DNA of 64,000 nucleotides, taken from NCBI RefSeq assembly GCF_963921235.1, contig NC_086097.1:496001-560000 (forward strand), in the 5' to 3' direction. The notes below the pieces were generated by a model. It was given only the letters and a program-made list of their open reading frames with translations, was not told where the DNA came from and ran no database searches. The translations under genes and the position numbers were made by a program. This document shows, in pieces, positions 1 through 64,000 of the stretch. Source of the stretch: Mobula hypostoma. Lineage: Eukaryota. Each line of letters opens with the position of its first letter. Positions within the stretch are counted from its first letter, which is position 1.

Positions 1-51
1 TATGCTTTGCGGCCTGGTACCAGTCCACAGCCCGGTGGTTGGGGACCACTG
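1..51. mobile_element. End of a hAT/Charlie-like non-autonomous DNA transposon
   Basis: gttggggaccactg at 38-51 is the reverse complement of the CAGTGGTCCCCAAC-type hAT terminal inverted repeat. The other end lies outside the window. Confidence 0.5.
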
Positions 52-54
52 CTC

Positions 55-915
55 TAAGATTATCCACTTTGTTCATGATACATTTCTGACACACCTTTTC
101 TATTTTCTGCTGTATCTTGTAATCCATATCCTTGCTGCTGTTTGGAGGCCTGTATAGAACTGCCATTAGGGTCCTTTTACCCTTGCCATTTCTTAACACA
201 ACCCATGGAGACTCTACACTTTCTGATCCTATGTCATCCCTTTCTAATGATTTAACATTATTTGTTATACACAGGGCCACACAACCCCCTTTGCCTATTA
301 ACCTATCTTTCCCAAACACTGTATATCTTTGGACGTTCAGCTCCTAATGGCAGCCATCCTTTAGCCAAGTTTCAGAGATGGCCACAATGTCATACTTGCC
401 AATCTGTAGCTGAATTTCAAGATCATCCATTTTATCTTATGCTGCATGCATTCAAATATAACACTTTCAGTCCAGTATTTGTTGCTTTCGGTTGTAAATC
501 ATCCCACTGGCTGTGATTATGCCCCATCTCCTGCCTGTCCTTTCTATCATCTCTGTTGCACGCTATCTTTGACTTATTTCTCTTTTCCCCTTCCTCAGCC
601 CTATCACTCCAGTCCCCATCCCTCTGCCAAATTAGTTTAAACCCTCCTGAACTGCTCTATTAAACCTGCCTGCTGGGATATTGGACCCCTTTGGGTTCAG
701 GTGTAACCCATTCCTTTTGTGCTGGTTGTACCTCCCCTGGAAGATGCCCCAGTGGTCCAGGAACCCGAAGCCCTGCCCCCTACACCAGTCTCTCAGCCAG
801 GCATTAATATTCCTGATCATACTATTCTTGCGCTCGTTAGCAAGTGGCACAGGCAGCAATCCCAAGGTTACTACCCTGGTGGTCCTGCTTTTCAGCTTCC
901 TACCCAACTCCCTGG
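55..915 (-). mobile_element. Degraded CR1 fragments (ORF1 esterase and ORF2 endonuclease)
   Basis: ORF 632-976(-) contains GLLPVP...NAWLRDWCRGQGFGFLDHW...GLHLNPKG (CR1 ORF1 SGNH esterase). Positions 55-480 resemble endonuclease sequence found elsewhere in the window. Confidence 0.75.
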
Positions 916-1585
916 TTAACTTACAGGTTGAGTTGGTGGTGAGAAAAGGCAAATACGATGTTAGCATTAATTTCAAGAAGACTAGAATACAAAATCAAGG
1001 ATATAATGTTGTGGCTTTATAAAGCACTTGTGTGGCCCCACTTGGAGTATTATGAGCAGTTTTGGACCCCTCATCTGAGAGAGGATGTGCTGGCATTGGA
1101 GGGGGTTTGAAGGGAGTTTCACGAAAATGATTCTGGTATTGAAAGGCTTATCATATGAGGAATGGTTGATAGCTCTGGACCTGTATTCACTGGAATTCAG
1201 AAGAATGAGGGGTAACATCATTGAAATCTATCAAATGTTGAATGGCCTCGATATAGTGAATGTGGTGAGAATGTTTCCTATGGTTGGGGGGGGGGTCTTA
1301 AGTCTGGAGGACACTGCCTCAGAATAGAGGGGCATCCTTTTAGAATGAAGATGAGGAGGAATTTCTTTAGCCAGAGAGTAGTTAATCTGTGGAACTCGTT
1401 GCCACAGGCAGCTGTGGAGACCAAGTCATTAGGTGTATTTAAGAATTCTTGATTGCTCAGGGCATGAAGGGATCTAGGGAGAAGGGAGGAGATTGGGGCT
1501 GAGGGGGAAAATGTAACAGCCATGATGAATTGGCAGAGCAGACTCGATGGGCCAAATACTGCTACTGTATCTTATGGTCTTATGA
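916..1585 (+). mobile_element. CR1 3' fragment with (TCTTATGG)-type tail
   Basis: GLSYEEWL...LYSLEFRRMRG motif, CR1 3' UTR, and tail tcttatggtcttatg. Confidence 0.8.
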
Positions 1586-1689
1586 AATGGGTGAAATGCA
1601 GACAAATAGGACTGGCTCAGGAAGACACGATGGTTGGTGAGGAAAACTTGGGTTGAAGGGCCTGTGTCCATGCTGTATATTTCTGACAT

Positions 1690-1746
1690 GGGCAAGAAAA
1701 TATCTGCAGATGCTGGAAATCCGAGCAACACACACAAAATACTGGA
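1690..1746 (-). mobile_element. Penelope-like element 3' tail remnant
   Basis: Reverse complement of ccagyattttgtgtgtgttgct...tttccagcatctgcag, matching 8868-8910. Confidence 0.6.
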
Positions 1747-3097
1747 CTTTGGCAGAACATGGGTTTGAATTCCAGTTGACAATCTGGAAATTTAAATTCA
1801 AGTAATTATCCTGAAATGAAAGGCTACTACTTATATAATAATCACAAAATAAACCTGTAAACCCTTCTGGTTCACTAATCTACAGAAAAGGAATTTTCAC
1901 TTCCTATTTCTGTGTACATGTCTCTCCAACCATGGTGTTTGACCCTTGTCCCAGATCAAGCCCGCCAATTTACGGACATTTCAGAAAGAAGATTGCTAGC
2001 GATGTCTGCATTCCATCATCAGCTTGTGAACACATCAGTCCTCTGCTAGAATTTGGTTAATTTATTTGAAGAGATTCAGTCCATGAGGTCACAGTTATAT
2101 TTATTTATTAATCCTGTAACATAGCCTTGAAATACAGAAAATACTTAGCAGATAGTAGTAGAATAATTGTTCCAAAGGTAGGTGAAATAATTTTTTGAAA
2201 GCCAGCAAACAGCCCACTGCACTAACTGATACAGTGGTTCTTCATGTCCATGGATTAATCTCTACTGTGATTCTGTTTGTAAGTCACAGACCTTTATTTG
2301 GCAAAGGCTGACTGATGTGTTGAATTCTTACCATAGATACAGAAGTCATTTTAGCATAAGCCTCAACAAATTGTCTTTCGTATTTAAGCCCTGCGTTCCT
2401 TAAAAGTTTTCATATCTACCATGTAGTGAATCAGAATTGTCAGCTCCTACCTAGTTCACTACTTTGCAGTTATCCCTGTCCTTCATTACTTCACGTTGGA
2501 ACTGATAACTGTAATTAGTTTAAATTTAACTTAAGGTTCCTATCAGATAGTGAGATGCAGCTGGGTGAGATATGAACAGGCAGAATAGCACTGGCTGTAG
2601 TGTCGATGAATGACAGAATTGGGGAGAGTACAAGTTAACAGCTTCACAAGAAGATATTCAGGAGATCATAGAACTACTATGGCACAGAAGATCAACCAGC
2701 TTAGCTGCTCCACATGGGCTGGAGTGTACTTCTGTAAAATTCTTTCAATTGTAATTTCTAATGTTCATTTGTTGAGGAAAGAATACTTCTTAAAGCAATA
2801 TAATTAGACTGCCCTATGTTTCCCTTGTGATCAACTCCATAAAAGCTGCTTGTGTAAACTGGAGAGTACAGTACTTGAATCAGTGATTTAGTTAAAAGTG
2901 AAAAATGGATATCACACTTCAGTCAGAAGAGTTGAGCCAACTCAACTTGAACAACACCTCCTCAAGGTGTAATTTATGATATACAAGATGTCCCTTTTTA
3001 ATTTGACTAAATTGTTCTCGGCCCATCTGGCTTCCCCAATTCTTTTGATAACCGTGGGCATATTCTTCAGCACATGAAATTCTTTGGTAATTACCTA

Positions 3098-5570
3098 CCA
3101 GGTTTTAGATGTTTCAGAAAGGACAGGGAGGGAGGCAAAAGAGGTGGGGGTGTGGCATTGTTGATTAGAGATAGTGTAACGGCTGCAGAAAAGGAGGAAG
3201 TCATGGAGGGATTGTCTGCCGAGTCTCTGTGGGTGGAAGTTAGGAACAGGAAGGGGTCAATAACTCCAATGGGTGTTTTTTATAGACCACTCAATAGTAA
3301 CAGGGACATCGAGGAGCAGATAGGGAGACAGATTCTGGAAAGATGTAATAATAACAGGGTTGTCGTGGTGGGAGATTTTAATTTCCCAAATATCGATTGG
3401 CATGTCTCTACAGCGAGGGGTTTAGACGGGATGGAGTTTGTTGGGTGTGTTCAAGAAGGTTTCTTGACACAACATGTAGATAAGCCTACAAAAGGAGAGG
3501 CTGTACTTGATCTTGTATTGGGAAATGAACCTGATCAGGTGTCAGATCTCTCAGTGGGAGAGCATTTTGGAGATAGTGATCACAACATTATCTCCTTTAC
3601 CATAGCATTGGAGAGGGATAGGAACAGACAAGTTAGGAAAGCGTTTAATTGGAGTAAGGGGTAATATGAGGCTATCAGACAGGAACTTGAAAGCATAGAT
3701 GTTCTCAGGGAAATGTACATAAGAACCATGGCAAATGTTCAGGGGATATTTGCATGGGGCTCTGCATAGGTAGGTTCCAATGAGACAGGAAGGATGGTAG
3801 GGTGCAGGAACTGTGGTGTACAAAGGATGTTGTAAATCTAATCAAGAAGTAAAGACGAGCTTACGAAAGGTTGAAAAAGTTAGGTAATGATAGAGAGCTG
3901 GAAGATTATAAGGCTAGCAGGAAGGAGCTCAGGAAAGAGATTAGGAGAGCCAGAAGGAGCCATGAGAAGGCCTCGGTGGACAGGATTAAGGAAAACCCCA
4001 AGGCATTCTACAAGTATGTGAAGAACAAGAGGATGAGACGTGAGAGAATAGAACCAATCAAGTGTGACAGCGGAAAAGTGTGTATGGAACCGGAGGAGAT
4101 AGCAGAGGTACTTAATGAGTACTTTGCTTCAGTATTCACTACAGAAAAGGATCTTGGCAATGGTAGGGATGACTTACAGCGGACTGAAAAGCTTGAGCAT
4201 GTAGATATTAAGAAAGAGAATGTGCTGGAGCTTTTGGAAAGCATCAAGTTGGATAAGTTGCTGGGACCGGAAGAGATGTACCTCAGGCTCCTGTGGGAGG
4301 CGAGGGAAGAGATTGCTAAGCCTCTGGCGATGATCTTTTCATCATCAATGGGGAAGGGAGAGGTTCCGAAGGATTGCAGGGTTGCGGATGTTGTTCCCTT
4401 ATTCAAGAAAGGGATTAGAGATAGCCCAGGAAATTATAGACCAGTGAGTCTTACTTCAGTGGTTGGTAAGTTGATGGAGAAGATCCTGAGAGGCAGGATT
4501 TATGAACATTTAGAGAAGTATAATATGATTAGGAATAGTCAGCATGGCTTTGTCAAGGGCAGGTCATGCCTTACGAGCCTGATTGAATTTTTTGAGGATG
4601 TGACTAAATACATTGATGAAGGTAGAGCAGCAGGTGTAGTGTATATGGAATTCAGCAAGGCATTTGATAAGGTACCCCATGCAAGGCATATTGAGAAAGT
4701 AAGGAGGCATGGGATCCAAGGGGAAATTGCTTTGTGGATCCAAAACAGGCTTACCCACAGAAGGCAAAGAGTGGTTGTAGACGGGTCATATTCTGCATGG
4801 AAGTTGGTGACCAGCGGTGTGCCTCAGGGATCTGTTCTGGGACCCCTACTCTTGGCAGTGTGTAGGATCAGAGGGATCTTGGGGTCTGAGTCCATTGGAC
4901 ACTCAAGGCTGCTGTGCAGGTTGACTCTGTGGTTAAGAAAGCATACGGTGCATTGGCCTTCATCAATCGTGGGATTGAGGTTAGGAGCCGAGAGGTAATG
5001 TTACAGCTATATAGGACCCTGGTCAGACCCCACTTGGAGTACTGTGCTCAGTTCTGGTTGTCTCACTACAGGAAGGATGTGGAAACCATAGAAAGGGTGC
5101 AGAAGAGAATTACAAGAATGTTGCCTGGATTGGGGAGCATGCCTTATGAGGATAGCTTAAGTGTATTTGGACTTTTCTCCTTGGAGCGATGGAGGATGAG
5201 AGGTGACTTGATAGAGGTGTGTAAGATGATGAGAGGCATTGATCGTGTGGACAGCCAGAGGCTTTTTTCCAGGGCTGAAATGGCTATCACGAGAGGGCAC
5301 AGTTTTAAGGTGCTTGGAAGCAGGTACAGAGGAGATATCGGGGTAAGTTTTTTATGCAGAGAGTGGTGAGTACGTGGAATGGGCTGCCGGCGATGGTGGT
5401 GGAGGCGGCTATGATTAGGTCTTTTAAGGGACTTCTGACAGGTATATGGAGCTCAGAAAAATAGAGGGCTATCAGTAACCCTAGGTAATCTCTCAGGTAA
5501 GGACATGTTCAGCACAGCTTTGTGGGCCGAAGGGCCTGTATTGTGCTGTAGATTTTCTGGTTCCATATTT
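3098..5570 (+). mobile_element. CR1 LINE ORF2 pseudogene (endonuclease and RT), 5'-truncated, internal deletion near 4850
   Basis: APE motifs GGGVALL, VVGDFNFP, LDLVL, SDH. RT motifs [33 protein letters not shown]. The FADD segment is deleted; stops and frameshifts are present. Confidence 0.92.
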
Positions 5571-6429
5571 TGGACAACATATCAATCAAGCAATCAGTCC
5601 TTATCGGACTGATTCCTCCCCCCACACCCCCACCACCACTCCACTGCCAATGATCTCAATTTGAATAACCTGCCACTCGAAAAATCAAGAATACAAGTGT
5701 AATGCCCTGGTTAAGGTTTTTACTGCTATGCTGTAGGTATTTCATTGTAGCAGTTCTGTAACAGCAGTCTGTTCTGCTTTCAGCTTGTTTGGAACTGAGC
5801 CGAGATGAGAAGCTTTGTTATTCAGTTTCGGAATGTCAGGATGGGAGATTTGAGAGGAAGTTCTGGAGGACGGTGGTGGAGAAAGTCTCCGTTGGTGGGA
5901 GCTGGAAGAAGGCGGGGAAAAGGATGGCTGAGGATGCTGTCCCTGTTGAACAAGGTGCTCTGTGCAGATGAATGTCTTCAAGGAGCATGAACTAATCCTC
6001 CCGTGGGAGATCCGTTTGTTCACGACGAATTTCAAGCCACAGTTGGAAGGTGGTCTGTGCTTTCATGCAGACCGAGGGTCCAGCACGTGAGTGACAGACA
6101 ACTTCAAGATGAGCTCCAACTTAAGGATACATTTGAGAGCAATGGGCCTTTTGGTTTTTTTCTTTCTTTCATTTGATAACTTTGCTTAAACTAACATTCT
6201 TAAATATACTTTTTCATAATTGTATGCAGTGTATGAACAGTTATCTCTTGCTGGAGGGCAGTAAATCACATGGACAAGACATCCCAACCTCATGGATTTG
6301 GCGGGTCCAAAGTTGTATACATACGAAGCTGGATAAAGGTGGGTCTAGCGCTGTGGAATCCAGTGGCTGTTAGCAAGGGGTAACGAGCCAGTTTTCCAGA
6401 GACACCCAGTAAAAGGGGGTTTCACAAGG

Positions 6430-7250
6430 ATACACGGGAATGGAAATGCAGGAACAGCATTACTGAGTTACAGAGCTAAAGAAGAAATGGAAATTGGACC
6501 TGAGGATGAATTTCCATCATCAATAATGAAAATAAATATTTAATGGAGAACTGAAATTATTGAGATTAAGGAGATATTCACCTCAATGACACCCTCAGGC
6601 TTCGGCTGAGACTTCCAGAATTGGCAAAAAGATTGACTTTATTTAGCTGCTGCAAGAAGGAACAGAAGCAGTGATAGTGATGAGGAAGAGGACAATGAAG
6701 CTGCTGGTGAAATAAGCAAGCAGAAACTGGTACTGCAAAAGGAGAAACCATCATGGCTATTCAATTAATTTAAATCAAATTGGCAGCAACAAAAGCAATT
6801 TATCTGAAACTGTACAGATTAAAACATTAATATATAATCTCATAACATCACAAGATGTCAGGCCTCATTCATATAGTTGGTCAGAGAGAGGAAATGGCTT
6901 CAGGCACATTGTTTTCCTTGTACTGCAGCGACTTTGACAGGAGCTTCTTTCAATAGATTTCCAGCTCCTGTGTGCAGCAGATGACCTGGGCACTTGGAAA
7001 CATGCAGCATTCTCTGGGACATGCTGGCCAATGGCATTCTCTGCCAGGTAGCGAGTGCAGGCAGAGTTACAGAACAAAGCAATTGGAAATGATAGTTCCA
7101 ACCCTACTCCTCACAACGAAAGCAGGAGTTCAAAACACTTCACACCTCTAACCTCTGTCCAGAATTAGCAAATGTCTGTGGCATTAACAGGACCTCTAGT
7201 AAATGAGTCACATTCTGCTACAGCACAGTTGTCCACACCAGTAACAAAAC
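6430..7250 (-). other. Probable TMEM63C 3' UTR, candidate AATAAA at 6643-6638
   Basis: Non-repetitive sequence directly downstream of the stop codon, with tttatt at 6638-6643 on the plus strand. The real transcript end cannot be determined from sequence alone. Confidence 0.45.
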
Positions 7251-7445
7251 TTAGTCCAATACAGACCCCACCTTTGTCTCATGCTGAGGACTTTCTAATA
7301 TAGGCTCAAAATTTTGCATTCGACCAGAACTTTCAGATTTGGTGTCATCACAACGATTTTCCATGGTTCCATAAGTCTGATGTGCAGGAGATGCAACAGG
7401 TGTGAGACCCAATTCGGGATCCTGGAGAACAGCCGCAACAAATAC
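7251..7445 (-). CDS. TMEM63C: TMEM63C terminal coding exon, 64 aa plus TAA
   Basis: Acceptor acttccag. Translates VFVAAVLQDPELGLTPVASPAHQTYGTMENRCDDTKSESSGRMQNFEPILESPQHETKVGSVLD*, matching the recalled TMEM63C motif [27 protein letters not shown]. Not in the supplied ORF track. Confidence 0.9.
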   Translation of the reverse strand, partial: VFVAAVLQDPELGLTPVASPAHQTYGTMENRCDDTKSESSGRMQNFEPILESPQHETKVGSVLD

Positions 7446-7474
7446 CTGGAAGTATCAGCAAGTGGTCACTACAG

Positions 7475-7920
7475 GAATCAGAGACTAACAGCACAGGAAC
7501 AGGCTCTCTGGCCCATCTGATCCATGCAGACCAAAGTTCCCATCTAAGCTAGTCCTATTTCCCCCTCTTTGCCCCATATCCCTCCAAATCTTTCTTATCC
7601 ATGTACCTATCCCAAATACCTTTTAAATGTTTTTAATGTGCCTGCTTCTGGAAGACCATGTCTATCACCTGCCCTCATTGACCTTCTTGGTTACTTCTTC
7701 AAAATTTTTCGTCAAGTTCATGAGACATGATCTCCCACAAACAAAGCTGTGCTGATGATCCCTGATCAACCCATCTTTCCTAATGCATGCATATCGTAGC
7801 CCTCAAAATTCCCTCTGCTAATTTACCTACCACAGATGTTAGGTTGTCTATAGGATCCAGGTTTTTTTAAATAAAGACAGAATATGAGCCACCCTCCAAT
7901 CTTCTGGCACTTCACCCAAC
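7475..7920 (-). mobile_element. Old CR1 fragments
   Basis: Similar to the reverse complement of CR1 3' ends and RT segments elsewhere in the window. Confidence 0.55.
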
Positions 7921-8488
7921 TGAATCCAAATCAGATTTCCTATCACTGACATATATTGTACAATTTGTGGCTTTGTGGCCGTAGTATATTGCAGTACATA
8001 ATAAAATAACTATAACTTACAATAAGTATATATTAAACAATTAAATTAGTGCAAAAAGAGAGGAAGAAAAATAATGAGATATTGTTCATGGATTCAGTGT
8101 CCACTCAGCAGAGGGGAAGAAGCTGTTCCTGAAACATTAAGTGTGTTTTTTCAGGCTCCTGTATCACTTACTGGTGGAGAGCCTGTGAGAAGGCATCTCC
8201 TGTATACTGATTGTGGTGATAGGCAAATTGCAGTGAATTCAAATGCTTATTTAGGTAGGAGTTGATTCTAGCTACAAGCAACCTCTCAAAGCACTTCATC
8301 AGAGCAGGTGTGATAGTGTTGAGACAGCTCACCCTGCTCTTCTTGGGTACTGGCAAGATTGTCACCCTTTTGAAGCAGCTGGGAATCTCTGACTGCAGCA
8401 GTGAGAGATTGAAGATGCCCTTGAACACTCCCACCAGTTGCCTGACACAGGTTTTCAGAGCCCCACCAGGTCACACCATCAGGGCCTG
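7921..8488 (-). mobile_element. Rex1/Babar-like LINE fragments
   Basis: ORF 8168-8434(-) reads IFNLSL...IPSCFK..TILPVPKK...CLN...MKCFERL...LQFAY. A (GATTC)-like tail lies at 7921-7935. Confidence 0.75.
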
Positions 8489-8489
8489 A

Positions 8490-8922
8490 GAGAAAAAGAT
8501 GGAGAGGAAAAAGAAAGTGGGGAATAGGGAAGGCCTCTCTCACCTTACCTCCCTGCCTGCTCAACACCTCCCTCCGGTGTTCGTCCCCCTTTTTCCTTCT
8601 CCCATGACCTTCTGTCCTTTCCCATTAGATTCCCCCTTCTCCAGCCCTGTATCTCTTTCAGCAATCAACTTCCGAACTCTTTACTTCATCCCTCCCCACT
8701 CCCAGTTTCACCTGTCACCTTGTGTTCCTCCGTCTCCTCTCTTCCCCACCCAAAGCCCCTTACTCTAACTTCTCATCTTTTTTCTCCAGTCTTGCTGAAG
8801 GATCTCGGCCCAAAACATCAACTGTACTTTTTTCCATAGATGCTGGCTGGCCTGCTGAGTTCTTCAGGCATTTTGTGTGTATTATTTGGATTTCCAGCAT
8901 CTGCAGATTTTCTCTTTTTTCT
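8490..8922 (+). mobile_element. Penelope-like pLTR remnant with a degenerate hammerhead at about 8787-8825
   Basis: C/T-rich pLTR, then agtcttgctgaaggatctcggcccaaaacatcaact (a mutated CTGAYGA...GAAAC core), then the tail gatgctg...ttccagcatctgcaga. Confidence 0.7.
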
Positions 8923-8979
8923 AACTTCAACTGGAACTGTTTCGCAGGTCAGAAGTAACAAGCAGGGTGGGCAAAGGAG

Positions 8980-9642
8980 AGGCAGTGGATGGCATTGACT
9001 TGGATTTTCAGGAGTCATTTGATAAGGTGCCACACGTGAGGCTGCTTAACAGGATAAAATCCTATGGTGTTACAGGAAAGGTACTGGCTTGGATAGAGGA
9101 ATGGATAGAGGATACTGGCTTGGATAGAGGAGGCAGAGAGTAGAAATAAAGAGGGCCTTTTCTGGTTGGCTGCCAGTGACTAGTGGTGTTCTTCAGGGGT
9201 CAGTATTGGGACCGTTACTTTTCACATTGTTTGGCATTGATTTAGAGAGTGGAATGGATGGCGTCATGGAAAAGTTTGTGGATGATACAAAGATAGGTGG
9301 AGGGGTAGGTAGTGCTGAGGAAGCATTATGATTGCAGCAGGACTTAGAGAAATTGGAAGAACAGGCAAAAAAGTGGTAGATGGAATACAGTGGTGGGAAA
9401 TGTATGATAAGGCATTTTGGTAAAAGGAACAATAGTGCAGATTATTATATAAATTGGGAGAAGGCTCAAACATCAGAGGTTCAGAGGGACTTAGGAGTCC
9501 TCATGCAAAACTCCCAGAAGGTGAATTTACAGGTTAAATCTGGGTAAAGAAGACAAATACAACGTTGGCATTTATTTCAAGGGGAATAGAATATAAAAGC
9601 AAGGAGATAATGCTGAGCCTTTATAAGACACTAGTCAGGCTG
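8980..9642 (+). mobile_element. CR1 RT fragment, degraded
   Basis: Remnants of FDKVPH, GSVLGPLLF and DDTKIGG. Confidence 0.8.
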
Positions 9643-10152
9643 CATTGGTTTTTTTACGGGAATGGGACCCGCTCTCGGGGTCTCACAACTGGCCGCTATT
9701 CAATATACCAAGGACGCGGCCTAGAAGACTAACGCGCCTTCAGGGTTCCGGGATTTTGTGGCTCTGGAGGCGGGCGGACACGAGGTCGATGCCTCCGCAG
9801 GAAATTGGTGTGTTGTGGGAGACGGAAGATCGAAAGCAGTAAGCTAGCTATGTGCCTAGAGACCTTAGTTCTTTGGGTACAAAGCTTCGAAAAAGCGATG
9901 CAACAGACTTTTATCATTATAAATCAGCGAGTTGTTTGTTATGTCTGCCCTCTTGCTATGAAATGGGGACACCTCTTTTTCCCTTATTAGGGAGAGAGAG
10001 AGAGAGAGAGCCTGTGGTATGTCGAATTACTGGGTGAACGAGTAGTCTTCGGAGTACTGCAAGTCTGTGTCTTTAATGATGCTTTGCTGCACACTTGAAC
10101 ATTCGGTGGGGGGTGCACCGGAACTTTTTTGAATCTTTCGTAAGCTTTTCTT

Positions 10153-10326
10153 ATGAGGGAGTTAGATATGGCCCTTGTGGCTACGGGGGTCAGGGGGTAT
10201 GGAGGGAAGGCTGGGGTGGGGTTCTGAGTTGGATGATCAGCCATGATCATAATAAATGGCGGTGCAGGCTCGAAGGGCCGAATGGCCTACTCCTGCACCT
10301 ATTTTCTATGTTTCTATGTTTCTATG
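10153..10326 (+). mobile_element. Young, severely 5'-truncated CR1 3' end with (TTTCTATG)n tail
   Basis: Near-identical to 16562-16718 and 21062-21225. TSD ttttctt at 10146-10152 and 10327-10333, inside an older minus-strand CR1. Confidence 0.85.
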
Positions 10327-11080
10327 TTTTCTTCTTGACTAGATTTTCAACAGCCTTTGTACACCATGGTTCCTGTACCCTACCATACTTTCCCTGTCTC
10401 ACTGGATCGTACCTATGCAGAACGCCATGCAAATATCTCCCAACATTTGCAACATTTCTGCCGTACATTTCCCTGAGAACATCTGTTCCCACTTTATGTT
10501 TCCAAGTTCCTGTCTGATAGCTTCATATTTCCCCTTATTCCAATTAAACACTTTCCTGTCTGTTCCTATCCCTCTCCAATGCTATGGTAAAGGAGATAGA
10601 ATTGTGATCACTATATCCAAAGTGCTCTCCCACTGAGAGACCTGACACCTGACCAGGTTCATTTCCCAATACCAGATCAAGTACAGCTTCTCCTCTTGTA
10701 GGCTTATCTACATATTGTGTCAGGAAACCTTCCTGAACACACCTAACAAACTCCACCCCATCTAAACCCCTCGCTCTAGGGAGATGTGAATCAATATTTG
10801 GGAAGTTAAAATCTCCCACCACGACAACCCTGTTATTATTACACCTTTCCAGAATCTGTCTCCCTATCTGCTCCTCAATGTCCCTGTTACTATTGGGTGG
10901 TCTATAAAAAACACCCAGTACAGTTATTGACCCCTTCCTGTTTCTAACTTCCACCCACAGAGATTCAGTAGACAATCCCTCCATGTCTTCCTCCTTTTCT
11001 GAAGCCATGACACTATCTCTGATGAGCAGTGCCATGTCCCCACCTCTTTTGCCTCCCTCCCTGTCCTTTCTGAAACACCT
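10327..11080 (-). mobile_element. CR1 endonuclease region (same element continues at 17219-18398)
   Basis: ORF 10544-11035(-) carries APE motifs. The sequence resumes colinearly at 17219. Confidence 0.88.
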
Positions 11081-11596
11081 ACTGGTGTGCCACAGGGATC
11101 AGTGCTGGGTCCATTGTTATTTGTCATCTATATCAATGATCTGGATGATAATGTGGTAAATTGGATCAGCAAATTTGCTGATGATACAAAGATTGGAGGT
11201 GTAGTAGACAGTGAGGAAGGTTTTCGGAGCCTGCAGAGGGACTTGGACCAGCTGGAAAAGTGGGCTGAAAAATGGCAGATGGAGTTTAATACAGACAAGT
11301 GTGAGGTATTGCACGTTGGAAGGACAAACCAACGTAGAACATACAGGGTTAATGGTAAGGCACTGAGGAGTGCAGTGGAACAGAAGGATCTGGGAATACA
11401 GATACAAAATTCCCTAAAAGTGGCATCACAGGTAGATAGGGTCGTACAGAGAGCTTTTGGTACATTGGCCTTTATTAATCAAAGTACTGAGTATAAGAGC
11501 TGGAATGTTATGATGAGGTTGTATAAGGCATTGGTGAGGCCGAATCTGGAGTATTGTGTTCAGTTTTGGTCACCAAATTACAGGAAGGATATAAAT
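11081..11596 (+). mobile_element. CR1 (second family) RT 3' part, left half; right half at 16719-17218
   Basis: PQGSVLGP...FADDTK...RPNLEYCVQFWSPNYRKD, continuing as INKVERVQRRF after 16719. Confidence 0.88.
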
Positions 11597-13139
11597 TGGT
11601 AAAGGTGCTGAGGAAGAGGATTTCTTGGAATGTATGCGGGATGGTTTTTTGAACCAACATGTCGAGGAACCGACTAGAGAGCAGGCTATTCTGGACTGGG
11701 TTTTGAGCAATGAGGAAGGGTTAATTAGCGATCTTGTTGTGAGAGGCCCCTTGTGTAAGAGTGACCATAATATGGTGGAATTCTTCATTAACATGGAGAG
11801 TGACGTAGTTAATTCAGAAACAAAGGTTCTGAACTTAAAGAGGGGTAACTTTGAAGGTATGAGACGTGAATTAGCTAAGATAGACTGGCAAATGACACTT
11901 CAAGGATTGATGGTGGATATGCAATGGCAGGCATTTAAAGGTTGCATGGATGAACTACAACAATTGTTCATCCCAGTTTGGCAAAAGAATAAATCAAGGA
12001 AGGTAGTGCACCCGTGGCTGACAAGAGAAATTAGGGATAGTATCAATTCCAAAGAAGTAGCATACAAATTAGCCAGAGAAAGTGGCTCACCTGAGGACTG
12101 GGAGAAATTCAGAGTTCAGCAGAGGAGGACAAAGGGCTTAATTAGGAAGGGGAAAAAAGATTATGAGAGAAAACTGGCAGAGAACATAAAAACGGACTGT
12201 AAAAGCTTTTATAGATATGTAAAAAGGAAAAGACTGATAAAGACAAATGTAGGTCCCCTGCAAACAGAAACAGGTGAATTGATTATGGGGAGCAAGGACA
12301 TGGCAGACCAATTGAATAATTACTTTGGTTCTGTCTTCACTAAGGAGGACATAAATAATCTTCCAGAAATAGTAAGGGACAGAGGGTCCAGTGAGATGGA
12401 GGAACTGAGCGAAATACATGTTAGTAGGGAAGTGGTGTTAGGTAAATTGAAGGGATTGAAGGCAGATAAATCCCCAGGGCCAGATGGTCTGCATCCCAGA
12501 GTGCTTAAGGAAGTGGCCCAAGAACTAGTGGATGCATTAGTGATAATTTTTCAAAACTCGTTAGATTCTGGACTAGTTCCTGAGGATTGGAGGGTGGCTA
12601 ATGTAACCCCACTTTTTAAAAAAGGAGGGAGAGAGAAACCGGGGAATTATAGGCCGGTTAGCCTAACGTCGGTGGTGGGGAAACTGCTGGAGTCAGTTAT
12701 CAAGGATGTGATAACAGCACATTTGGAAAGCGGTGAAATGATCGGACAAAGTCAGCATGGATTTGTGAAAGGAAAATCATGTCTGACGAATCTCATAGAA
12801 TTTTTTGAGGATGTAACTAGTAGAGTGGATAGGGGAGAACCAGTGGATGTGGTATATTTGGATTTTCAAAAGGCTTTTGACAAGGTCCCACACAGGAGAT
12901 TAGTGTGCAAACTTAAAGCACACGGTATTGGGGGTAAGGTATTGGTGTGGATGGAGAATTGGTTAGCAGACAGGAAGCAAAGAGTGGGAATAAACGGGAC
13001 CTTTTCAGAATGGCAGGCGGTGACTAGTGGGGTACCGCAAGGCTCAGTGCTGGGACCCCAGTTGTTTACAATATATATTAATGACTTGGATGAGGGAATT
13101 AAATGCAGCATCTCCAAGTTTGCGGATGACACAAAGCTG
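11597..13139 (+). mobile_element. Young CR1 copy A, 5' part (endonuclease C-terminus and RT up to FADDTKL), open frame
   Basis: ORF from 11625 has no stops up to the junction at 13137-13139. TSD taaat at 11592-11596 and 16719-16723 brackets the whole 11597-16718 block. Confidence 0.93.
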
Positions 13140-15807
13140 AATCCCTGCCCCCTGCTCCAATCCCTCAGCCACGCATTTATCCTCCACCTCATTCTATTCC
13201 TAAACTCACTGTCGTGTAGCACAGGCAGTAATCCCAAGATTACTACCTTTGAGGTCCTGCTTCTCAACTTCCTTTCTAACTCCCTGTAGTCTGTTTTCAG
13301 GACCTCCTCCTTTTTCCTACCTATATCGTTTGTACAAATACGTATCACGTCCTCTGGCTGTTCACCTTCCTACTTCAGGATATTGTGGATGCAATCAGGA
13401 ACATCCTGGACCCTGGCACCAGGGAGACAAACAACCATCCATTTTTCTTTCCTGCGTCCACAGAATCCCCTAACTACAGAGTCCCCTAATAATGCTGCCT
13501 TCTTCATTTCCCTACCCTTCTGAGCCACAGGGCCAGACTCTGTGCCAGAGGTGCGGCCACTGTTGCTTCTCCCAACAGTGCTAAAGCAGGAGTACTTATT
13601 GTTAAGGGGGACAGCCACTAGAGTGCTCTGTAGTATCTGACTCTTGCCCTTCCCTCTCCTGACTGTTACGCACTTATCTGTCTCCCGAGGCCCCAGTGTG
13701 ACTACTTGCCTATAGCTCCTCTCTGTCACCTCTTCATTTTCCCTGACCAGACGAAGGTCATCGAGCTACAGTTCCAGTTCCTTAACACAGTCCATAAGGA
13801 GCTGCAGCTCGATGTATCTGGCGCAGATATGGCCTTCCGGGAGGCTGGGAGTCTCCTGGACTTCCCACATCTGACACCCAGTACAGAACACCGGCCTGTT
13901 GGGTTGGGTGGTAGTTATTCAGAGAGTTCTTTGAGCTGGCCTGGTTGAAATCCCCCACAGTGATAGGGAAGGTAGCAGAGTGTGCTGCTTTGTGCCTGAT
14001 GATTACGCTTCTCAGTTTCTCTGGTGCCAGCCTGACTGACGATGGCCAAAGGTGGAACATACACCACTACCAGGATGATGGCTGACATTTCACTGCTAGA
14101 TGTTTGAGGTCGGGTGAACAGGACTATGCACCAAAATGAGTTGATGTTAAAACATACTCCACCTCCTCTGCTTTTAAAAGACTTAGCTGACCTGTCTTTG
14201 ACGAGAATGGTAAAGCCATCAGGCTGCAGTGCTGCATCCGGAATGGCGGAGGTGAGCCGTGTTTCCATAAAGCAAAGTATACAACAGTCTCTGTCCCTCT
14301 GGTACCGCAATCTTGCTCTGAGTTCTTTAGTTTTATTTTCCAGAGACTGTACATTCGCCATCAGGATAGTTGGGAGTGGGGGTCTAAGGGCTGTGCTTTT
14401 CAATTGTACCTGCAAACTGGCACGGCTTTCATGCTTCCATTTTCTTAAAGGGTTACTGCACTCATGACCCGAGTCTGCTGCCTTGCGTTCGTCGATTTTG
14501 AGTATTTATATATTTTTTAAAGATCTTGAAATTATGCTTCTTATTGAAGTACCCGAGGCTGTGACTGTGGATATCAGCTATAGTATTAAACGGGAATATT
14601 TGATGAAGCCAGAATAAGAACTTAAGGAGAGGGGGAGGAGTACAACCTGGCAGGAGATAGGTGAAAACGGCAAAGGGCTGAAGGAATCTGATAGGGAAGG
14701 ACAGATGATTATGGGAGAAAGGGAAAAAGGAGGGGCATCGAATGGACAGTTGAGGAGAAGAGGTGAGAGGGAAACAAAAATGGGGAATGGAGAAAGGGAA
14801 TGGGGGAGAAATTACTGCCAGTTGGAGAGATCAATATTCAAATCATCAGTGTTGCTCCTCCAACCCGAGTTAGGCCTCAGCATTTATAGATATGTAAAAA
14901 GGAAAAGACTGGTAAAGACAAATGTAGGTCCCCTACAGACAGAAACAGGTGAATTGATTATGGGGAGCAAGGACATGGCAGACCAATTGAATAATTACTT
15001 TGGTTCTGTCTTCACTAAGGAGGACATAAATAATCTTCCAGAAATAGGAGGGGACAGAGGGTCCAGTGAGATGGAGGAACTGAGCGAAATACATGTTAGT
15101 AGGGAAGTGGTGTTAGGTAAATTGAAGGGATTGAAGGCAGATAAATCCCCAGGGCCAGATGGTCTGCATCCTAGAGTGCTTAAGGAAGTAGCCCAAGAAC
15201 TAGTGGATGCATTAGTGATAATTTTTCAAAACTCGTTAGATTCTGGACTAGTTCCTGAGGATTGGAGGGTGGCTAATGTAACCCCACTTTTTAAAAAAGG
15301 AGGGAGAGAGAAACCGGGGAATTATAAACCGGTTAGCCTAACGTCGGTGGTGGGGAAACTGCTGGAGTCAGTTATCAAAGATGTGATAACAGCACATTTG
15401 GAAAGCAGTGAAATCATTGGACAAAGTCAGCATGGATTTGTGAAAGGAAAATCATGTCTGATGAATCTCATAGAATTTTTTGAGGATGTAACTAGTAGAG
15501 TGGATAGGGGAGAACCAGTGGATGTGGTATATTTGGATTTTCAAAAGGCTTTTGACAAGGTCCCACACAGGAGATTAGTGTGCAAACTTAAAGCACACGG
15601 TATTGGGGGTAAGGTATTGGTGTGGATGGAGAATTGGTTAGCAGACAGGAAGCAAAGAGTGGGAATAAACGGGACCTTTTCAGAATGGCAGGCGGTGACT
15701 AGTGGGGTACCGCAAGGCTCAGTGCTGGGACCCCAGTTGTTTACAATATATATTAATGACTTGGATGAGGGAATTAAATGCAGCATCTCCAAGTTTGCGG
15801 ATGACAC
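13137..15807 (+). repeat. Segmental duplication, copy 1 (copy 2 at 17636-20306, offset 4499 bp)
   Basis: Identical ORF sets are offset by 4499 bp. I noticed only one substitution (14668 C versus 19167 A). Confidence 0.95.
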
Positions 15808-16718
15808 AAAGCTGGGTGGCAGTGTTAGCAGTGAGGAGGATGCTAAGAGGATGCAGGGTGACTTGGATAGGTTGGGTGAGTGGGCAAACTCATGGCAGAT
15901 GCAATTTAATGTGGATAAATGTGAAGTTATCCACTTTGGTGGCAAAAATAGGAAAACAGATTATTATCTGAATGGTGGCCGATTATGAAAAGGGGAGGTG
16001 CAACGAGACCTGGGTGTCATTATACACCAGTCATTGAAAGTGGGCATGCAGGTACAGCAGGCGGTGAAAAAGGCGAACGGTATGCTGGCATTTATAGCGA
16101 GAGGATTCGAGTACAGGAGCAGGGAGGTACTACTGCAGTTGTACAAGGCCTTGGTGAGACCACACCTGGAGTATTGTGTGCAGTTTTGGTCCCCTAATCT
16201 GAGGAAAGACATCTTTGCCATAGAGGGAGTACAAAGAAGGTTCACCAGATTGATTCCTGGGATGGCAGGTCTTTCATATGAAGAAAGACTGGATGAACTG
16301 GGCTTGTACTCGTTGGAATTTAGAAGATTGAGGGGGGATCTGATTGAAACGTATAAGATCCTAAAGGGATTGGACAGGCTAGATGCGGGAAGATTGTTCC
16401 CGATGTTGGGGAGGTCTAGAACGAGGGGTCACAGTTTGAGGATAGAGGGGAAGCCTTTTAGGACCGAGGTTAGGAAAAACTTCTTCACACAGAGAGTGGT
16501 GAATCTGTGGAATTCTCTGCCACAGCAAACTGTTGAGGCCAGTTCATTAGCTATGTTTAAAAGGAAGTTAGATATGGCCCTTGTGGCTACAGGGGTCAGG
16601 GGGTATGGAGGGAAGGCTGGGTTCTGAGTTGGATGATCAGCCATGATCATAATAAATGGCGGTGCAGGCTCGAAGGGCCGAATGGCCTACTCCTGCACCT
16701 ATTTTCTATGTTTCTATG
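14882..16718 (+). mobile_element. Hybrid young CR1 (B-type 5' half, non-B 3' half), nonsense codon at 15986
   Basis: RT ORF, CR1 3' UTR and (TTTCTATG) tail. Diagnostic sites switch from B type to A type between 15462 and 15808. Confidence 0.88.
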
Positions 16719-17218
16719 TAAATAAGGTTGAAAGAGTGCAGAGAAGGTTTACAAGGATGTTGCCGGGACTTGAGAAACTCAGTTACAGAGAAAGGTTGAA
16801 TAGGTTAGAACTTTATTCCCTGGAGCGTAGAAGAATGAGGGGAGATGTGATAGAGGTATATAAAATTATGATGGGTATAGCTAGAGTGAATGCAAGCAGC
16901 CTTTTTCCACTGAGGCAAGAGGAGAGAAAAACCAGAGGACATGGGTTAAGGGTGAGGGGGGAAAAGTTTAAAGGGAACATTAGGGGGGGCTTCTTCACAC
17001 AGAGAGTGGTGGGAGTATGGAATGAGCTGCCAGACGAGGTGGTAAATGCGGGTTCTTTTTTAACATTTAAGAATAAATTGGACAGATACATGGATGGGAG
17101 GTGTATGGAGGGATATGGTCCGTGTGCAGGTCAGAGGGACTAGGCAGAAAATGGTTCGGCACAGCCAAGAAGGGCCAAAAGGCCTGTTTTTGTGCTGTAG
17201 TTTTTCTATGGTTTCTAT
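16719..17218 (+). mobile_element. CR1 (second family) 3' end
   Basis: ERVQRRFTRMLPG...FFTQRVVGVWNELP, tail tttctatggtttcta. Confidence 0.88.
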
Positions 17219-18398
17219 CTGAAGCCTGGCACTCTAAGTAACCATTCCTGCCCCTGAGCCATCCAAGTATCTGTAATGGCCACAAGATCATAGCTCCAAG
17301 TACTGATCCATGCTCTAAGCTCATCCGCTTTGTTCATGATGCTTCTTGCATTAAAACAGACACATCTCAAATCATCAGTCTGAGCATATCCCTTCTATCA
17401 CCTGCCTATCCTCCCTCTCGCACTGTCTCCAAGCTTGCTCTATTTGTGAGTCAACGGCCCCTTCCTCCGTCTCTTCAGTTCAGTTCCCACCCCTCAGCAA
17501 TTCTCGTTTAAACTCTCCCCAATAGCCTTAGCAAACCTCCCTGCCAGGATATTGGTCCCCCTCAGATTCAAATGCAACCTTGACCTTTTTGTACAGGTCA
17601 CGCCTCCCCAAAAGAGATCCCAATGATCCTGAAATCTGAATCCCTGCCCCCTGCTCCAATCCCTCAGCCACGCATTTATCCTCCACCTCATTCTATTCCT
17701 AAACTCACTGTCGTGTAGCACAGGCAGTAATCCCAAGATTACTACCTTTGAGGTCCTGCTTCTCAACTTCCTTTCTAACTCCCTGTAGTCTGTTTTCAGG
17801 ACCTCCTCCTTTTTCCTACCTATATCGTTTGTACAAATACGTATCACGTCCTCTGGCTGTTCACCTTCCTACTTCAGGATATTGTGGATGCAATCAGGAA
17901 CATCCTGGACCCTGGCACCAGGGAGACAAACAACCATCCATTTTTCTTTCCTGCGTCCACAGAATCCCCTAACTACAGAGTCCCCTAATAATGCTGCCTT
18001 CTTCATTTCCCTACCCTTCTGAGCCACAGGGCCAGACTCTGTGCCAGAGGTGCGGCCACTGTTGCTTCTCCCAACAGTGCTAAAGCAGGAGTACTTATTG
18101 TTAAGGGGGACAGCCACTAGAGTGCTCTGTAGTATCTGACTCTTGCCCTTCCCTCTCCTGACTGTTACGCACTTATCTGTCTCCCGAGGCCCCAGTGTGA
18201 CTACTTGCCTATAGCTCCTCTCTGTCACCTCTTCATTTTCCCTGACCAGACGAAGGTCATCGAGCTACAGTTCCAGTTCCTTAACACAGTCCATAAGGAG
18301 CTGCAGCTCGATGTATCTGGCGCAGATATGGCCTTCCGGGAGGCTGGGAGTCTCCTGGACTTCCCACATCTGACACCCAGTACAGAACACCGGCCTGT
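17219..18398 (-). mobile_element. CR1 ORF1 (zinc-finger start, esterase) and ORF2 start, degraded
   Basis: CLPGARV, TNDIGRK, NAWLRDW, LHLN. The cysteine-containing N-terminus is near 18360-18395. Confidence 0.85.
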
Positions 18399-19100
18399 TG
18401 GGTTGGGTGGTAGTTATTCAGAGAGTTCTTTGAGCTGGCCTGGTTGAAATCCCCCACAGTGATAGGGAAGGTAGCAGAGTGTGCTGCTTTGTGCCTGATG
18501 ATTACGCTTCTCAGTTTCTCTGGTGCCAGCCTGACTGACGATGGCCAAAGGTGGAACATACACCACTACCAGGATGATGGCTGACATTTCACTGCTAGAT
18601 GTTTGAGGTCGGGTGAACAGGACTATGCACCAAAATGAGTTGATGTTAAAACATACTCCACCTCCTCTGCTTTTAAAAGACTTAGCTGACCTGTCTTTGA
18701 CGAGAATGGTAAAGCCATCAGGCTGCAGTGCTGCATCCGGAATGGCGGAGGTGAGCCGTGTTTCCATAAAGCAAAGTATACAACAGTCTCTGTCCCTCTG
18801 GTACCGCAATCTTGCTCTGAGTTCTTTAGTTTTATTTTCCAGAGACTGTACATTCGCCATCAGGATAGTTGGGAGTGGGGGTCTAAGGGCTGTGCTTTTC
18901 AATTGTACCTGCAAACTGGCACGGCTTTCATGCTTCCATTTTCTTAAAGGGTTACTGCACTCATGACCCGAGTCTGCTGCCTTGCGTTCGTCGATTTTGA
19001 GTATTTATATATTTTTTAAAGATCTTGAAATTATGCTTCTTATTGAAGTACCCGAGGCTGTGACTGTGGATATCAGCTATAGTATTAAACGGGAATATTT
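18399..19100 (-). mobile_element. Rex1/Babar-like endonuclease fragment (duplicate at 13900-14600)
   Basis: LPTILMANVQSLENK...LCFMET...DRS...GGGVCF...VYVPP...GDFN. Confidence 0.7.
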
Positions 19101-19109
19101 GATGAAGCC

Positions 19110-19380
19110 AGAATAAGAACTTAAGGAGAGGGGGAGGAGTACAACCTGGCAGGAGATAGGTGAAAAAGGCAAAGGGCTGAAGGAATCTGATAGGGAAGGA
19201 CAGATGATTATGGGAGAAAGGGAAAAAGGAGGGGCATCGAATGGACAGTTGAGGAGAAGAGGTGAGAGGGAAACAAAAATGGGGAATGGAGAAAGGGAAT
19301 GGGGGAGAAATTACTGCCAGTTGGAGAGATCAATATTCAAATCATCAGTGTTGCTCCTCCAACCCGAGTTAGGCCTCAGC
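19110..19380 (-). mobile_element. Penelope-like GIY-YIG end and pLTR remnant without a hammerhead (duplicate at 14611-14881)
   Basis: The reverse complement encodes LEEQH- and NID.SN-like remnants, followed by C/T-rich pLTR. Confidence 0.6.
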
Positions 19381-21225
19381 ATTTATAGATATGTAAAAAG
19401 GAAAAGACTGGTAAAGACAAATGTAGGTCCCCTACAGACAGAAACAGGTGAATTGATTATGGGGAGCAAGGACATGGCAGACCAATTGAATAATTACTTT
19501 GGTTCTGTCTTCACTAAGGAGGACATAAATAATCTTCCAGAAATAGGAGGGGACAGAGGGTCCAGTGAGATGGAGGAACTGAGCGAAATACATGTTAGTA
19601 GGGAAGTGGTGTTAGGTAAATTGAAGGGATTGAAGGCAGATAAATCCCCAGGGCCAGATGGTCTGCATCCTAGAGTGCTTAAGGAAGTAGCCCAAGAACT
19701 AGTGGATGCATTAGTGATAATTTTTCAAAACTCGTTAGATTCTGGACTAGTTCCTGAGGATTGGAGGGTGGCTAATGTAACCCCACTTTTTAAAAAAGGA
19801 GGGAGAGAGAAACCGGGGAATTATAAACCGGTTAGCCTAACGTCGGTGGTGGGGAAACTGCTGGAGTCAGTTATCAAAGATGTGATAACAGCACATTTGG
19901 AAAGCAGTGAAATCATTGGACAAAGTCAGCATGGATTTGTGAAAGGAAAATCATGTCTGATGAATCTCATAGAATTTTTTGAGGATGTAACTAGTAGAGT
20001 GGATAGGGGAGAACCAGTGGATGTGGTATATTTGGATTTTCAAAAGGCTTTTGACAAGGTCCCACACAGGAGATTAGTGTGCAAACTTAAAGCACACGGT
20101 ATTGGGGGTAAGGTATTGGTGTGGATGGAGAATTGGTTAGCAGACAGGAAGCAAAGAGTGGGAATAAACGGGACCTTTTCAGAATGGCAGGCGGTGACTA
20201 GTGGGGTACCGCAAGGCTCAGTGCTGGGACCCCAGTTGTTTACAATATATATTAATGACTTGGATGAGGGAATTAAATGCAGCATCTCCAAGTTTGCGGA
20301 TGACACGAAACTGGGTGGCAGTGTTAGCGGTGAGGAGGATGCTAAGAGGATGCAGAGTGACTTGGATAGGTTGGGTGAGTGGGCAAATTCATGGCAGATG
20401 CAATTTAATGTGGATAAATGTGAAGTTATCCACTTTGGTGGCAAAAATAGGAAAACAGATTATTATCTGAATGGTGGCCGATTAGGAAAAGGGGAGGTGC
20501 AACGAGACCTGGGTGTCATTATACAGCAGTCATTGAAAGTGGGCACACAGGTACAGCAGGCGGTGAAAAAGGCGAATGGTATGCTGGCATTTATAGCGAG
20601 AGGATTCGAGTACAGGAGCAGGGAGGTACTACTGCAGTTGTACAAGGCCTTGGTGAGACCACACCTGGAGTATTGTGTGCAGTTTTGGTCCCCTAATCTG
20701 AGGAAAGACATCCTTGCCATAGAGGGAGTACAAAGAAGGTTCACCAGATTGATTCCTGGGATGGCAGGACTTTCATATGAAGAAAGACTGGATGAACTGG
20801 GCTTGTACTCATTGGAATTTAGAAGATTGAGGGGGGATCTGATTGAAACGTATAAAATCCTAAAGGGATTGGACAGGCTAGATGCAGGAAGATTGTTCCC
20901 GATGTTGGGGAGGTCCAGAACGTGGGGTCACAGTTTGAGGATAAAGGGGAAGCCTTTTAGGACCGAGATTAGGAAAAACTTCTTCACACAGAGGGTGGTG
21001 AATCTGTGGAATTCTCTGCCACAGGAAACAGTTGAGGGCAGTTCATTGGCTATATTTAAGAAGGAGTTAGATATGGCCCTTGTGGCTACGGGGATCAGGG
21101 GGTATGGAGGGAAGGCTGGGGCGGGGTTCTGAGTTGAATGATCAGCCATGATCATAATAAATGGCAGTGCAGTCTCAAAGGGCCGAATGGCCTACTCCTG
21201 CACCTATTTTCTATGTTTCTATGTT
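19381..21225 (+). mobile_element. Young CR1 copy B, 5'-truncated, intact RT through to the stop
   Basis: Open frame from YRYVKRK to GYGGKAGAGF* (21132), CR1 3' UTR, (TTTCTATG) tail. Confidence 0.95.
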
Positions 21226-21460
21226 ATTATTCAAACTTCAGAGTTGTAAATGCAGACAGATTTATCACTGAGGAACCTAATGATCTGGAGTATGTCCTCT
21301 TTTCGTTACTACCATTGGGGACAAGGTCCAAAAGTCAGAAGATAAAGCAATTCAGGAACAGCTTCTTCCCCTCTACCATCAGATTTCTGAACAGCCAATG
21401 AACCCATGAATACTACCTTGTTATTTTTTTTTGCAGTTTATTTCTTATTGTAACCTTTAG

Positions 21461-21660
21461 CTGACTGGTGGTGAAGTGGCATCCACACTGGACTTCAAGC
21501 GAGTGGCCCCAGGTTCAAATCTGGCCGGCTCCTTGCACACTTTCCATCTGTGCAAGGCGAGCATCGAGCTAGCATCTTGGCCTCAGAAGAAACAATGCTA
21601 AAAGAAACAACAAGGTTGCCAACCAATGCGCCACTAGGCATGGAGAGGATTAACAACAAC
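21461..21660 (+). mobile_element. tRNA-derived SINE with (AAC)n tail
   Basis: A-box-like tggtgaagtgg, B-box-like ggttcaaatc, tail aacaacaac, approximate TSD aacctttag/aacctgtag. Confidence 0.6.
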
Positions 21661-21900
21661 CTGTAGCATCTTTCATGACTTGTGCTGTACTACTGCCAAA
21701 AAACAACAGATTTCATATCATCTGTCAGTGATAATAAAAGTGATTCTGATTCTGACTTGATCTTGAGTAAGTGTAACCCTAAATTCAGCCTGACTGCTGC
21801 CAACACATTGACAGTAATTCAATAAACAAGCACCAAGCAAGTGAGGAACACCAGAGGGGAATATTACCTGTGATATCTCCCCCATTTTTCTTTCACTTAC

Positions 21901-21975
21901 GTTGGAATTTGGTGTGGAGGACACACTGCTCCTCTCTCCGTCTACGAACATGCAGTCCTGCTGAGGCTCCGTCAG
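21901..21975 (-). CDS. TMEM63C: TMEM63C penultimate coding exon, 75 bp, phase 0-0
   Basis: Acceptor gatctgttctcag, donor AAC|gtaagt. Translates LTEPQQDCMFVDGERSSVSSTPNSN, resembling the recalled TMEM63C tail segment ...FDMEPSSTSSTPTS. Confidence 0.85.
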
Positions 21976-22214
21976 CTGAGAACAGATCAGAATCGAAATA
22001 AGATCTCACAACATCAGATTGGACTGAAATCAGGATTCGTGTTTGAAAGGGGAAAGTGCAGTGTGCGAGGTGGCTGAGCAGTGACAAGACACTGTAAGTC
22101 AATGTAAGGTCGGTCCTTTTTCAGTCATGAGTTCAGAGGAAGAAATGGCAGTCATTGGAGTCAGACATTCTGCTTGTGGAATGGGGGACATCAGAGGGAG
22201 CCTGGTGTCATCTT

Positions 22215-22705
22215 ACAATATGGCCCAGCCCAGTCCATCACAGGCAAAGCCCTCCCCGTCACTGAGCACATCTACACAGAGCACTGTCACAGGAAAGCAG
22301 CATCCATCATCAAGAACCCCACTATCAAGGTCATGCTGCCTTCTCACGGCGGCCATCAGGAAGAAGGTACAGGAGACTTAGGACCCAGGCCACCTGGTTC
22401 AGGAACAGTTATTACTCCTTAACCATCAAGCTTGTGAACCCGAGGGGATAACTTCACTTTACCTACCCTATTACAGAACTGATTCCACAACCTCTGAACT
22501 TGATATTTATCGCTGATTTATTTATTTGTTTTATTTTTATTTTTGTATTTTCACATTGGTTGTTTGTCCATCCTGTTGGGTGCGGTCTTTCACTGATTCT
22601 ATTGTGTTTCTTTGTATGTACTGTGAATGCCCACAAGAAAATGAATCTCAGGGTTGTATTTGGTGACATATACACTTTGAAAATAAATTTACCTTGAACT
22701 TTGAG
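22215..22705 (+). mobile_element. Rex1/Babar-like 3' fragment
   Basis: AQSITG..LP...IY....RKAASIIK.P.H-like C-terminus, aataaa and a (CTTTGAA)-like tail. Confidence 0.65.
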
Positions 22706-23599
22706 CTTAGGAAATAAGGTTGAGTGAGTGTGGAAGCAGGCAAGAGGCTTCGAGACAGACCCATGGATATGCGAGGAATGGAGGGTTTGGATTAGTGCAG
22801 GCAGAAGGGATTGGTTTACTGCTCTGCACAGACATGGTGGGTGAGAGGGCAGTCCCTGTGCTGTACTTTTCTGATTTCTATCAGTAATGTCTGTTGCTGA
22901 GGGAGGATGTGCTCTGAGTAGGAGTGGAAATAAAAGAGGTTTACTCGAATGAGTGTGTCTGAATACTGCCAGTGGGGATGTCTGGATTAATATAAGTATT
23001 CTATTACCATCTCCTGGGGCAGAATTACAGCTGGAAATTCTGTGTGTATGTGGGTTAGTGAAGATAGTGAAGATGAACCAGGACTTTCCAAAGGGAATGT
23101 AATAGAGATGTGAAGAGGAGCAGAAAGGATTGCTCTCCCGGGAGCTGGCATGGACTGATAGTGGCTAATATTGATTAGCGCAATATCGATTTGGTTAAAG
23201 CAGGTGCCTGGCCTGGTAAGTGTGCAACAGGTGGGCCATGCTGAGAGAAACTGAAGAATGGAAACCCGCAATTGGTTTAATATGTACACACCAGCAATTT
23301 GAGTGAGAGGGCAGTTAATGTTTCAAGTCTATGAACTTTCTCCAGCAAGAAGCAGCAAGTGTTAGATATCAAACATGTCAGTGTAGAGAACCGATGCAGG
23401 AGACTTAATGGCACAAGTGATGTGATGTTGGCTGGAGAAGGAGTGTTTAACTCAGCTGAGCTGACTGGGGAAGGAAATAGGGTCGGTGAAGGAAAATGTG
23501 GAGAGAAGGAACAAATAGGAATTAGACATTGCTGGAACACTGCAGCTACTGGAAACCTGGAATATGACTGTTGTCTAGTCAGCTTATGATAGGAACGAT

Positions 23600-24245
23600 G
23601 TCATTTACCTGGTAAAGGTGAAAAGATTCATAAGGTTGTTACCAACACTGGAGAGCTTGGCCAGGTCTGGGACTGGTTATCCTGGAGTGAGGAAGGCTGA
23701 GGGGTGACCTTTTAGAGGTTTATGAAATTATGAGCGGCAGAGATAAGGTGAATGGTTACATACTTGGGGAATTTAAAACAAATTTGCTGTTTTGAGACAA
23801 AGTAGGGTGGATAACTCCCCAGGGCCTGACAAAGTGTTCACTCGGACTCTGTGGGAGGAAATGCAGAAATTACAGGGGTCTGAGCAGAGATACTTAAATC
23901 ATCCGTAGCAACAGATGAGGTTCCGGAGGATTGGAGGATAGCTAACATTATTACGCTGCTCAAAAAATAAACCAGGAAGTTATAGACTGGTTAACCTGAC
24001 ATCAGAGGTGGGAAAGTTATTGGAAGTATCATGAGTATTTGGATAGACATGGACTGATGATGAGTAGTCAGCATGGCTTCATACATGGTACGTTGTGTCT
24101 AACCAATCTTATAGAGATTTTCAAGGAAGTTGCCAGGAAAGTTGATGAAGGCAAGGCAGTGGATGGTCAAGAAGGTTCAGTCACTGGGCATTCAAAATAA
24201 GGTAGTAAGTTGCATAAGACAGTGACATTGTGGCAGTAGCCAGAG
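23600..24245 (+). mobile_element. Degraded CR1 RT fragments
   Basis: Remnants of VPEDWRIAN, YRLVNLTS and SQHGF. Confidence 0.65.
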
Positions 24246-24509
24246 TGTACGAAAATAGAAGAGTACAGCACAGAAACAGGCCATTTGGCCCACAATATTG
24301 TGCCGAACCAGCTAAAAAGAAAATCAAAAACACCCAAACACTAATCCTTCCTATCTACACCATGTCCATATCCCTCCATCTTCCTCACTTCCATGTGCCT
24401 ATCCAAACATCTTGTAAAAACCTATAATGTACAGTATTTGCCTCTACCACCATACCAGGCAGTACACTCCAGGTATCCGTGACTCTGAGTAGAATACTGA
24501 ACTCTCACA

Positions 24510-25426
24510 CCCCTCATATGTTAACTCCTTCATTCCCAGAATCAGCCCCATGAACCTCCTCTGGACTCCCTCCCTCCAATAACAACACATCCTTACTGAG
24601 ATATGTGGCCCAGAACTGTTGTCAATACTCCAAGTGCAGCCTGCCTAGTGTCTTATAAAGCCTCCTGGTTCTTACATTCTATTTCCCTTGAAATAAATGC
24701 CAACATTGCATTTGCCTTCTTTACCACAGATTTAACCTGTAAATTAACCTTCTGGGAGTCTTGCACGAGGACTCCCAAGTTCCTTTGCACCTCTGATGTT
24801 TGAATTTTCTCCCATTTAGGTAATAGACTGCACTTCTGTTCCTTTTACCAAATTGCATTATCATACATTTCCCAACACTGTGTTCCATCTGCCACATTTT
24901 TGCCCATTCTTCCAATTTGCCTAAGAACTTCTGCAAATGCATTGCTTCCTCAGCACTACCTACCCATCCACCTATCTTTGTATCATCTGCAAATTTTGCT
25001 ACAAACCATCAATTCCAAATCATTCACAATATGAAAAGCAGCAGTCCCAATACTGACCCCTGAGGAACACCACTAGTCACTGGCAACCAACAAGAAAAGG
25101 CCCCCTTTATTTCCACTCACTGTCTCCTGCCTGTCAGCCATTCTTCTATCCAAGCCAGTATCCTTCCTGTAACACCATAAGATTTTATCTTGTTAAACAG
25201 CTTCATGTGAGGCACTTTATCAATGCCTTCTGAAAATCTAAGTAAATGACATCCACTGACTCTCCTTTGTCCACTCTGCTAGTTACTTGCTCAAAGAATT
25301 CTAACAGATTTGTCAGGCAAGATTTGCTTTACTGGAACCATGCTTACATTAACTTGTATTATCTTTAGTCTCCAAGTGCCCTGAAACCTCGTCCTTAATA
25401 ATGGACTTAAACACTTTCTTAACCAC
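24510..25426 (-). mobile_element. CR1 RT, host of the Penelope insertion (continues at 28676-29745)
   Basis: CR1 RT motifs on the minus strand, colinear across the Penelope TSD. Confidence 0.8.
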
Positions 25427-25453
25427 AAACAACAGGAATTCTGCAGATGCTGG

Positions 25454-27445
25454 AAGGGGATGGCGTTTTTGCAAGAGACAGGGTGAGAAGAGGAATAGTC
25501 CAGATAGTTGTGAGAGTCAGTAGGCTTATAGTAGACATCAGTGGATAAGCTGTCTCCAGAGACAGAGACAGAAAGATCTAGAAAGGGGAGGGAGGTGTCA
25601 GAAATGGACCAGGTAAACTTGAGGGCAGGGTGAAAGTTGGAGGCAAAGTTAATAAAGTTAACGAGTTCTGCATGCGTGCAGGAAGCAGCGCCAATGCAGT
25701 CGTCGATGTAGCGAAGGAAAAGTGGGGGACAGATACCAGAATAGGCACGGAACATAGATTGTTCCACAAACCCAACAAAAAGGCAGGCATAGCTAGGACC
25801 CATACGGGTGCCCATAGCTACACCTTTAGTTTGGAGGAAATGGGAGGAGCAAAAGGAGAAATTATTAAGAGTAAGGACTAATTCTGCTAGACGGAGCAGA
25901 GTGGTGGTAGAGGGGAACTGATTAGGTCTGGAATCCAAAAAGAAGCGTAGAGCTTTGAGACCTTCCTGATGGGGGATGGAAGTATATAGGGACTGGACAT
26001 CCAAGGTGAAAATAAAGCGGTGGGGGCCAGGGAACTTAAAATCATCGAAAAGTTTAAGAGCGTGAGAAGTGTCACGAACATAGGTCGGAAGGGATTGAAC
26101 AAGGGGTGATAAAACAGTGTCGAGGTATGCAGAAACGAGTTCGGTGGGGCAGGAGCAAGCTGAGACAATAGGTCGGCCAGGACAGGCAGGTTTGTGGATC
26201 TTGGGTAGGAGGTAGAAACGGGAAGTGCGGGGTGTGGGAACTATAAGGTTGGTAGCAGTGGATGGGAGATCCCCTGAGCGGATAAAGTCGTTGATAGTGT
26301 GGGAGACAATGGCCTGGTGCTCCTTAGTGGGGTCACGATCGAGGGGTAAATAAGAGGAGGTATCCGCGAGTTGTCGCTGTGCCTCGGCAAGGTAGAGGTC
26401 AGTACGCCAGACTACAACAACACCCCCCTTACCAACGGGTTTAATAATAATGTTAGGATTAGTGCGGAGGGAGCGGAGAGCAGAGCGTTCCGAAGGAGTG
26501 AGGTTGGAATGGGGACAAGGTGCGGTGAAGTCGAGACGGTTAATGTCCCGTCGGCAGTTGGCAATAAAGAGATCCAGAGCAGGCAGAAGACCAGAGCGGG
26601 GTGTCCATGAAGAAGAGGAGGGATGAAGACGGGAGAAGGGGTCATCGGTGGGGGTGGAAGAGTCCTTGCCGAAGAAGTAGGCTCGGAGACGGAGACGGCG
26701 GAAGAAAAGTTCCGCATCATGGCGAACACGGAACTCGCTGAGGTGTGGGCGAAGGGGGACAAACGTGAGGCCCTTACTGAGAACAGAGCGTTCTGCCTCC
26801 GACAGTTGAAGGTCGGAGGGGATGGTAAAGACCCGGCACGGATGAGAGCTGGGATCAGAGGGGGGAGGGGGGAGGCTGGTGGTGTCAATGGAGAGGGGAG
26901 GGTTGGGGTGAGAGGAAGATGGAGCCTCTGAGGGCCCAGGAGCTGACGGTGGGATCTGAGGAAGACGGGGCTGCGGAGTGGTGGTGGGGGAAGGGGAGAC
27001 GGGAGTCACAACAGCAGCACATAAAGACCCGGCCTGGAGTTCAAGGCTGGAGTCGCAGTTGGTGGTTGCGCGATCGCTTTGAATGTCTCCATGGTCGTTG
27101 CTGGAGTCCGGGTTTTGAATATGTCCTGAGGTGTTGGAGCCGCCGAGACCAACGGCAGAAGCCGCAACCGAAAGTTCATGCCTGCTAGCGTCGGGGCCGG
27201 CAGGCTCTGGAGTCCGTAGATGTAAGATCTTGCGATCTTTGCCTAACATGACAAAGTCAAAGAAACGGCGATTGCAGGCGTGGATCCGACGGAGGATGAA
27301 ATAGCGGGTAGGACCATTACAGAAGATCTTGCGATCTTTGCCTAACATGACAAAGTCAAAGAAACGGCGATTGCAGGCGTGGATCCGACGGAGGATGAAA
27401 TAGCGGGTAGGACCATTACAGAAGATCTTGCGATCTTTGCCTAAC
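25454..27445 (-). CDS. Penelope-like reverse transcriptase (inverted part, open frame)
   Basis: LSKGLTFVP, FYLLPKIHK...GRPIVS, DVQSLYTSIP, GVAMGTRMGPSYA, RYIDD, LPFLD, YYKPTD. Ends at HPVSCKNAIPF. Confidence 0.92.
27224..27445. repeat. 99-bp tandem repeat, about 2.2 copies
   Basis: The unit starting aagatcttgcgatctttgcctaac recurs at 27224, 27323 and 27422. Confidence 0.95.
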
Positions 27446-27446
27446 C

Positions 27447-28286
27447 CCTGTCTCTTGCAAAAACGCCATCCCCTTCTCGCAATTCCTCCGTCTCCGCCGC
27501 ATCTGCTCTCAGGATGAGGCTTTTCATTCTAGGACGAGGGAGATGTCTTCATTTTTTAAAGAAAGGGGCTTCCCTTCCTCCACTATCAACTCTGCTCTTA
27601 AACGCATCTCCCCCATTTCACGTACATCTGCTGTCACTCCATCCTCCCACCACCCCACTAGGAATAGGGTTCCCCTGGTCCTCACCTACCACCCCACCAG
27701 CCTCCGGGTCCAACATATTATTCTCCGTAACTTCCGCCACCTCCAACGGGATCCCACCACTAAGCATATCTTTCCCTCCCCGCCTCTCTCTGCATTCCGC
27801 AGGGATCGCTCCCTACACAACTCCCTTGTTCATTCGTCCCCCCCATCCCTCCCCACTGATCTCCCTCCTGGCACTTATCCGTGTAAGCGGAACAAGTGCT
27901 ACACATGCCCTTACACTTCCTCCCTTACCACCATTCAGGGCCCCAAACAGTCCTTCCAGGTGAGGCATCACTTCACCTGTGAGTCGACTGGGGTGATATA
28001 CTGCGTCTGGTGCTCCCGATGTGGCCTTTTATATATTGGTGAGACCCGACGCAGACTGGGAGACCGCTTTGCTGAACATCTACGCTCTGTCCGCCAGAGA
28101 AAGCAGGATCTCCCAGTGGCCACACATTTTAATTCCACATCCCATTCCCATTCTGACATGTCTATCCACGGCCTCCTCTACTGTAAAGATGAAGCCACAC
28201 TCAGGTTGGAGGAACAACACCTTATATTCCGTCTGGGTAGCCTCCAACCTGATGGCATGAACATTGACTTCTCTAACTTCCGCTAG
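27447..28286 (+). CDS. Penelope-like RT thumb, linker and GIY-YIG endonuclease (open frame)
   Basis: PVSCKNAIPFSQFLRLRRICS...CKRNKCYTC...GVIYCVWCSRCGLLYIGET...RFAEH...HF...LEEQHLIFRLGSLQPDGMN. Confidence 0.93.
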   Translation, partial: PVSCKNAIPFSQFLRLRRICSQDEAFHSRTREMSSFFKERGFPSSTINSALKRISPISRTSAVTPSSHHPTRNRVPLVLTYHPTSLRVQHIILRNFRHLQRDPTTKHIFPSPPLSAFRRDRSLHNSLVHSSPPSLPTDLPPGTYPCKRNKCYTCPYTSSLTTIQGPKQSFQVRHHFTCESTGVIYCVWCSRCGLLYIGETRRRLGDRFAEHLRSVRQRKQDLPVATHFNSTSHSHSDMSIHGLLYCKDEATLRLEEQHLIFRLGSLQPDGMNIDFSNFR

Positions 28287-28578
28287 GCCCCACCTCCCCC
28301 TCGTACCCCATCTGTTACTCTTTTTAATGCACACATTCTTTCTCTCACTCTCCTTTTTCTCCCTCTGTCCCTCTGAATATACCTCTTGCCCATCCTCTGG
28401 GTCACCCCCCCCCGTCTTTCTTCCCGGACCTCCTGTCCCATGATCCTCTCGTATCCCCTTCTGCCTATCACCTGTCCAGCTCTCGGCTCCATCCCTCCCC
28501 CTCCTGTCTTCTCCTATCATTTTGCATCTCCCCCTCCCCCTCCAGCTTTCAAATCCCTTACTCACTCTTCCTTCAGTT

Positions 28579-28614
28579 AGTCCTGACGAAGGGTCTCGGC
28601 CTGAAACGTCGACT
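28579..28614 (+). ncRNA. Minimal type I hammerhead ribozyme in a PLE pLTR
   Basis: agtc-CTGACGA-agg gtctcgg cct-GAAA-cg-TC-gact. Stem I agtc/gact, stem II agg/cct, palindromic minimal stem III, predicted cleavage after GTC at 28610. Confidence 0.88.
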
Positions 28615-28675
28615 GCGCCTCTTCCTATAGATGCTGCCTGGCCTGCTGCGTTCACCAGCAACTTTGATGTATGTT

Positions 28676-29745
28676 ACTTTCTTAACCACTCTGGTTCAGC
28701 TAACTGGCCTATAATTTCCTCTCTTTTGTTTTCCTCCCCTTTTAAAGAGTGCAGTGCCATTTGCAATTTTCCAGTCCTCTGGGACCATGCGGGAATCAGG
28801 TGATTCTTGAAAGATCATGACCAATGCATCTGTTATTTCTTCAGCAAACTCTTTCAAGACTCTAGGGTGTAGTCCATCTAGTCCAGGACTCACCCACCTT
28901 AAGACTTTTCAGTTTGCCAAGTACTTTTTCCTTTGCAATAGCCAATGCCTCACTCCTGCTAACCGACCACTCACAAACCTCTGGCATACAGCTAGTGTCT
29001 TCCACAATAAAGACTGAAGCAAAGTACTTATTAAGTTCATCTGCCATTTCTTCATCCCCATTACTACCTCACCAGCATCATTTTCCTGTGGTTCAATATC
29101 AACTCTCACATCCCTTTTACTCTTTATATAACCGGAAAAACGTTTTCTATCCTGCTTTATATTATCAGCTAGTTTGCCCTCACTTTTCATCTTTTCCCTT
29201 CTTATAGCTCTTTTTACTAGCCTTTTGTTGGATTTTAAAAGCTTCCCAATCATAAGACCATAAGACATAGCAGCAGAAGTAGGCCATTTGGCCCATCGAG
29301 TATGCCCCGCCATTCAATCATGGGTTGATCCAATTTTTGCAGTCATCCCCACTCCCTTGCCTTCTCCCCATACTCTTTGGTATCATCATCCCACTTTTGC
29401 CACCTTATATGCCTCTTCCTTGACTTTTATACAGTTCTTAACTCCCCTCATCAGCCACGGTTGCCTAGCCCCGCCATTTGAGAACATCTTAGTCTGTGGG
29501 ACAAATCTATCCTGCGCCTTGTGAACTGTTCCCAGAAACTCCAGCCACCTCTGCTCTGCCATCATCCCTGCCAGTATCCCCCTCCAATCCACCTGGGCAA
29601 GCTCTTCTCTCATGCCTCTGTAATTCCCTTTATTCCATTGCAATACTGATACATGTGACTTCTTCCTCTCAAACTGCAGTATGAATTCAATTATATTATG
29701 ATCACTGCCTCCTAAGGGTTCCTTTACATTGAGCTCCCTAATAAG
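28676..29745 (-). mobile_element. CR1 ORF2 fragment, with a small CR1 3'-end insert at about 29250-29380
   Basis: [14 protein letters not shown]...NYRPVS. The insert begins with the tail cataagaccataagac. Confidence 0.8.
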
Positions 29746-29749
29746 ATAT

Positions 29750-32085
29750 TAGATTAGATTACAGCGAGACATTGATAGGATGCAAAACTGGGCTGAGAAG
29801 TGGCAGATGGAGTTCAACCCAGATAAGTGTGAAGTGGTTCATTTTAGTAGGTCAAATGTGATGGCAGAATATAGTATTAATGGTAAGACTCTTGGCAGTG
29901 TGGAGGATCAGAGAGATCTTGGGGTCCGAGTCCATAGGACACTCAAAGCAGCTGCGCAGGTTAAGAAAGCTTACGGTGTATTGGCCTTCATCAATCATGG
30001 AATTGAATTTAGGAACTGAGAGGTAATGTTGTAGCTATATAGGACCCTGGTCAGATCATACTTGGAGTACTGTGCTCAGTTCTGGTCGCCTCACTACAGG
30101 AAGGATGTGGAAGCCATAGATAGGCAACGGTGGTGGAGGTGGATACGACAGAGTCTTTTAAGAGACTTTTAGATAGATGGTACATGGAGCTTAGTAAAAT
30201 AGAGGGCTATGGGTAAGCCTAGTAATTTCTAAGGTAGGGACATGTTTGGCACAACTCTGTGGGCCGAAGGGCCTGTATTGTGCTGTAGGTTTTCTATGTT
30301 TCTATATGCGTTATTACACAACACCCAGGCTAAGACAGCCTTTCCCTGAGTTGGCTTTAAGCACAAGCTGCTCTAAAAAGCCAACTCGTCAGCATTTGAC
30401 AAATTACCTCTCTTGCGATCTGTCACCAGCCAGGTTTTCCTAATCCCCGTGCATATTGAAGTTTCCCCATGATAGTTATGACATTACCCTTATTACAGGC
30501 CTTTTCCAGCTTCCTTTGCAATCTCAACTCCACATCTTGGCTACTACTTGGAGGCCTATATATGATTCCCATACTGGTTTTTTTACCTTTACAATTTCTA
30601 AACTCCATGCACAAAGATTCAACATTCTCTGACCCCATGTCACCTCTTTCTAAAGCTGTAATTCCATTTCTGACCAATAGCCACACCACCACATAGGACT
30701 TCCTGCCCGGCCTTTTGATACAAAGTATATCTTTTGATGTTAAACCCCCAACTATGACCTTCTTTCACGCAGGACTCAGTGGTGCCCGGAACGTCATACT
30801 GACCAATCTCTAATTGCGCCACAAGTTTGTCCACCGTATTCCGACTGCTACTGCTCCTTCAGTTCTGTGTTCTTCGCCCTCAAGACATAAGATTTTATCT
30901 TGTTATGCAGCCCTATCTGTGGCACCTTATCAAATGCCCTTTGAAAATCCAAATAAATGACATCCACTGCCTCTCCTTTGTCCACCTGCTTGTGCTTCCT
31001 CGAAGAACTCTAACAGATTTGTCAGGCAAAATTTTCCCTTTGTAGGAGGCAGCGAGTAGGAATTTCCTTTTCTGGTTGGCTGGCAGTGCCTAGTGGCTGC
31101 ACAGGTCGTTGTTGGGACTGCTTCTTTTTATGCAGACTGTCAGTGATTTAGATGATGGAATAGATGGCTTTGTTGCCAAGTTTGCAGATGATACGAAGAT
31201 TGGTGGAGGGGCAGGTAGTGTTGAGGAAATAGGCAGGATGCAAAAGGACTTAGACAGATTAGGAGTATGGGCAAGAAAGTGGCAAATGAAAGACAATGTT
31301 GAAATGCATGGTCATGCACTTTGATAGTATAAGTGAATATGCAGACTCTTTTCCAAACGGAGAAAATCCAAAAAGCTGAGATGCAAAGGGACTTGGGAGT
31401 CCTTGTGCAGAACACCCTAAAGGTTAACTTGCAGGTAGAGTTGGTGATGCAACGTTAGCATTCATTTTCAAGAGGTCTAGAATACAAGAGGAGGGATGTG
31501 ATATTGAGGCTCAAATAGGCATTGGCGAGGCCTCACCTTGAGTATTGTAAATGGTTTTAGGCTCCTCATCTAAGAAAAGATGTGCTGGCATTAGAGATGG
31601 TTCAGAGAAGGTTAACAAGGATGATACTGGGAATGAAAGGGTTTTAAACATAGAACATAGAACATAGAATAGTACAGCACAGTACAGGCCCTTCGGCCCA
31701 CAATGTTGTGCTGACCCTCAAACCCTGCCTCCCAGATGGGTCGAACTCCATCTGCCACTTCTCAGCGCAATTCTGCATCCTATCAATGTCTCTCTGCAAT
31801 CTTTGACAATCCTCTACACTATCTACAACACCACCAACCTTTGTGTCGTCTACAAACTTGCCAACCCACCCTTCTACCCCCACATCCAGGTCGTTAATAA
31901 AAATCACGAAAAGTAGAGGTCCCAGAACAGATCCTTGTGGGACACCACTAGTCACAATCCTCCAATCTGAATGTATTCCCTCCACCACGACCCTCTGCCT
32001 TCTGCAGGCAAGTCAATTCTGAATCCACCTGGCCAAACTTCCCTGGATCCCATGCCTTCTGACTTTCTGAATAAGCCTACCGTGC
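29750..32085. mobile_element. Cluster of CR1 fragments in alternating orientation (+29750-30307, -30308-31040, +31045-31642, -31645-32085)
   Basis: WAEKWQMEFN, FADDTKIGG and [11 protein letters not shown] motifs. Tails (TTTCTATG) and (GTTCTAT). Confidence 0.8.
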
Positions 32086-32309
32086 TGCCCCATCTTGTAC
32101 ACTGACTGCAGTATTCACATTTCCACCCACAGCTGACTTTAAATGGTTTTAACAGTTATTATCATAACATTGTATTCATTGCATCCAAAAGTAAAATGAG
32201 GATTGTGCTTATGTAGTTATTTAAAAAAAAATCAAATAGTTCTAGGATTTTGAAATGTATCAAATGCAATTAATTTTGGAGTGTGGTGCATTCTGTGAAG
32301 GCTAATTTC

Positions 32310-34240
32310 ATAATTAAGTATCTCTGCTATCTCCTCCAGTTCCATACACACTTTTCCACTGTCACACTTGATTAGTTCTATTCTCTCATGTCTTATCCTC
32401 TTGCTCTTCACGTACTTGTAGACTGTCTTGGGGTAAGACAATCCCTCCATGACTTCCTCCTTTTCCACAGCCGTGACACTATCTCTGATCAGCAGTGCCA
32501 TGCTCCCACCTCTTTTGCCTCCTTCCCTGTCCTTTCTGAAACACCTCTAAGTAACCACCCCTGCCCCTCTCCATCCAAGTCTCTGTAATGGCCACAAGAT
32601 CATAGCTCCAAGTACTGATCCATGCTCTAAGCTCATCCACTTTGTTCATGATGCTTATTGCATTAAAATAGACACATCTCAACCCATCGAACTGAGCACA
32701 TCCCTTCTCTATCGCCTGCCTATCTTCCCTCACACACCGTCTCCGAGCTTCCTCTATTTGTGAGCCAACAGCCCCTTCCTCTGTCTCTTCAGTTCTGTTC
32801 CCACCCTTCAGCAATCAAGTTTAAACTCTCCCCAATAGTCTTAACAATCTTCCCTGCCAGAATATTGGTCCCCCTCAGATTCAAGTGCAAACCGTTCTTT
32901 TTTGTACAGGTCACGCCTGTCCCAAAAGAGGTCCCAATGATCCAGAAATCTGAATGCCTGCCCCCTGCTCCAATCCCTCAGCCACGCATTTATCCTCCAC
33001 CTCACTCCTTTTTGTGTTCGTCCATCGTTGTCCATGAGGACCTCGACACTATTATGATGGTGTCAAGACTAGCACGTGATTTGGATTTAAGTGAGGGAGA
33101 GTTGCACAGCGTCTGCCTCACTCTCTCTTCCCAAATCCCATCTGGATCCAGTGGCAAGACAGAGTCGACAGCTACGGGGAGCCACAGGTGAGAGCTGAGT
33201 GCCAGGTGGGGACCAACGGTGGACTAACTGCCTTGAAAAGGACGCAACATGTTCCCCCACCAGAGATGCTACCCCTCCCTGACACCCCACCTCACTCTAT
33301 TCCTATACTCACTGTCACTTGGCACAGTCAGTAATCCCAAGATTATTACCTTTAAGGTCCTGCTTCTCAACTTCCTTTCTAACTGCCTGTAGTCTGTTTT
33401 CAGGACCTCCTCCCTTTTCCTACCTATGTCATTGGTACCAATATGTACCACGACCTCTGGCTGTTCACCTTCCCACTTCAGGATATTGTGGAGGCAATCA
33501 GAAACATCCCGGACTCTGGCACCTGGGAGGCAAACTACCATCCGAGTTTCTTTCCTGCATCCACAGAATCTCCTGTCTTATCCCCTAACTATAGCGTCCC
33601 TTATCACTGCTGCCATCCTGTTCCTTTCCCTACCCTTCTGAGCCACAGGGCCAGACTGTGTGCCAAAGGCACGGCCACTATTGCTTCCCCCAGGTAGGCT
33701 GTCTCCCCCACTAGTACTCAATCAGGAGTACTTATTGTTAAGGGGGACAGCCACAGGGTACTCTCTAGTATCTGACACCTGCCCTTCCCTCTCCTGACTG
33801 TTACCAACGTATCTGTCTCCTGTAGTCCCGATCTGACTACCTGCTTATAGCTGCTCTCCATCACCTCCTCACTTTCCCTGAGCAGACGAAGGTCAGCAAG
33901 CTGCAACTCCAGTTCCCTAACCCGGTCCCTAAGGAGCTGCAGCTCGACACACCTGGAGCAGGTATGGCCTTCCAGGAGGCTGGGAGTCTCCCGGACTTCC
34001 CACATCTGACACTCAGTACAGAACACCGGCCTCACAGACATACTTCCTGTTTCTATTCTTCACAAGTAACCTACCTCTCCTCAATCTGTTATCGCTGAAG
34101 CCCCGTTGAGGCAAAGCCCTCCTACTCTGACTCCCTCTACAATTCGCTGGCTCTATAAAGCTGTCACCTTTTAAACTCTTGGCACTGGTCTAACTTGCTG
34201 ACGCCAACGCGCTTGCACAGTCATCCCTCGATTCCTTGTC
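32310..34240 (-). mobile_element. CR1 5' region: 5' UTR, ORF1 (C2HC zinc finger, coiled coil, esterase) and ORF2 start
   Basis: MSVRPVFCTECQMWE...HTCSRC..LQLL.DRV.ELE.QL, CLPGARV...VHIGTNDIG, and VYFNA.SI.NK...D.VAITETW. Confidence 0.88.
33008..33286 (-). mobile_element. 279-bp TSD-flanked short retroposon, possibly RTE-derived
   Basis: 11-bp TSD ccacctcactc at 32997-33007 and 33287-33297, interrupting CR1 ORF1. Family assignment is tentative. Confidence 0.7.
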
Positions 34241-34474
34241 AGTCACAGTTGCCTAGCCCTGCCATTTGAGAATAACTTCTTCTGTGGGACATATCTAACC
34301 TGCGCCTTGTGAACCATTCCCAGAAACTTCAGGCACCTCTGCTCTCCCATCATCCCAGCCAGTATCCTCCTCCAATCCACCTTAGCAGCTCTTCTCTCAT
34401 GTCTCTGTAATTTCCTTTATTCCATTATAATACTGATATATCCAATTTATGCTTCTCCCTCTCAAACTGCAGTA

Positions 34475-36417
34475 GATGGAAATAGAGAGGAGCTGAGATC
34501 AATACAGAGGGACCTGAAAGCCAGGATCAGGGAGGTTAAAGACAGGTATAGGAGGAAGCTTGAGTGGAAACTCCAGCAGAGTAACATGAGAGAGGTCTGG
34601 ACTGGGATGAGGACCATCACTGGGTTCCGGCAAACTAGCAACAGAGGAGCTGAAGGCAGTGTGGACAGGGCCAACGAACTTAACCTGTTCTTTATCAGAT
34701 TTGACATTGTGGCCCCTGCCCATCCCCCACATGATTCATCTGGTGTCAGCCCCCAACCAACACGTATTCCACTCTCCCCTCCTACCCCTCCTCATAGTCA
34801 CCCACCCTGCTCTCATGACTATACCCCTTTCCCACACGAAACCACCACGGTGGGCTTCACAGCTGGACAGGTGAGAAGACAGCTGAAACGTCTCAATCCA
34901 AGCAAGGCTGCAGGACCAGATGGTGTCAGTACCAGGGTGCTCAAAGCCTGTGCCCCTCAGCTATGTGGAGTACTTCGCCATGTCTTCAACCTGAGCCTGA
35001 AGCTCTGGAGGGTTCCTGTACTGTGGAAGATGTCCTGCCTCGTCCCTGTGCCGAAGACGCCACGCCCCAGCGGCCTCAACATCTACAGACGGGTGGCATT
35101 GACCTCCCACATCATGAAGACCCTGGAGAGACTTGTTCTGGAGCTGCTCCGGCCTATGGTCAGGCCACACTTAGATCCCCTCCAGTTTGCCTACCAGCCC
35201 CGACTAGGAGTTGAGGATGCCATCGTCTACCTGCTCAACCCTGTCTACGCCCACTTGGACAAGCCAGTGAGCACTGTGAGGGTCATGTTTTTTGACTTCT
35301 CCAGTGCGTTCAACACCATCTGCCCTGCTTTGCTGGGGGAGAAACTGACAGCGATGCAGGTGGATGCTTTCCTGGTGTCATGGATTCTTGATTACCTGAC
35401 TGGCAGACCACAGTATGTGTGCTTGCAACACTGTGTGTCCGACAGAGTGATCAGCAGCACAGGGGCTCCACAGGGGACTGTCTTGTCTCCCTTTCTCTTC
35501 ACCATTTACACCTTGGACTTCAACTACTGCACAAAGTCTTGTCATCTTCAAAAGTTTTCTGATGACTCTGCCATAGTTGGATGCATCAGCAGGGGAGATG
35601 AGGCTGAGTACAGGGCTACGGTAGGAAACTTTGTCACATGGTGTGAGCAGAATTATCTGCAGCTTAATGTGAAAAAGACTAAGGAGCTGGTGGTAAACCT
35701 GAGGAGGGCTAAGGTACCGGTGACCCCTGTTTCCATCCAGGGGGTCAATGTGGACATGGTGGAGGATTACAAATACCTGGGGATACGAACTGACAATAAA
35801 CTGGACTGGTCAAAGAACACTGAGGCTGTCTACAAGAAGGGTCAGAGCCGTCTCTATTTCCTGAGGAGACTGAGGTCCTTTAACATCTGCCAGACGATGC
35901 TGAGGATGTTCTACGAGTCTGTGGTGGCCAGTGCGATCATGTTTGCTGTTGTGTGCTGGGGCAGCAGGCTGAGGGTAGCAGCCACCAACAGAATCAACAA
36001 ACTCATTCGTAAGGCCAATGATGTTGTGGGGATGGAACTGGACTCTCTCACGGTGGTGTCTGAAAAGAGGATGCTGTCCAAGTTGCATGCCATCTTGGAC
36101 AATGTCTCCCATCCACTACATAATGGACTGGTTAGGCACAGGAGTACATTCAGCCAGAGACTCATTCCACCGAGATGCAACACTGAGCGTCATAGGAAGT
36201 CATTCCTGCCTGTGGCCATCAAACTTTAGAACTCCTCCCTTGGAGGGTCAGACACCCTGAGCCAATAGGCTGGCCCTGGACTTATTTCCTGGCATAATTT
36301 ACATATTACTATTAATTATTTATGGTTTTATTACTATTTAATTATTTATGGTGCAACTGTAACAAAAACCAATTTCCCCCGGGATCAATAAAGTATGACT
36401 ATGACTATGACTATGAC
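34475..36417 (+). mobile_element. Young Rex1/Babar LINE, 5'-truncated, intact RT ORF to 36229, (TATGAC)n tail
   Basis: KAAGPDG, PVPK, ALTSHIMKTLERL, DPLQFAY, FFDFSSAFNTI, GAPQGTVLSP, KFSDD, YKYLG. Followed by aataaag and tatgac x4. Confidence 0.93.
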
Positions 36418-36629
36418 TGCCTCCTAAGGGTTCATTTACCAGGGTGTTACGGTTAAAGGTTTCACTGCTAACGTAATGGTCTTTCTGTAGAAGCAGTGTT
36501 TGGGTTTTGGTTAGAGATAACGGGTGCATTGGAATATGAGTCATCCAATCAGGAAAGCGGGATTCTTTTTTGCATTGCTAACCACGGATAGTGTCACGGC
36601 TGCAGAAAAGAAGGAAGTCATGGAGGGTT

Positions 36630-36885
36630 TCATAACTTCAAGCTATCAAGGCTGCAAAACAACAATATAGGGACAAGATTGAGTCAAGATTCACAACAAA
36701 TAGCACATGTGACTTGTGGCGAGGGCTGCATACCATCACAAACTTCAAAGCCAAACGTTGTGGTGCTGCCAACACCACAGTCTCTCTCCCAGATGAGCTC
36801 AATTGCTTTTATGCTTGGTTCGATGTCACTAATTCTGAGCCTCTGAGGAAAGTCACCGCTACAATTTGCAATCTGGTCATCTCTA
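36630..36885 (+). mobile_element. Rex1/Babar fragment
   Basis: WRGLHTITNFK...LPDELNCFYAWFD. Confidence 0.7.
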
Positions 36886-36889
36886 TATC

Positions 36890-37551
36890 TCTCTCCCGAT
36901 GTGGCCTTCTATATATTGGCGAGACGTGATGCAGACTGGGAGATCGTTTCGCTGAACACCTATGCTCTGTCTGCCAGAGAAAGCAGGACCTCCCAGTGGC
37001 CACACATTTTAATTCTACATCCCATTCTGATATGTCTATCCACTGTCTCCTCTACTGTAAAGATGAAGCCACACTCAGGTTGGAGGAACAACACCTTATA
37101 TTCCGTCTGGGTAGCCTCCAACCTGATGGCATGAACATTGACTTCTCAAACTTCCGCTAATGCCCCACCTCCCCCTCGTACCCCATCTGTTATTTATTTA
37201 TATATACACATTCTTTTTCTCTCTCTCCTTTTTCTCCCTCTGTCCCTCTCACTATACCCCTTGCCCATCCTCTGGGTTTTCCCCCCTCCCCCTTTTCTTT
37301 CTCCCTAGGCCGCCTGTCCCATGATCCTCTCATATCCCCTTTGCCAATCACCTGTCCAGCTCTTGGCTCCATCCCTCCCTCTCCTGTCTTCTATCATTTT
37401 GGATCTCCCCCTCCCCTTCCCACTTTCAAATCTCTTACTAACTTTTCTTTCAGTTAGTCCTGACGAAAGGTCTCGGCCCGAAACGTCGACTGTACCTCTT
37501 CCTAGAGATGCTGCCTGGCCTGCTGCGTTCACCAGCAACTTTGATGTGTGT
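36890..37551 (+). mobile_element. 5'-truncated Penelope-like element (GIY-YIG end and pLTR)
   Basis: High similarity to 28010-28672. Confidence 0.92.
37456..37491 (+). ncRNA. Minimal type I hammerhead ribozyme
   Basis: agtc-CTGACGA-aagg tctcgg ccc-GAAA-cg-TC-gact. Catalytic core intact; stem II weakened. Confidence 0.8.
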
Positions 37552-37679
37552 GGATAGAAATGCCTGGCCTGGTTCAAAGGCAGGCTATCTTGTCCTAACC
37601 TCCACTCTACTAGCCTCCATGTCCAATGGCTCATTTTCCACAATTTCCACCACTTTCACTACAAAGCTACCTCTAATCA

Positions 37680-38400
37680 TAATATTAATGGTAAGACTCT
37701 TTGCAGTGTGGAGAATCAGCAAGATCTTGGGGTTCGTGTCCAAAGCTGCTGCACAGGTTGAGTGTTGTTAAGAAGGTGTATGGTGTGTTGGCCGTCATCA
37801 ACCATGGGATTGAGTTCAAGAGCCGTGAGGTAATGTTACAGCTATATAAGACTTCACTTAGAGTTGGAGTACTGTGTTCAGTTCTGGTCACCTCATTACA
37901 GGAAGGATGTGGATACTATAGAGAAAGTGCAGAGGAAACTTACAAGGATGTTGCCTGGATTGGAGAGCATGCTCTATGAGAATAGACTGAGTGAACTTGG
38001 CCTTTTCTCCTTGGAATAACAAAGGATGAGAGGTGACCTGACAGAGGTGTATAAGATGATGAGAGGCCTTTATCGTGTGGATAGCTAGTGGCTTTTCCCC
38101 GGGGCTGAAATGTCTATAACACGAGGGGGCATAGTTTTAAGCTGCTTGGAAGTAGGTATAAGGGGGATGTCAGAGATAAGTTTTTCACACAAAAAGTGGT
38201 GGGTTCATGGAATGCACTGTCAGTGAAGGTGGTAGAGGCAGATACAATACGGTCTTTTAAGAGACTTTTAGGTAGATACTCCGAGCTGAGAAAAATAGAG
38301 GGAAATATGGTAGAGAAATTCTAGGCAGCTTCTAGAATGGTTGACACAACATTGTTGCCGAAGGTCCTGTAATGTGCTGTAGATTTCTATGTTTCTATGT
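37680..38400 (+). mobile_element. CR1 3' fragment with (TTTCTATG) tail
   Basis: KKVYGVLAVINHGIEFKSREVMLQLY, CR1 3' UTR and tail. Confidence 0.85.
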
Positions 38401-38409
38401 TTTATTTTA

Positions 38410-39435
38410 CACACATCCCTGCCTCAGGCCTTGACCCTGCCTTGTGAAGCTGGATCCTGGACTTCCTGTCAGACCGCCAGCAGGTGGTAAGAGTGGGCTC
38501 CCTCACCTCAATACAGGAGCCCCTCAAGACTGTGTACTAAGCCCCCTCCTTTACTCCCTGTATACCAATGACTGTGTTACCACCCACAGCTCTAATCTGC
38601 TAATTAAGTTTGCTGACGACACTGATTGGCCTTACCTCAAACAATAATGAGGTGGACTACAATGAAGAAGTCATCTGTCTGACACAGTAGAGTCAAGAAA
38701 ACAACCTGTCCCTCAATGTCGCAAAAACAAAGGAGCTGGTTGTGGATTACAGGAGGAATGGAGACGGGCTAACCCCTATTGACATCAATGGATCTGGGGT
38801 GGAGAGGGTAAACAGCTTTAAGTTCCTCGACATCCACATCACCGAGGACCTCATGTGATCTGTACACACGAGCTGTGTGGTGAAAAAGGCACAACAGTGC
38901 CTCTTTCACCTCAGACAGTTCAGGAAGTTTGGTATGGGCTCCCAAATCCTAAGAACTTCCTTCAGGGGCACAATTGAGAGCATCCTGACTGGCTGCATCA
39001 CTGCCTGGTATGGGAACTGTACTTCCCTTAATCGCAGGATTCTGCAGAGAGTGGTGCAGACAGCCCAGCACATCTATAGTTGTGAACTTCCCATGATTCA
39101 GGACACTTACAAAGACATGTGTGTAAAAAAGGCCCGTAGGATCACTGGGGACCCGAGTCACCCCAACCACAATCTGTTTCAGCTGCTACTATCCGGGAAA
39201 TGGTACTGCAGCATAAAAACCAGGACCAACAGGCTCCGGGACAGCTTCTTCCACCAGGCCATCAGGCGGATTAACTCACACTGATTTGAGTGTATTCCAT
39301 TTTACCTTGACTGTTCTATTTATTATAAATTATTATAAATTACTACGACTGCACATTGCACATTCAGAGACATAACGTAAAGATTTTCACTCCTAATGAA
39401 TGTGATGGATGTAAGAAATAAAGTAAATTCAATTC
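38410..39435 (+). mobile_element. Rex1/Babar 3' fragment
   Basis: TGAPQDCVLSPLLYSLYTNDC...IKFADDT and KKAQQ.LF.LR...IESILTGCITAWYGNC...SFFHQAIR. Confidence 0.85.
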
Positions 39436-40638
39436 ACAGCTTTTTATGTTCTGAAGAGATATTAAGTCTACTCCTCTCTCCACAGAATGTAGCCTGACTT
39501 GATGAGTATTTCTAGCATTAACTTTTTTAATTACTCAGAGTAAGCCAAACACAGGGAGCAGACGCTACGATTGTCACTAGTCTCTCTACAACAAAGGGGC
39601 TCTGGATTCGGGTTACTTTTTGTTTGCTGTTTTTGAGCGGTTTGATCAGGGTGATCGATGTGGACTGGGGCACTTTGGCAAATAGTAGTCTGTGGCCTGC
39701 AGTCAACTAGTGGCACGGTGCTGAAAGGAACTAAACTGAATACTACTAGACTCCTGGCTCGATGTTTGATATTCTATGTACTGTTCACTCGCTTTTTGCT
39801 GTTGGTGCAATTTGCTCTTTTTTCATGTGTTGGGGGTTTGATATTTTCTTGAATGGATTCCACATTGTTTCTTTGTTTTGTGGCTGCCTGCAGGTGGACG
39901 AATCTCAGGGTTGTATTCTGTATACACACTTTGATAAATGTACTTTGAATCTATCTACCTGCTTCTGGAATAGTTTTCTCCTCTCTTCTGCTTCACACAA
40001 ATGTTGCTTAAGAACACAATGTAAAACCATACAAGTTACCAATGATTGCTTGAACAAGTCTGTTCTCTAATTTGCTCATTTGACTGTGTGATGTTTCATT
40101 TAGAAACAAAGGAAAAGGAAGACACAAGTCCCAAGATCGTCTCCACCTTTTGCTCATATTCCTTCCATAAGTCTTCATCTTTGAAGATGATCATCTCCTA
40201 AGGGACAGATTCTGTGATGATAAATGAAGGCCAGAGGCCGATATCCTGCAACAAGGGACCCACTTCCAGTTACCCCAAGGCCTTTCCTACATCCATTCGC
40301 AAGCACAAGTCAGGAGCATAGTGGAACACTTCCTACCAGCCTGAATGAGCGCAGCTTCATCAACTTGAAACAATACAGCTGAAAGTAGCCTGCTAGACTG
40401 ACACACCAGCCACCTCCTGAACCTTCACTCCATCCAACAACTATCCAGGCTTGTGTACCCTCTCTGTCTCGGCTGTCCTGACAACAACTCCCAAGCCAAG
40501 ACAGCAAGGACAGGAGCAGCAAATTATAAGAAACTGACAAGCCTATTCGTTCATTATCACTGGAACTCTCTCCATCAGCACAGTGAGAGCATCCTCACTA
40601 GATATGCTACAGAGATTCAGGAAGCTGATTCACCATTC

Positions 40639-41171
40639 CCATTCTGACATGTCTATCCACGGCTTCCTCTACTGTAAAGATGAAGCCACACTCAGGTTGG
40701 AGGAACAACACCTTATATTCCGTCTGGGTAGCCTCCAACCTGATGGCATGAACATTGACTTCTCTAACTTCCGCTAATGCCCCACCTCCCCCTCGTACCC
40801 CATCTGTTACTTATTTTTATACGCACATTCTTTCTCTCACTCTCCTTTTTCTCCCTCTGTCCCTCTGAATATACCCCTTGCCCATCCTCTGGGTCCCCCC
40901 CCCACCTTGTCTTTCTTCCCGGATTTCCTGTCCCATGATCCTCTCATATCTCCTTTGCCAATCACCTGTCCAGCTCTTGGCTCCACCCCTCCCCCTCCTG
41001 TCTTCTCCTATCATTTTGGATCTCCCCCTCCCCCTCCCACTTTCAAATCCCTTACTAACTCTTCCTTCAGTTAGTCCTGATGAAGGGTTTCGGCCTGAAA
41101 CGTCAACTGCACCTCTTCCTAGAGATGCTGCCTGGCCTGCTGCGTTCACCAGCAACTTTTATGTGTGTTGC
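40639..41171 (+). mobile_element. 5'-truncated Penelope-like element with 10-bp TSD
   Basis: Matches 28145-28675. ttcaccattc occurs at 40629-40638 and 41172-41181. Confidence 0.92.
41073..41108 (+). ncRNA. Minimal type I hammerhead ribozyme with a stem I mismatch
   Basis: agtc-CTGATGA-agg gtttcgg cct-GAAA-cg-TC-aact. Confidence 0.78.
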
Positions 41172-41184
41172 TTCACCATTCAAG

Positions 41185-41466
41185 CATAGGTTCATAGAGT
41201 AACCCAACATAGAAGATGGCCCTCCAGCCCACTAGCGTGCCACCACCAAGCACCAGTCCTACACTTATCCTCACATTCCCATCATCTCCCACCTCCACCC
41301 CAGATTCTGCCCCTCACCTGTATACCAGGGACAATTAACACACCAACCCGCTCATCTTCAGAGCATCTGGGGAAAAGTCACCCAGTCAGAGGGAGAACAG
41401 ACTGGGGGTCGGGATTGAACCTGGATTGCTGGAGCTGTAAGGTTGTAGCTCCATCTGTTGCACCAA
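41185..41466 (-). mobile_element. tRNA-derived SINE with CR1-like tail (HE1-like)
   Basis: Minus-strand head ...cttacagctccagcaatccaggttcaatcccg (B box) and 3' end ctctatgaacctatg. Confidence 0.6.
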
Positions 41467-41689
41467 TGGCATCCTGTTGTCCCAACAGAAAAGAACAAGG
41501 CTGATCCAGGATCTGCAGACTCGGCTGTGATTTGGACATATGTCCACATAGGATGGATGTATATGACTCATTAACCTTGTTCATGCCCCAAGGTGCAGGG
41601 GCAGTATTTGTAAACAGGTTTTGGAGAATCAGGACATTACTTCTTTCAAGGTTGATATTTGACCTTATCTCAGATTCCAAACCATTGAT

Positions 41690-42005
41690 CTATGTGCCAC
41701 AGCCTTTCTTCCACATCCCAACACTATCCCTCTGGGAGTCACATTTTCCTTTCTTCTACATCCCAACACTATCCCTCTTTGCAACCCATTTACCTTCTTC
41801 TGCAAACAAACACTATCCCTCTGGATGTCACATTTAACTTTCTTCTACATCCCAACACTATCCCTCTCAGTGACCCATTTTCCTTTCTTCTACATCCCAA
41901 CACAATCCCGCTGGATGTCCCATTTCCTTTGCTTTTACACCCCAATACAGTCCCACTGGGTGTCCCATTTACCCTTCTTCTATATCCCAGCACAATCCCA
42001 TTTAC
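41690..42005. repeat. 45-bp minisatellite, about 7 units, abutting a TMEM63C splice donor
   Basis: The catcccaacac-like core recurs at 41714, 41759, about 41804, 41848, 41893, 41938 and 41983. Confidence 0.9.
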
Positions 42006-42121
42006 CTGATAATTTTGAGGCTTAAGTTTGTGAACTCCTTTGATGCAAAATGCGAACAATGAGAAGACGATGCAGAGGAGCAACGTGACAAATGTGAAGA
42101 GGGTGATGGGTTGCACTGGCC
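42006..42121 (-). CDS. TMEM63C: TMEM63C coding exon, last transmembrane helix, 116 bp, phase 1-0
   Basis: Acceptor gtttttattgcag, donor CAG|gtaaat. Translates (G)PVQPITLFTFVTLLLCIVFSLFAFCIKGVHKLKPQNYQ, a hydrophobic helix. Phase matches both neighbouring exons. Confidence 0.88.
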
Positions 42122-42469
42122 CTGCAATAAAAACAACAGTTATTGCCGCAACCTCAAACGTTCAACATCCCATCATTTGTAAATATGCTGTTGCAATATT
42201 TGCTGTTCAGATTGGATAACCTCACATCATGCTACACAAAAGTCTGTCTGAATTCAACAATGTCCATTTCAGCAAAACGCATAATGAAGCAAAACAATTC
42301 CAGCTGCCTCACAATGATGTTATCAAATGATAGGAACAAAAAGGAAAAATAGAGGGCTATGTGGGAGGGAAGGGTTACATTGATGCCTTTATTTTAAAGG
42401 TAATTATAAAAATAGGTCTGGTCCTTGAGAAGTGATTCTCAAGTGGAGAAAGGCAAATTTAGATGGTAT

Positions 42470-44808
42470 CATAAGGCCATAAGATATAACCATATAACAA
42501 TTACAGCACGGAAACAGGCCATCTCGGCCCTTCTAGTCCATGCCAAACCCTTACTCTCACCTCGTCCCACCCACCTGCACTCGGCCCATAACCCTCCATT
42601 CCTTTCCTGTCCATATATCTATCCAATTTAACTTTAAACAACAACATCGAACCTGCCTCAACCACTTCTGCTGGAAGCTCGTTCCACACAGCTACCACTC
42701 TCTGAGTAAAGAAGTTCCCCCTCATGTTACCCCTAAACTTTTGCCCTTTAACTTTCAACTCATGTCCTCTTGTTTGAATCTCCCCCATTCTCAATGGAAA
42801 AAGCCTATCCACGTCAACTCTATCTATCCCCCTCATAATTTTAAATACCTCTATCAAGTCCCCCTTCAACCATCTATGTTCCAAAGAATAAAGGCCCAAC
42901 TTGTTCAACCTTTCTCTGTAACTTAGGTGATGAAACCCAGGTAACATTCTAGTAAATCTTCTCTGTACTCTCTCTATTTTGTTGACATCTTTCCTATAAT
43001 TCGGTGACCAAAACTGGACACAATACTCCAAATTTGGCCTCACCAATGCCTTGTACAATTTCAACATTACATCCCAACTCCTATACTCAGTGCTCTAATT
43101 TATAAAGGCCAGCATACCAAAAGCTTTCTTCACCACCCCATCCACATGAGATTCCACCTTCAGGGAACTATGCACCATTATTCCTAGATCCCTCTGTTCT
43201 ATTGCATTCTTCAATGCCCTACCATTTACCATGTATGTCCTATTTTGATTAGTCCTACCAAAATCTAACACCTTACATTTGTCAGCATTAAACTTCATCT
43301 GCCATCTTTCAGCTCACTCTTCTAACTGGCCTAAATCTCTCTGCAAAGTTTGAAAACTTACTTTGTTATCCACAACTCCACCTATCTTAGTATCATCTGC
43401 ATACTTACCAATCCAATTTACCACCCCATCAACCAGATCATTAATGTATATGACAAGTAACATTGGACCTAGTACAGATCCCTGAGGCACACCACTAGCC
43501 ACCGACCTTCAATCTGACAAACAGTTATCCACCACCACTCTCTGGCGTCTCCCATCCAGCCACTGCGGAATCCATTTTACTACTTCAATATTAATACCTA
43601 ACGATTGAACCTTCCTAACCAACCTTCCATGTGGGACCTTGTCAAAGGCCTTACTGAAGTCCATACAGACAAATCCACCGCTTTATTCTTGTCAACTTTT
43701 CTAGTAACCTCTTCAAAAAATTCAATAAGATTTGTCAAACATGACATTCCACGCTCAAATGCATGTTGACTGTTCCTAATCAGACCCTGCCTATCTAGAT
43801 AATTATATATACCATCCCTAAGAATACTTACCATCAATTTACCCACCACTGACGTCAAACTCACAGGCCGATAATTGCTAGGTTTACTCTTAGAACCCTT
43901 TTTAAACAATGGAACAACACGAGCAATACGCCAATCCTCTGGCACCATGCCCGTTTCTAATGTCATTTGAAATATTTCTGTCAGAGCCCCTGCTATTTCC
44001 ACACTAACTTCCCTGAAGGTCCTAGGGAATATCCTGTCAGGATCCGGAGACTTATCCACTTTGATATTCGTTAAAAGCTCCAGTACTTCCTCTTCTTTAA
44101 TCATCATAGTTTCCATAATTTCCCTACCTGTTTCCCTTATCTTACTCAATTCAATATCCTTCTCCTTAGTGAATACCGAAGAAAAGAAATTGTTCAGAAT
44201 CTCCCCCATCTCTTTTGGCTCCACACATAGCTGTCTACTCTGATTCTCTAAGGGACCAATTTTATCCCTCACTATTCTTTTGCTATTAATATAACGGTAG
44301 AAACCCTTGGGATTTATTTTCACCTTACTTGCCAAAGCAACTTCATATCTTCTTCTAGCTTTTCTAATTTCTTCCTTAAGATTCTTTTTACATTCTTTAT
44401 ATTCCTCGAACACCTCATTTACTCCATGCTGCCTATATTGATTGTAGATCTCTCTCTTTTTCCAGACCAAGTTTCTAATATCCCTTGAAAACTATGGCTC
44501 TCTCAAACTTTTAACCTTTCCTTTCAACCTAACAGGAACATAGAGATTCTGTACTCTCAAAATTTCACCTTGAAATGACCTCCATTTCTCTATTATATTC
44601 TTCTCATAAAACAAATTGTCCCAACCCACTCCTTCTAAATCCTTTTGCATCTCCTCAAAGTTAGCCTTTCTCCAATCAAAAATCTCAACCCTGGGTCCAG
44701 ACCTATCCTTCTCCATAATTATATTGAAACTAATAGCATTGTGATCACTGGACCCGAAGTGCTCCCCAACACAAACCTCGAGTCACCTGACCTATCTCAT
44801 TCCCTAAT
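42470..44808 (-). mobile_element. CR1 ORF2 pseudogene (third family), 5'-truncated, (TTATATGG)-type tail
   Basis: Minus-strand ORFs from 44716 to 42501 give a colinear endonuclease end, RT and C-terminus, with stops and frameshifts. Confidence 0.92.
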
Positions 44809-47304
44809 ATAGGAGCAGAATTAGATGATTTGGCCCGTTGCGTCTGTTCCGACATTTCATCATAGCTGATCCATTTTCCCTCTCAGGCCCAATCTTCTGT
44901 CTTCTCCACATATCCCTTCATGCCAAAACCAATCAAGAATCAATCAACCTCTACCTTAAATATACCCAATGACTTGCCCTCCACAGCCGCCTATGGCAAT
45001 GAGTTCCACAAGTTCACCACTCTCTGGCTAAAAGAACACCCCTCTACTCTGAGGCTATGTCCTCCAGTATTAGACTCCCCAACCACAGGAAACATCCTTT
45101 CTACATCCATTCTATTGAGACCTTTCAACGTTCAATGAGGTCACCCCTCATTCTTCTGAATTCCAGTGAGAGCAGGCCCAGATCATCAAATGTTCTTCAT
45201 ATGGGGAGGGGAACATCGACTCAGACCATTAGAGTCCTGCGTCAGGCATTTTTATGCCTTACAAGGCGCAGATTGGAAGTCTGTGTGGGGCGCCACTCCT
45301 TGCACAGACACTAGAGCAATGTGTGATTAAGTGCCTTGCTCAAGGACACAAACACGTTGCCACAGCTGAGGCTCGAACGAGCGACCTTCAGATCACTAGA
45401 CGAACAACTTAACCAGTTGGCCATGTGCCCAACACAAATAACAAGTCTTTTAATCCCAGAATCATTTTCGTGAACCTCTTTTGAACCCTCCCCAATGTCA
45501 GTACATCCTTTCTTAGATAACAGGCCCAAAAACTGCTCGCAATACTCCAAGTGTGGTTTCACCAGTGCTTTATAAAGACTCAACATTACATCGTTACACT
45601 TATATTCCAGTCCTCTTAAAATTAATGCTAACATCACATTTGCCTTCCTCATCACAGACTCAACCTGCAAGTTAACCTTTAGGGAATCCTGCACCAGGAC
45701 TCTCAAATTCCTTTGCACCTCAGATTTTTTTTTTTTTACTTTTCTCTCCATTTAGAAAATAGTTTACCCTTTTATTTATTCTACCAAAGTGCATGACCAT
45801 ACACTTCCCATTCCATCTGCCACTTTTTTGCCCATTGTCCTCATCTGTCTAAGTCCTTCTCTAGACTCTCTGCTTCCTCAAAACTACCTGCCCCTCCACC
45901 TATCTTTGTATCGTCTGCAAACTTTGCCACAAAGCTATCAATTCCATCATACAAGTCAATGACAATGTAACGTAGAAATAAATGATCCCAAAACAGATTC
46001 CTGTGGAACACGGGCAGCCAACCAGAAAAGGCTCCCTTTATTCCCAATCTTTGATTCTTGTCAATCATCCACTGCTTTATCCATGCTAGTATCTCTCTTG
46101 TAATACCATGGCCTCTTAACTTGTTAAGCAGCCTCATGTGTAGCACCTTGTCAAAGGCCTTCTGAAAATTCAAATATACAACATCCACCGATTCTCCTTT
46201 GTCTATCCTTGTTTATCTTCAAAGAATTCTCACAGATTTTTCATGCAAGAATTTCCCTTCAGGAAACCATGCTGACTTCAGCCGATATTATCATGTGCCT
46301 CAAGTAACCCAAAACCACATCCTTAACAATCAACTCCAACATCTTCCCAACCACTGAGGTCAGATTAACTGGCCTATAACATCCTTTCAGCTGCCTCTCT
46401 CCCTTCTTGAAGAGTGGAGTGACATTTGCAAATTTCCATTCCTCTGGAACCATGCCAGAGTCAACTGATTCTTGAAAGGTCATTAGTAATACCCTCACAA
46501 TCTCTCCAGCCACCCCTTTCAGAACCCTGGGGTGTATACCATCTGTTCCAGGTGACTTAACTCCTTTCAGATATTTCAGTTTTCCCAAGAACCTTCTCCC
46601 TAGTAATGGCAACATCACACACTTCTGCCCCGACACTCTTCAACTTCTGGCATACTGCTAGCGTCTTCCACAGTGAAGACTGACGTAAAGTTCATCCACC
46701 ATTTCCTCGTCTCCCATTACTACCTCTCCAGCAACATTTTCCAGGGGTCCAATATACACTCTCACCTCTCTTTCACACTTCATGTATCTGAAGAAACTTT
46801 TGGTATCCTCTTTAATATTATTGGCTAGCTTGCCTTCATGTTCCATATTTCCTTCTTAATTACTTTTTTAGTTGCCTACTGTTGGATTTTACAAGCTTTC
46901 CAATCCTCTATCTTCCCACTAGTTTTTGTTCTATTATATGCCATCTCTTTGGCTTTGACTTGTCGTTACCCATTGTTGTGTCATCTTGCCTTTAGAATAC
47001 TTCTTCATTTTTAGGAGGTATACATCCTGTGCCTTCCGAATTGCTTCATGAAATTCCAGTCATTCCTGTTTTTCTGTCATCCCTGCAAAATATTCTTTTC
47101 CATTCAATGCTGGCCATCTCCTCCATCATGCCTCTGTAATTCCCTTTACTCCACTGCAATACTGATACATCTGACTTTAGCTTGTCCTTCTCAAAGTGCA
47201 GGGTGAATTCTATCATATTATGATCATTTGCATCTAACAGTTCTTTGACCTTCTCTAATCAATTCCAGTTCATTGCATAACACCCAAATCCAGAATAGCT
47301 GTTC
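44809..47304 (-). mobile_element. Older degraded CR1 ORF2 containing a SINE
   Basis: [37 protein letters not shown]. Confidence 0.85.
45215..45436 (-). mobile_element. tRNA-derived SINE with CORE-like motif
   Basis: Minus strand: tggccaactggttaag (A box), gttcgagcc (B box), gtgtccttgagcaaggcacttaa. Confidence 0.65.
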
Positions 47305-47555
47305 CAAACTAGAATTGCTGAGGGGTGGGAACCAAACTGAAGAGACGGAGGAAGGGACGGTTGGCTCACAAATAGAGAAAGCTTGTAGGCAGTGTGAAAG
47401 GGACAATAGGTGGGTGATAGAGAAGGGATGCACTCAGACTGGTGGTTTGAGGTGTGTATCTTTTAATGCAAGAAGCATCATGAACAAAGCGGATTAGCTT
47501 AGAGCAAGGATCAATACTTGGAGCTATGATGTTGTGGCCATTACAGATACTTGGA
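47305..47555 (+). mobile_element. CR1 ORF2 start, host of the L1 (continues at 55170-55752 and 57449-57755)
   Basis: FNARSIMNK...YDVVAITDTW resumes as DTWMSQGQEWLL after the L1. Confidence 0.88.
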
Positions 47556-47708
47556 GAGGGACTTCCGGTAGCGCTCATGGAGTGAAGTCGCGTTCTTGAC
47601 TCGCTCCATTACCTCTGAGTTTTTTCTCTCTATGGTCAGCTATACTTTAATTAACTATTAAGGCATCAATTTTTACAATACTTTGAATTAAACTGAATTC
47701 TCTGACAA

Positions 47709-48527
47709 TTGGATGATACTGAGATCGGCTTGACTTTGAAAGCGATATCGGAGTTAATTCAGAGGGAAATTTCAACCTCTGTTAGGGAGATGATTCGTAC
47801 AGAAATTATGGGCTTTGTTAAAGACCTGATTCATACGGAAATCTCAACTAAGTTCCAGAAAATTGCCGATTTAATCGATAAGATGCAAACATGTATTGCG
47901 GAACATCAGTCGGCTATATCTGATCTTCAAAAATCCGCGCAACAAGGTGAGCTTAAGATGGGGAAAATCGAAGAAACAATTAATGTAATGAAGAAGAAAC
48001 TTGACTTTTTGACTTTTAAAAACTCTGACTTGGAATCTAGAATGCGACGGCAGAATTTACGAATGATTGGCGTCAGGGAAGCCGTGGAAGCTAACAACCC
48101 TATGAAATATTTCTCCCAACTTTTAAAAGATGCATTCCCTACTGTATTTCCTGACCAACCACCGCTACTGGATCGTGTTCACAGAATCCCATCATACTCG
48201 TCTAGGTCAGATAGACCTAGGCATGTTATCTTACGTTTTCATTACTTTCAAGACAAGGAGAGACTGTTTCGATTCGCTCGATCTAAAGGTTTCGTTGATT
48301 TTTCGGATCTTAAGTTCCGATTTGTGGAAGATTTCAGTAAACCAATCTGGGACCAACGGGTCCGTTACAGATCCGTGATGTCGGAATTCTATAAGATGGA
48401 TTTAAGACCAGCGCTGCTGTACCCTGCACGTCTAAGGATTCGCATGTTAGATGGAGCCCTTCGTTTTTTTGATTCTCCATCGGATGCCCAGAGTTATCTG
48501 GATCAACTTTCATCCTCAACATCTTAA
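47709..48527 (+). CDS. L1 ORF1p (coiled coil, RRM, CTD); first ATG at 47790
   Basis: DLESRMRRQNLRMIGVRE, DRVHR, PRHVILRF, EDFS, LLYPARL. Confidence 0.9.
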   Translation: MDDTEIGLTLKAISELIQREISTSVREMIRTEIMGFVKDLIHTEISTKFQKIADLIDKMQTCIAEHQSAISDLQKSAQQGELKMGKIEETINVMKKKLDFLTFKNSDLESRMRRQNLRMIGVREAVEANNPMKYFSQLLKDAFPTVFPDQPPLLDRVHRIPSYSSRSDRPRHVILRFHYFQDKERLFRFARSKGFVDFSDLKFRFVEDFSKPIWDQRVRYRSVMSEFYKMDLRPALLYPARLRIRMLDGALRFFDSPSDAQSYLDQLSSSTS

Positions 48528-49248
48528 TTGTCTTTTTTTAATTTTCTCCGTTGATCGGAGGCTGTGAATTGGTTGGTTTTAACTTTTCTGTGCCCTATTT
48601 GGGCAGAAAAGTTTACTTTCGATTTCTTAATATGGCTGCTAAACTTTCTTTTTAACTGCGTCATTTCTTTCTTTTCCCAGGGGATTCTGGGTGGTTACTT
48701 CCCTTTTGTCATCTTACGTATTTCCTGTGCGGCCTTAAATTTTGTAGTTTTTTTTTAAATTTTATTCTGTTTTGCTTTTTATAATCATTTTATGTTAATA
48801 ATCCTATTTTTTTTTGTTGCTGTGTCTATTCATGAGTTTGAGGTTTATTGTGGTTTTTTTTAATATACACTTTCCGGCTTTTGTTCTGTTCTGTGTGTAT
48901 TTTAATTGAGCTAACTTTTTTTTACTTATTTTTTTACTGTTTTACAATTAGCTGATCCTTTTCATATTTATACCTTTTTTTTAGGGAGCGTATACCGGAA
49001 GTCATGGGGGTAGTTTTAGCGCTTGCTTCTTTCTGGCGGGTCTGCTTTAGATTTCGCCTTGGGGTCTTGGGGTGGGGGGTGGTGGGAGGGGCTTCACGTT
49101 TTAGTTTGTTTCTCTTTGGGCTATATACATTATTGAAGTATTGGTTGCGTCCTTTTCCCCGGTATCTTTTGTACGTTCTGTTTCCTCTCCGGGTTTGTGG
49201 GTCGCGCCTATTGTCAATCCTCCTTGTTGTGGGTTGACTTTAGGATTT

Positions 49249-51144
49249 ATGGAGTCTATTATTAATTTTGTCTCCTGGAATACTAATGGTCTTAATCATC
49301 CTATTAAAAGGAAAAAAGTTTTTAAAGTGTTCCGGAGACTTAAAGCACAAATTTTATTTTTACAAGAGACCCATGTACGGAGGGGGGACAGACTACGTTT
49401 TTTCAAATTCTGGAAGGGACAACAATTTCATTCGAACTCCAATGCTAAGATTCGAGGCGTCTCTATTTTTATAGACTCCTCAGTTACTTTTATACAACAA
49501 GATATTATCTCTGATCCGAATGGTAGATTTTTATTGGTTAGTGGTTTACTATTTAATAAAAAAAGTAGTTTTGGTTAATGTTTATGCTCCTAATATGGAT
49601 TGTCCGGAATTTTATAAATCATTGTTCGATCAGTTTCCGAATTTGAACGAGTTTTCATTGATTTGGGGCGGAGATCTTAATACCTGTTTATCTCCAGCTT
49701 TGGACCGTTCGGCTCCTTTACGGACTTTACCTAATAAATCTGCAAATTTGATTAATTTTTTCCTTTCTGATTCTGGGTCGACGGACATTTGGCGTTTTCT
49801 GCATCCTCAGGAAAAAGATTTTTCCTTCTTTTCACATGTTCATCATTCCTATTCAAGAATTGATTATTTTTTCATTGATTCTCGTCTCATTCCTTCAGTG
49901 ATTAAATGTGATTATGATTCTATAACCATTTCGGATCATGCTCCACTTAAGCTTTCTATTAAAATTATGGCCAATATACCAAACAATAGACAATGGCGTT
50001 TTAATTCGCTGTTGCTTCAGGACTCGGACTTTGTTAATTTTATGAATGAACAGATTGAGCTTTTTTTTACAATTAACCATACAGAAGATATTTCGGTTAA
50101 CACTCTTTGGGACACTTTTAAAGCCTATATTCGGGGTCAGATTATTTCGTATTCCGTTGCTTTGAGGAAGAAACAGAAGCAGGAGGAGATGGCAATTGTG
50201 GACAAGATTAAAGAAATTGATAAGAAATATGTTATGGCTCCTTCTGAGGAGCTATACAAACAAAGAACTGAACTTCAAATGGAACACAGTTTACTACTCT
50301 CGTCCTCGATTGTAAACCAATTAAAGAAAACAAGAAGTGATTTTTATGTTCACAGTGATAAAATTGGCAAGCTGCTGGCTAATCAATTGAAATCTAATTA
50401 TGTTAAATCTCAAATCAATCAGATTTATAACCAAAATGATCGATTGATATTGGATCATGTGGGGATTAATCAAACCTTTTGTGATTTTTATTCTTCTTTA
50501 TATCAATCAGAGTCTCCTCGAGATTCTAAATATATGAATGATTTTTTAGATAAGTTAGACTTCCCTCAGATTTCACAGGATATGTCTTCTTTATTAGATA
50601 CTTCCATTACAATGGATGAGATTAAGAATGTTATTTTTTCTATGAATCTGGGGAAAGCTCCTGGCCCTGATGGGTTTACCGTTGAATTTTATAAATGTTT
50701 TGCTTCTTTATTGATTCCTTGGCTCTATAAGGTTTTTGAGGCTTCTTTGAAACTTGGTAAACTTCCGGAATCTTTTAATAGAGCATCAATTTCTTTAATA
50801 CTAAAGAAGGATAAAGACCCTGCTCAATGTGCATCTTATAGACCAATATCTTTATTAAATGTTGATTCTAAAGTTTTTTCTAAGTTATTAGCAAATAGAT
50901 TAGAAAAAGTACTTCCTTCTATTATTTCGGAAGACCAAACGGGTTTTATTAAAGGTCGTTACTCTTTTTATAATATTCGTACATTGTTAAATATCGTTTA
51001 TACTCCCTCACAAAATGTTCCTGAGTGTGTTATTTCTTTAGATGCCGAGAAAGCTTTTGATAGAGTAGAATGGCCTTATTTATTTAAGGTGCTTGAAATG
51101 TTTAATTTTAGCTTGAAATTTATATCCTGGATTAAACTGTTATA
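49249..51144 (+). pseudogene. L1 ORF2 5' part (APE endonuclease and RT start), +1 frameshift in an A7 run at 49558-49564
   Basis: SWNTNG, LQETH, NVYAPN, GGDLN, SRIDY, SDH, KAPGPDG, YRPISLLN, LDAEKAFDRV. Confidence 0.93.
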
Positions 51145-52922
51145 GAAACATAGAAACATAGAAAATAGGTGCAGGAGTAGGCCATTCGGCCCTTCGAGCC
51201 TGCACCGCCATTTATTATGATCATGGCTGATCATCCAACTCAGAACCCAGCCTTCCCTCCATACCCCCTGACCCCTGTAGCCACAAGGGCCATATCTAAC
51301 TTCCTTTTAAACATAGCTAATGAACTGGCCTCAACAGTTTGCTGTGGCAGAGAATTCCACAGATTCACCACTCTCTGTGTGAAGAAGTTTTTCCTAACCT
51401 CGGTCCTAAAAGGCTTCCCCTCTATCCTCAAACTGTGACCCCTCGTTCTAGACCTCCCCAACATCGGGAACAATCTTCCTGCATCTAGCCTGTCCAATCC
51501 CTTTAGGATCTTATACGTTTCAATCAGATCCCCCCTCAATCTTCTAAATTCCAACGAGTACAAGCCCAGTTCATCCAGTCTTTCTTCATATGAAAGACCT
51601 GCCATCCCAGGAATCAATCTGGTGAACCTTCTTTGTACTCCCTCTATGGCAAAGATGTCTTTCCTCAGATTAGGGGACCAAAACTGCACACAATACTCCA
51701 GGTGTGGTCTCACCAAGGCCTTGTACAACTGCAGTAGTACCTCCCTGCTCCTGTACTCGAATCCTCTCGCTATAAATGCCAGCATACCGTTCGCCTTTTT
51801 CACCGCCTGCTGTACCTGCATGCCCACTTTCAATGACTGGTGTATAATGACACCCAGGTCTCGTTGCACCTCCCCTTTTCCTAATCGGCCACCATTCAGA
51901 TAATAATCTGTTTTCCTATTTTTGCCACCAAAGTGGATAACTTCACATTTATCCACATTAAATTGCATCTGCCATGAGTTTGCCCACTCACCCAACCTAT
52001 CCAAGTCACCCTGCATCCTCTTAGCATCCTCCTCACTGCTAACACTGCCACCCAGCTTCGTGTCATCCGCAAACTTGGAGATGCTGCATTTAATTCCCTC
52101 ATCCAAGTCATTAATATATATTGTAAACAACTGGGGTCCCAGCACTGAGCCTTGCGGTACCCCACTAGTCACCGCCTGCCATTCTGAAAAGGTCCCGTTT
52201 ATTCCCACTCTTTGCTTCCTGTCTGCTAACCAATTCTCCACCCACACCAATACCTTACCCCCAATACCGTGTGCTTTAAGTTTGCACACTAATCTCCTAT
52301 GTGGGACCTTGTCAAAAGCCTTTTGAAAATCCAAATATACCACATCCACTGGTTCTCCCCTATCCACTCTACTAGTTACATCCTCAAAAAATTCTATGAG
52401 ATTCGTCAGACATGATTTTCCTTTCACAAATCCATGCTGACTTTGTCCGATCATTTCACCGCTTTCCAAATGTGCTGTTATCACATCCTTGATAACTGAC
52501 TCCAGCAGTTTCCCCACCACCGACGTTAGGCTAACCGGCCTATAATTCCCCGGTTTCTCTCTCCCTCCTTTTTTAAAAAGTGGGGTTACATTAGCCACCC
52601 TCCAATCCTCAGGAACTAGTCCAGAATCTAACGAGTTTTGAAAAATTATCACTAATGCATCCACTATTTCTTGGGCCACTTCCTTAAGCACTCTGGGATG
52701 CAGACCATCTGGCCCTGGGGATTTATCTGCCTTCAATCCCTTCAATTTACCTAACACCACTTCCCTACTAACATGTATTTCGCTCAGTTCCTCCATCTCA
52801 CTGGACCCTCTGTCCCTTACTATTTCTGGAAGATTATTTATGTCCTCCTTAGTGAAGACAGAACCAAAGTAATTATTCAATTGGTCTGCCATGTCCTTGC
52901 TCCCCATAATCAATTCACCTGT
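51145..52922 (-). mobile_element. Young CR1, 5'-truncated, intact RT frame, inserted antisense into L1 ORF2
   Basis: ORF 51240-52931(-) is near-identical to copy A and the hybrid copy. Tail (TTTCTATG)n. TSD tata at 51141-51144 and 52924-52927. Confidence 0.96.
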
Positions 52923-52923
52923 A

Positions 52924-54809
52924 TATATCACTCCCCTGTAGCCTCGGTTCGTACTAACTCCTTAAACTCACCTTTTTTTCCTCTCTTTCGTGGTACTCGA
53001 CAAGGCTGTCCTCTTAGTCCCCTATTATTTGATATTGCATTAGAACCTCTTGCAATTGCTATTCGAGAATCTTTAAATATTACTGGGATAACTCGGGGAT
53101 TAAAGTCCCATAAATTATCACTCTATGCTGATGATTTACTTTTATATATTTCTAATCCTGAGAGATCCATTCCTGCTGTTTTAGAGTTATTAGCACAATT
53201 TGGTCTTTTCTCAGGTTATAAATTAAATCTTAGTAAGAGTGAACTTTTTCCGATTAATAAACATCTTCCCTTATATTATAAATTTCCATTTAAATTGATT
53301 AATAATTACTTTTCATATCTTGGGATTAAAATTACTTGTAAACATAAAGATTTATTTAAGACTAACTTTTTACCATTAATAGACCATATTACTCAACTTT
53401 CATCTAAATGGTTTCCCTTATATTTAACTTTGATTGGTCGTATTAATGCAGTTAAGATGTTTTTTTTGCCAAAATTTTTATATGTGTTTCAGGCATTACC
53501 AATTTTCGTTCCTAAATCTTTTTTTGATAAAGTTGACTCTAAAATTTCTTCATTTATTTGGCAGAATAAGAATCCGAGACTGGGTAAAATACATTTACAG
53601 AAAGCTAAGAGAGATGGAGGTTTAGCATTACCTAACTTTAGATTTTATTATTGGGCTATTAATATTCGACATATGAAATTTTGGTTACTTGACCGGGACA
53701 TACTATCTATTCCTAAATGGGTAGCATTGGAATTACAATCTGTTCAGGGTTATACACTTGGTTCTATTTTAGGTTCCTCTCTTCCTTTTGATTCGAAACG
53801 CCTTAAGCAGGTCTCTAACCCGATAGTTAAATATGCTTTGCGCATTTGGTTTCAATTCAGAAAATTTTTTGATCTTAATCAATTCGGGTTAGCGATTCCT
53901 ATTTTAGGTAACATATTTTTTCCTCCCTCTTTTACGGATCGCGCTTTTCAAACTTGGAAGACTAAGGGTATTTTACGGTTTTTGGATTTATTTTTAGATG
54001 GTTCCCTTATGTCTTTTGAACAATTATCTAATAAATATAACTTATCAAGAATACATTTTTTTAGATATTTACAAGTTAGAAATTTCCTAAGTACTATACT
54101 TTCTTCCTTTCCAATGCTTCCTCCTATATATATTTTAGATTCGATAATTAACCTTAATCCATGTCAGAAAGGTGCATCGGCTATGATTTATAATATTATT
54201 ATGAAACTTAGGAAAGCTCCATTTGATAAGATTAGGGTAGATTGGGAACAGGAATTGGGGCTTACCATTTCTGTGGATGATTGGGGGCAGATTTTACAAT
54301 TAGTTAATACTTCCTCTATTTGTGCTAAACATTCCCTAATTCAATTTAAAGTGGTTCATAGAGCACATATGTCCAAAGATAAGTTAGCGCGTTTTTACTC
54401 GCATATTAATCCTTTCTGTGATAGATGTTCGGGGCAGATAGCCTCTTTAACTCATATGTTTTGGTCTTGCCCTACTTTGGAAACTTTTTGGAGAGATATT
54501 TTCAATATTATTTCTAAGGTATTAAATATAGATATCTCTCCTCACCCTATTACTGCTATCTTTGGACTACCTAAAATTTCTAGTAATCTTTCCCCTTCAG
54601 CCCGTAGAATGATTGCATTTCTTACTTTAATGGCGAAAAGATGTATCTTACAACATTGGAAAGAGCTTAATGCTCCAACTACCTTTTTTTGGTTTTCTCA
54701 GACGATTTTATGTTTGAATCTGGAGAAAATTAGAAGTAACCTTTATGATTCTTCATTTAAATTTGAACAGATTTGGGGACCTTTTATTCGATATTTTCAT
54801 TTAATGTAA
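52924..54809 (+). pseudogene. L1 ORF2 3' part (RT and CCHC domain), open frame
   Basis: RGTRQGCPLSPLLF, LYADD, YLGI, GGLALPN, CDRC...HMFWSC. In frame with the 5' part once the CR1 and one TSD copy are removed (KLL-YHSP). Confidence 0.93.
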
Positions 54810-55169
54810 TATTTACCCTTCTTGTTTTTTCTTCACTGTTTTAATGGAGGTCGGGATTGAGGACGTGATTTTAAGTTTAACTCTGTTTGGTTTCAAGTTA
54901 GCCCATTGCTTTGCTTTGCTTTTAGTTAGTTGCACGGTGGGTTTTTTTTTGGGGTTTTTTTTTTCTTTTTTTTCCATTGATATATATAAAATCTAGTATA
55001 CTATTATGTTATCTTGGTTTCTTATGCTTAAATTACATTGTTTGTAGTATTTTCTTTTTGGTATTGTTATCTTTTGGAATTTTATTATACTTTAACATTG
55101 TATTAATGTTTATATGGCTTACCTTTTTTGTATACTTACTCAATAAAAAGATTTAAAAAGAAAGAAAGA

Positions 55170-55752
55170 ACAGATACTTGGATGTCTCAGGGGCAGGAGT
55201 GGCTGCTGATTGTGCCAGGCTTTAGATGTTTCAGCAAGGACAGGGAGGGAGACAAAAGAGGTGGGGGCGTTGCACTGCTGATCAGAGATAGTGTCACGGC
55301 TGCAGAAAAGGAAGAAGTCATGAGGGATTGTCGACTAAGTCTCTGTTGAACAGCAAGGGTTCAATAACTCTACTGGGTGTTTTTGAAAGACCACCTAATA
55401 GTAACATGGACATCAAGGAGCAGATAGGGAGACAGATTCTGGAAAGGTGTAATAATAACAGACTCGTCATGGTGGGAGATTTTAATTTCCCCAATATTGA
55501 TTGGTATCTTCCCAGAACAAGGGGTTTAGAAGGGGTGGAGTTTGCTAGATGCGTTCAGGAAGGTTTCTTGACACAATATGTAGATAATTCTACAAGAGGA
55601 GAGGCTGTACTTGATCTGGTATCGGGAAATGAACCTGGTCAGTTGTCAGGTCTCTCAATGGGAGAGCATTTTGGAGGTGGTGATCACAATTCTATTTCTA
55701 GCATTGTAGTGGGATAGGAACAGACAAGTTAGGAAAGCGTTTAATTGGAGTA
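55170..55752 (+). mobile_element. CR1 endonuclease (continuation of the host element)
   Basis: GGGVALL, VGDFNFP, LDLV. Confidence 0.88.
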
Positions 55753-57448
55753 GACCATAAGACAAAGGAGCAGAAGTTGGCCATTCGGCCATCGAGTCTG
55801 CTCCGCCATTTTATCATGAGCTGATCCATTCTCCTATTTAGTAACACTCCCCCGCCTTCTCACCATAACCTTTGATGCCCTGGCTACTCAGATACCTATC
55901 AATCTCTGCCTTAAATACACCCAATAACTTGGCCTCCACTGCCGCCCGTGGCAACAAATTCCATAGATTCACCATCCTCTGGCTAAAAAAATTTCTTCGC
56001 ATCTCTGTTCTGAATGGGCGCCCTTCAATCCTTAAGTCATGCCCTCTCGTACTAGACTCCCCCACCATGGGAAACAACTTTGCCACATCCACTCTGTCCA
56101 TGCCTTTCAACGTTCCAAATGTTTCTATGAGGTCTCCCCTCATTCTTCTAAACCCCAAGGAATATAGTCCAAGAGCGGACAAACGTTCCTCATATGTTAA
56201 CCCTCTCATTCCCGGAATCATTCTAGTGAATCTTCTCTGTACCCTCTCCAACGTCAGCACATCCTTTCTTAAATAAGGAGACCAAAACTGCCCACAGTAC
56301 TCCAAGTGAGGTCTCACCAGCGCCTTATAGAGCCTCAACATCACATCCCTGCTCCTATACTCTATTCCTCTAGAAATGAATGCCAACATTGCATTTGCCT
56401 TCTTCACTACCGACTCAACCTGGAGGTTAACCTTAAGGATATCCTGTACGAGGACTCCCAAGTCCCGGGGCATCTCAGAACTTTGAATTCTCTCCCAATT
56501 TAAATAATAGTCTGTCCGTTTATTTCTTCTGCCAAAGTGCATAACCATACACTTTCCAACATTGTATTTCAATTGCCACTTCTTTGCCCATTCTTCCAAT
56601 CTATCCAAGTCTCTCTGCAGACTCTTCGTTTCCTCAGCACTACCGGCCCCTCCACCTATCCTCGTATCATCAGCAAACTTAGCCACAAAGCCATCTATTC
56701 CATAATCCAAATCGTTGATGTACAATGTAAAAAGAAGCGGCCCCAACACGGACCCCTGTGCAACACCACTGGTAACCGGCAGCCAACCAGAATAGGATCT
56801 CGTTATTCTCACTCTCTGTTTCCTGCCAATCAGCCAACGGTCTATCCACGTATGTAACTTTCCCGTAATTCCATGGGCACTTATCTTGTTAAGTAGCCTC
56901 ATGTGTGGCACCTTGTCAAAGGCCTTCTGAAAATCCAAATATACAACATCCACTGCATCTCCCTTGTCCAGCCTACTTGTAATTTCCTTAAAAAATTGTA
57001 ATAGGTTTGTCAAGCAGGATTTTCCTTTAAGGAAGCCATGCTGAGTTCTGCCTATCTTGTCATATGCCTCCAGGTACTCTGTAACCTCATCCTTGACAAT
57101 CGACTCCAACAACTTCCCAACCACCGATGTCAAGCTAACAGGTCTATAATTTCCTTTTTGCTTCCTTGCCCCCTTTTTAAATAGCAGAGTGACATTTGCA
57201 ATCTTCCAGTCCTCCGGAACCATGCCAGAATCTATCGACTTTTGAAAGATCATCGCTAATGCCTCCACAATCTCCACAGCTACTTCCTTCAGAATATGAG
57301 GGTGCGTTTCATCTGGTCCGGGAGATTTATCTACCTTTAGACTATTCAGCTTCCTGAGTACTTTCCCTGTCGTAATTGTGACTGCGCACACTTCTCTTCC
57401 CTGCCAACCTTGAGTGTCCGGTATACTGCTGATGTCTTCCTCAGTGAA
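55753..57448 (-). mobile_element. Young CR1 (further family), 5'-truncated, intact RT frame, 5-bp TSD
   Basis: Open frame from FTEED to GYGEKAGECY* (55838). Tail tcttatggtct. TSD gagta at 55748-55752 and 57449-57453. Confidence 0.93.
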
Positions 57449-57756
57449 GAGTAAGGAGAAATATGAAGCTATCAGGCAGGAACTTGGAAGCATAAGTTGG
57501 GAAGAGATGTTATCAGGGAAATGTGGCAAACAATCAGGGGATATTAGCGTGATATTCTGCAGAAGTACGTTCCAATGGGACAGGGAAAGGATGGTAGGGT
57601 ACAGGAACCGTGGTGTACCAAGGCTGTGAAAAATCCAGTCAAGAAGAAAAGAAGAGCTTACGAAAGGTTCAAAGAACTAGGTAGTGTTAGAGATCTAGAA
57701 GATTATAAGGCTAGCAGGAAGGAGCTTAAGAATGAAATTAGGAATTCCAGAAGGGG

Positions 57757-60700
57757 TTCTAAGCTCCATATACCATTTAGGAGTCCCTTAAAAGATCTTA
57801 TTGTATCCACCTCCACAACCGTCGCTGGCAGCCACTCTCTGCATAAAAAACTCACCCCTGACATCTCCTCTGTACCTACTTCCAAGCACCTTAAAAATAT
57901 GCCCTTTCATGCTAGCCATTCGAGCCCTGGGAAAAAGCCTCTGACTATCCACAGGATCGATGCCTCTCATCATCTTATACACCTCTATCAGGTCACCTCT
58001 CATCCTCCGTCGCTCCAAGAAGAAAAGGCCATGTTCATTCAACCTATTCTCATAAGGCATGCTCCCCAATCCAGGCAACATCCATGTAAATCTCCTCTGC
58101 ACCCTTTCTATGGTTTCCACATCCTTCCTGAGGCGACCAGAACTGAGCACAGTACTCCAAGTGGGGTCTGACCAGGGTTCTATACAGCAGCAACATTACC
58201 TCTCGGCTCCTAAATTCAATCCCACGGTTGATGAAGGCCAATGCACAGTATGGCTTCTTAACCACAGAGTCAACCTGCGCAGTAGCTTCCAGTGTCCTAT
58301 GGACCCGGACCCCAAGATCCCTATTATCCTCCACACTGCCAAGTGTCTAACAATTAATACTATATTCTGCCATCATATTTGACTTACCAAAATGAACCAC
58401 CTCACACCTATCTGGGTTGAACTCCATCTGCCACTTCTCAGCCCAGTTTTGCATCCTATCAATGTCCCGCTGTAACCTCTGACAGCCCTCCACAATATCC
58501 ACAACACCCGCAACCAAATTTACTAACCCATCCCTCCACTTCTTCATCCAGGTCATTTATAAAAAATCACTAAGAGAAAGGGTCCCAGAACAGATCCCTG
58601 AGACACAACACTGGTCACCAACCTCCATGCAGAATATTACCCTTCTACAACCATACTTTGCCTTCTGTGGGCAAGCCAATTCTGGATCCACAAAGCAAAG
58701 TCCCCTTGGATCCCATGCCTCCTTATTTTCTCAATAAGCCTTGCATAGGGTACCTTATCAAATGCCTTACTGAAATCCATATACACTACATCTACTGCTC
58801 TATCTTCATCAATGTGTCTAGTCACATCCTCAAAAAATTAAATCAGGCTCATAAGGCAAGACCTGCCCATGACAAAGCCATGCTGACTATTCCTAATCAT
58901 ATTATGCCTCTCCAAATGTTCATAAATCCTGCCTCTTAGGATCTTCTCCATCAACTTACCAACCACAGAAGTGAGACTCACTGGTCTATAATTTCCTGGG
59001 CTATCTCTACTCCCTTTCTTAAATAAGGGAACAATACCCACAACCCTCCAATCCTCCAGAACCTCTCCCATCCCCACTGATGCAAAAATCAATGCCAGGG
59101 GCTCAGCAATCTCCTCCCTCGCCTCCCATCGTAGCCTGGGGTACATCTCATCTAGTCCCGGTGACTTACGCAACTTGATGCTTTCCAAAAGCTGTAGCAC
59201 ATCCTCTTTTTTTATATCTACTTGCTCAAGCTTTTCCTTCCGCTGTAAATCATCCCCACAGTCGCCAAGATTCTTTTCCATAATGAATATTGAAGCATAA
59301 TATTAATTAAGTACCTCTGCTATATCCTCTGATTCGATACACACTTTTCTACTGTCAAACTTGATTGGTCCTATTCTCTCACGTCTTATCCTCTTGCTCT
59401 TCACATACTTGTAGAATGCACTAGGGTTTTTCTTAATCCTATCTGCCAAGACTTTCTCATCGTCCCTTCTGGCTCTCCAGTAGAGTTATTGACCCCTTCC
59501 TGTTCTTAACTACCAGCAACAGAGACTCCGTAGACAACATGACTACCCCCTTTTCTGCAGCCATGACACTCTCTCTGATCAACAGTGCCATGCCCCCACC
59601 TCTTTTGCCTCCTTCCCTACCCTTTCTGAAACATCTAAAGCCTGACCCTTGAAATAACCATTCCTGCCCCTGAGCCACCCAAGTCTCTGTAATGGCCACA
59701 ACATCATAGCTCAAAGTACTGATCCATGCTCTGAGCTCATCCGCTTTGTTTATAATACTCCTTGCATTAAAACAGACACATCTCAAACCATCGGTCTGAG
59801 CGTGTCCCTTCTCTATCACCTGCCTATCCTCCCTCTCGCACTGTCTATAAGCTTTTCTTATTTGTGAGCCAACTACCTCTTCCTCCATCTCTTCAGTTCG
59901 GTTCCCACCCCCCAGCAAATCTGGTTTAAACTCTTCCCCAATAGCCTTAGCAAACCTCCCCACTAGGATATTGGTCCCCCTGGGATTCAGGTGCAACCCG
60001 TCCTTTTTGTACAGGTCACACCTGCCCCAAAAGAGTTTCCCAATGATCCAGAAATCTGAATCCCTGCCCCCTGCTCCAATCCCTCAGCCACGCATTTATC
60101 CTCCACCTCATTCCATTCCTATACTCACTGTCATGTGGCACAGGCAGTAATCCCGAGATTACTACCTTCATGGTCCTGCTTCTCAACTTCCATCCTAACG
60201 CCCTCTAGTCTGTTTTCAGGACCTCCTCCCTTTTCCTACCTATGTCGTTGGTACCAATATGTACCATGACCTCTGGCTATTCTCCATCGCACTTCAGGAT
60301 ATCGTGGACGCGATCTGAAACATCCCGGACCTTGACACCCTGGAGGCAAACTACCATTCATGTTTCTTTCCTGCGTCCACAGGATCACCTGTCTGACCCC
60401 CTAACTATTGAGTCCCTTATCACTGCTGCCATCCTCTTCCTTTCCCTACCCTTCTGAGCCGCAGGGCCAGACTCTGTGCCAGAGGTGTGGCCACTGTTGC
60501 TTCCCCCAGGTAGGCCATCCCCCGCAACAGTACTCAGACAGGAGTACTTACTGTTAAGGGGGACAGCCATGGGGTACTCTCTAGCATCTGACTCTTGCCC
60601 TTCCCTCTCGTGATTGTTACCCACTTACATGTCTCCCGAGGCCCCAGGGTGACTACCTGCATATAGCTCCTATCTATCATCTCCTCACTCTCTGACCAGC

Positions 60701-61130
60701 CAGAGGTCATCGAGCTGCATCTCCAGTTCCCTAATGCGGTTCCTCAGGAGCTGCTGCAGCTTGACGCACCTGGTGTAGATGTGGCCGCCGGGAGGCTGGG
60801 AGTCTTCAGGACTTCCCACATCTGACACTGAGCACAGAACAACGGCCTCACATACATACTTCCTGTCTGTATTCTACACAGGCAACCTACCATGCCTTGA
60901 CCCATTATCGCCAAAGCCCCGTTGAACCAAAGCCCTCCTACTCTGTCCCCCTCTACTTCGCCACCCGCTCCTCCTAAGCCTGCTCTATAAAACTGTTTCC
61001 TTTTAAACTCTTCTCACTGTTCAAACTGGCTGACGTCCACGCGTTTGCGCAGTCGTACCTTGATCAAACTGCTGAAGAAATAACCGTCTCCTTTTAAACT
61101 CTCTTCACTGTTCTAACTGGCTGATGTTCA
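57757..61130 (-). mobile_element. Near full-length degraded CR1 (5' UTR, ORF1, ORF2 with an internal deletion near 59477)
   Basis: Colinear ORF1 zinc finger and esterase, endonuclease start, RT and C-terminal remnants. The 5' UTR resembles 34050-34240. Confidence 0.9.
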
Positions 61131-61589
61131 TCATCTAAATCATTGATATATAGTACAAAAAGAAGCAATACCAATCATCTTATTCTTACCTTCACTGGCA
61201 CGTAGAACAGGCAGAAATCCAGAGATTACTACTCTCAAGGTCCTGTTTTTCAGCTTTCTACCTAAAATCTCTCTTCAAGACCTCCTCAGCTTTTCTACCT
61301 ATGTTATTGGTATCAGTATAGTAGGTCATCCCCCTCAACAGTATCTGAAGTGGTATATTTATTATTGTGGGGAATGGCCACAGGGGTATTTTGCACTGGC
61401 TATACATTTCCCCTTCCTTCTCCTGACAGTCACCCTGTGACCTATTTCCTGAAACCCAGGGGTGACTACTTCCCTGTTGCTCCAATCCATCACCTCCTTA
61501 TTCTCCCATATGAATCAAAGGCCATTGGGCTGCAGTTCCACTTCCTTTATACACTCTCTCAGGAGCTGCAGCTCAACAACGTTCGGCTC

Positions 61590-62738
61590 TGAGGAGTATC
61601 AGAAGGATCTGGTAAATGTGGATTTGGAATAGGTTGTTTTCTGGCAAAGGTGCACTTGGTAAATGGGAAGACTTCAAAAGTGAAATTTTGAGAGTACAGT
61701 AAGTTCCTGTTAGAGTAAAAAGCAAGAAAAAGAGGTTTAGGGAACCTTGTTTTTCAAGAGATATTGAGGCCCTGGTTAAGAAAAAGAAGGAGGTGCATAG
61801 CAGGTATAGGCAGGAAGGAACAAATGATGTATTTGAGGAATATAGGAAATGCAAGGGAATACAGAAGAAAATCAGGAGAGTTAAAACAGGCATGTGGTTG
61901 CTCTAGCAAACAAGGTTAAGGAGAGTCCCAAGGTATTCTCCAGATATATTGAAAGCAAAAGGAAAACAAGGGACAAAATTGGTCCTCTGGAAGATCAGAG
62001 TGGTCATCCATGCATGGAGCAGAAAAAGATGGGCAGATATTTAATGGATTTTTTTGCATCTGTATTTACTTGGGAGATGGACACAGGATCTACAGAGGTG
62101 AGGCAGAGCAGCAGTGAGGCCATGGACCATATACAGATTACAGAGGAGGAAGTGTTTGCTATTTTGAAACCAATCAGGGTGGATAAGTCCACAGTGCCTG
62201 ACAAAGTGTTCTCTTGGACCCTGTAGGAAGTTAATGCAGAAATTGCAGGGGCTCTGGCAGAGGTACTTAAGACATCCTTATCAATGGATGAAGTGCCAGG
62301 GGATTGGAGGATAGCTAATGTTGTTCCATTGTTTAATTGAGGCTCTAAGAATAAGCCAGAAAGTTATAGGTCAATGAGCCTGACATCAGAAGTGTGGAAG
62401 TTATTGGAAGTTTTCTAAGCAAACGAATATATAAGTATTTGGATAGACAGGGACTGATTAGGGATAGTCAACATGGTTATTTGCATGGTTGGTTGTGTCT
62501 TACAGAGATTTTCGAGGAAATTACCAGGAAAGTTGATGAAGGCAAGGCAGTGGGTATTGTCTACGTGGAACTTAGCAAGGTCCCACATGGGAGGTTGGTC
62601 AAGGAGGCTTAGTTGCTTGGCATTCAAGATGGAGTAGTAAATTAGATTAGACATTGACTCCACGGGAAAAACCAGAGAATAGTAGTAGATAGTTGCTTCT
62701 CTGACTGGAGCTTTGACTAGTGGTGTGCCACAGGGATT
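61590..62738 (+). mobile_element. Degraded CR1 ORF2 fragment
   Basis: PK.F.RYI.SKR..RDKIGPL, FFASVFT, SQHG and KVPHGRL remnants. Confidence 0.82.
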
Positions 62739-63247
62739 AGAATCAGGTTTATTATCACTGGCGTAATGTTGTGAAATATATACTGGATATGTGGATTTAT
62801 AATCGTCAGTAACAATATTTATAAATATGATGGACTTTTGCAGCCTCGAACATATTCTTGAAGGCCACTGACCACATGCTTCCTCTCTGATGTGTATTTC
62901 AGTCTCCAGGTCACTCCATGTTTTTGTCACATGACTTAAGCACTAAATCATAGCACAAGGTTCAAGTTGTTGCAATGTCAAATTCATAAGAGCCACAAAA
63001 CAAATCTTTTAGTGAAAATACCCCACCAACAACCCTGTTTCAATGACACTGTGACTTCTGCCTTTGCCACAGTTAGACCGTGCTGAGGTTCAGAGGTTCT
63101 GTTCTGGGGCAGTGGTGGGGTGGGGACGATGGGGTTGTCAGCTGTTGAAGGAATAATCCACATTCATGTACAGTAATAAACCTGCCCTGGCAGATCTCCC
63201 ACACAGAACCCTGCTCCCTTTGTGCACGGCCGAGAAACATTACCTAC

Positions 63248-63415
63248 CAAGACGCAGTACAGAGAAGAAGAGCAGCCAGAACATGCAGAGGATTGGCGCA
63301 ATGATGACCTGGCTGACAGCAGCCGAGTGCAGCCGATGGTTGAGCTTGGTGGGTAAGCACGCGTAATAAATGTTATATCGATCCACCAGGTGTTTCAGCA
63401 ACATGTAGAGCAGCC
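63248..63415 (-). CDS. TMEM63C: TMEM63C (OSCA/TMEM63 mechanosensitive channel) internal coding exon, 168 bp, phase 1-1
   Basis: Translates (G)[55 protein letters not shown](G). This is the conserved TMEM63 C-terminal transmembrane region (KH.VDRYN.YY...P.KL...H..AV.Q...AP.L..FW..FFS); PTKLN/AAVSQ/LRLG fit paralogue C best. Acceptor ttatgtgtag, donor G|gtaggt. Confidence 0.93.
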
Positions 63416-64000
63416 CTACACATAAGCACAAGGACAACGTGGTCAGTTAAAGCTGTGGAGGGAGGCACAGAAGTCACGGAGAAAGAAAGGAGGAGGGACG
63501 GGAGGGAGGACAAATGGAGTAGATGACAGATGAGATACCAAGGTTGAGGAACAGACACTGAGTTAGGAAAAGATTGGGAGAAAGAGTGGTGGAAACAGGT
63601 AGGGAATAGATAGAAATAGGTGGGTCAGGGAAAAGCAGTTGAGAGGAGGTTGAGATGGGCAGGAAGAAGGGAGATAGGTGGGTCAGGGGAGGAACATTTA
63701 GGGATGGGGAGACTGAGATGTGCAGGAGGACGGAAGAATGGGCAGGTGAAGAGAGGAGGAGGAGTTGGGAGTGAAAGAGTGTGAAGAAGAAACATCATGG
63801 TCATGCACACAACTCATCAACAAACAGCATGTGGTGCAATTAATGTGAGAAACATAGCACGGCACAAAAAAGCAGAGTGTGTGGTCAGTTTCCCAATTAC
63901 CCAGTCTCTGCATGATACACAGTACATAGGAAATACAACAAATGTGTTAGGCACATCAATTCAGTTTTAAAATATAATGTTATCTTTATGAAGACTTGTC

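What the first reader, a model, noticed from the sequence alone, without database searches (positions are those of the whole stretch)
25413..28689. Single Penelope insertion with an inverted RT half, a transposed 3' tail and a 14-bp TSD
Seen, left to right: TSD; 29 nt (aaacaacaggaattctgcagatgctggaa, 25427-25455) that match the reverse complement of the PLE 3'-terminal tail missing from the right end (compare 8890-8920); the RT in reverse; the rest of the ORF forward; pLTR with hammerhead; TSD. About 30 nt (PVSCKNAIPF) occur in both halves, and both halves are stop-free, so re-inverting them gives one continuous RT-GIY-YIG frame. Established: L1 twin priming gives this geometry, and PLEs are known to leave inverted pLTR pieces. 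Inference: one recent integration in which second-end priming began on the RNA tail and then jumped via a TTC microhomology into the RT. This would be a detailed mechanistic footprint for a GIY-YIG element.
Basis: partly seen in the sequence, partly recalled or inferred. Interest (0 to 1): 0.75.

Follow-up and report, generated by a model that had tools for sequence, protein, structure and literature searches.

The report
Two-armed Penelope-like retrotransposon insertion
One young insertion of a Penelope-like jumping gene has its front half backwards and its rear half forwards, as if copied from both cut DNA ends at once, which is a clean example of a structure already described for these elements.

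Summary
A 14-bp target-site duplication (25413-26 and 28676-89) brackets four parts. They are a 29-nt inverted copy of the family's canonical 3' tail, an inverted 5' arm, a forward 3' arm that ends at the family's tail-less terminus, and a 31-nt overlap between the arms. Two paralogous copies of the host repeat carry the target site once. Both inner junctions are unique in the 3.48-Gb genome, and both arms belong to the same young subfamily.

The two halves together also lack the first ~123 codons.

The tail is not "transposed". In a sample of 30 ends, 16 stop at this tail-less terminus. In 19 of 19 TSD-flanked head-to-head insertions examined, exactly one end carries the tail. A second insertion (L097) has the same "tail, leap, complementary arms" build.

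Best reading: both target 3' ends primed reverse transcription, one at each of the two start sites known for these elements, and the tail-primed cDNA then leapt by a TTC microhomology.

Inverted arms, one-ended tails and extension of both strands are already published. This is a rare, informative member of a known kind. Long reads did not confirm the inner junctions.

The parts
25413..25426 (+). Left copy of the 14-bp target-site duplication, ACTTTCTTAACCAC
   Evidence: Host-repeat paralogs at 46.3 kb and 57.1 kb of the window carry the site once.
25427..25455 (-). 29-nt stub of the canonical 3' tail (u3515->3487), inverted. It is the outer end of the tail-bearing arm, at RT start site 2. Its inner 3 nt (TTC on the sense strand) are shared with the ORF.
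   Evidence: 100% match to the tail of L066. The canonical tail was seen in 14 of 30 sampled ends. The junction is unique in the genome.
25456..27223 (-). Inverted arm: the N-terminal and RT part of the ORF (u2277->~507), stop-free
   Evidence: 98.45% to L066. RVT_1 match with E 1.7e-5, below Pfam's cut-off.
27224..27445 (-). Perfect 99-bp x2.24 tandem array, in frame. It reads u506->407, u506->407, u506->483 and ends exactly at the inversion junction.
   Evidence: The repeat junction occurs only in this element genome-wide (2 hits, both here). In most other sampled copies the sequence runs on colinearly upstream of u407.
27446..28286 (+). Forward arm, coding part: the end of the RT, the linker and the GIY-YIG endonuclease, up to the stop codon (from u2247)
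   Evidence: 99.27% to L066. GIY-YIG match with E 1.7e-4, just below Pfam's cut-off. The inversion junction 27445|27446 is unique in the genome.
28287..28675 (+). Forward arm, 3' non-coding part (pLTR body). It ends at the tail-less terminus GTATGTT (RT start site 1, ~u3478).
28579..28614 (+). Minimal hammerhead-like motif: AGUC-CUGACGA-(helix II)-GAAA-CG-UC, then GACU
   Evidence: Read by eye and conserved in related copies. No Rfam match. The minimum-free-energy fold is not hammerhead-like.
28676..28689 (+). Right copy of the 14-bp target-site duplication

Best explanation
This is a single, recent retrotransposition of a canonical endonuclease-bearing Penelope-like element (PLE). The element's enzyme cut both target strands 14 bp apart, and both 3'-OH ends primed reverse transcription.

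1. The bottom-strand end started at the family's upstream start site (site 1, just after GTATGT). It copied the RNA up to u2247. This became the forward, tail-less arm.
2. The top-strand end started at the downstream start site (site 2, the end of the 37-nt tail). It copied only 26-29 nt.
3. Its GAA-3' end then re-annealed to a UUC at u2275-2277. That point is about 30 nt inside the upstream edge of the stretch the first cDNA covered.
4. From there it continued to u407.
5. It jumped back twice, from u407 to u506, which made the 99-bp x2.24 array.
6. Its end was joined bluntly to the end of the first cDNA.

Shown:
- the anatomy of the insertion;
- that it is one event;
- that its ends are the family's two regular termini;
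- that head-to-head insertions carry one tail each;
- that the leap geometry recurs.

Inferred:
- which DNA end primed which arm;
- the order of events;
- that both cDNAs used the same RNA molecule.
For: - **One event.** There is a 14-bp TSD, and the target site is single in two host-repeat paralogs.
- **Unique junctions.** Both inner junctions and the repeat junction occur only here in 3.48 Gb.
- **Regular termini.** In a sample of 30 ends, 14 carry the tail and 16 stop at GTRTGT(T/TG/TGC).
- **Head-to-head arrangement is typical.** Among the first 100 listed 3' ends, 9 adjacent pairs within 3 kb lie minus-then-plus. None lie plus-then-minus, and 4 lie in the same direction. Eight of the nine are true pairs and one is two separate pairs.
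- **One tail per insertion.** All 19 TSD-flanked head-to-head insertions examined, this one included, have exactly one tailed end. Sixteen of the 19 were found without regard to tail state. Independent choice at p = 14/30 would give 16 of 16 with probability ~1e-5.
- **The arms cannot be copies of each other.** They share only 31 nt, so both must have been templated directly.
- **Coupled breakpoints.** The leap lands 31 nt from the other arm's inner end. Chance would give this about 2% of the time.
- **An independent second case.** L097 has a 13-bp TSD. Its tailed arm runs u3515->3334, then leaps to u1997->1614. Its tail-less arm runs u1929->3480, an overlap of 69 nt.
- **Microhomology.** TTC is present in both canonical contexts at the leap.
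- **Same subfamily.** Both arms rank the comparison copies alike.
- **Published biochemistry.** A purified PLE protein cleaves and extends both strands. It starts at two adjacent internal RNA sites, and the sequence between them is the "tail" (PMC11167929, main text read).
Against: - No read-level proof of the inner junctions. Only short unitigs were available, and none was shown crossing 25455 or 27445.
- A tailed arm normally reads straight through site 1 (for example L051, L069, L070). This needs strand displacement or a second RNA, so the "same RNA" step is not established.
- A 29-nt stub is not a preferred stopping point. There were 24 stubs with the break at 29 nt and 21 at the 25-nt control position. 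Nothing therefore points to a collision with a complex sitting at site 1.
- The inner junction has no microhomology.
- Why the cDNA jumped twice between the same two points (u407 to u506) is unexplained. Only one shared T marks the jump.
- In vitro, no difference in start-site use between the two strands was reported. The one-tail rule is therefore not predicted by the published data.
- One tail/tail pair exists (L074), though it has no TSD.
Confidence: 0.7

Rival explanations
1. Single-ended priming with serial template switches (self-priming). One cDNA is primed at site 1 and runs to u2247. The enzyme then switches to an antisense template, either antisense RNA or another cDNA, and synthesises sense DNA from u483 to u2277 plus the tail. 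That strand is then joined to the other target end.
For: - Self-priming on an antisense template was proposed for the palindromic head-to-head structures of rotifer PLEs (PMC3846280, passages read).
- Many short pairs in this genome have nearly identical inner breakpoints, as a snap-back would give. Examples are L004 (u3365/3363), L016 (u3356/3356) and L070 (u2886/2886).
Against: - The inner junction here is not palindromic, and the arms overlap by only 31 nt, so no snap-back copy is involved.
- The left end coincides exactly with the canonical site-2 terminus. That site is documented as an initiation site, not a termination site.
- An extra antisense template would have to be assumed.
Confidence: 0.12
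2. Two-ended priming on two separate RNA molecules, one per subunit of a dimeric particle. The near-coincidence of the leap's landing point with the other arm's end would then arise at the joining step or by chance.
For: - The PLE protein is predicted to be a dimer (PMC11167929).
- Colinear pairs with long inverted repeats, such as L051 (1.67 kb) and L069 (1 kb), show the same RNA region copied twice.
Against: Two of the two leap cases seen land within 31 and 69 nt of the partner arm's end. The joint chance is ~1e-3. With independent templates there is no reason to leave the tail after 29 nt.
Confidence: 0.1
3. A plain 5'-truncated forward insertion that was later rearranged at the DNA level, by an inversion with duplication through a replication-based mechanism.
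For: Inverting u407-2277 of a forward copy reproduces the order of the two arms.
Against: - It does not supply the inverted canonical tail stub at the left end.
- It does not explain the 31-nt duplication.
- It does not explain a tandem array that ends exactly at the junction.
- An independent insertion with the same build exists.
Confidence: 0.04
4. An assembly artefact. PLE tandem and inverted structures are known to confuse assemblers.
For: The literature warns of this (PMC8557442). The inner junctions are not confirmed by reads.
Against: - Read-derived unitigs of two runs run across both outer junctions without mismatch (25369-25448 and 28653-28726). Their depth is 12-16, the same as the flank. 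They have only 22-23 nt on the short side and probably come from the assembled individual.
- The precise TSD, the intact frames and the canonical termini are not what a mis-join would produce.
- L097 repeats the build.
Confidence: 0.04

Closest known systems
Complex insertions of canonical EN+ Penelope-like elements (Craig et al. 2021, PMC8557442; Arkhipova et al. 2013, PMC3846280; passages read)
   Same: - A single RT plus C-terminal GIY-YIG ORF, with pLTRs formed by partial tandems.
- An inverted 5'-truncated copy at the 5' side.
- A 30-40-bp tail at only one end.
- A short TSD of variable length.
[quoted passage not shown]
   Different: - Here the tailed arm is reduced to a 29-nt stub followed by a 1.2-kb leap.
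- The two arms are therefore complementary rather than repeated.
- A 99-bp x2.24 array sits at the inner junction.
- Every junction is resolved to the base, within a TSD and with paralogous empty sites.
In vitro integration by the Anolis Poseidon element PAc (Frangieh et al. 2024, PMC11167929; main text read)
   Same: - Both target strands are cleaved and extended.
- Reverse transcription starts at two adjacent internal RNA sites.
- The sequence between the two sites equals the genomic tail.
- Targets are AT-rich.
   Different: - The paper reports no difference in start-site use between the strands.
- In the text I read it does not discuss head-to-head genomic insertions.
- The copies in this genome show one tailed and one tail-less end per insertion (19 of 19 TSD-flanked pairs).
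L1 twin priming (Ostertag and Kazazian 2001; recalled, not read here)
   Same: - A TSD around the whole insertion.
- An inverted upstream part joined to a forward downstream part.
- A small duplication where the two parts meet in the RNA.
- The two cDNA ends are joined with little or no microhomology.
   Different: - There is no poly(A), and the endonuclease is GIY-YIG rather than APE-type.
- The second primer does not anneal internally. It starts at the element's regular terminal start site and only then leaps inward.

Membership tests
Canonical EN+ Penelope-like elements | One ORF with a reverse transcriptase followed by a C-terminal GIY-YIG endonuclease | tested here: met
   In the intact natural copy L066 (1016 aa), RVT_1 lies at residues 507-671 and GIY-YIG at 919-993. 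In this element the RT is in the inverted arm and GIY-YIG in the forward arm. All Pfam scores fall slightly below the curated cut-offs. The nearest Atlas clusters combine RVT_1 and GIY-YIG (a lead only).
Canonical EN+ Penelope-like elements | Pseudo-LTRs formed by partial tandem copies | tested here: met
   In many natural copies the unit is preceded by a partial unit, for example u2905-3515 before u1 in L066.
Canonical EN+ Penelope-like elements | [quoted passage not shown] | tested here: met
   The tail is 37-38 nt. It is present on 14 of 30 sampled ends. Exactly one end is tailed in 19 of 19 TSD-flanked head-to-head insertions.
Canonical EN+ Penelope-like elements | A frequent inverted 5'-truncated copy adjoining the insertion (head-to-head) | tested here: met
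   Among 100 listed ends, 9 adjacent pairs lie minus-then-plus and none plus-then-minus.
Canonical EN+ Penelope-like elements | A minimal hammerhead ribozyme in the pLTR | tested here: inconclusive
   The core CUGACGA...GAAA...UC, with an ACGU palindrome and an AGUC/GACU helix I, is present at 28579-28614. There is no Rfam match at the gathering threshold or at E<=10. The minimum-free-energy fold is not hammerhead-like. Cleavage was not tested.
Canonical EN+ Penelope-like elements | The RT branches with PLE and telomerase RTs | not tested
   No phylogeny was made.
L1-type twin priming | A TSD-flanked insertion with an inverted upstream segment, a forward downstream segment and a small overlap or gap | tested here: met
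L1-type twin priming | The second primer anneals at an internal site of the RNA, and the first strand is primed on poly(A) | tested here: not met
   The left end begins with the canonical terminal tail. There is no poly(A). The process works like twin priming but is not the L1 process.

The most novel reading that the evidence does not exclude
PLE integration may be a concerted two-ended reaction by one particle on one RNA.

- The two target 3' ends are assigned to the two different start sites, which gives one tail per insertion.
- The site-1 cDNA leads.
- The site-2 cDNA trails. It either recopies the same stretch, giving inverted repeats, or leaps over the RNA:cDNA hybrid to the free RNA ahead, giving complementary halves as seen here and in L097.

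With more than 100,000 copies, this genome would allow the rule and the distribution of leaps to be measured directly.
Probability: 0.3. Interest if true: 0.6.

Novelty: new member of a known kind. Interest (0 to 1): 0.4.

Why it matters
How PLEs complete integration is still open. That includes second-strand steps, the origin of inverted arms and the origin of the one-sided tail.

This copy is unusually legible:
- Every junction is base-resolved inside a perfect TSD.
- Paralogous empty sites are available.
- An intact natural copy can be used for coordinates.

It shows that a tail-less arm can be templated directly rather than by snap-back from the tailed arm. It also shows that the tail-primed cDNA can resume where the other cDNA ends.

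Two family-level results add to this: the one-tail rule (19 of 19) and a second leap insertion. Together they give a natural counterpart to the 2024 in vitro finding that both strands are extended from two start sites. They also suggest that the two sites are used in a coordinated way, which I did not find stated in the papers I could search.

Tried and rejected
- **Whole-genome file.** It was not available.
- **DNA query of the 3' end against the own genome.** It found nothing, because common words are skipped.
- **Rfam.** No hammerhead or any other credible family matched. A plain minimum-free-energy fold of the motif is not hammerhead-like.
- **Hot-spot test for the 29-nt stub.** There were 24 stubs with a non-canonical upstream triplet at 29 nt and 21 at a 25-nt control position, against 26,460 exact canonical tails. 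This shows no enrichment, so a "collision at site 1" idea gains no support.
- **RNA fold around the two start sites.** It predicts a hairpin with site 1 at the 3' side of the loop, but the z-score is only -1.59 and 19 of 200 shuffles fold as well. This is not evidence.
- **Reads.**
  - Only short Logan unitigs were available. No piece was shown bridging the inner junctions, and no joint with exactly the empty-site coordinates appeared among those listed.
  - The listed skips (for example 25325 to 28699) probably come from paralogous repeats.
  - Contigs of a second organism label (162-165 nt) match 25298-25412 and then leave the stretch. This could be an empty orthologous site, but it could not be shown.
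- **Earlier notes of this scan.** Nothing near this place and nothing for the twin-priming words.
- **Two independent insertions.** Rejected on the TSD, the contiguous paralogous flanks and the coupled breakpoints.
- **Different subfamilies for the two arms.** Rejected.


Full report
**Observation**

- ACTTTCTTAACCAC stands at 25413-25426 and again at 28676-28689.
- Between the two copies, a minus-strand frame is open through 25456-27445 and a plus-strand frame through 27446-28286.
- The two halves share 31 identical bases in inverted orientation, 25453-25483 against 27446-27476.
It ends exactly at the inversion junction and is in frame.

**The family**

The window lies in a 3.48-Gb genome. 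Pattern searches worked.
- The 3' end motif occurs 108,442 times with at most 1 mismatch.
- The region around an internal ATG near the 5' end occurs 1,139 times with at most 3 mismatches. About 1 copy in 100 therefore reaches the 5' part.
- As a coordinate reference I used a natural intact copy, L066, not a consensus. Its ORF is 1016 aa. I call the repeat unit u1-3515; the ORF is u37-3087.
- Pfam finds RVT_1 and, C-terminal to it, GIY-YIG, both slightly below the curated cut-offs. Atlas neighbours combine the same two domains.
- Natural copies show partial tandem units, which form the pLTRs.

**Two regular termini**

In 30 sampled 3' ends, 14 continue after GTRTGT with tgcttgaatttccagcatctgcagaattcctgttgttt. 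The other 16 stop at GTRTGT plus 0-3 bases, and the element studied here is one of them. In full tandem units the tail is internal and is followed by gcgtttaaattc....

This matches the published account for an Anolis PLE. There, reverse transcription starts at two adjacent internal RNA sites, the sequence between them is the optional "tail", and both DNA strands are cleaved and extended (PMC11167929, main text read).

The right end of this element is therefore a regular tail-less end (site 1). The 29 nt at the left are the last 29 nt of the regular tailed end (site 2), at 100% identity.

**Anatomy in unit coordinates**

| Window | Unit | Identity | Part |
|---|---|---|---|
| 25427-25455 | u3515->3487 | 100% | inverted tail stub |
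| 25453-27323 | u2277->407 | 98.45%, no gaps | inverted arm |
| 27323-27422 | u506->407 | 100% | repeat |
| 27422-27445 | u506->483 | 100% | partial repeat |
| 27446-28679 | u2247->3482 | 99.27% | forward arm |

- The stub and the ORF share TTC in their canonical contexts...ccccTTCtcg in the ORF and aatTTCcag in the tail.
- The inner junction cctaac|ccctg has no microhomology.
- u1-406 is absent, so the first ~123 codons are missing.
- In most other sampled copies the sequence upstream of u407 runs on colinearly. The repeat junction occurs only in this element. The array is thus specific to this insertion.
- The array ends exactly at the junction. A later slippage would need two events with the same boundary. 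I therefore read it as two jumps made during cDNA synthesis. This is an inference.

**One event**
- The flanks belong to a host repeat. In two paralogs within the window (46.3 kb and 57.1 kb) the left and right flanks are contiguous and hold the target site once.
- The tail/RT junction and the inversion junction each occur once in the genome.
- Both arms are closest to the same young copies. Examples (inverted arm / forward arm): L040 98.9/99.5%, L044 98.9/99.3%, L052 99.1/99.4%. Both are farthest from the same older ones, such as L055 and L060.

**Family-level regularities**
- Among the first 100 listed 3' ends, 9 adjacent pairs within 3 kb lie minus-then-plus (head-to-head), none plus-then-minus, and 4 in the same direction. 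One of the nine proved to be two separate head-to-head insertions.
- I examined 22 head-to-head pairs, this element included.
- Nineteen have a TSD of 10-16 bp, and all 19 have exactly one tailed end.
- Sixteen of those 19 were found without regard to tail state. At a tail frequency of 14/30, independent choice would give 16 of 16 with probability about 1e-5.
- The three pairs without a clear TSD are L071 (complex, one tail), L096 (one tail) and L074 (two tails).
- L095 and L096 were picked knowing their tail state, so they are not part of the unbiased count.
- That the tail sits at only one end is stated qualitatively in PMC8557442 and PMC3846280.

**A second case**

L097 (G000:C1:2456260-2458960) has the following build:
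1. a 13-bp TSD, ggtttataacagt;
2. an inverted tailed arm, u3515->3334;
3. a leap to u1997->1614;
4. 12 nt of filler;
5. a forward tail-less arm, u1929->3480.

As in the element studied here, the tailed arm leaps and lands just inside the other arm's end. The overlap is 69 nt there and 31 nt here. The two leaps I saw both show this. The chance would be about 0.02 x 0.04.

Other pairs are colinear and form long inverted repeats. Examples are L051 (tail-less arm u3477->394, tailed arm u1811->3515, 14-bp TSD) and L069.

**Negative and weak results**
- A stub of exactly 29 nt is not favoured: 24 cases against 21 at a 25-nt control position, beside 26,460 exact canonical tails.
- Of the 20 such stubs fetched (of the 23 besides this element), most are joined to inverted arms, often at a TTC. 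Five have no recognisable element sequence beside them, and one of these (L076) is clearly framed by a TSD of its own. Two lie in tandem arrays of tail units.
- No Rfam hammerhead matched. The core motif and its ACGU palindrome fit the minimal, dimer-dependent hammerheads described for PLEs (PMC4209133, passages read). I could not show the fold.
- A hairpin around site 1 is not significant.
- Reads were available only as short unitigs. In two runs of one sample, probably the assembled individual, unitigs 25369-25448 and 28653-28726 run across the outer junctions without mismatch at flank-like depth. They have only 22-23 nt on the short side. The inner junctions were not shown.

**Mechanism**

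The best reading (0.7) is a two-ended, twin-priming-like integration.
- One target end primed at site 1 and made the forward arm.
- The other primed at site 2 and copied 26-29 nt of the tail.
- It then re-annealed by GAA/UUC at u2275-2277 and ran to u407.
- It jumped back twice and was joined to the first cDNA.

The strongest single argument is that the arms are complementary rather than copies of each other. Both must therefore have been templated directly, and each begins at one of the two regular termini.

Rivals:
- single-ended synthesis with a switch to an antisense template (0.12);
- two separate RNAs (0.10);
- a later DNA rearrangement (0.04);
- mis-assembly (0.04).

**Comparison and novelty**

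The element meets the tested features of canonical EN+ PLEs. The hammerhead test is inconclusive and the RT phylogeny was not tested. The integration works like L1 twin priming but is not that process. The second end starts at the terminal start site and only then leaps, and there is no poly(A).

The following are all published:
- inverted arms;
- one-sided tails;
- overlapping permuted halves in inverted orientation (rotifer Pen3);
- extension of both strands.

My searches found no paper joining "twin priming" with Penelope in a relevant way (3 papers, none on PLE structure). None combined Penelope-like, head-to-head and target-primed (0 papers). I found no mechanistic PLE paper later than 2024.

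The finding is real, the reading is sound, and the case is unusually clean, but it is a member of a known kind. Interest: 0.4.

Noticed in passing
G000 loci L003, L004, L008, L012, L016, L024, L029, L030, L068-L070, L072, L073, L095, L097, L051, L100 (two insertions), and window 25413-28689: All 19 TSD-flanked head-to-head insertions of this family that I examined have exactly one tailed end and one tail-less end. None has two tails or none. The only two-tailed pair (L074) has no TSD.
   Followed up: partly
L097 = G000:C1:2456260-2458960: An independent insertion with the same build as the finding. It has a 13-bp TSD, a tailed inverted arm that leaps from u3334 to u1997, and a forward tail-less arm from u1929. 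The overlap is 69 nt.
   Followed up: yes
L079 = G000:C12:144053580-144053761; L077 = G000:C2:223328744-223328925: Tandem arrays of the tail unit: the ~30-nt tail plus GCGT, at least 5 copies in L079. The short template between the two start sites seems to have been copied over and over, which recalls repeat addition by telomerase, the relative of PLE reverse transcriptases.
   Followed up: no
L076 = G000:C1:157836515-157836696: An insertion that consists of the 29-nt tail stub alone, flanked by a 12-bp TSD (atgtatatagcc).
   Followed up: no
L069 (G000:C1:1702900-1708500) and L100 (G000:C1:3761760-3764860): Two structurally different head-to-head insertions share the same 14-bp TSD (attatctgaatggt) and similar left flanks. 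The same site in paralogous host sequence seems to have been hit twice, which hints at target preference.
   Followed up: no
L063/L067 (G000:C2:116000-122500) and L050: Forward copies with large internal deletions: u1289-3341 in L063/L067 and u1458-2713 in L050. These may be template-switch products or non-autonomous derivatives.
   Followed up: no
window 24900-25426 and 28690-29251, with paralogs at 45828-46905, 56584-57364 and elsewhere: The insertion sits inside a dispersed host repeat with many 68-80% identical copies in the window. These copies served as paralogous empty sites.
   Followed up: partly
window 8649-8920 and 1703-1738: A ~70% identical relative family, and another element end, carry the same tail core TTCCAGCATCTGCAGA. 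The tail motif is therefore shared across diverged families.
   Followed up: no
window 25298-25412 (runs X5, X6): Contigs of 162-165 nt from runs under a second organism label match the left flank up to 25412 and then leave the stretch. This could be an empty orthologous site, but it is not shown.
   Followed up: no
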